Positions 1-64,000 of a DNA stretch of 64,000 nucleotides are shown here, piece after piece. The notes beneath the pieces are model-generated. The model was not told where the DNA came from. It worked only from the letters and a program-made list of their open reading frames with translations, and did no database searches. The DNA lies in NCBI GenBank assembly GCA_030704615.1, contig CM060732.1, positions 64,790,001-64,854,000 on the forward strand. Direction: 5' to 3'. The stretch's first letter is position 1. Every line of letters starts with the position of its first letter. A program made the translations under genes and the position numbers. Source of the stretch: Takakia lepidozioides (lineage: Eukaryota > Plantae > Bryophyta).

Positions 1-13120: not shown

Positions 13121-14350
13121 ATGAGTCGGCTTCTTTGTTGTTTCAGAACAGGCAAGGTCAACACAAGTAATGACAATGTTGAAAACAATGCAAAAGAGAA
13201 TGGACATACAGTGAATGGTCAAGAGAATCAAAGCAGTGGAGCTGAAGAGATTAAGAAGACCACGAGCACGGGAGGTCGGCTATCAAAAGGGGGAAATCAG
13301 AGTCCGGTATTGGTGGAGCTTTTCACAGCGCAGGGATGTAGCTCATGCCTGTCTGCCGATCTTGAATTTTCCAGGTTAGGGCAGGGCCAGGCGCAAGATA
13401 TTGCAGGCGATGTGCCCGTCTTGACTCTAGCATATCACGTAGATTATTGGAATCACCTTGGCTGGCATGATCCGTTTGCCAGTAGTGCATGGACACTGAG
13501 GCAGAGGTGGTATGGACAGTCATTGCAGCAGGATACCATATATACACCAGAGATGGTGGTGCAGGGCAGCGCTCATTGCATTGCGTCAAATTCTGAGTCT
13601 GCTGCGGCGCTCATACGCTCCGCACCACGCTTTCCCACCCCGGATGTCCATGTAAGTTTCGTTTCACTTCCAATTGTCTCTATGCACTTGCGTCTTGGCA
13701 TATCATAAACCTGGGAGGATGTCCTGGATTTTTCTGAGACAGCACCCATGGACCTTATTGCCTTGAATTGTTCGAGAGGCCATGAACAGTTTTATTTGAG
13801 AGAGCTCTGTGCCCTCGTCTATGTCCTTTGTCCTCTCGAATGAGTCTTCTTTCAGACAAGGTTATTATGGTAGTGCACGATTGAATAGAAGGGAGGTAAT
13901 GGGTAATGGAGACACCAGCATGGAGAGAGTCCAGAGCTTGATGCAGTTCCATTGACCAGTTTTATTGCTGTGTGCGCATTTAAACAGGCCACTTTTGAAA
14001 GGCTATCCTCTTCTTCATTGCGAGTTTCACTCACTATTTCGCTGAAGAAAAAGGTGGACAAGCACAGCCTGGACGTTATGCTGGCAATCTATGAGAATGG
14101 GTTGGTTACAGACTGTATGGCTGGTGAGAACAGGGGAAAGCTGCTTACTAATGATTTTGTGGTGAAGGGGTTAGAGAAAGCATGTACACTTCAGGACTTG
14201 CCAGCTAAGAAGGCCGTCACTGGGCAGGTGGAGTTTCAACTCTGGAGAGGATTCTCCAGATCAAAAAGTGGGATTGTTCTTTTCTTACAGAACCCTGCAA
14301 CGTTGGAAATCCATGGTTCTGAGCAACTTGACTTACCTGACACTATATGA
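13121..14350 (+). CDS. DUF1223 thioredoxin-fold protein; exons 13121-13651 and 13988-14350
   Basis: PVLVELFTAQGCSSC, LAYHVDYWN.LGW.DPF, IYTPEMVVQG and GENRGK.L.NDFVV motifs; phase-0 GT-AG intron joins the two ORFs in frame. Confidence 0.92.
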
Positions 14351-17300
14351 TTTCCAATCCAGACCCTTCCTTTTCTAACTCATATGGGGTTTGCTTTCAA
14401 TTGCAGTACAATCTCAGAATTAGTGGTAGCCCATTCATAGCAGAGTGTGTTGAAAGTAGCACAACCATTCATTCAGTGTGCGCGAGTCTTGGTGGATGTG
14501 AAAAGATGAGGAGGATCCCAGTAGATCTCGAGCAGATCAAGTATCTCATTTGGTTTGTTTTTTAGCCTCATGGAAATTGCTTTGAGTTTCTTTTGGTGCA
14601 GAAGTGAGCAGTGAAGTGTACTGTATTTCATCTTGTAATTTTCAGGTCCTGTTTCCTGGAACTTCGCTCCACACTTTGCATGCATGTTTAAAGGTCACAA
14701 GCTTCCTACTGCTAGGATTCTTCTACTGTGCTATAATGGTCCTGGTCTCATGACAGCTAGTCCTCTACCAAAGGTAGGGTAAGTAAATTGGTCCTTGCAG
14801 TTCGCAGTTCGGTTGCTTAAGAAGACCTTTAGAGTGTTTCATTGTTATTGATTACCTTACAGCTGCGCGGCAGTCTTCTCTATGAAAAGCGCAGGACGTG
14901 AGTTCGGCAATAGCTATGTCCATTCTGTGCAAGTCTACATGAACTCCAGGCTAAGGATATATCTGGCTAGATTTGGTCCCTCCCTTTTTACCTGCCTACT
15001 GCTTGGGCTCCAGTCTAAAGATGACGGTGATTTCAATACTGGTCCTTAACCAACACATGACTTCCTGAAACCTATGTGTAATTGCCCAGTTTCCAGTGAG
15101 AAAATTGCATGATGAGCTAGTCTCTGGGTAGTAGTTGCCGCATCACATTTGCCTTACAATTGCCCTTAAATGTTTCTTTTCTAATATGCTGCAAGTTAAT
15201 TTAGGTCAGCAAGGGAGTGCCGCAGCTGCTTCGCAAGAGTGACTGAATTTTTTACTCCAAATAAGTCCAATGTTGTACAGGTGCTTTTCCACAAGTTCAA
15301 AACAGTTAACAATATTGAATGCTGTCTGAGGTTGTGATTGGAATACATGTAGCTCTGGATGTGATTGGAGGTTAATGTTGGAAAGAGTGTATCTTGCATG
15401 TCTAATTTAGACAACATGTCATAGTATACACCAGTGGCCCCTAGACTGTTCATAGCTTCAAGTAAGGTCTGCTGGCAAACTAAATTTTCTGAAAATACTT
15501 CATGGAGTGGCTGGATTGTCATCACAGCTCAGGCCACAGGAAACTTGTTAAAGCTGGCCCTAAAATAATAGGAACTGAAAGTCAGCTAGAAGTACAATTT
15601 GCTAGCTAGCAAACTGCAACAACTTTACTGCTCAATTCAGATTAGATATTCCTGCACCCATTTTGTAGTTGAATTGTAAAAGAGTATACAGGCATCCTAT
15701 GAATTAAGTTCCATTTGGAGGCACTTCAATAGCTTAGGTGATACTTTGGTGTTTTTCTCTAGAACTACCTAGTGAAGATGCTAACACTTCAGCAGCCACA
15801 CCTACAGCTGGTGACCACCTAGTCCACAGCAAAATGATGGGAATGCTTATTAGAAATGCTGCAGCGTTCCAAAACCATGGCCCTTAATATGAGAAAACAA
15901 GACGAACTGCCTACTGAAGTGCAGGCGTTTGATGTTGCATCCAATGCGCATGGAACACGGTCCCCACTACACACCTATCATTTTCATTTTCTTGCTCACT
16001 GTAAGGCTGCCAAGACCAATTATGCATAGGCGAGTAGCTCTGCCATTTCATGCAAAAGAATCTAGCATGAACAAATTGTGGGAAGGACCATGTATCTCAA
16101 CTGTGAAATGGGACTCCCTAGAAATTCAGGTAAGCAATTTTGTCACAAGACCATGGCTTTCTAAGACCCATCCCTCTCATTCTGCACCAACCATTTGGTC
16201 AACATGAATGGCTTGGAGTAGCCCCACAACTGTCATAGATGAGTACTACCCCTGCCATCCACATCAAGATAACCTGTGAAGTGGAACCTTCCCAGAACTT
16301 CCACTGGGGATCCAAATCATAGTAAGTGCAACTCTAATTCTGCAAATGCACTTATTATTGGCTGGATAAGGCACATCAATCTTCACATAAGAGAACCACC
16401 GTTTCCATACCCTACTACTGTAAGGGTCTCCGAGCACCTGCTCATGCAAGTCCATTTCCCACCAAGATGTCTGAACATGGATGTCCACAAGGATGTTGAA
16501 CTAACAAAAGCCAGCATATTAGACCTCCTCACACATTATTCTGGAACGATTGGTTTGGCCAATGTCAAAAAGAGGAAAGCAGCGCCTACTGTTTCAGAGG
16601 AGAGAATCAGGGTGGTGACACTCGTACCCACAGGTGGGCTAAAGGATATTCAATACCTGATAGTTAGTGATGCCTGCCTCGAAGGCTGCCGAGCCCACAG
16701 CACTGCAAAAAGGTGGACTCCAATTTTCCTTCAGAAGTTGGTGCTGCCATGATGAATTTTAGATAGATCATGCATGTCCTTGAGGGTCTCTCTAGCTGAG
16801 CAGGACTCAAGACCTGTGGGTGCCAACCCTGCCTTCACAAGAGACAATCTCCTTAATGACCAGAATGGTAACAGCAAACCAGCATGCTCATCCTATGTCC
16901 ATACCATGTCCATAGACTGTATACTGGTCTCACTGCAACATCTACCTCACTAACAAAGCTTGGGATGCAGGTGCTTGTTAACAACCACATACAGTGCCCG
17001 CTGTGAAGAACAAACCCTGGTGGGAACCCAGGGTTCTGAGATGGTAGACCTGCCAATGTCCTTTAGCACCCTCCAGCTACGAGTAATGACGAGTGTTCCA
17101 TTAGATATAGGCACACTTCGCTGGGATGGTATTTCAAGTTAACCCATGGATTAGAGCTTACCATTGGGCTGCTACCTGCTCGGCTCAATTAGCATCTGGA
17201 ATACTAGAGTGCCTACATGCCAAGGTCTGGTCTACCAAAAGAACCCTAGAGTTCAGACCCAAATTCACAATTCCAGACTGTAATACCGGGTTTCCAAGTA

Positions 17301-18269
17301 TGGAATCAGTGGGGCAGCCTGTATGGCACTTGAATGCCAGCAGCCAGGTCTAGTGGTAGGCAAAGTGCCTCCACCTGAACAAAGGAGGTTACCTCTTTGA
17401 CAATGTACTAGATATCACACAATAACCCTAGAGCAGAAGGACCAATGGGCCTGAAGTCTGCATATGATAGTTGTTTAGTGGTCATTGCTGGAAGGTCACT
17501 GGAAACTTCCACCCATGACAAATTAGGATGACATTGTGGCTCTGTCGAGGCCAAGAAGCTCTCAACTCTCAGCCAAGTAGGGATATGGCAACCTACACTA
17601 AGCAGTTCTCTAAAGATTACCATCTTCCCACCCCTCCTTTTGACAGCTGGGCACCAGTACCAACAATATAAAAGGACAAAATGTGGCGGTAAATAACTCT
17701 CGGAAATAGACACGTTGACTAAGTAAAACAATATTTTCTTTGCAGTGATGCATATTTTTTGTGTGTTTCCCAAGTAAAATAAAGAAACAACTTCAACATC
17801 CTCTCTATAAACACAGCTATTTGGTAGATTAATTTGCAGCACCTCCTCTTGAGTAGATGATCCCAAGCCTCTCAGACTAGTGAGCCTGACCTAAAGAGGT
17901 CCGCCTGCAATAGTCAACCCTCCAGACATCCCTAGACAAGTTTGAAGACTGCAAATGGAAGGCCCTGAATTCAACCTAATTCCAAGGAAAAAAAGCACTA
18001 CAGTGCCCAAAAAAGGCATCTGCTTCCCACCCTCTAACGAAATTGTAAGGCTTGCTTGTGGATTCTCTTGCATGCGAATGAAACCACTGCCTGGACAACC
18101 ATCTCCAAAGGCTGAACATATTATAGCCACTTACCAAGGCACCCACACCACATATGCAGTGCCTCCTCAGTGAGGTCTAGGCAATACAGATATGCAGCAG
18201 CCAGAGAGAACCCTTTGCCCCTCCAAATTCAGCTTGCCACCTGTCCATGCACATGGTACTGGTAAAGTG

Positions 18270-19634
18270 CTAGTCCAAATCCTCTTGCCTGGCTTCAAAC
18301 ATGATGTGATCTCCATCGTCATCAGTCCTTTGTGCTCCTGATGACTGATTGGGAGCCCCTGATGGGGACCCATTTGTAGGAGCCCCTGCACCTGATGCTG
18401 AGGTCTCTGCTAGGCCACTTGGTGGGGGTGCTGGAGGAGGGGCAGATGTGCGGAAAGGCCAGGGAAGATGGAATGAGATTCTCCTCCCAGAGGCCCCACC
18501 ACTAGGTACTGGAGCTGGTGGGTTGCCTGTCTGTGGAGCACCCGAAATCCCTGATCCCGGCACAGTTGCAGCTGCGCTGGATCCTGCATCATTACCACTT
18601 TCACTCCCTGTTTCACTTGGAAACCTGCCCCCAAACCCTGCTGGACTGCCCCAATGTGTGAATCCACCGGCAGTGACCCCACCTCCCTCTTCCCCAACCC
18701 CACCCATGCCAAAAGTGTGTGTAGGGGGGAAGGGTGGTGCAGGTGGGTTAGATTGCTGGGAAGTGCGAGCTTGGTTGTAATCAACGTCATCAGTAGGCAT
18801 CTCGTACCGACACACGGGGCACGAGTTGTGCTGAGCCAGCCATGGCAGAATACAATCTGAATGATACATGTGCTTGCAAGGCATCTGCCGCACATGGGCA
18901 CCAACCTCAAATTCATCTTTGCAGACAGCACACTGTGCAGCATCAGTCCCCAAATGTTCTTCAGAAATTTGGATTGTAGGCATTGCTTCAATTGCCGACT
19001 TTGATGCCGGAGGTGCACCATACCTGTTGGGGTCATTCTCTGCCAGCTGCTGGATAAGCTGATCAAGACCTGGCCCTAAAAAATAGTCACCGAAATTCCC
19101 CGGCAACCTCCTAGGGATTCCTGTACCATTGTCAAAGAAAACCTCGACGTTTCCCCCGCCCCCCAAGAAATTTTGCATTTGACCCTGCAGCAAAAGCATG
19201 GGATTGAACGCTGTGTTATCGCCACCAGTTGCCCTCGCTCTGGTTCCCTCCCCACCTGCCTCTGGCTCCCCTTCATTGCCACCTTGTGGCATTTGCTGTA
19301 GCACAGCCGACATGGCTTCCAAAACCTGGAGAAATGCTGGGTAGCCCCCTGGAAAAATCCGATTTCCTCTTTGCCCAGGTTGAACGCGCCGAAAGCCTGC
19401 TGGCACACCACCTGTCCCATCGGCCTGGCCTCGGGCATTCCCAGGAGGGTCGACATCCCCTGCAGTTGCATTATAAAATGGTGGGGCGGGAGCATTTGGC
19501 AACTCCTCACCTGCAGGAACCTCCTCAACAAACCCACCGTTGCATATGGGACAGATTATCTCATCTCTCCCCGCTTGTGCGATAGTTCGATTACATTGAT
19601 AGCACCAGTACGAGGCTCCTCCCACCGACGTCAT
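18270..19634 (-). CDS. BTL/RNF126-like RING-H2 E3 ubiquitin ligase, 454 aa
   Basis: N-terminal BZF zinc ribbon YWCYQC...CPICNGGFVEE, GDYFLGPGLDQLIQQLAENDP and RING-H2 CAVC...CKHMYHSDCILPWL...CPVC. Confidence 0.95.
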   Translation of the reverse strand: MTSVGGASYWCYQCNRTIAQAGRDEIICPICNGGFVEEVPAGEELPNAPAPPFYNATAGDVDPPGNARGQADGTGGVPAGFRRVQPGQRGNRIFPGGYPAFLQVLEAMSAVLQQMPQGGNEGEPEAGGEGTRARATGGDNTAFNPMLLLQGQMQNFLGGGGNVEVFFDNGTGIPRRLPGNFGDYFLGPGLDQLIQQLAENDPNRYGAPPASKSAIEAMPTIQISEEHLGTDAAQCAVCKDEFEVGAHVRQMPCKHMYHSDCILPWLAQHNSCPVCRYEMPTDDVDYNQARTSQQSNPPAPPFPPTHTFGMGGVGEEGGGVTAGGFTHWGSPAGFGGRFPSETGSESGNDAGSSAAATVPGSGISGAPQTGNPPAPVPSGGASGRRISFHLPWPFRTSAPPPAPPPSGLAETSASGAGAPTNGSPSGAPNQSSGAQRTDDDGDHIMFEARQEDLD

Positions 19635-20498
19635 CTATTCTTCACAAAACGGCTGGTCACCTCCCTGCTGTGTCAGAGTCTCGTATCAAAGGTAACAATC
19701 ACACAGGTTGGTGTAACCGACTTCAAACAAACCGATGCGCGTCGCACAGAAGATTTGCCACCAAGTTTGCAGAATTAATGTATGATCTAGCCGCTCCCTC
19801 CCACTAACCCTCAGAGAAAATCCGAGATCAAAGGATGTGGCAGTTACCAAATCAAGTAAACGCTCTCGCAAGTCCTACGACTAAGCTGTGGTTGATGCAG
19901 ACGAAAACAACCAACGCTGATTAATCACAAGGTGCACTCCAGTAGCAGCACATGGTCATGTCGGTTTCACGGCTTTTGCTGAATCCCCATAACCCGCATA
20001 CCACCGACTTACGATGTGCCACATGCTCCCACCCGTGCCAATCTCTTCCTATCACTTCATCCTCGACCTCCTCGCATGCCTATCCTTCTCGGGTATGATT
20101 TCGGATCCCCTCCCCCTCCCGTTCCTGCCCTTCTGCACGCACCAACCTCCTCCGCACTTACGACAAACCAAAAGGCAAGGGATAGCAACAAAAAATACAA
20201 AAAAACTGGAGAATTTTCACAGTGCCACAGCAACATGCATCCCCTCACCAGCCCCGACAGATCCACCACCGCAACGCCAGAGCCAAGCCCTCCCACCACG
20301 AAGATCTCGAGAGCTCCTGCGAGGCAGCGATGGCGCTGATGAGGTAACTTACGACCTCCTCCCTGCCACCCATGTGCTGCCCCCATCCATGCATCCATGC
20401 ATCCATTCAGCCCCGTCTCATCCATCCATCCGCCGGGTGGCATCCACAGATTCGTAATACGTCAAAAAGAGAAAAACAAAAAAAAGTAATAAAGAGTA

Positions 20499-21739
20499 CC
20501 ATACTTACCTAGCTTATTAGGCACTTATAAAGTTGGAATATTATTAGGCAGGCCGCAGATTCGTTTATATTATTTAGGCACCTCACCTAGGTATTTTCCA
20601 AACATTAGGCATATATTAACCCTGGATTAAACCATGTATTAACCCATGTATTAACCCTGGATAAATGTTACCTGCTTTTTTGTTATGTCACGCTTATTCA
20701 GTTTCGGTGTGAGGCTATGAGAGCCAATTTTACAGAGCCTTTGTTTACAACCACAGTTCTTCAAGTGGAAGTAGAAATGACTCTTAGTTGCTGAGAGGTA
20801 CCAGATTTCTATCTTGATGTTGAGGTGGTGGAGAGCATGAGTCGTTACCTTGGAAATTTGCACATTGAAAACTCAGATGTACTTGATTTGAATGGGGATG
20901 AAGACTTCAGTGATGAGCATATGTAGGATGTTCGAGACTCATTGGAAGGTCCTTTGGAGGTTGTATGGACCTAGGGAGTTGGCCTATACTTTTTGAACGT
21001 TTATGGAGGCATTTGTTTTTTGTTTTCAATAAAATTATATAGAGTAGGATTTTTTTAGACAATTTAACACTTTAATATTAATTTTCCAACCTTTTACGCA
21101 TAAATCTTGAAAAATCATAGATTTGCTTAGGCACTCTTTTTTTAATTTAATTTGTGCCTAATCTGCTATGAACCTATGGTAGGTAATTTCCAAACATTAG
21201 GAATTTTTTTTCTTAAACATGTATTACAGTCGACCCTGGATAAATGTTACCTGCTTTTTTGTTATGTCTCCTTAATGTTATGAAATCTTTGCTTCTTAAA
21301 AATTTACACTTGAATATGGCATGACTAGAGTGTTACAAACATGCAATATCGAGGATGATGATGTTCCTGACCTTAACATTCTCTCACATTCAAAAGATTC
21401 CAATGCGATAGGTGATGAGACTTATGAGGATGTAGTTGGATCGATGGAGGGCCTTTTTGAAGTTGTGTACATGAAATTTTAAATAGTAAGCATTTTTGCC
21501 ATTTTTGGCTTTAAATAATACAATTTAAGCATTTTTCCACATATTTGGATATTTTGGTATTTTTTTCATAATTTTCGAGCAATTAGGCACTTCTCAGGAA
21601 TTTTTTTCGAAGTCTTAGGCAGATTTTCCAAAAATGTTCTAAATTTAATTAGAATTTTAATTAATTTAAATTTAATTTAAATTAAAAAAATTAAATGTCA
21701 TTTGAATTAATTATTGCCTAATAAGCTAGAAAAGTACGG
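20499..21739. mobile_element. Tc1/mariner/pogo-like non-autonomous element
   Basis: ~25-bp TIRs CC(A/G)TACTT..CTAGCTTATTAGGCA flanked by TA on both sides (20497-98, 21740-41); AT-rich interior with internal repeats. Confidence 0.8.
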
Positions 21740-22715
21740 TATCATCGGTGGTGTTTGTTTTAAAAAAAATTAAATTGTTTTATTACAGTGGATCAACCTG
21801 GCTCAACTTTCATGGATAAGTATGTAAACAATCATTTCCACCCCATGACATCTCTCAAAATAGAATAGAAGCCATGGTCATCATCCCATGGCCTACATGC
21901 GATGATGCATGGCTGATGCAGGGTGCGAGACAGTCCTTGTGGGCCAGCCGCCATGGCTGCCGCCCACGAAAGAGAGAGCGCGATCTCTGACCCACCAGCT
22001 GTGCAGCGCTGTGGCCGCAACGTACGAGACGATAAAGATAGTTACGAGGGAAGACAATTGTGTAGAGCAGAACGCAGAAATTCAAAAGCTGCTTGGTTAT
22101 TCGTGAAAGAAAGTTCGGATTCCTACACAAGAGGGGAAGGAAGTGAGGCTTTTTAGATCGACGTCCACAGCGATGACGTATAGCTTGCCTTTGTAGTTGA
22201 GGTGTTGGAGTGTATGATTATGGGGCGGGGGATTGATCGATTGAGCTTGTTGTCGTTGGAGATGGTTCACCCGTGGCAATTTAGGTGGCGTTTTGGGTGA
22301 CGGCAACTCATGATAGGTATGCATCAAACCTTTCTGTCTCTCGTCATGTCTCGCATCCAGGAGCTTGGATCTCTGGTGCATGCTGAACCTTGGGTGATGA
22401 GCTTCTGGATCAAGTGAGGAGAAGTCTATGTGTTTGAAATCTGGGAAGTTTAACGACAGAAAGCAGGAAATGTTGATTGTCGAATGACAGACCTAAATTG
22501 TTAGCTGTTACATGCGACCATTTTCTATGATTAAGATTGAAATCTTGACAACACGGTATTTGAGGAGAGTGTGAAAGCTATGGTAGAATGCTCTGACTCT
22601 GGGTTTTAAATTCTCGGGGTTTATGGTTTGTTGTCTCTAATGGCGATAGTTCTCAGGATTTGATCTGAAGAGATGGAGAAGGAGCGCATGCATTAAGCAT
22701 GGCACGCGCGGGGTC

Positions 22716-23150
22716 ATGCTTGCCTTGCGCCGCCTCTACCCAGGCATGTTCTGGAGGTGCCCTCACAAGCCTCCCCGAGGCTACGCCGCTTGCCTGTATA
22801 CTGAAAACTTCACGAATGTGTTGGCTGTACACTTCGTACTATCTGCATTATGCAAAACGCATTGGATTGCGGTTTGTTTCAAACAGTTTCAAGCCAGTTG
22901 CGGGGCAGTGGAAACCAGTGGAGGCAAACGGGGTTGACGCACAGGGGGTCGGCTATGTGGAGGTGGAGCGCAATGAGTGGCCACGTTCATTCGGGGTCAG
23001 ATTCACCAAGGGAATTGCAAGCACGGTGCACCTTATTGGCTGTGTGGGCAATGACATGACCATCGAGTACTCGAATGGTGTGTTGGGAAATCCAGTCTGC
23101 TGAAAGTACTAGTAGGCTGGACCTCTTGGCAGTTCGTTACCTCAATTTGG
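22716..23150 (+). pseudogene. 5' fragment of an organellar ssDNA-binding protein (OSB-like) gene, frameshifted
   Basis: Transit-like MLALRRLYPGMFWR..., then WPRS...KGIASTVHLIGCVG and GWT.LAVR in shifted frames, resembling the OSB segment ELANTVHLIG.VG...VAWTRLAV. Confidence 0.55.
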
Positions 23151-23740
23151 AAGAGAGTCCTGAGTCCCTTTGCCTGATGACAGCGTCAGAACATTTGCTT
23201 CATGAATAGGACTTATAATTAAAAGAATGATGTCTCAGGTGCAGCTGCCAGTGATCTATTTTTTCCCACTCTAGGACCCTTGATGAAATTGGCTACTGCC
23301 AAATCTCATGCTCTTTGTAGTTCTTGCATGCAGGTCGGGTAAAGACCAAAGACACTTTCCAGCAAGGAAAGTGCTTCTCAGATCCTTTACAGTGGTGGGG
23401 CAACAGGTCTGATGAGGTGAGGCTATCTTCACTTTGGATCTGAAAGAGTTTGTTGAGGAGGGCTCCTGACTACAGTCGACATGATGTTTTCATGGACTGG
23501 ACTGTATCTCCAGTCCTTAGATCAGGACATTTTTTCTTGCCATCATGAAAACAGAGCAAGTGCCCTCCTAACTCTTACTATCAGTAAGCTGTTTGAAAGA
23601 AGGTTGTTGTTCTCTGTAATTTGAAACTGGTTGTATAGGCATGGTATATATGAGGTGCGGGTGGAGCTATGGCTGCTGAGTAGTGGTTCTAACAGAAGAG
23701 TCCAAGATCACGAGCCGAGTGCACAAACCCATCCCTCCGG

Positions 23741-25810
23741 ATGAAGGCTTGGCGGAAAGCCGCACTATGTGCCAGAGGTCAAGCACAATCTGTTGAGGAA
23801 GTCGACAATAACTCTTGTGGGGATGTGAGGACAATATGTAAGGCAGGGCAACTGAAACAGGCACTGCTTATTTTGAATAATCAAGGCATCTTGGCAGACT
23901 CCAATACATATGTTTGTCTCTTGCGGGAGTGCATCAAAAGTGAAAATCTTGAAATGGGAAGGGAGGTGCATGCCAACATTGTCCAAAATGGATTCAAGCC
24001 AAACATCTTTCTCCTCAACACCCTTGTCCACATGTATGCCAAGTGTGGTAGCGTGGTGGATGCACGTCTAGTGTTTGACAAAATGGCTGAACGAGATGTG
24101 TTTACCTGGACTATGATGATGGCAGGATATTCTCAGTGTGGATGTGGTAGGGAGGCTTTAGCGATCTATGAGCAAATGATTCAGGAAGGGTTCATCCCCA
24201 ACAATGTCACGTTCATTTGCGTTCTCAAGGCCTGTGCCAGCCTAGGTGCCCTGGAAAAGGGAAAAGAGGTACATGCTAGCATCATCAAATCTGGAATTGC
24301 ATCAGATATCATTCTGGAGACTGCCCTTGTTACCATGTATACCAAATGCGGGAGCATAAGGGAAGCATGTCAAGTGTTCAACAACATGGCTCAAAGAAAT
24401 GTGGTTTCATGGAGTGCAATGATTGCAGGATATGCTCAGCTTGGGTGTGGCAGGGAGGCTTTGGAGATCTATCAGCAAATGATAAGGCAAGGAGTGACTC
24501 CTAACAAGGTCACGTTCATCTGCGTCCTCAATGCGTGTGCTAGCCTGGCAGTCCTGAAAAAGGGCAAAGAGGTTCATTCTGTCATCCTCAAAGCTGGAAT
24601 CCCGACCGATATCATTCTCGAGACTGCCCTTGTTGACATGTATGCCAAATGTGGGAGCATGAAGGATGCATTTGAAGTGTTCAATAATATGGTCCAACGA
24701 AATGTGGTCTCATGGAGTGCGATGATAGCAGGATATGGTCGCGATGGGTGTGGTGGGGAAGCTTGGAAATTGTATGAGCAAATGGTCCAGGAAGGGGTGA
24801 TGCCTAATGAAGTCACGTTCATTTGTGTTCTCAATGTGTGTGCTAGTCTGGCAGATCTTGAAAAGGGCAAAGCAGTTCATGCTGATATTGTCAAAGCTGG
24901 AATTGCATCGTATATAGATTTGGAGAACACCCTTGTCGACATGTATGCGAAATGCGGGAGCTTGAAAGATGCACGCCAAGTCTTTGACGCTATGTCTCAC
25001 CGAAATGTGGCCTCATGGAATGCGATGATGGGAGGATATGGTCAACATGGGTGTGGTGTTGAGGCTTTTGAGATGTATGATCATATGATACAGGAAGGGG
25101 TGACACCAAACAAGGTCACCTTTATTTGCATTCTCAATGCATGCGCCAGCCTGTCGGCCTTGGAAAAGGGCAAAGAGTTCCATGCTGACATAATCAAAGC
25201 TGGAATTGAGCAAGATATTGTCCTCAGGACTGCTCTTGTCGTTATGTATGCCAAATGCGGGAACATGAGTGATGCACGTCAAGTGTTTGATGCAATAGCT
25301 CAACAAGATGTCGTATCGTGGAGTGCGATGATTGCAGGGTACGCTCAGCATGGGTGCGGTAGGGACGCCCTGCAACTATTCAACCAAATGCAACAGGAAG
25401 GTTGGAAACCTGATAGAATCACCTTTATGAGTGTTCTCTCTGCCTGTAGCCATGTGGGCCTGGTGGAGGAAGGCCTCCACTACTTTGACTTGATGATACG
25501 AGATCATGGCCTCACTCCTACAGTGGAGCATTTTGGATGCATAGTGGATCTTCTTGGTCGTGCAGGGCGATTGGATGAGGCAGAGGATTTTATTAATAAA
25601 ATGCCAGTGGAACCAGGTGCTGCAGTGTGGAGGGCTTTGCTTGGTGCCTGCAGAGTTTATGGCAATCTGGAGGTAGCAGAACGTGTGGCAGATTGCCATT
25701 TCAATTGGGATCCACAGAAAGCTGCAACTTATGTGCTGCTATCTGACAGTGGCAGATGCGACTATACAGGTATGATGCAGGACAAAGGTGTCATGAAGGA
25801 ACCTGGATGA
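23741..25810 (+). CDS. PLS-class PPR protein (RNA-editing type) with E1 and shortened E2, no DYW
   Basis: Five ~101-aa PLS triplets (MY.KCG, SW.AMIAGY, PNKVTF), S2 HFGCIVDLLGRAG and E1 VWRALLGAC; ends KEPG*. The true start may use an upstream exon. Confidence 0.93.
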   Translation: MKAWRKAALCARGQAQSVEEVDNNSCGDVRTICKAGQLKQALLILNNQGILADSNTYVCLLRECIKSENLEMGREVHANIVQNGFKPNIFLLNTLVHMYAKCGSVVDARLVFDKMAERDVFTWTMMMAGYSQCGCGREALAIYEQMIQEGFIPNNVTFICVLKACASLGALEKGKEVHASIIKSGIASDIILETALVTMYTKCGSIREACQVFNNMAQRNVVSWSAMIAGYAQLGCGREALEIYQQMIRQGVTPNKVTFICVLNACASLAVLKKGKEVHSVILKAGIPTDIILETALVDMYAKCGSMKDAFEVFNNMVQRNVVSWSAMIAGYGRDGCGGEAWKLYEQMVQEGVMPNEVTFICVLNVCASLADLEKGKAVHADIVKAGIASYIDLENTLVDMYAKCGSLKDARQVFDAMSHRNVASWNAMMGGYGQHGCGVEAFEMYDHMIQEGVTPNKVTFICILNACASLSALEKGKEFHADIIKAGIEQDIVLRTALVVMYAKCGNMSDARQVFDAIAQQDVVSWSAMIAGYAQHGCGRDALQLFNQMQQEGWKPDRITFMSVLSACSHVGLVEEGLHYFDLMIRDHGLTPTVEHFGCIVDLLGRAGRLDEAEDFINKMPVEPGAAVWRALLGACRVYGNLEVAERVADCHFNWDPQKAATYVLLSDSGRCDYTGMMQDKGVMKEPG

Positions 25811-26628
25811 ATGCTGCTAGAAGCATGGAGCCTTCAAGACACACAGTGATCAGGCGTATTGGTACTCGCATTATGAAGGTAGGTGCTGCATGAGATACAA
25901 GGAGAAAGTATGACTTTCTTGAAGGTAGCCCATCCTCATACTCTTCTGGTACAGCAAGTGCTGAACTACAGAGTTCCGCTGCGATCTGGCCTTGGTATGA
26001 CCAGATGACATTTGTGGTCAGATCACATGAACATTGCCTGCCTTCATCTGCTACTGTCTGGTGCCAATCAAATGAGGTGCATTTCTCATGTGGCCATGCT
26101 GACCTTACCTCAAGACAATGCCAGAGAAAGAATATTCTCTTAAGACTTTGTTTGCCGTAGCCTAGTGGCCATAGAGACCCCACGCCCAGTTGGGCGGAAC
26201 AAGAGGTAACAGACACTACCTTTGTGACTCCAGCAGTGGGACTTGCCTTGGTATACACAATTGGTTTGGGCTTTTCAGATTTACTCTAGAAAGCCTGTCA
26301 CACAAGCATCAATATGCTGTGTGTGAGCTGCCCAGCAAGTATATCCTGACAGGGCCAGAGCTGTAGGCCCAGCCTTGAGATTTTGGAAGTTGGTGAACAG
26401 AAGTGCTGGGACTATGTTCTTGATGGTCCTCAGGAGGGTTGCTCTCTGATGAGGATACCCTGGAAATTGGATCATAAAATGGATATTGTCTTCAAGCTGC
26501 CCACACATCGGGCATTGACAATCTTCCTTCCCTCTATGCATATGTTAATTACTCAAAGGTAGACTCCCTGCTGAGTTTAAATGTCAATCTAGTGCCGAAT
26601 GTAGGTAGGCCCTTGAGATCATCTTTAA

Positions 26629-27586
26629 CCCCTAATGTCCTATGTGACCCGAAACGGGTCGCACCCTTTTTCTCGACCAGCTGTAACTTCCTGAATCTAG
26701 GTCTGATTGAAAACCCGCCAATAGGAACATTGTAGTCCAGATTAAGAGCTTTCCAAAGCAACCCGCCCTTGGCCAATGGTAGAAAGTTATGGCTGTTCAA
26801 AGTCCAAAATCCACGAAACGGCATCAGAATACAGCAAGAGATTCTCTGCCCGCTGCCCAAATTTGGCTTGCCTGTGCTGGCGGGTACCCCTGCTTGGCAT
26901 GTGGGGCCAAGGTGTGAGTAGGCGAGGGATGAGGTGACCGGTTCTTTATGGTGGACGAGCCCCAGCAAATAGAGGGTTGCTGTGAAATTTGAAGGGGCAG
27001 CCCCAATCTGTATAGGTGGTCTTGGATGGAGCTCATGCACAGTTTAGTCCAAAGTTTCCAACGGCACTGAGAACCTTTTCATCTAAATTATGAAAATTAC
27101 TAAATGTACGAAAATTATAGTATCTCTTCATCCTGAAGGATAACTGCTTTCCGTTGTCGTTGCTATAGGAAAAGGGTGACTATAAGCCCAAAATCTCCAA
27201 ATTCTCCCCTAGATACCCCTTTGTAGACACTACAAAGGAGGGATCCCAAGAACTTTCGCAAATTTTAGGGGTAGGTGGACAACATGATTAGGCAGGTTGT
27301 CTGTGAATTTCATGTGAATTGGAAAGTCGGTAGGAGTTGTTAAGTTTTTAGGCCCAAAAAAAAGAAAAATTACGACTTTCAAGTTGCAGCTCTCAAAAAG
27401 TTATGATCTTGAAATATGTACGGTGAAACGCTCTGAAACTTTATGTGCAGATAGAAAATGTAGTTAGCAACATAAATCAACAGTTCATTTCCATAGATCA
27501 CAAAATTTGGAAAGAGATGGCCAAAAAGATGATGTTGGGTCATGAATCTGCAGATTTTTGGCAAAATCTCTACAGCACATTAGAGG
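26629..27586. mobile_element. piggyBac-like non-autonomous element 1
   Basis: TTAA|CCCCTAATGTCCT...AGCACATTAGAGG|TTAA. It interrupts LINE sequence that is contiguous in the paralog at ~62860-62910. Confidence 0.8.
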
Positions 27587-29259
27587 TTAAGGTCCTCACC
27601 GATGTCACAAACTGGAGACAAGTTCAGGGAAGTTTTATGCCTAACTTCATTTTGTTCAGACATTCTTTGTGCTTCTGACATTACCTTAGATCTTCAGGCG
27701 CAAGTGAACTTCATCTAGCTGGGTCAGTTCTTCCTGCCTGATATTCAGGTACTTGAAAATCTCCTTCACCTTGTTCCAACAGGTCTTAGCCTGCTGTTTA
27801 ACAGGACAGTCTTGCTTCCAAGAAATAGAGTCGATTATCCTAGGGTATATGGTATTAGGCATGCGATCAACTGACCTTGAATTCATCACGTCGAGAGCCA
27901 AACTTGCCCCATGTTAGCTGTTCTAGAGCAGGCAGACATGCTCTCTTTGAGCACCAAAAGCTAAATGATCCTAAAGACTTAGCATGGTTGCAGTTGCCAA
28001 TCCACACGGCAGATGGGTACTTCAAGGTAGGCCCAATAACGTTGCAAAGTATGGTCCTTTTAACTTCAGAGTCAATCCCTCTGAAATGGAGAAAATGAGT
28101 CTGACCCAAAGGTTTGTTTTTAGCTGTTTGAATTGAATCACTTTTTGTATATGCGTATCCCAGTTACAACTGGAGGAAAACTGAACACCAACATATGTGT
28201 AGGAGGGGAGCACAGGGATCTCTTCACAGCCCACCGCGCATTTACTAACATTGGCTTCTAGCCTCCAAATACCTCTTCACACAACCAATCGACTCCTGAA
28301 GACTGGATGGAGTATCCCCTAGGCCCGCGAATTCATCTGCAAACACAAGAGCTGGTATGGCAGCATGACCCTCCTTTTACCCAAACCCCTTGCTTGCCAT
28401 CTCTTCAAGGAGCTGATTAACGAAAACATTGAAGAGCAGTTGGGAGAGGGTACAACCTTGAGCTACACATCAAAGAAGTTACACTTCTGGCCATTAACCA
28501 TAACACAACTTTTAGTGTTCGCTGAACCATCCATTGTTCCCCTGACCCCAGCACGATACTGTGCCAAACCTTTTTGACATCAGGAAGAAACAAAGGTTCT
28601 TCTTTTGACCTTCATTGGGTTGTCTGGCTTAGGGTAAGGATATGGTCTACGCAGCCCCTATTTCTCCGGAAGCTGGCCTGACCTTCATGAAAAACATGTC
28701 TAGAATCCAAATCAACCAGATGGTTGGTTGTTGTTTTACAAGACAGCTTGTCAACTGCAGTAAGAAGCTTAATACCATGGTAGTTTCCTGGCTCTTCTAT
28801 GTCCCATTTCTTGTACAGATTTTTTGATGACACCCTCTCTCCATTTAAAGGGTATTATTTGTCTTCCACATAAGGTCAAAGAGGAGGGCAAGGGCCTCTA
28901 TCATTGGATTGCCACCACGCTTAATTGGCTTGTTGACAAGGCCATCACCCTCACTGGCTTTATAGCTTCATCAATCTCAGAAGAACTAATGAATGTGTTG
29001 TATCTCTTTGTGGTCTACTCCAGTTCATCAGGGCTGTCTGGATCATAGGAACAGATTTTTTTTCTACTGTATCCTTCCATTCTTTCAAAAACCCCTCACT
29101 ATTAGAGCTGGATTCATGGCTGTAGTGCGTTTCAAAGGTTTTCACAATTGCAACCATAGAAGTCACGACTGCACCCTTGTTATTCCTCGAAGTGTGCACT
29201 TGCTGTCCGTTTTTTGGCCTGTACAAACGTTGTAAGACAAACCAGAATCTTTATCATCA

Positions 29260-29488
29260 GCATACCTTCAAACAGTTGCAGGGCTTCCCTACAACAACCA
29301 TGCTGGGCATATCCTGCAATCATTGCACTCCATGAAACCACATTTTGTTCAGCCATTTTGTCAAACACTCCCTTTGCATCCTTGATGCTCCCGCATTTAG
29401 CATACATGTCCATGAGGGCAGTGTCCAGATTGATACCTGGTACAATTCGGACTTCTTTACCCTTTTCGAGAGCTGCCAGGCAGTTGAG
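29260..29488 (-). pseudogene. PLS-PPR fragment embedded in LINE ORF2
   Basis: LNCLAALEKGKEV...DTALMDMYAKCGSIKDAKGVFDKMAEQNVVSWSAMIAGYAQHG, very like repeats of the neighbouring PPR gene; LINE sequence on both sides. Confidence 0.88.
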
Positions 29489-29793
29489 GTTAATTTCATG
29501 GGACAACTCTTCCAAGTACATTTTCTTCTGATCCCTTACCAGCTGATTCACATCTTTTCGCAAGTGGTCAGCTCCTTCAGCCCTTGCCTGCTCCTCTTCC
29601 AAATGAGAAGAGTAGCCAGGCTTTCTAATCTTATGGGCAAGCTGCTTTAGGTGAAGACCTAGGGAGAACCCTAATGAGTCATCCTGTTCTCCGTTTTCCC
29701 GTTCTGTTCTAGGCAAAAAGTTGTGAACAGAAAAACAAGATCAGTCTGTAATTATTTGAATGTATTATAGCCACATTCAAGGAAAGAGAGAGA

Positions 29794-30027
29794 ATGTAAA
29801 TAAGGCACTTTGCCCCGACCCCGACAAGCTTGAAGAAGGGATAGAACCTACCTTTGTTAGGGGCTGATGCCGGTGGTAAGACTTACCTTGGAATAAACAA
29901 TTGAGCAAGGTTTTCCAGATATCCTCTAGTAATCCCTTTACACAAGCATCTACCTGCTGTGTGTGGTTTGCCCAGAGGAAAGAGATTGTACTCATAAGAC
30001 GTTGTTTGCCGTAGCCCCCTGGCCATT
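29794..30027 (-). mobile_element. Two abutting LINE family B 3' fragments
   Basis: WANHTQQVDACVKGLLEDIWK plus the conserved tail; flanked by ggaaagagagaga repeats. Confidence 0.8.
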
Positions 30028-30381
30028 GGAAAGAGAGAGAGAGAGAGAGTGAAAAATCCTCAAGCCTCTCATTTTTCAGGTTTCCGAATTCTGTCACAAG
30101 GTGTTGGCTACAGTAGACCAGCCAAGATAGTAATGTACATTGACTGGATCATGTAGAAGGTGTACACATGTACTCCAGTATGCTGCTGCTACCAGGCCTA
30201 GCACAAGATATCATGGATTAGTTTGCCATCAAGTGTCATATTCGTTTAGTAGGAACCTTCATGGACATCCCATTCTCCTTGCCTTACCAACAGGAATGTA
30301 CGAGTAGCTCAAACATGTTCCTCAACACCACAAACAGGATTAAGTAATCCAAGAGTGGAGTTCACCAATTTCAAGGATAGA

Positions 30382-30454
30382 ATGTACTCATAAGACGTTG
30401 TTTGCCGTAGCCTTGTGGCCATTGACCCAGCGCCCAGTTTGAGCGGAACACCTA
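30382..30454 (-). mobile_element. ~73-bp 5'-truncated LINE family B insertion with 12-bp TSD
   Basis: Conserved tail flanked by ttcaaggataga at 30370-30381 and 30455-30466. Confidence 0.85.
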
Positions 30455-33400
30455 TTCAAGGATAGAGAGAGATCCAGAGGGTCAGGCAATTCTTGAGTGT
30501 CACAAAGAACTTGACCACATTCAAGGGAAAGCGGGAGAAAGGAAGTTTATCATCCACAGAAAGGCCGAAGAGCCCAGCCTAAACCTTCTCAATGCCCATA
30601 GACAAGCTGGGAATGGAGCTGTAGACAAGTAATTGGGCTGTAAGATTCTAGCGTCACAGAGAACATGGAAAGTGATCTGGTAAAAGTACAGTTTGTTATA
30701 AGATTCTTTGGTTTCCAGGTGTACTGGACATGAAGTTCTTCATCAGATCAGCTCCAGTCTGATCAGCTCCAGTCTAATCACCTTGTTGTGAAGAAATTTC
30801 GAGCCCTTCTGGAAGATGTGCAGTAGGGAGGCAATGGACAAGCGGAGTTGTTTGGAAAGAAATTGGACAAGAGAGTGAGATGATTATGCCCATACGCCGT
30901 ATAGGGCTCAACACAAGTAAGAGAATAACAGGGTCAAATAGTCAAATAGTGGAATCACGGGGACGGAGACTGCTAAGAGAGGGAGGCTGACCAAAATTGA
31001 CCATAATAACATGTTGCAGCAAGGGTCCGAGAATCAGTCTAGTTAAGTCCAATTGACTATAACATACAAAAATGAACCACATCTACTGCTCAAGATACAG
31101 TGTACTGGGTTGTTTGTCATTTGAATACATCAAGTTTATTTGCATGTGTCCTGTATGTCTCTGCTCTACAAACCAAGAGGAAAATCTTATGCACCCTCCA
31201 GCTATACCTAAAAATGTTTCCACAAAGCATTTTGTTGAGTGCCTTGGAGCATTACTTGGGCCATTACTTGCCTCTTCATACTGTTCACCATTCTCTTCTC
31301 ATGGGTTCAACAGCCCCTGACTCTAGCACCTGCAACTTGACCAATAATAGTCCAAAAGTTGAGTGCTGCTCAATGGCTGCCCATGGGTGTTAATAGCACC
31401 TGCTCTTTGATCTTCCAATTTCTGAGATATAGTTGTGAAGATCACTAAGTTATGAGATTCAGGAGAGGCATATTTTTGGCAAATATTTTTCTGGAGACCA
31501 CAGATTATGACAGGGTCTGTTTGGATCAAAACCATATCAGGATCTCTTAAAAATCCATTGTGCATGTGAATTAAGAGTTCAAATTGGATAAGTTTTCCTG
31601 TAGTATATTTTCGTCAATGGATGCATACTGCACAGCCAATCACAAACTTGCCCTCGATTGCTGTGCCGCCTCTTTTTCACTCTCCTTGTCTCTCTGCTGC
31701 ATTCCAGATGTGCAAGTGTCTACATCTGCTGAGACATTCACATGAAATGAAGTGAGAAATTCAGTTGGGGGAGGTAATAGCCGTGCAGCAATGTATGCTC
31801 TATATTCTTGTCCTGTTCTGCATAATACTCAGGAAAACACCATATGAGATATTGTACCCAAATCCAAGCTCAAAAACTGAGAAGGCCCCTTTGAATGATT
31901 GGCAGGCTTGCAGATGACATTGAGAGCAACGACATGGAGGATATTTCTCTGCTGAACAAGTGGATGTTCTAGTAGAAGCAAATTTGTCAACAAACTCATA
32001 CTGACTCTTAAAGGTACAAATGCAACTGAATCTGTAACTCCCTTTGCTCATATTCAACCCAGTAATGTTGTCTTCATTTCACCACCAAGCACAGATCCAT
32101 AGCAAGGATCAAAGAGAAATTTGTGACTATTGGTCTAATTTTGGATTTCCCTGGAATACATCTCATAGGGAAACCTAAAACAAACAGGTGGCCGCTGAAG
32201 CATAGATTATGGTGTCTCTTCACCCCAAAAGGTTACAGCCGTCAGTACTGAACTTACATTTAACTACTTTGTGTTGATTTCAGACTGAGTTGACAACAGA
32301 GATGCAGCGGTACTCATGGACAAGTGAAGGAGATGCTCAACTAGTTTAAATGTGGAATTAAGCACCTGGGCAAAACAGAGGTGACAGCTGCCCGACTCCA
32401 TACCTCCCACTGGCAGCCTGGTGCTCATTTTACCAGACCAGACATAATGACAGCATAAGAAGCAAGATCCGACTTTCATTTGTATTTTCACTACCACAAT
32501 TGGCTGGTGACCAGGTTGGAGAATGAGAAAGAGGCCAAATGAACAAAGGGAGACATGTGTGCTCATTTGACCACCCCCTGTGATACAGCATACTAACCCT
32601 CCCGTAGTTGATCCCATTGCTCCAACATGACACTTTCAATGTGTTGTATTCATCGTATCCACAAAGTAAGCATCAGTAGTTTGTTATGTCCCTGGTAAAG
32701 TACCCAAACGTGAAAAAATCACCTTGTGCATTGATGAGTTTTTGGTGCATCCTCCATCACAGGATGCCTTCAGTTAACAGAAAGAAGGAAGCACATTGAT
32801 CACAACTTTGGAATCTTTTCATTCTTCCATGATCCTTTGTAATATGAGATCCAGGGGAGCTACTATTATCTCTTCTGAGATAGCCAATCTCTCACTGAGG
32901 TCTTCCGTTAGAAGGATCAGCAATGCTTGGCAGCCATCTACACAAAGCATTGACTCCTAGACAATCCCTTGAGCAATAATTGTTTTTGGGCTCCATGGTG
33001 AGGGCTCCATTCTTCTTCTATTTTATGTCATGTATTCTCAATCTGTCTCTTTGTGTGTTGTCGTTCTTCTCCGTGGATTCATTTCATTGAGAAACTATTG
33101 AGATTTAGAACAGAACAGAAGTCTAAAACAGGTCCATTGCAAACTAGATGCAGAACACTAACCTGGTTTTGGGTGTGGTGCGGATGGACCGTGTTACTAG
33201 GACTCTCTCAAGTATTGGTGGTCGACCTCTGACCAGGTGGCTCGGGGTTTCGTGTTAGTGGGCTAGACCCAGGTGAGCAGATGTTGCTGCCGTTCATTGC
33301 TTCGGTAGCATCGTCCGCTGGTGGCTTCCCACAAACGAATGGTGTGATCATATCCCGCTGTTGCCAACACCACCGACGGATGCGGCATATCTCACGCCTA

Positions 33401-34117
33401 CAATCCTCTCTTCCTCCCTCCCTTCTCTGTCCAGCTTCGAAACTCGAAATCAGGGACGACCCATCATCCCCAGACTGCAACAGGAGACCTGTTCGCCCTC
33501 CATGGTCATGGCACCAGGGACCCTGTGGAATTAGTCTCCATCTTCTCGAAATTTACAGGAAAGGCACTGCACTGCACTGCCAACCCAACCGAATCTTCCT
33601 ACAAAACTCTGCATCTACTTAGCAGCTCCAGGAGAGAACTGATACTACGGTGATCTTCACAGTGCTGAGAACAAACTGCGCAATCGAGCATCACACAAGG
33701 ATCTAGCTAGGGCCTGCTAACTCCCTTTGGTTACTTGTCGCTAACCAAACATTGGTTAGCGAGATGTATTAGCATTTTGTCACTTTATTGTGCGAACAGT
33801 AACTTTAAGCCTGTTACTAGTTACTACCAACACTGCCAGAGAATCACGACGGCTACAGAATATCTCGTACGATACCTTTCCGGTTCGTCTGTTCCACAGG
33901 GAATCTCGTACAAAGTGGGCTATTCCGAGTGGAATTGTCCTCTGGAGGAAACATTCGTAGTAAGATGGGGTGGGCGCAACAATTATTTGTGAAACGGCGT
34001 GAAGAATGAAGCAGAGGATAGTTTTACTATTCACCCTAGCAAGCCCACAATGCGGGGTGGGTGTGCTGCAGAGCTCGCACACCGCCATCGCTGCACTCGT
34101 CTGTGGAAGAAGGAGAT

Positions 34118-37100
34118 ATGTCTTCTTCCTTGTCTTCCTCATTGGCCATTGCCTTTGACGCGTCCAATTCTTCACGGCGTGCTTGGTGGGTTAGAGATTC
34201 TTGCGTCTTGGAGGCGAGTCCCAGATGTTTTTCTCTTGGATGGCGGCAACAGAAGAATTTAAGGCAATTCGTGAAGAGTTCACGAACCTCGCGACGAGTG
34301 CGACCATCTTTGCAGGTGTGGTCCTGTTGTGTTATGTCTTCAAATATTCAGTCTTTCCCGACAGCACTCTATATAAGATAGATTGCGCAGGGTCAAAATC
34401 CGCCAATTGTACTTGACAGGCATAAAGTTTTCCTCAAACTAGTAATTGGATCATCGTAAAGGCTTAGTCAGGAGATGTCTCGTGATGCGGAGATTATACC
34501 ACTGGCAGCGTGCAGAATCCCTGCTATCTTTTATGAGCTCTTTGAATGTACGACGTAGATCTGTAAGTCAATTGAAAGGGACAAAGTACTGGCGTGCCTT
34601 GCCTGCTTTGCTCCTCTTCGTTCCCTCTCTTCTGCACATTGCCGGCCGGCATGCCGTGTGCTGGTAGGAGGTCTCTTGTCTACTTCTTTTCTTTCCTTTT
34701 TTTTTTTTTTTGTCTTAGGTCTTCTTTTCTGTTCATTTTCCGTGATGTCTTTCTAGTCTTTGCTTCTTTCTTTAAAATTTGTTGTGTTCTGGGTCTTTCG
34801 CGCCCCTCTCCTTAGTCTCTCTCGGGAAATTCAAGCATCGCTATCGCAGAAATTGTTGCATTGTCTTCAAATGTTTGGTTGACTCTCTAAGATATAGAGC
34901 TGTAGATTGACTATCTGAAAACAAGGCTGCAGCTGTGTTTGTTGCTCTCTAATCTCTTACCGTTCTCTGAATATCTGTTCCTTCTCCCCTGTGATGCATT
35001 GCCATACTTTTCTTTCAATAAGCTTCTATTTTTGTCTTGTATGTGTTCTCATCTTTCCCTTTTATTACTAGTCGCTCATGTGGATATACCACAAGGCTAT
35101 GAGTATGGCCGCAAACTGACACCCAGCGCCGTGACCAGCCAGACTAAATTTCCCTCTTGAATGCGGAAATGACTGTAGCCCCATAGTAAGACAACTCACC
35201 ATTGTAGCTTGGATAGAAGAAATTAAGAAAAGAAAGGTCAAGTATGTAGTGCTGCTCCACTGGGTCTACCCTTGCATCTAATATATCTTCCATCGCAATT
35301 TACAGACCCTATCCAGCAGATTTTGAGTGCATCTACCTCTTGGACCCACTATCTGGTCAGTTTGCATTTGTTACCACACGTGTCTGTACATCGAGAACCC
35401 ACTGTTGGTACACAGATTGTGATAGGCATTTTGCTGCGAAGGATAAGGAACTCCCAGAAAATGAAGCATTCATGTCCCCTAACAATTTGAGTATTCCATT
35501 TTGCATATCACAATCATGTAAAGGTTCAGAGGAAGATGAAGTAATTGAAGAATGTAAACCTAATCATTCAGCGTTGCAACTGGTGTCGATTGCGTGGGTT
35601 GACCTGTGCAGGTGAGGGCAGCAGCAGGCCCTAGTGATGGGGTGAGATGGTGGGAGAAAGACGGGGGACCCAACATGAAAGATGTGCACTCCACACAGGA
35701 GTTTGTAGATGCGCTGTCAGGTGCTGGGGAAAAGCTTGTAGTTGTTGATTTCTATGGCACCTGGTGTGGTTCCTGCCGAGCTCTGTATCCCAAGGTAGGA
35801 TTATTTCTCTTTTCGTGGAACTCCTAATGCATTTTCAGATGGAAGTTTCAGAAAAATGCAACAGTGTGAGAGCATTTGCTGGCTTGCTGCTCTAAGAAAA
35901 GAAAATTACAAGAGGGTCGGGCTGTCTCCAGTGGAGGAGAGATGTTTAGAGAAATTTCTACCAGGTGGATAGTGTCTTGAAAAGGATGACAGACCTCTGC
36001 AGAAGTACGTTCTTGTCGGTGCTTGCTCCTGGTGCTTTTCATTTACTCTTCCAGAGTGGTCAGCAATACAGGCTGAATGGACAACTGGAGGTAATAGTAA
36101 CATGTTTCATGAGAAATCACATCATTCCTCATATCACATGCAGTTGTCTTTGTGGCATATGGTTCTTAGGCACTTTCACAGAGCCAGTTTTCTGATGCCA
36201 GTACCCCTATGTTTGGAGAATGTAATCAATGTCGGACAGCACAACACGTCATGAAATTTAAATGTATCCAACATACTGTTTTCAAGAGAGTGTACTCATA
36301 AGATGTGGTTTGGCGTAGCCCTGGGGACCCCACGCCCAGCTGGGGGGATCAAAAGGGAACACATACTACCTTTGTGAGACTCATGTTCGAAAGAAAGAAT
36401 GTACTCATGAGACATTGTTTGCCATAGCTGTGTGGCCATAGACCCTGTACCCAGTTTGGCGGAACAAACAGACACTACCTTTGTGAGGGGCTCACTCCAG
36501 TAGTAGCACTTGCTATAAGCAATTGGTTTGGGCTTTCCAGATTTCCTCTAGAAAGCCCTTCACACCAGTGTCAATCTGCTCAGCAATTAGACCCCAACAG
36601 GGCCAGGGCTTTAGGATTAGGTTTGAGATTTTGAAAGTTGGTGAACAGAGGTGCAGCAAGTATGGTCCTGATTGCTCTGAGAATATTTGAAGGATGCAGA
36701 AGGTGCCATTGCTGATTTCCTGATGGTTGGTGGTATTCAAACAATGGTGCTTTTGTGTTGCAGTTGTGTAAACTAGCAGCAGAGCACCAAGATGTCGAGT
36801 TTTTGAAGGTGAACTTCGATGAGAACAAGCCCATGTGTAAGAGCCTCAATATCAAAGTCTTGCCATTCTTCCACTTTTACAGGGGTGCCGATGGCCGCCT
36901 TGACGGCTTCTCTTGCTCCCTTTCCAAGGTACATGCCAATTCCTTCACCGAATATGAGAAATGAAACTTCTGTTTTCAGGCTTTGTTTATAAAAATGTAC
37001 TTGGGCTGGGAAGGAAGTTTGACTATGATGAAGCATTCAATGATGGCCCAGAGACTGCTAGTCAAGCTGCTATCAATCTCTGATGGTTGGATGGTCTCAA

Positions 37101-37483
37101 TATTGTAGCAGCTCCTATTGTTTGGAGTGTAGAAGAAGGTAAGATCTTTGGTAGAGCATACTACCTGGTCTTCATCCATACTAAACTGTTCATCTCTCGT
37201 CGGACTTCTCTGCCTCTTTGGTACGGTTGTCTAGTTCCCTGTCTCATCATCCCTTACATGTGATTGTGAGGAAATAGAAGTGAAGGCAATCAAGAGTACG
37301 ACAACAATACTCACCTCCTTTGCTGTGTGCCCCTGCCAGCTTCAAAAGCTGAAGGATGCGATTGCGCAGCATAACACAGAACGCTGCAGCATTGGTCCTC
37401 CTTTGGGTGTTGGCAACATCAACTTTTTTTCAGGGTTGTCCTCATCAAGCACAAGTGACCAACCAGCTGCTGCAGCCAGATGA
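34118..37483 (+). CDS. Chloroplast atypical thioredoxin (ACHT/Lilium type), ~229 aa; exons 34118-34315, 35612-35794, 36764-36928, 37340-37483
   Basis: Ser/Arg-rich transit peptide, RWWEK...PNM, active site [34 protein letters not shown] and [11 protein letters not shown]; all introns are GT-AG, phase 0. Confidence 0.93.
36288..36720 (-). mobile_element. LINE family B 3' fragments in thioredoxin intron 2 (two tails)
   Basis: Tails at ~36290 and ~36398; translation [19 protein letters not shown] and GFLEEIWK matches family B. Confidence 0.82.
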
Positions 37484-39276
37484 CAGCACTAGTTTGTACA
37501 GTAACGTTATTGTCTTCTTGTGGAAGCAGAAGACGTGTTTGAAAGTCTGATTCTAAACTTGTCTTTCTTGTTTGGGCCAGCCCTCCACTGTCACCTAAGA
37601 GCCAGTCAGATAGATGACAAATTGCAGTAGTCAATGCTCCAAAATTGGAAATCTAAGTCTAGGCTCTTGATTGTATTCTCGCTGTTGGAAGGCACTGATG
37701 ATGCCTGGCTACAAAAGTCTGTGACTTGTTTGTGTTTCTGAGATGTCTGGTCATGCCTTCCTCATGTAAACCTTGCCATCAATCTATCAATCTTCTCGTC
37801 CCTGCTGCATGCTGTTTTCTGGAATTGGCAAGCTTGGATGAATGTTGAAACCTGACCTCAGACAGGTGTATCCATGTAGTTCGCGACATACGTCGTCACC
37901 TGGGCTGAGTTCTAGTGCCACGTATATTTCATTCTGCCCCATTTATTGAGGAGTTGGAATTGAACATGGACCCTTCGACTCGGCAGAGTGGAAGGACAGT
38001 GACGATGGGCTCTATCTATGGGCTCGATGCAAAAGAGTTCCCATCACAGTTGGAAATGACACCACCCTGTCTTTGAAGGAACCTGCTAGCATAGTGTCTC
38101 CCTGTTGCTGCTTTAAAAAGGTGGCTGAAGATAGATGGACACAAAAATTACGAAGCCTATTCTGAAAACCCTTCTACCATCTGTCCCTTCCATAACGTAT
38201 TATGGAATTGGCAAGCCACCGCTTCGGCAGGGCACCACTTCACAATGGACAACTTAGGTTGAGAAATATATCTTTTTGTCTGTAGCACAGTTTTGGAGAC
38301 GGTAATGGCATTTGTCATGAGACAGTATGAAGTGCTGAAAGAACATGACAACTTTCAGTGTAAAAGCCATTGTGCTTCCCTTGAATATCAGTAATCTGTG
38401 TATTATCCACCCTTTGAACAAGAACTCTTGTAGAGTCTCTAATTACGAAGTGTACATATGCGTCCAGCCCCTTTCTCTACATAAATCTCGTTGTGGTACT
38501 TCACAGTATGCTCAATCTTTGAATCATCTTTTCCATTTGAAGCTTCCTATGATAAGGAATTTGTGCAAGATCTATTTGTTATATTTTCTAGTCAAAAGTT
38601 TATCTAGTAGACTGAAAGTATATGTTGTGAGGCAGTAGTATTAGGTTTATGAATGAATTCATGAAAAGAAGATCTTCACTGCAACATAAGTCTTTCAAAT
38701 GAAGTGCGGGTCCAAGCATTCTTATAAGTGTTTTGATACATACATAATATATGTCAAGTAGTGCAGATTCTTGAGCTGACCCTTTGCATGAACATTTGAG
38801 AGGTCCAAGAAAACTCATCTGATCTGACCTTAGGATGTATATATTGTGTAAACTAGCCTTCAATACAGAGAGCGTAATCAATAAAAATACAAATGGGTAT
38901 AAAATATAAAACCTTGTTAGTCGTTATCAACAGCTCGTATACCTCTCTATACCGCATCATCCTCTAATATCAATCCACCTCTACACTTCAAGAAAGAGAA
39001 AAAGATGTATTGTACAGCAAGGCCTAGGATCCATGGACATGGATCCCATGCCCATGGCCCCTTATGCCCCATCGTTGCATCCCCACCTTGCCACCAACTA
39101 ATCGACCCTCCCATCTTCCTCGATCTTGCTCCCTGATGGACCCTCCTCCTCATGTACTCCGTTCCTGCTCCCTAAGTACTCGACCTTCCGTCCCTTCCTA
39201 GGCTCCCACTTTGGCTATAGCTTACCAAAATGACCTGGCCACATCTTCATAGTCTCCTCCATTCTAAAACAATTAA

Positions 39277-39578
39277 AAGCAGGTGTGGCGTATTCTGCCG
39301 TTTCATCGACTAATTTTCAGGCCGAATCGGCCACCCAGGGGGTACTGCCGATTCGGTAGCCAGAATCGGCAGGGATGGCCGATTATGCACCGAGGACGAC
39401 AAAGCAACCACCCAGGCCCGTGTTATCAGCCATCAGCCATCAACCCGCCCGCCTTCCCTTTGAGACTCGCCCCGTTTTATATCCTCTCCGGGGCTCTGAA
39501 TCTGGGCAATCGATATGGGATAATTGAACCCCGATCATATTGCACCAAGTGACAGCGAGAATACGCCACAACTTGCTT
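39277..39578. mobile_element. TTAA-flanked MITE with AA...TT termini (Kolobok-like or PIF/Harbinger-like)
   Basis: TTAA|AAGCAGGTGTGGCGTATTCT...AGAATACGCCACAACTTGCTT|TTAA. Confidence 0.7.
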
Positions 39579-40035
39579 TTAACGCCAGTGAACGGGCCGT
39601 GTTGGGCCGACGCTGCCCTGTGCGCGGCCATAGGGCTCGCCCAAAGGCCGCTTACAGGGCATTTAGCGTATGTATAGATTCCAGTTCTTGAGAGAAACCT
39701 TGTGTCCATCCAAGTTGCGATGTCAGTTTCACTGCGAAGGTTTTAGCAACATAATCTGTTACCTTGGTCATTGGTGTGTTGATTGTCAGTTTTATGGTAC
39801 ATAATTGCGTTAATGTTGTACTTCATTTGCAAATTCAATACACTTGGCATGTGCCTACTAGATATGGGCCAGACTATATGGTGACGACGTAGGTGTGATG
39901 GACTCAAGACTGAAATATGGAGACAGAATCAATTGGCACTGTGCAGTGTGAAATTACACTAGTGAGATGGGAAGGCCATAACAACTACTGCATGTGAGCT
40001 TTCAGAGCCCCCCATCGTGAGGAGCTTGGCTATAG

Positions 40036-40660
40036 TGTAGAGTGCTAGACAAGCAGAAAGGTTTGGAGACGATGCATGTCTTCCATTGATACAGCAACGC
40101 AATATATAAGATGCAGTCTTGCTCTAACCGCACAAAAGAGCGGTGTAGATATTAACGTCTATCTCTCATAAATTTTTGCCTACAGAAGCTCGGGTCCATG
40201 AGCCTTCACCAAAACTATAGCTGCAACTATAATGAGCCCACTGCTCACTCCTGAATTCATGCCTACGATAGAGGTTTCAAAGTGATACTCAGCTTGACAT
40301 TTTACACTCCCACTCAAGTGTCAAGCGTGAGGTGTTGCAGACCCAGCCATTCCAGGCATCGCCAATGTATTGGTCTAGACAGGGGCTTTGTAAGAATATC
40401 TGCACCCAACTTTTCAGAAGGGCAATATTCAAATCTGACTTCCTGAGCAGCCACCATCTCGTGCACATAATGGTGTTGAATGTCTATGTGCTTGGTTCTT
40501 TTGTGATGCACCGGGTTCTTAATAAGAGCAAGGCTTCCTTGACTCTCAGTGGAGATAACAGTTCCTCCCTTTTGCTCAAAACCCAATTCACATAAAAATC
40601 TCCGCAACCACATTGCTTGCAGCCATGTACTCCGCCTCTGTTGTTGACAGAGCCACAATG
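40036..40660 (-). mobile_element. Ty1/Copia 3' end: RNase H, PPT and 3' LTR
   Basis: WLRRFLCELG...KNPVHHKRTKHIDIQHHYV...ADILTKPL; PPT ttgagtgggag followed by TGTAAAA at 40306. The far LTR end is approximate. Confidence 0.85.
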
Positions 40661-40689
40661 GGCTGCTTCCCGCTTGGCCAAGTGATTGC

Positions 40690-41176
40690 AGCATTGTTGA
40701 GAAGGAATGTGAATCCAGTGGTGACCTCCTAGTGTCCAAATCGTCTCCCAATATCAAGAGTCTCATTCGCGAAAAGCTTGTGCGCAAGCATGTACGCTTC
40801 AAGAAGATGAGGGGGTTTGTTGACTTCCGATCTTAGTAGCGGCTGTTTCGTTGAGTGGGAGTGTTATAATTAGGATGGATGAACTTTTGGTTCAACTCAT
40901 CATCCGTTAGACATTCTAGATACCTAGAATAGATGCGGCTTAGAATAGCTATTAGAGTCTTGAGGGAATAGACATCTCTCGGTATGAGACATATCTTGGA
41001 GGGAGACATCTCTCGGTAGGAGACATCTAGTAGATATATATATTGACCTCAGGGGAGAGGCAATCAATCTTTGCACAGACCTTGGTTGGGATGAGAGCTC
41101 CTATGTAATAGAGTCATATTGTTTCATCCCTGCATCTCTCAGAAGTATGTGTGTGTTTTCTTGACACTCTTCTAAC
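40690..41176 (+). mobile_element. Second Copia-like 3' end (PPT plus LTR 40862-~41176), back-to-back with the previous one
   Basis: Same PPT ttgagtgggag followed by TGTTATAA; ends ...ttctaac at the edge of the duplicated segment. Confidence 0.65.
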
Positions 41177-41256
41177 GATAAACATACGTACTTTATAGTT
41201 AGCCCTGCATGCAGGCAGCTTTGGTCTAGATAGTGATCTGGCGTGAAAACCATTCC

Positions 41257-41647
41257 ACAGGTGTGATAAACATCAACGTTCATTGTAGGATTAGTTAAGC
41301 CATAAATGTGGCCTCCCACAAGGCCATTCTGTTGACACTGTTCGATGATGGCAGCTAAATAGTTCCCGCTTGTTGGCATGGGACACATTGCCCGCAGTCA
41401 CCACATATGTCAGTGGCCGTTGTTCCAGAAGAGCACATATTGGTGCAGGTACCAACGCAATTATCTTGACAGCAGTCAGTGTTACCTTTAGCGATCAGAC
41501 AATTCACGCAACTGTTCGCATCTGCGGCACTAGGCCTCTACTGACTTGACATATTACGTCCACATTTATTCGTCCGCTTACAAGTAAGAGGATCGTGAGG
41601 AATGCAAAGAGCAGTTGCAGCCCTGAGAGCATGCTACGGGATGCCAT
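41257..41647 (-). pseudogene. Disabled copy of the secreted Cys-rich protein at 58063-58458
   Basis: Relative to copy B: 4-bp deletion near 41533, 1-bp deletion near 41367, and stop TGA changed to TGT. Confidence 0.9.
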
Positions 41648-42070
41648 GCTGAAGGAGGACGTTGGATGTGGTTGCTGGAGTTGTTGGGGTATGGCGACAA
41701 CTGGGTCGAAAAACTGCACAACGCATTTGATTTTGTGTCAGGGATACATGTCAAAAACCAATAGAGAGACAACTTTAGCGGGGATTGAGTTGGTCACATG
41801 GCCACATTGAGCAACATTGAACTCGTGAAGTATACACTATCAAAGAAAATCTCAGAATCGTCATGCAATTTTTGCGTCGGCATTAAAGGTCTTTCAACTC
41901 CTGTCAGTGTTGTAACACTTTTCAATCACAAGTAAGAACTAAGTGATACTGTAGATTAAATGGTCATGAGGCTATATCCAGCTGCCAGTTGACTACATTT
42001 CTAGATAAGCTATGGCGTTTTAGATAACTCGATCACCATGCATAGATTGATCAAGACGTCATGAGCTCAA

Positions 42071-42692
42071 CACTACAGGAAAAAAAAAAAAGGGGGGGGG
42101 GGGGAGTTTCGACACCGCCACCACGTCGCGGCGTCGCAAAACAACCGGAGGGGCCAATTTTTCGACACCCGAGCGTCGCAGGCCTGTCGCAAAGGCCTGC
42201 GACAGTCGTATGAACGACTACGGGAGGTCAATTTCATATAAAACCATGGTACAGTCATGGTCAAAGTCATGAAAACCATGACTACCACGGTTTGGCAGTC
42301 ATAACTACCGCGATCTGTTGTAGTGGTAGGGCGCCCCCAGCAACGCTTTTGTGACGTTGAGGGCCGCAAAGCCCACAAAAAAAATAAAAAATAAACCCCC
42401 ATTATGGCGATGTTATTGCGACGTCCCAGCATCCCAGAGGCGCTGGGGCGCCCTCAGTGACGCTTTTGCGATGCTAGGGCGTTGCAACGCCATTTTTTAT
42501 TTATTTTTTGAATCCGCCGCAGCGGGGGCCCGCTTTCCTCTTCATGCCACCTTACGATGGCGGGACGTCGCAACGTCGCAAAAAGGCGCCGCGGGGTTGG
42601 CGTCGCAGGCTCATCGCCGCCCGGGGCGTGGGGACGCGGCTGGCGTGGAAACCCCCCCCCCCCCCCCCCCTCTCCCTCCATTTGTTGTAATG
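42071..42692. mobile_element. GC-rich CACTA MITE with CAA target-site duplication
   Basis: caa|CACTAC...GTAATG|caa; empty site gagctcaacaacaatgac in copy B at ~58871; subterminal poly-G and poly-C tracts. Confidence 0.88.
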
Positions 42693-43387
42693 CAACAACA
42701 ACGACTAAGCTTGAATCCTTGATGTTTTTGCAGGTTGAGGAATCCTCTAATAACATTCAAGGTTTCAATTGCGGCTGGCAGCTCACCCATGTTGATCACT
42801 GCACTTGCACGTGGGTTGGAGCTGGAGGACCTCTAGATAGAAGCACGCTCACAGATTTGTAGTGCGAGTGAACCAGAGACGGGGTCGCCTTGTCGGTGTG
42901 GAAGATCACGGTGGTTCCTCCAATTTATATATTCAGCATGCTGGATGGATATGCTCCCGCAAATGCGTGCCCTCCAAGATGTGTTGACTGTCCGTACGAA
43001 GACCGTTCCTGATCACGTGGATAAGGAAACGCAGACAAATCACCGCAGTAACGCCAGTGAGTAGACTTTGTAGCCCATGACTTTTAAAACCAGATGTACA
43101 TCAACGGGGGATGACGGATGAGGGGCGTCCCATAGTTTCATCTGGACCCGTCTCCATCCTGTCATGGGACCTCCCACAATGCTCTCTCTCTGCCATGACT
43201 TGATTTCAGACTGGGGAAGCCTACCGGAGTTGTTGATGAGTGCGGTGGAGTTGATGGTTGTATTGACTATGTTGCGGAGCCACATAATAATGGAGGGCCA
43301 CTTTAGACTACTTTCCAAGACCAAGACCAACTCAAAATGCAATAATCCTATTGGTTGAGGCCATTTTCTTGGTCATATTGGCTTTAA

Positions 43388-44124
43388 TCCCTAAACGATG
43401 AAGCAACCCGAATTGGGTCGCTTCACTCGGGCACCAGGGTCCACCTCACGTGGATGTGAGTGGATGGAGGTGAAGCACACGTGGGAACTTAAAGCTCCCT
43501 GCAATATTAAAAGCTCTGCTCCTTAGAATTTTTCAAAGTGCAAATTCAGTGTTGACTTGCCTACGTGGCAGGCCAAATGAGGAATCTTGAAAACAACATC
43601 TAGGGCACAGGTTTTATCAAAATGCCAAATTTTTTTGACAAGGCACTATGTAATGTTAATGTGCACTTACGTACCAAAGGACTTAGAAAACAAATATCAC
43701 ATCATGGTTCTACTTGGGTAAGAAGCCAAACCATGATAATTTACCCCCAAGATTTCATATACAAAGCACTCCCCCTAATTTTTAGTAGATGCACCTGAAA
43801 TTTGGTGTGAGGGATGCAGCACTACACTAGAATATTACACTTTTTCTCCTAGCAAAATTTTGCAACATTGATTTTTTGCTTGGTCAAACATGAAATTTTG
43901 GTTTGTTTTTTTTCATTTTCCAAAAAATGCACCATTTTCAATTGTTATAATCTCCCAAACAAAATGGTGGAATCTCCCCAAATTTGGGATACTTGTGTAT
44001 CTGGTAGGTAGGTATGACTTTGTATGGTTCATCCACGTGGATGAACAGGGAGCTACAAGCTGACATGTGAGGGTGGGTCCCGATTTTGTCCCAAAATCCA
44101 AAAACAGGTCTCGTCGCTTAGGGG
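43388..44124. mobile_element. piggyBac-like non-autonomous element 2
   Basis: TTAA|TCCCTAAACGATGA...TCGTCGCTTAGGGG|TTAA; empty site ggtcatattggctttaaagctag in copy B at ~61091-61113. Confidence 0.85.
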
Positions 44125-45149
44125 TTAAGCTAGGGCTCAGAATTTTGTGTGGCCTCGTCGTAATGAGGCTGGTCAGGTGATGGGGGCCACCATCTCATTA
44201 AACATAGGAGCAAACTACCTTCATGCGCTGAGGACTTAGAATTTTTTTGGCATATGAAATTTACAACTACCTCCATGCAGGTAGTTGTAGGTATTTCTAC
44301 ATGAAGGTAGTTGCAAAAATATGACTCTCTGTTCATATTACTGGTACTCCCGTTGACAGAAGCATGCAATAAGTCACAACCATTTCTATGATGCAATAAG
44401 GACGGAATGCACTAGACTCACTATTATGAAGCAAGTGGATATTCTCATGAGCTTCATTTGCTTTGATTTGTGGGAAGTACTCTGCTGTTTTTTTGTACAT
44501 GTCAGTCTGAAATTATACAACTCACTATCTAGGAGAAACAAAATATTCTATTAGTCAATGTATTAGAATCTTGCAGTGATATGGGTTTGGTCCAATAGTG
44601 CGTAGTAGCCAGATGCGCATATTAAGGTGCCACCTCACATGCGTAGTGATTGGGCCTAGTACCCTAACAACTATTGCAATAGAGCTCTCGCATGAGTTTC
44701 TCTATGTATGCACAGTCTATTAGCTCACCAGGCTAGCATTGTATGTGGTGTACACAATTGGTGTTGCTACTTGGGCAAGGGGACCCAGAAGAAATATTCA
44801 ATTAAGGCTGACAATTTCTGTATTATAAGCGATGGCCGCGCCCACTCCTAAAAGGGACAGTAGCCGTAAGGGGAAGAGTACTCTGGCTCCTGTCGGCGTA
44901 ATTTTTCCCTATAAGCGATGGACATATGTACTAGCATAGTGGAACACACAATAACGTGTGGCCTCTGAGATAAATTGGATGGTTTAGTAGTCTACTTTTA
45001 CTTTTATTTGTACTGTTACTTTTATCTTTTTATGAATAACAAAACTCAAAGAATTATAGTTACTAAAGTGAAAGTTGCAAAAAATTAATAACTTGTTACT
45101 ATGATATACTAATAAATAAGTCAACGTTTTGTATAGATCGCAGAATCAA

Positions 45150-45550
45150 GCTTGTTCAATCGATAAGTACTGATGGCGTTATCGTTGCAAAATGATTACT
45201 AGTTTGTTTTGAGCCACATGATGTTGCAGTTCATATAAAAGAAGTGTTGGTACCAGAGACCAAAATTCACGAAGGGTTTTTGGATACAATGGAAGAGTGC
45301 ATCAATTCCGTCATATGGTGTGCACTGGTCTCTCCATCCTTTTGGTCGGGGACGCGCTCCTGGTCTTAATTGGCTGGGACGCGGAGTCGACAATGTTACT
45401 TTGAAAAAATTAGAGTGCTCAAAGCAAGCCTATGCTCTGAATACATTAGCATGGAATAACGTTATAGGACTGTGGTCCTGTTGTGTTGGTCTTCGGGACC
45501 GGAGTAATGATTAATAGGGACAGTTGGGGGCATTCGTATTTCATTGTCAG

Positions 45551-45582
<32 letters not shown>

Positions 45583-46435
45583 TTCTGTCCGATGGCCGAA
45601 AACACAGATACTTGGAGAGATTGAAGACGCGACTGAAAATTGTGATGTTGAGGTACGCAACAAAGTTGTTGCTGAGACAGATATTGATGATATTATTATC
45701 CTTAATAATGTCAATCGCATACACTCTCACAAACGACGCTATAAACATCAAACTGTCAGTTCATCAATGAGATCAACAAATGAAGAGACTAATGTCGATG
45801 ATTTCATATTACCTGGAGACGTTACAATTCCTCGCATATACCGCAAAACAGTGCAAAATACCACAACGCCAAGCATGGACGTATTTGATTGGAACTCCGA
45901 TGATGAGAAGCCTACATTTGTGAGAGGTCATATAGACGAAAATGAAGGTTGAAGAAGTGCTCGAAGTGGACAAGGAAGCAAGCGGTGACAATTTGACTAC
46001 TAATGTTGGATATCCGAAGAATTTGATCCACGGAAAGACATCGAAGTAGGACATTTTTGTGAGTGTGCATATTGAGGACGAAATGGTGTTCCATTTTGGG
46101 TGGGCAAAGTGTTGAACATAACACAACAAACGCATGATGATGGCAAAATCCATATTATGTAGTACTGGCCGAAAACACCCGAGAATATCCAAAAAATGCA
46201 ATTGTAGTGTCACTACAATACAACAACTACAGAATTTTGGTACCAAGTGATGATGGTGAAGACGACATTCCAGTGGACTCTGTATTTATTTCGTGGACAA
46301 ACAAAACCAAAATATGGCACAACAAAAAAAACAGAGACAAAAATTGTTATTCCAAAAATATTATGTGAACATTTCAAAAATCATATGTTGCTTACGGATA
46401 ATGATTTTGCCGACGAACGTCAAGTTCCAATTTAG
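45150..46435 (+). mobile_element. Degenerate DNA-transposon (CACTA/En-Spm-associated-like) ORF relic
   Basis: DVAVHIKEVLVPETKI...TMEECINS/VRWP resembles the Tnp1/En/Spm-type motif; PFWVGKVL...YWP downstream; stops and frameshifts; AT-rich flanks. Confidence 0.5.
45308..45587 (+). rRNA. Dispersed 18S rRNA fragment (V4 region), non-functional
   Basis: tgttactttgaaaaaattagagtgctcaaagcaagcc...gggggcattcgtatttcattgtcagaggtgaaattcttggatttatgaaagacgaacttctg is canonical green-plant 18S; only ~280 bp present. Confidence 0.95.
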
Positions 46436-47924
46436 GATCAAAATTCATAGTTTTCGTTTGAAACTATGTAGACATTGTACCCGTTCATAATGTTTTGAAT
46501 AAAAACATTAGATTTTAAATGATATCAAATTTTCTCTCCCAAATTGTTTGTATATTTGTATTTCTGGTTTGACAAAACATGAATTAATGAAATTGAATAG
46601 GCGCCATTTGTTTATTTTATCCCAATACTATTTATTATAATTATTTTAAATAATTGTATATGAATATATATATGACATATGTATACACATGAAATCATTA
46701 CAATGATAAAATTTCATGACATCATCATGTATATATTGCATCGTATATATTATTTTGATTGAATTCATTTCATATGTATATCTTTTTTATGGTATAGAGA
46801 TTAGATTTCATACAAAAAAATATTTGTAGTTGTACCTATATTTCTGTTCATAGACCATCATGTCCACTATTAACAACCATAGTGTTTTCACAATGCACAT
46901 GGGGAATTCAATTATACTATTATACTACAATCCAACTCTGATCTTGTTGTTTTCAAAATGTGATTACTCAGTACCATTTTTATGTGTTCCTCTTGCCAGG
47001 CACCCATCCTCGTGTTCTCCTCGCTCTCAAGTAGTCACATCAAGCTCTGCAGGTAGGTCATCTCTGGACATAGAGAACCAAGCTTTAATAGAAAGACTCT
47101 CGTCTTCTCCAGCTTGACCATGTACACAATCAGATATGATGGCCCAACATTGGCAAGATCGAAACATATGGTCCCAAAGCTCATCTGGACCTTCTTCGAC
47201 AGGTGTTGCCAGAATGTACTGCTTCACAGCTCTCGTCTTAAGTTCACTTCCTGTTCATCTCCTCTAACTCCTTCCGCGCATCTTATCTGCAATTTTTGTC
47301 GTCCAATCTAACGTACTTCTCTTTGCACGGTGCTCTTCATCTCTTCCTCCAATGCTGCCATACTACCCCAGGCTCCACAAACCATCGCATCTACTTTCTC
47401 ACATTTTTGCTCGCTGAAACATGCCGCGGCATAGCAACGGCATTCCTTCACCATCGTGTAGACTCGTAGAGGTAGAAAGTGCAGAGAACTTACGGAGCAG
47501 TCCAGAATCTAATCAGCATCTATGCGAACAGTGAATACCGACGGAATCATGAATGACTCGCTCAGTCTGACATTAACATAATTACACCTTTTGACTCGTG
47601 GTGATCCGATGTGGACGCACCTGCGAAATGAGAGCACGGGGGGGTAGTACGCGCTACGGTGAAGTCAATGCTACATACGAGCAAATGCTGATGCGACGAG
47701 TAGATGCTACGGTGGTGGGGTGGTCGAGCGATCGAACGACAATACAGGCGATGGCAGCGGCTCCGCTGACTTGACGCGCTCGCTCTCTCACTCGCTCTCA
47801 TCCCTCGACATGGCACTCGCACTGCACAACAATGGAGGTGGTGGGTGATTTGTAAGTGAAGAGCATCGCAGTGGCAGCACCCCACCACGCAGGCTGTGAA
47901 AGAGGCCTCTGGTGGGACGGCGCC

Positions 47925-50238
47925 ATGGGTCAGGAGGCATCACGCATGTTCTGGGGGAAGGATGCCCCCCCGGAAGTGGTGGTGGCGGATGAGCACGAAC
48001 AAGGTGTGCAAGACGATGACGAGCAGAATCTCGACCTGCCTGGACTTGTGAGCTCTATTTCTTTCTTTACTCTTAGGTGCCCGGATTCCTTCTTGCTGAG
48101 GAGAGATGAGCTGAAAAGAGGTTCTGGATGATACTTACCTGTAAGTTACAAGTTTTTCTGTCTGGATTTGACTGGTGTTAGTGTTTCGGAGGAATCTGTA
48201 AAGAGAGGCTGCGCTGGGAGCTCTGCATGGATGCAATTGCAAGATTGTAGCACTTACTGATTTGTGCGAGACACGTCGACCTTACTCAGGGACGTTATTG
48301 AAGTTCGCAAGGATGGCTAGAAGTAAGCTGATTGCACTTGATGCTTTAGTTCCTTGAGGCTTGAACAACTGCCTCTTGTCGAATTACTGGCTACTTATCT
48401 GACATGCAAGCGCTGTGCGATGTATATGTGGGTGTGCATACATTTACAGATAACCCCTGTGCGTCAGCTCTGGCCACCCAAGGATATGAACGACTTACCT
48501 GAACCAGCCTTGGTTGTGATTCTGTTCCATGGACTGCAAATTTTTAATGGCGGTAAAGCTTGGAGAAAGACATGGCTGCAGCGCGGGACCGATGTATGCT
48601 GGCCAGCAAAGTGGCTGCCGGAAGATTTGGGTGAAAAATCCGTGCGTGTCTTATCTCTTTCGTATGATGCTAATGCGTTTGGAAACACTGGAGACGTGAG
48701 GCATATTGGCCACAATCTCACACAGAGCTTGGTGAGCAGGTATCTGTCGCCTACTTCATATCTAAGGACCATCTTCTTAAGTAGTATTTCACTGAGCCAT
48801 CCAATAAACTCTCACGTCCTTATCTTCGCCTTATGACGAACAAAATACTGTAAGCTGGAATGAGTCCCTGATATGAGCGGACTGATGGGTGTGATGACTC
48901 CACTTAGCACATCCGTATGCATATTGTCTGTATTTGTGTAAGAGTCTTCAGGTGTGAGCTCGGTGACTTTTGATCAATGTGTGCAGCCCAAGCTGGGGTT
49001 TTGGCAAAAAAACCACAATTGTGCTGATTGGTCATAGCTTTGGAGGACTTGTAATTAAAAGCTTGGTGATTGAGGCAGCAAAGATCGCTTATCAACCATT
49101 TCCAGAGAACAAATCGATTTCTGAGCAAGCGAGCATCACACAATGTAAAACCTTTCTGGAAAACCTGCAAGGTGTGGTGTTTTACAGTGTACCACATAGT
49201 GGCTCCGAACTTGCAACCTATGCACGTATGTCCAAGAAATTTGTGGTCGTTGGGAAACCATTGGCTGGTATCTTGAGCAACCTTGTGCCGTTCCAGCGAG
49301 ATATGGCGACGCTCTCTGTGGAATTCACAACTTGTGTTCCTAGCACCATTAACATTTATGCGTTTGGAGAAGGAAAGCTCACAAAGGGGGTAAGTCTTAC
49401 ATTTGCAGAGTGACAGTCTACAGATGAAATTGTACTGAGGGAATCAATAGGTCATGTCATAGTTCAGTCTTAACATAGTAAAACCAGACTTGAAATGTAC
49501 ATGAGAAACTTAGCCATGGGTCCAACTTTGAATCCTCTTCTTGCTCTTGCCAAGGTATACTCTAGTTCACCTAGCATGCTATGCTCTCAGTCTTGCTTAG
49601 GCCTGTGACTCCTGCCTCCCAGAGACTCACATTAAGTACTCCCCGAGTACTGAACCCCCTTGGCTCTGAGAATACCCCTTTGCGTTCACTGCTTGCTCTC
49701 CAAAGGCCTACCCTTGGTCATTGCCATTTTGAGTGCTCACCTTGTCATTAGTCTCAAGATTCAGCTTTTATCCCATACAATTTCCTGCCTTGCTTAGTCC
49801 CTAACCAAGTCTTGCTAAACTACTCCTTGACAGGTCAGTGATTTCCTTTTACCCCCCAGTTCAGAAGAGATTTACTTGGCTAAACAACACTGGTGAAGCA
49901 TGTTGTGTGAAACTCCTAAGCGCAGGATCCATGGAAAAAGATAGTTCTTGGATATCTGAAAAGTTTTGCATCTAGTCTGGGCTGATGCTTGTGCAATGCC
50001 ATGTAAACAGTTTATGGTTGTGGAAGACGCCTCAGCTATGCAGCTGGCAAGAGGTAACTACTACAAGGTTGAAGATGCAGATCACCTTGACGTTTGCAAG
50101 CCGGCTAGCAAGAGGCATCCAAGCTATGCTCAACTATTGGATCGTCTGAAAGTTATATTGGAAGCTAGGGGTTATAATATCCCCAAAAGACATACTCAAA
50201 CTGCCAGCTCTTCCATAGCATATAATGAACTGTGCTAG
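47925..50238 (+). CDS. Stand-alone alpha/beta-hydrolase (SERAC1/DUF676-like; hydrolase-NLR N-terminal type), ~347 aa; exons 47925-48047, 48450-48739, 48987-49389, 50011-50238
   Basis: VILFHGL, WP..WLPEDL, RVLSLSYD, nucleophile elbow GHSFGG, FYSVPHSGS and DHLDVCKP. Intron phases 0/2/0 give one open frame. The N-terminus is MGQEAS. Confidence 0.88.
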
Positions 50239-52279
50239 TTTATTTGGTATGTTAGATCGATGTCATGTACTGTACATGTATACCAAACTTTGATGTTGTG
50301 TTTCTAGCTCATGAGTTGATCAGTGAGCATGTGTACGTTTCAGTTATTGAGAGCAAAGTTGTGACTTTGAGGCTAAATCTTTCTTATCCGTTCACTGCGC
50401 AGCTGTTAGCAATGTAGAAGCTGTTACATTGGCCATGCTTTATTGAGCCTCAGCATTGTGTATGGGTGTGTACAATTTCTTTCCTCAATCCACAAGGCAC
50501 TGGGTGATTTATTGGAAGTTAAGCTTGGGACTTCGGCTGCTGCATGTTGTGTCTGTGATTATCTTTTACACTTCAATTCTGGCCGGCCCTCTCTCTTGCC
50601 AGCTGCCCTTCCAGTTCTCCCCGCCTCCAAGTACACGCATAAGACCAAGTAGGATAATCTATGGACATAGAGGACCAAAACACGTGGGTTGGATCATTTG
50701 GAATAGAGAGCCTCAGGGCCATAGCTTGTGCCACCTTTTGGCATGCCTCGTCCAGCTCGACCATGTATGCATCAGATGGCCGTTATAGGCAAGATGGAAA
50801 ATATGGTCCCCCACGTCAGCCCTTTCTCTGGCATGTGCTGCCAGAATTTGTGCTTCATGAGGCTCTCGTTGTGTAATTCTTACAGCCAAAATTTGTCTCC
50901 ATAGCTCTCACTTGAAATTCCAGTCTCCGGGTGATCTCTTCTACCTCTTCTTCTGCTCGTTTGATCTGCAATTTTTCTCTCCCAATCTTGCGCACTTTTC
51001 TTGCAAGGTTTGTTCTCCTCCTCCATCTCCCTCCTCTGTTTGTCACTGGTGGCAAAATACTCCTCCAGAAAACCTAGAGAATACTATCTCTCACTTTGCT
51101 CGGTGAAATGTGTCGTGTCTGGGAGATGGCATAGAGGTAGCAAATCAGTAATCCAAGGCAGCATTCTGTAACAAGCTACTCACGGATTTCAATGAAGCCC
51201 TTGCTCTGTTTAGAAGAGTATTGAGGGTGTCCTTCCCACTCGGCGGGGAGAAGAAATCCCTCCACCAATATTACACCTGTTGCATGGAGATACCAGATGC
51301 AGCCCTCTGGAGACAAAAGCGCAGAACTGCAGTTGTCCACCTCAAGGTTTTGGTGCTGTAGGTGGGGAAACGACCACTTGCCTCTAACCAAAGGTCACCA
51401 ATGCCCTGTCCGCAGTACTTATGTCTTTCCACTGAAAAATGTGCGTGTACCAATTCATATGGCTCCTCGGAGGAAGAGTAGCACACCCCCAAAACCCTCC
51501 CCCCCAAAACACACAAACATATTTTCCGTTTTCTGTGTTCAGAAACATATTTATATACATCTGTTACAAGGTGATGGCCACTGTTATGAGCTCCAGCTGC
51601 TTCATCAATCCAAGCTTCCGCCCCGGGGCATAATCTTGTACCATACTCTGAACTGCTTTTACTTGGTTGTTCAAGTCTGTTGGATCGAACGTTCTCTCCA
51701 CCAGGTCAAATGCTCACCGTGGTCTCAAAAATAGCAACAGTGCACATCATTGCCACATGGACATCCGGAAATTTAGTGTTGTACACGTGAGTTACAGATA
51801 AAAGGAAATCGCAAACTTTGGGGTGCCTCATTGCAAATTGGCATGCTTGAAACATTGTACCCCAACAAGGATGCCGAAATTGAGAGCTGAGATCATGCCC
51901 ACAGACATGTTCAGCTCACTAGATAAGGTTCCGGTTCTGCGGGAGAGACATTCAATGTCCTTGGTAAAGTAGTTTGGCAGCTGCTGTGCTTTGAATAAAC
52001 ATGTCAGGGCCTCGCTATAGATCGAAAGAGTCACCTGTAGGGTGATAATCATCCAATACTTCGGTATATCTGATTTACTAGACATAGCTAGGATACAGCA
52101 TTTTCTTTGACATACCTTCTCTTCATATTTGACAAAGGGGTCACTTTCTTACTGCACTACCAAAAAGCCAGCCACACCAAAAATGATAAGCTCTACACTC
52201 CCTGCAGAATTTGCCAAAGGCCAAAAGCTTGACAAAACCTTTCCATCCGGTAAAAAGACAGCAGGGCTCTTCGAGTCTG

Positions 52280-55200
52280 GTCCAAGATTGCAGATACGGC
52301 ATGTAAGGGCATCAACAACACCGGGTCCCGTGGCATTGAGGAAATCACTGTGCGACTGGACACTGGAAAACCCAAGGGGGGAAATTACCAGAGGCTTTTG
52401 ATTGGCTCCTAAATAGAGGGTGTCAATCAATCTGTGAAGCTCTTTTACATCCGCAGCATACTGCTCGGCTGTACCGCTGGCTCCCACACCGGACCCACTG
52501 AGCTCTTTCCGTGCACAAATGAATTGTAAACATATCAATGTACACTAGCTCCTGGCTGGACAAATACCTTCTGAAACAAATCCCCTGGTCTATAGCAGCT
52601 GCAATGAACATATGAATAAGACTAAGGAATAAGTTACATGCTGGAGCTTCAGCAGGAGGTGTGGAACCATGGGAAATATCAAGGTTAAAGCTGGGGTCCC
52701 CTGCTAGTAGGGGACCCCAGGATTGTCTGGCTACACGTTTACTTGTACAAGGAAAGGAGACCAAGATGGACAGCAGTAAAGATGAGCAAATGAAATGAAA
52801 CGGTGCTTTATACCGTCCGCGGAAAGCTCGTAGAGCTTATGGGACAAAATGGAAGAAAACATGAGAGAGAGAGAGGAACAATCCAGAAAAACCAATTAAT
52901 GTTCTAGCGATTGTCTAAGGGTGAAGGCCTCGTGTAGGTAGGCTGCCACGCATTTTTGATCCTCATAGTGAAAGACATCAGTGAGAGTTTGGGTTCCACT
53001 GAATAAACAGTGAAATCTCCCACGGATCTCGTAGTATAGAGGGCAGTAGAAGAAGAAGTGTTCTTCAGTTTCAATTTCCTTGCTGCGCCCTATGCAAGCT
53101 GGACATAGGCGGTCCTCCCGTTGCAGGTTTTCCCATCTGCCAGTCTCTATCCGTAGGTTGTGGGAACCCACCCGGAACCGCCCCAATGCCCTCAAGAGGG
53201 AAGGAGATAAGGGTGCTGAAAGGTAATTTGGTCTCAAGATTCTATCATCGCGGAGCACCAAGAATGTCTCTCGATAGAAGTGGAGCTTTGTCGTGAGATT
53301 GGGTAGCATCCAAGTTCTCTTGACATGTAATTCCATAAGCTCTCTCCGAATGAGTCTGTTGCGGTCATGTCTGGATGTGATGTCCACCTCATCTGGGTTC
53401 ATTGGTAATAGGAAAGCAGTAGAAAGTCCGTTACGTTGAAATAAACTGTCCACTCGAGCATACCAGGAGTTCCTGAAACCTGCAGCTTTGAGCCTCATAG
53501 ATGTTGTGAGGGCCCTTGCCACTAGCCCTTTGGGTGGAAGGGCCTGCAATCTATGGAGAAAGATTGTAAGCCTGAAGAGGGCCTCGGATTGCAATGGTAC
53601 ACATGCGAACTCTGCACCTAGGATCTGAGATGGAGTTGTGCTCCTGGCGCCAAGCATTGCTTGGAGAAAAGATGACTGTAGTGGTTCCAAATTCTTTTCC
53701 CACCAGGAGACAGGGACACCAGGTGCCCAGAACTCACAACCATAGATGGTAGCAGGGCTGACGACGATGTCAAACAGCCACTTTTTGGTCGGGGGATGCC
53801 GCAGATGTATTTGCGGCATTTGGCCTGAAGACGGAGGCGCCCTTACCTTTAGTCAACCTGTCCAAGGCAGTGGCTGCAAAGTGAAACCTGGGGGAGTGGA
53901 TAACCAGACCTAGGTACCGGTATGATTTCACAATCTCAATTTCCTGCTGGTTGAAGATGAATCTACGATCAGCCTGGCCATTGAAGACCATGATCTTGGT
54001 CTTGCTAAGATTGACCTGCAACCCATAGTCTTTGCAGAACTGTTCCAAAATTTTGGAGATGGCGTTGCAGAAAGACCGGGGATTGTGCCAAAAGGGCAAC
54101 ATCATCAGCATAGAGGAGATCTGATTGGGTTGGTCCCCCATCCAATGGGACCCCAACCCCATGGTTTTTTGATATGTAATTCTCCAAGGAAAGGAAGGAT
54201 GCGGCAGGTGGTGTCCAGCACATCAAGACCCCATCTCATGCATAATTTATTGTGTGAAAAAGAAAACTAGACTGTTGCAACATACCGGTTCTCTCAATTC
54301 TGCAAGAAATAAGCTGTCCCAAAAGTTAAGAGGGCTTGAAGGTAAATTCTTGCTGAGGTGATCATTACGCATATATAGAAGGCGGAAGGCAGTGGAAAAG
54401 TCAGCACCAGTGATGCTCTTAGTTGGCTTTCCAAGTCAAGCTGGGCATGTGAGCTGCTTTTACAGTAAGGTAGAGCACCCACTCCATGTTTAACATCATC
54501 TACTTGTGTATGTGATACATTCCTTGAAAACCTCCCATTAACAGTCGAGTCTCCAGATACTCACGAACATGAGCACAGAGCCGATTCGGTTATCCATGAA
54601 GTAGTATAGTACTCAGACCTCAGCACAGTTTCTAAAAGTAAATAGATTACAAGATACTTGGATACATGTTAAGAATTAGGATAAAGTTAAGCTTTTCCAC
54701 TTGAAAACAATCAGCATGGAAGTCTACCCGAAGTCTAGGAGAAATTCTTACTGCAGCCAGGGTTCGGGGACCCAGCATGGCCAAACAGGTTGTCTCTTTC
54801 ATCGGTGCCACAAACCAGACATGAAGTTTCTGTCATGCCATATCCTGCGGCAACTCGCCCTACCACAGCATCTGCACCCACCCCACATTTAATGAGAGTA
54901 CATCCTTGGCATATTGAGCACAGACAAATTGCGAAGTACGAATTTACCTTGACCAAATGTTACAAACAAAGTCTGGAAAAGCTAAATTATGTGGGGGATG
55001 CTGGAAGATGGGGGACTGGGGCACTTAGCTGTAAGTGTATGTCTAGTTCTTCGGCAACTTACTATTCAGCCAATTATAGCTAAATCCGTTTTCAGATTGT
55101 ATCAATTACCTGTGGTACTACCAAAGCTGACTTTAGTAGTACTGGAAGCTTTGGCAAGTTTTCTTTGATTATGCTTGCAGCTTCCATTGGATCCTGGTAT

Positions 55201-56540
55201 ACAGAAAAAAACGACATATTCAAGTTAGGTACTAAGACAGCTAAGCTTTCTGCTGGCCTCAAATTGTTGGTGTTATTTACACTGTTGTGTGATCTGCCTG
55301 TGTGACATTCTTGCATTTCTTGACACAGGGAGCAATGCTTGCTCCTCACTTGCTCACTACAACCTCATGGCCAGGGCAGTAGGGAGTAGCATGACCGACC
55401 ATCTTAGCCCGGCAGACACGTAGGTGCATTGAGTTTGATCTCACTAGGTTTCCAAGGCTTCTGTATAGACAACCTCAGAAATCACTTGGTAGATGGCTTT
55501 GCTATCATGGCAGGACTTCTCAATTTGAGGACAAGTTAGAAAGCGAATGTTCAAGATTCTCTTTGGACACTAGTATGGTGTGGCGAAAGGCTTCTATCAA
55601 AGGGGTAAGAGACAGCACAAGTTTTCTTTGAATATAAACATCTTATAAAAATGTCTTTGGACATCCAGACCAACAAGTGCATCGGTCTAATGTTTTACAT
55701 CCGCGCGCTAACAAGCTTCTCCACATAACACAATACCTGCAAGTGATCTGGCTTCTACACGTGCCATGCATTATGTACATTCCTCCAAGCTGCCTTTGGT
55801 ACACACATACCTGTATACATTCCACTTTCTAGTGCTCAATTTTTCTGGCAACACAATACTGTAGCCTTGATCTGCCCCTCCACACCAAGTTTCAAAGCAT
55901 GTCGAGGATTGATAATCTTGTTCTTTCTGCATCGATCCTAGTCTTCCTGTCAGTGGCCAAGATATCTAAAGATGTTGGTCTCCACTCTTTTGTCCTCTTT
56001 CAGCTCCCTCTCAATTGTTCTTTCTCTCTTCATCTAGCCTCTTGCATAATTCCAAGGATGATAAAACGCCACCCTGAGCGTTTGGAGATCGCGTGGACTG
56101 GTCAAGAGTTACGACTAAGAGACAAACAAATAAACCAACACAATGCACTACAAACAATCATCCTACCATTCTAGACTTAACTGGAAAAGCTCGTGGATTC
56201 CGCCAACACACCATCGGTCGAGGAAGAAACAGCAACTCCGGACGGAACTTGTTGCATAAGCTCCTAAGGTTTACGATTTAGGAGAGCGACAATGTTGATA
56301 CGTTGATACCCTGAAGAAAACGGCCAGGGACAGATTTGCACTCGGCACTGTTCAGTCCATCTCTCAACAAGAAAATTTCCGTAACCTCCTGCAGGTTGAC
56401 ACTGGATTGTAGGTCCGTTTACGTTCATTGACGGGGACGAGTATGTCTTTCTCTGATCGAGTGAGTCCCAACCCACGATGAGTAGTGTAGTCCACAGCGC
56501 AAGGGCGGAGGCTCGGCGGATGCAGCCGATTGACCGCAAA
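52280..56540 (-). pseudogene. Heparanase-like GH79 pseudogene interrupted by a LINE
   Basis: ELSGSGVGA...AEQYAADVKEL...KPLVISP.GF...GPGVVDALT...NLGP (52280-52510); degraded upstream exons near 54750, 55130 and 56280-56540 (W.EQC...ICPW). Confidence 0.75.
52790..54230 (-). mobile_element. 5'-truncated LINE (family A): RT C-terminal half and Cys/His finger
   Basis: LLYADDVALL, GLQVNLSKTKIMVF, YRYLGL, RFRVGSHNLRIETGRW...CPAC...EEHFFFYC; frameshifts; tttca-type tail. Confidence 0.92.
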
Positions 56541-58062
56541 GTCGATCTGTTACGTTCTCTTTACAATGACTGCAAGACTGCCGAGGCATGACTCCGTTGC
56601 ACTGCAGTTGCCAATAAGACTCGCAGCAACATGACTCTTCTTAATCTCGCGCTAATTCCTGAACAGAAGTACAGAGGCTGTGATTGCACGCGCCATGGCG
56701 TAGTAGCACGGACACCTTGGCATCGAGATGTTGGACAGTCGGAACAGAACTTACGTGGACTGCTTCATATCCTCATGACTGATCCGAGGACAAAATTGGA
56801 CGCAGTCATTGAAGTCAAGGAATCATCACTGCCGTTGAAGGCTGAAGCCCTACACTTGGCTCTTACGACAACAACCGCCAGTTTGGTTAGTACATTGTGT
56901 CACTTTTAAAGGTTTATCAGATTCGAACTGCCCGTGTAAGCGAGCTGTTGACCCCCTGTTGACAGTGCGCTCTGTCCATCAGGTGCCACTAGCGAAGAAC
57001 AGCACAGCAATTCAAACGCGCATGCCCATCTCAGCACAGGGAGGAAGGATATTGAGTTCATTCCGAGAGTATGAATCGCTTTTATAAGAGGCACATATCT
57101 ATGTCGACCCCAATGGAGCTCATAATGCAGGTGCCAGTAGAGTTTGAGAAGGTAAAGGATGAGAAACCCAGCGGATCATTTGAATGCTGAGAACCTAAAA
57201 TCAAATGCGTCCCAGAAAGAAGAAATCCCCTGGGAGAGCTTTGATAGATTGCTCCAAAATTTCACCCATTTTTTCTTTCTTCTAACAACCATCCTTCGAA
57301 AGTCCATAGTGGGTAAGCAGATTTGCAAGCATACGATGTTCATGATGGTCGCAACTTATCTCAAGTGGCAATAAGGAAACTAAGTAATCCTCCCAGGTTT
57401 TGTGGTGTTTGCAGTTTGCAGCAACGTTTTGCAAGATGGCCAGTACTTAATTCAAGCTCTTGTGCCCTTGTAAACACAGAAGCTCGGTTCCAGGATAACA
57501 CACATTTCTTTCTAGAATGGTTCCAATATAGGCATTCACCCCTGGATAATATTACATGAACCTCGGCTGAGAGCTCAGAGACTGTGAGATGTCATCATCT
57601 AGGAAACTTATAGAAAGTGAACAACTAAGCTCTGATCCTTATCGACAAGATCACCTTACAGGCGTGATTAGCCCAAGGTGTTCCTCTCTCTTGTATGGAG
57701 AGTCGAAGACCTTAACTGTACTCAGGTTAGTTTGCCCCCAAGGTGAAAAAAACATGGGGTCCCACAAACAAGTATGCCCGTGATATTATCAAACGTGAGG
57801 CGGAGAAATGGCCAAACAGAAATGACGTTACTTGTAAAGGTACACGTAGTTGATGAACAGTATAATATTTGGAGCTTGTCAGTTCAAACTGCAGAAGGAC
57901 TAAAATAGAACACAGGCCTGCATCATCAGGCTCGAGTTATTTACGCTAGCTACTGCAGCCCATGCCTTCTCTTTTAACGATAAACATATGTACTTTATAG
58001 TCAGCCCTGCATGCAGGCCTGCAGCTTTGGTCTAGATAGTGATCTGGCGTGAAAACCATGCC

Positions 58063-58458
58063 TCAAGTGTGATAGACGTTAACGTTCACTGTAGGATTAG
58101 TGAAGCCATAAATGTAGCCTCCCACAAGGCCATTCTGTTGACATTGTTCGATGATGGCAGCTAAATAGTTCCGGGCTTGTTGGCATGGGACGCATTGCCC
58201 GCAGTCACCACATATGTCGGTGGCCGCTGTTCCAGCAGAGCACATATTGGTGCATGTACCACCGCAGTTATCTTGACAGCAGTCAGTGTTACCTTTAGCG
58301 ATCAGATAGTTCACGCAGCTGTTCGCATCGGCGGCACTAGGACTGCCTCCACTGACATGGCATACTGCGTCCGCGTTTACTCGTTCGCTTGCAAGTAAAA
58401 GGATCGTGAGGAATGCAAAGAGCAGTTGCAGCCCTGAGAGCATGCTTCCGGATGCCAT
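58063..58458 (-). CDS. Secreted 12-Cys small protein, 131 aa (fungal Ecp2/Hce2/KP4-fold-like)
   Basis: Hydrophobic signal peptide ending VNA|D; 102-aa mature part with 12 Cys; intronless, intact ORF with a paralogous pseudogene. The family assignment is inference. Confidence 0.85.
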   Translation of the reverse strand: MASGSMLSGLQLLFAFLTILLLASERVNADAVCHVSGGSPSAADANSCVNYLIAKGNTDCCQDNCGGTCTNMCSAGTAATDICGDCGQCVPCQQARNYLAAIIEQCQQNGLVGGYIYGFTNPTVNVNVYHT

Positions 58459-59440
58459 GTTAATGAAGGATGGCGTTGGATGCGGCTGCTGGAGTTGCTG
58501 GGATTGAGAACTTGGTCAAAAAACTGCACAACGCATTTGATTTTCTGTTAGGGATACCATGTCAAAAACAAGAGAGAAACAAAGCAGAGATTGAGTTGGC
58601 CACATGGCCACATTGAGCAACATTGAACTCGTGAAGTATGTACACTATCAAAGAGAATCTCAGAATCATGCAAGTTTCGTGTATGCATTAACTAAAGGTC
58701 TTTCAACTCCTGTCAGTGTTGTAACACTTTTCGAATGCAAGTGAGAACTAAGTGGTAGTATAGATTGAAGGTCATGAGACTACATTCAGCGGCCATTTGA
58801 CTACATTTCGAGATAAGCTATGGCGTTTCAGATAACTCGATCACCTAGCACAGATTGATCAAGACGACGTGAGCTCAACAACAATGACTAAGCTTGAATC
58901 CTTGACGTTTTTGTACATGTTTGCAGGTTGATGAATCCTCTACTAACAATGATGGTTTCAATCGAAACTGTAATAAGGCTCATAAGGCTGCTGGCAGCTC
59001 ACCCACGTTGATCACTACACTTGCACGTTCGGTTGGAGTGAACCAGAGAGCTTGTCTTGTCGGTGTGGAAGATCACGATGGTTCTTCCAATTTATACAGC
59101 AGAGCGCGTTGGATGGATATACCCCCGCAGATCCGATGTGTTGACCGTCAGACCCCATGAAGATCGTTGCTGATCACGCGGATAAGGAACCGCAGAAAAT
59201 CACCGCAGTAAGCCAGTGAGTAGACTTTGTAGCCCATGACTTTTAAAACCAGATGTACAAAATATCCATAGTTTCATCCGGACCCGTCTCCATCCTGTTC
59301 ATGGGACCTCCCAAAATGTTTCTTTTCCTCTCTCTGCCATGTTGTGGTGTACAACACCTAACTTAGACTTGATTTCAGACTGGGAAGCCTACCGCAGTTG
59401 TTGATGAGGGTGGTGGAGTTGGTGGTTGTATTGACTATGT

Positions 59441-61005
59441 ATTAAAGGAAATCTCAAGGTCAATATGATTTCTTAATTGTTGGATGGTCGGGCGTCAAAC
59501 TTTATTAATAAAGTATTGAAAGTTTGAAAAGTGAGTAACACAAGAGTTATTAATAAAGTATTGAAAGTTTGAAAAGTGAGTAACACAAGAGTTGCCGAAA
59601 TGAGAACCGAGACACCTACTGCAGGTTGCTATACAGGAAGCCACCGGTCACTAAAATGCATGGTGAGTGTCACTAAATCTGTGAACAAGTGGAATAAAAG
59701 ACCTGATGTGACTTCGATATCTGCTCCACCCACGCCGATAGTAACACTTGCCTCTATGAATTTCTCTGCACCCTTCACCACCTTGTCTTTCCCTCTTGCA
59801 ACCACTTTGATCCTACCTGCCATAAGGTAGTGGCATCTAGAAGCGTGCGCGACCTTATTATGTCCCCTATTTTTGATGAATGAAGTCGCCCTTTTTCATC
59901 CTAGTAGTGTGCACTTTTGTAAAGGAGGCGATTCAAGGTTAATTATTGCTTTGGATTAGAGATGTTTTGGAGTACAAGGGGCTTATTTAATGGTGCATTA
60001 GTGAAGCTAATTACATAGCAGCCTATTGCTTCTTATTTCAAATTCCTAATTTGTTTTTGAAAGTGGAGGCAAGTGTTTTGGGACAATGGCCAATTAATAC
60101 AACAGCCAATGCAACTGGGATGCATGGTGCACCTGTTATATAGGTTACAATGCACACATTTTTATCATGCTTCCGTTGCCAAGGATGGCGGAAGAATGGG
60201 AAATGAGGGAGCTGTGGAGTCTTCTAGCTGTGTCCACGGGGTCGGCTAGTTTAGGGTTCTCATATGGCCATATAAGAGGAGTTGTAGGTCAACTCAGGGC
60301 ATACTTAAGGGAGTTGTATATGGTCAGATTTTGCACGGGTCGTCGTCCCTCCAAAGGAAAGTTATGGGTCCTTCCATAAGTAGATGTGCCCAATCCCGCG
60401 TTGGGAGACCGTTACTTTTGGGCCCGCACATGGCTAGTTTTGTTAATTTTTGGGACAGTGTAGGTGCCATCTTGTGCACTCAGGGCAACTTAAAGCACAT
60501 ATCAAGGAGGATTATATGGCATTATAGGATGGACCTACTGAGCAGTAGTGGGATAATATGCACTTTGATTTTGATAATTCATATATAATACATCCGTGAT
60601 TGGAAAATTATGTGCTTTGCACAAATGATTGTTGCTTCATTTGCTATTCTGCTCATATAATTTTTGTGACACTACACCCTCTGAGAAGTTGCACACTGCT
60701 TGAAAGCACACTTCAAGATACCACTACCTTACCTGGCCCGACCCCCAACATAGAAAACAACTACTCATGCTGGCTCTGGCTCTCAAACCGGTATCTTGAA
60801 GTATCTAGAAACTGGAAAGTCAGCTAGAACTAGAACTATCTAGAAAGCCCACGCTAGAAAATCAATCCTTAATTTTTGGACCCGTCATTTCATTAATTAA
60901 TACAGGTGGCCTTCCTACATTGGCCCCCTCTTTTAACTCCTAAACCACAATAACTCCTGGACCATCTAGAATCAGCGCCGAATGAAACTGCTCTACATAT
61001 TTTGG
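59441..61005. mobile_element. Unclassified ~1.56-kb insertion in duplication copy B, with a 45-bp tandem duplication (59502-59591)
   Basis: Copy A reads gactatgttgcggagccac contiguously; copy B has this block between the two halves. No clear TIR or LTR. Confidence 0.6.
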
Positions 61006-61770
61006 GGAGCCACATAATAATGGAGGGCCACTTTAGACGACTCTCCAAGACTCAAAATGCATGGATCCTATTGGTCAAGGGCATTTTCTTGGTCATATTG
61101 GCTTTAAAGCTAGCAGCCGAGACCAGGAAAGTTAGGAATGACATGGCGTCTAGGTGGCACTGATGTCTCTCTCAGTGGATTGCACCCAGCAGCCTTGATG
61201 TCAGAGTCCTCCACACCAGTCATACCTTAAAGACTACACTCAACAAGTGGGTGGGGCTGGAAGCAGTAAATGCTGGATGACCATTCTCACTCAGAAGGGT
61301 AGCCCATTGGATAAGCCCGGGGAACATATCAGTGTAGACTTACAGGTCTTACAATGGAACCCCATCTGTGAGGGGATTTTGTTGGCGACTTCGCATCACG
61401 TGGAGAAAATCCGGTCAGCTCATGTTCTTACATCGTCAATACCTTTATTGGCCCACAACATTAATTGTGTGGGCTGTACTTAGTCATGCCAATCAGGAAA
61501 TCAGGAAGTATTGACATGCTAATATCTACCCCGATCCTTTAAAATTAAAATCAAACAAGGGAAGGGGACAATTAGAGAGTATATGTCCTGATGTAAATGG
61601 CTCCTGCATGCGGCCCCACACAGCTGATTGCAGGCCGTAGAAAAATGGCGACTGCATGTCAGGGCCAATTGGCCATTGTGTACTTTGGAAGTTCATAGAA
61701 TAAGTACGTGGTGGAAGCGGTAGGGGCTTGGTGACACTTTCAACGTGCATACTTGGGAGAGAAGCACACA

Positions 61771-62100
61771 CGTACGCACCCACAAATCAAGGAATTCATA
61801 TTGATCTAAAGAGATTGTCAGGGTGGTCAAAGGAGGCCGGCTATGTGCCTGACACACACTCCTTATTGCATGATGTGGAGGAGGAGCAGAAAGGAGTTTT
61901 CTTGCTTCCAACATAGTGAGAAGCTGGCCTTTTCTTTTGGGCTCATCGGTATACCCCCTGGGACGCCTGTCCATGTCATCAAGAGCATTTGGGGTGTGGT
62001 GACAACAGTACCACCAAAGATTGTTAGGAGCAGCTATTGTATGGGATGCAAATGTTTTTTAATCCTTCCACGACTGTGTTTGTTTTTGTGGGTATTAGTG
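61771..62100 (+). pseudogene. Orphan DYW deaminase-domain relic
   Basis: THPQ.KEI...KEAGYVPDTHSLLHDVEEEQK...HSEKLAFSFGLI.IPPGTP.HVIK, with degraded CxxC and terminal DYW; frameshifts; no PPR array upstream. Confidence 0.88.
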
Positions 62101-62392
62101 AAAGGGACAACATGCACAACAGAATGTGTGTTGTATCACAAGTGCCAGTGGGTTTGTGACAACCTGTAATTCTTTTGTAACCAGAGAGCAAAGCAGACAT
62201 GATTTGCATTGTTGAAGAGCTCTCTTCTTGAGCTACGCATGTCAGAATTAAGTATGGTCACCAGTGAATTCAAGGAAAAACTTTTGAGTTTTTCAGTGAA
62301 AGATACATTCAGCTTTGGAGAACATTTGAATACATATTTTATTCAAGGAGGAGTTCCTGTTTGTAGAAGTACATATCCCTTGTTAAACAATA

Positions 62393-64000
62393 GATTGTAC
62401 TCATAAGACGTTGTTTGCCGTAGCCTTGTGGCCATTGACCCCGGGAACAAAAGGGACAGAACCTACCACTGTCAGGGGCTGAACGTTGGTAGTAAGACGT
62501 ACCTCCATATAAAGAATTAATCCGGGTTTTCCAGATATCCTCTAGAAATCCCTTCACACAAGCATCAATCTGCTGTGTGTGATTTGCCCAAAAACTAGGC
62601 CTCAGGAGGGCCTGGGCTTTTGGCTCAGCCTCGAGACTTTCAAAGTTGGTAAACAGGGGTACAGGCACAATTCCCTTAATAGATTTGAAGAGAGCGTCTC
62701 TTTGGTGAGAGAACCCCGGACAGTGTATCAGAAAATGAATACTGTCTTCAGATTGCCCACACAACGGGCAATTGCACTCTCCCTTTCCTCTCTGCTTCTG
62801 TTTGCTGTTCAAAGGTAGGCTTCCTGCCCTGGGTTTAAATTTCAGTCTAGTGCCGAGAGTGGGTAGACCCTGAGGTCATCCAAGATGTCCTCCCCATGTC
62901 ACAGACTGGAAACAAGTTCAGGGAAGTTTTCTGCCTAACTTCATTTTCATCAGACAATCTCATGGCAAACAGACATGGCTGAGGACACTACAGCCTCTAA
63001 GTCAGATTTATCCAGCAGGGTCAAGACTTGCGGATCCAGGTCCAGGTCCTTGAGGATCTCTTCTACTCTCTTCTGCCAGGACTTAGCCTGTTTGACAGGG
63101 CGGTCCTGTTTCCAAGATATAGAGTCGATTAACTTAGGATATCTGGTGTTGGGCATATGTTGCAGCTGACCCCACCATCTGACCTTGAATTCATCTCGTC
63201 GGGAGCTTTAAGGACGGAATGCCAAACTCACCCCGAACAGCCACATTGGCTGTTTTGGAGCATGCTGACATACACTCCTTAAGCACCCCCACTTGAATGG
63301 ATTCTAGAGACTTAGCCTGGTTGGAGTTATCAACCATTATAGCAGATCCGTACTCCAAGGCAGGTCTAATAACGCGACAAAGCATGGTTTTCTTAACCTC
63401 AGAGTGACCCCTCTGCAGTGGAAAAATTTAGTGAGCCCCAGAGCTTTGCCCTTGCCAGTTTGAACAACTTTCCGGATATGTGCATCCCAATTACAATTGG
63501 AGGAGAACTCAACGCCCAGGTAAGTGTAGGAAGGGAGGACCGGGATCTCTGCTACCCCACTGCCACTTAAGATCACTTCCTCCTCTCCTCTGTCGTTGAA
63601 TGCTACCACTGCACATTTGCTGACATTAGCCTCTAGCCCCCAAAGATCAAAGTATCTCTTCGCGCAATCAATCAACTCCTGGAGATTGGTTGGAGTCTCC
63701 CCTATGCCTTCGAAGTCATCCGCAAACATAAGGGCTGGTATGGTTATCACCCACCCTTAACCCAAATCCCTCACTTTCCACATCCTCGAGGAGTTGATGA
63801 TGAAAACATTGAAGAGCAGAGGGGAGAGAGTACATCCTTGAGCTACACCTTGGTCTATGTCAAAGAAGTTGGACTTCTGTCCGTTAACAGTGACACAGCT
63901 TTTGTGTGTGAGCATACAAGTTGTGGACAACTCTCCACATCTTTCCCTTGATCCCACAAGACCAGAGGCGGAACCATAGGCCATCTCTCCACACTGTGTC
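62393..64000 (-). mobile_element. LINE family B, RT to 3' end (continues beyond the window)
   Basis: QGVAQGCTLSPLLFNVFI, LMFADD, YTYLGVEF, CPLC...HFLIHC and the conserved tail; several frameshifts. Confidence 0.93.

Follow-up and report, generated by a model that had tools for sequence, protein, structure and literature searches.

The window, a 64,000-nucleotide stretch of the Takakia lepidozioides (Bryophyta) genome, carries on its minus strand a short open reading frame that is a real plant gene, apparently expressed. It encodes a small protein with a predicted signal peptide and a cysteine-rich domain, and is arranged as follows.

58063..58458, minus strand: coding sequence, 131 aa from ATG to TGA without an internal intron; signal peptide and predicted KP4-fold domain
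58372..58458, minus strand: predicted signal peptide, residues 1-29, from hydropathy and alignment, with putative cleavage after V-N-A
58066..58371, minus strand: mature 102-aa domain, acidic (pI ~4.3), with 12 Cys
57760..58523, minus strand: putative exon 2, with 65 nt of 5' UTR, the coding sequence and ~300 nt of 3' UTR; bounded according to the run X5 contigs
58524..59002, minus strand: putative 5' UTR intron, 479 nt, with a GTGAG donor, a TGCAG acceptor and a CTAAC branch-like site at 58547-58553
59003..59065, minus strand: putative short non-coding exon 1, its start site approximate and placed from the donor and the TATA position
59090..59096, minus strand: TATA box candidate TATAAAT, found in the second copy too

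This reading frame did not arise by chance, since its Calypogeia fissa homologues are 70-75% identical to it, dN/dS is 0.11-0.20, and contigs of a probable RNA run are confined to 57760-58523. Three such C. fissa proteins are encoded on megabase contigs. Against two of them dS is ~1.0-1.1 and dN/dS is 0.18-0.20 over the whole frame and 0.11-0.13 over the mature part; such ratios (0.1-0.2) indicate purifying selection on the gene.

The gene is located in genuine plant DNA. The fungal-like protein and the transposon-rich surroundings might suggest fungal contamination of the assembly or a non-functional relic, a scarcely credible explanation that is already refuted. Plant RING, PPR, DUF1223 and GH79 sequences occur in the same window, contigs of one DNA run cover the unique flanks at an even depth of 54-57x, and the Calypogeia, Ceratodon and Diphasiastrum orthologues sit on megabase contigs or chromosomes; a relic is further contradicted by the dN/dS values.

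Elsewhere in the window are a long PPR gene and two fragments of PPR or DYW-like type (23741-25810, 29180-29716 and 61728-62169), and a GH79 (heparanase-like) fragment at 52149-53819 adjoins LINE-like reverse-transcriptase remnants. High-copy repeats with a summed DNA depth of 600-2800 occupy 59640-61100, just upstream of the gene. A weak tblastn match at 1355-1450 (E 0.003), which contains a stop and faces an ORF of a retroelement on the other strand, was put down to chance. At position 58173 (codon 96) the window encodes Arg, whereas every contig covering the site, from three runs, and the close homologues have a Gly codon; this Arg is a private allele or an assembly error.

The predicted signal peptide has its hydrophobic core at residues 10-23 (9-residue hydropathy up to 2.9), followed at 27-29 by V-N-A, a motif retained in the plant homologues. 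Cleavage after A29 would release the 102-aa domain, whose 12 cysteines stand at positions 33, 48, 60, 61, 65, 69, 73, 83, 86, 89, 92 and 106. Only two basic residues are found in the mature domain. The signal peptide and 12-Cys mature domain given in the preliminary description agree with the reading frame, the hydropathy and the cysteine count, with the strand now fixed as minus, and the motifs quoted there are present in the protein. Across the family, the presence and absence of cysteines covary in the pairs 61-89, 65-86, 48-73, 69-83 and 60-92, which leaves 33-106. This pattern points to three core disulfides common to fungi (33-106, 60-92 and 69-83), while 65-86 and 48-73 would be extra pairs present mostly in plant members, with 61-89 as the third non-core pair. 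The family signature comprises C-x-(T/S)-x-x-S-P-x3-D, C-C-Q, C-T, G-x-A-x-x-x-I-C-G, C-x-x-C and C-x3-G-x-x-G-G.

Transcript structure and gene copies

Contigs of run X5, whose type as RNA is a guess, cover 57760-58523 and differ by only a few letters from this copy, with the flanks bare except for repeats. Transcription is therefore probable. The contig set stops at 58523, which is exactly the TGCAG acceptor, 65 nt before the ATG. Both donor and acceptor are kept in the second copy, in the two Calypogeia copies and in one further relative, with the sequence between them not kept. Because of these conserved splice signals and the end of the X5 contigs, we infer a 479-nt intron in the 5' UTR (59002-58524). 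A paralogue contig from run X6 joins 58502 to 59056 with 79 letters between, where 74 are expected after intron removal; the same contig extends upstream of the TATA box and thus may be DNA. The preliminary description of the gene as intronless consequently holds for the coding sequence and probably not for the gene as a whole.

Two observations in relatives concern the same region. At L003:835-1389, the UTR, donor and acceptor are retained in a close relative whose expected start codon is altered; the locus does not yield the listed protein and is probably a pseudogene or an unspliced copy. Upstream of the second Calypogeia copy (L001:1403-1813), the UTR intron's 3' end, together with the beginning of exon 2, has apparently been duplicated in tandem.

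A second copy lies 17 kb from the intact gene, and is interrupted by an insertion.

41260..41647, minus strand: second copy, a pseudogene, 88% identical in nucleotides (over 925 nt), with the frame broken near 41535 and near 41368
42071..42692, strand not assigned: CACTA-like non-autonomous insertion of 622 bp with a 3-bp target duplication, located within the pseudogene's 5' UTR intron

The 622-bp element has imperfect terminal repeats, and the intact copy shows the corresponding empty site near 58875. DNA depth summed across the coding sequence is 267-378, compared to 54 in the unique flanks, pointing to some five to seven related copies as a rough estimate, depth not being the same as copy number. 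In addition, one DNA contig of run X1 jumps from 58018 to 58530, keeping both flanks and lacking the whole coding region; it is a paralogous locus from which the gene has been deleted. Tandem copies are also found in Calypogeia and Diphasiastrum. Taken together, the copies, the pseudogene, the copy without coding sequence and the tandem arrays constitute a birth-and-death pattern, which is typical of defence genes.

Predicted fold and sequence family

An AlphaFold2 model built with a 128-row alignment (pLDDT 95.7, pTM 0.87) places two helices on an antiparallel sheet. In Foldseek, the top match is Zt-KP4-1 (8acx; E 5.6e-4, TM 0.67), followed by Y3, UmV-KP4, LDL, DUF26 and Gnk2. Exhaustive comparison with VIA-align gave Z scores of 11.1 for Zt-KP4-1, 9.9 for UmV-KP4 (1kpt), 7.8 for Y3, 7.4 for LDL, 6.0 for DUF26 and 4.9 for Gnk2, with unrelated chains at 3.8 or below. 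Superposition on Zt-KP4-1 and UmV-KP4 spans 88-95 of the 102 residues, and the model shows the alpha/beta sandwich of the KP4 superfamily; the protein likewise has the small size, cysteine richness and hydrophobic N-terminus of that superfamily, with secretion predicted. Among structures of the Atlas, matches reach TM 0.81-0.82 to fungal clusters, versus 0.60 to a Gnk2 cluster, and Foldseek against viral models returned no match. The model thus predicts a KP4 fold, with HCE2/Ecp2 as the nearest sequence family. The preliminary description had proposed a resemblance to Ecp2/Hce2/KP4-fold proteins from the spacing of motifs, and the structural comparison bears this out, with an HCE2-domain protein ranked first by both programs and UmV-KP4 second by VIA-align; a fold unrelated to KP4/Ecp2, the outcome it had named as contrary, was not found.

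Sequence comparison is less direct. A phmmer search over 1.84 billion representatives returned 128 matches at E<=1e-3, delimiting a Pfam-less family of at least 120 clusters. The query itself has no Pfam match to Kp4 (PF09044), Hce2 (PF14856) or DUF26 (PF01657). None of the 128 aligned members matches Kp4 at E<=0.1, and a profile search of PDB sequences did not retrieve 1KPT at E 10, in keeping with the earlier proposal that the family stands apart from canonical moss KP4. Hce2 is matched by 5 of the 128 members at E<=0.1 (best 2e-7), weakly to moderately, and the Ceratodon member scores 16 bits against Hce2, where the cut-off is 25. Judged by these profiles, the family appears to be adjacent to HCE2/Ecp2 and not a member of it. 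The remaining Pfam and PDB sequence matches, to NADH_4Fe-4S (E 0.11), alcohol dehydrogenase (E 0.05) and FLT3 (E>1), were set aside as noise.

Against a profile made from the non-plant rows, the query obtains 107 bits, a value that is partly circular as the rows were gathered with the query. Since shuffled sequences with fixed cysteines reach at most 18 bits, the link between the query and the family is not merely one of cysteine spacing.

Distribution and origin

Named plant members of the family, their taxa taken from cluster look-ups, come from Calypogeia (several), Marchantia paleacea (four), M. polymorpha (Mp2g18750), Riccia fluitans, Ceratodon purpureus and Diphasiastrum complanatum. A fern member is represented by a contig from the Cyclosorus parasiticus transcriptome (PMC6913697), for which an epiphyte source is possible. 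Three fungal members are named, from Mycena pura, Cylindrobasidium torrendii and Cladosporium fusiforme, and the nearest Atlas clusters belong to Ascomycota and Basidiomycota, in both of which the family is probably widespread. About 100 matches are unnamed and were taken as fungal from their sequence style and the Atlas taxa; for example, the pro-region before the first cysteine has a median of 72 residues in the fungal type, as against 35. No seed-plant or algal member occurs among the named matches, with about 25 of the 128 assignable to an organism. Among plants, the family has a greater age and range than the preliminary description supposed.

Several members deserve separate mention. The M. 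polymorpha protein (Mp2g18750 / Mapoly0137s0007) bears the UniRef name 'Gnk2-homologous domain-containing protein', which was rejected, given the lack of a PF01657 match and a model that fits KP4/HCE2 much better. A secreted protein with four tandem domains of the family, from metatranscriptomes (L007:2-1522, protein P0137), falls in the plant-like clade; in some contigs its gene is split by the gene caller. The Ceratodon gene (L010:10001-10546) lies on a chromosome, carries an intron of its own where the signal peptide ends, and clusters with fungal-like rows; it is perhaps a separate transfer into mosses.

In an unrooted tree of 66 rows and 105 columns, with a weak, mostly unresolved backbone, a plant-like clade unites Marchantia, Riccia, Calypogeia, Diphasiastrum and the fern sequence (support 91/97). 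The query groups with its Calypogeia orthologues, the Ceratodon gene stands next to fungal-like rows (85/84), and the free tree splits the plants into several groups. Constraining the unrooted tree to one plant clade gives a p-AU of 0.11, or 0.19 without Ceratodon, values at which a single plant clade is not rejected. The family could have been a vertically inherited plant one, an outcome that the preliminary description had named as contrary to it. This is partly so, as the best matches are Calypogeia orthologues, but the next relatives are fungal and do not form a seed-plant family.

The most economical reading of these sequences is that the family likely passed from fungi to plants in one or a few old events. 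Transfer in this direction is favoured because of the larger fungal diversity, the patchy range in plants and two precedents, the KP4 genes of mosses and the fruit-body lectins that bryophytes and ferns possess (PMC11228847, PMC11906373, PMC12513842). Without such a transfer, the family would be an ancient eukaryotic or plant-born lineage, such as a divergent DUF26/Gnk2 offshoot, that was kept patchily or passed from plants to fungi. The UniRef label of the Marchantia member would fit this history, as would plant monophyly, which stands at the p-AU of 0.11 in an unrooted tree, and certain metatranscriptome members of no known source. However, PF01657 matches no plant member even at E 10, the query does not have the DUF26 C-X8-C-X2-C motif, and the model of the Marchantia member ranks Zt-KP4 (Z 10.7) and KP4 (10.2) over DUF26 (6.1) and Gnk2 (4.8), with Y3 at 7.8 and LDL at 6.5. 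In combination with the far larger diversity of the family in fungi, these results make an origin without fungal transfer very unlikely.

Fungus-to-plant transfer, as the preferred reading, can be extended to a single acquisition by the land-plant ancestor; liverworts, mosses, lycophytes and ferns would have retained and expanded the family for antifungal use, and seed plants would have lost it. The family would then be a third plant KP4-fold lineage beside moss KP4 and DUF26/Gnk2. This extension is possible, though doubtful; that DUF26 itself descended from such a transfer got no support and is highly improbable.

Proposed function and comparison with known systems

We lean, with limited assurance, toward a role in which the protein is secreted to the apoplast, is stabilised by six disulfides, binds a specific fungal surface target and slows hyphal growth. 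A fungal gene would have entered plants horizontally long ago, once or a few times, and been domesticated through a plant promoter, a 5' UTR intron, tandem duplication, and birth and death of copies. The signal peptide would direct the product to the apoplast, where the six disulfides may confer protease stability. Binding to a glycan or protein on the surface of hyphae would then slow growth, as with Zt-KP4-1 and UmV-KP4, possibly via disturbed Ca2+ signalling. A cationic, membrane-lysing peptide is unlikely because the protein is acidic.

Antifungal use is thus probable by analogy. Zt-KP4-1 reduces fungal growth by 91-95% at 5.5 uM and leaves wheat leaves unharmed, and UmV-KP4 disturbs Ca2+ homeostasis, as summarized in the same paper; within the KP4 superfamily, inhibition of fungal growth or disturbance of Ca2+ is shown for these two proteins only (PMC12382754). 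The sole mature lysine of the query is not conserved even in a close paralogue. UmV-KP4 needs lysine K42, and its channel-blocking contact is accordingly not to be assumed here. Two points count against an antifungal reading: lectins (Y3, LDL, Gnk2) are built on the KP4 fold as well, and KP4 of mosses reportedly influences how the moss itself develops (PMC11228847).

Each of these two points leads to a different function. With the same family and origin, the protein may be a secreted lectin or glycan sensor for microbial or cell-wall carbohydrates, similar to Y3, LDL or Gnk2, with any antimicrobial effect being indirect. The fold it has in common with Y3 (Z 7.8), LDL (7.4) and Gnk2/DUF26, its acidity with two basic residues only, and the four-domain tandem form in the plant-like clade would all suit such a protein. 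Tandem domain forms are common among lectins. Yet the two toxins score 2-3 Z units over the lectins, and we consider a lectin unlikely. It is also conceivable, and decidedly unlikely in our estimate, that the protein was co-opted as a signal or growth regulator acting on the plant's own cells through Ca2+ gradients. Such a role would suit the strong purifying selection on the gene and its presence in a transcriptome that looks unchallenged. It would also parallel Physcomitrium patens KP4, which, as cited in PMC12382754 and PMC11228847, alters the Ca2+ gradients of moss cells and influences development of the protonema. The tandem arrays, pseudogenes and deleted copy, on the other hand, resemble the turnover of defence genes and not a stable developmental gene.

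In the openly accessible main texts that were searched, no description of this KP4-fold family was found, including for Mp2g18750; published HGT tables may list it as an unnamed orthogroup. It is seemingly an undescribed family common to fungi and spore-bearing land plants, and an unannotated set of KP4-fold proteins, predicted to be secreted, is thereby recognised in liverworts, a moss, a lycophyte and probably ferns. In databases its members appear as hypothetical proteins or under a mistaken Gnk2-like label. Should the family be antifungal, early land plants would here once more have turned fungal weapons to their own use, the surprise being limited by the fungus-derived KP4 and lectin genes already known in bryophytes. 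Marchantia Mp2g18750 offers a model-plant gene for testing the poorly understood action of the KP4 fold. Were a single ancient acquisition true, the family would represent an old branch of plant immunity that has gone unrecognised, testable in that same gene, and would offer crops a stable antifungal scaffold that they lack.

Among known systems, Zt-KP4-1 / Zt-NIP1 (PDB 8ACX; HCE2/Ecp2, PF14856; KP4 Group 2 of PMC12382754) is the best structural match, with an rmsd of 2.7 over 95 residues in addition to the Z and TM values given above. Both proteins are small alpha/beta sandwiches, the query being predicted as secreted and having the five Hce2-matching relatives. In contrast to Zt-KP4-1, the query is plant-encoded, has no Hce2 match itself, shares only 12-16% identity and would form six disulfides instead of two. 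The Ustilago maydis virus KP4 (PDB 1KPT; PF09044, Group 1) has the same fold and is cysteine-rich and, as predicted for the query, secreted, yet is 11-12% identical, and its Pfam domain is matched by none of the 128 members.

The moss KP4 genes (Guan et al., 2023, as cited by later papers) provide a precedent for transfer from fungi to bryophytes. Compared to these, the present family is wider in plants (liverworts, moss, lycophyte and fern data), and it is a separate sequence family, so that a separate acquisition would follow. In the KP4 inventory of PMC12382754, plant members are moss KP4 and Gnk2-type proteins only. The same inventory describes fungal Groups 3 and 4, in which a KP4 fold is similarly present with neither the KP4 nor the HCE2 domain of Pfam. 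In the Atlas, the clusters closest to the query (TM 0.81-0.82) are unnamed fungal ones.

DUF26/Ginkbilobin-2 (PF01657) and the fungal lectins Y3 and LDL are secreted and share the fold distantly (Z 4.9-7.8), and Gnk2 is antifungal. The query differs from them in its cysteine spacing, its lack of a Pfam match and structural scores to them clearly below those to KP4/HCE2. Though unrelated to the query in fold and family, the fungal fruit-body lectin genes of bryophytes and ferns show a similar distribution, as fungal-derived defence genes that are present in spore-bearing plants and missing from seed plants (PMC11906373).
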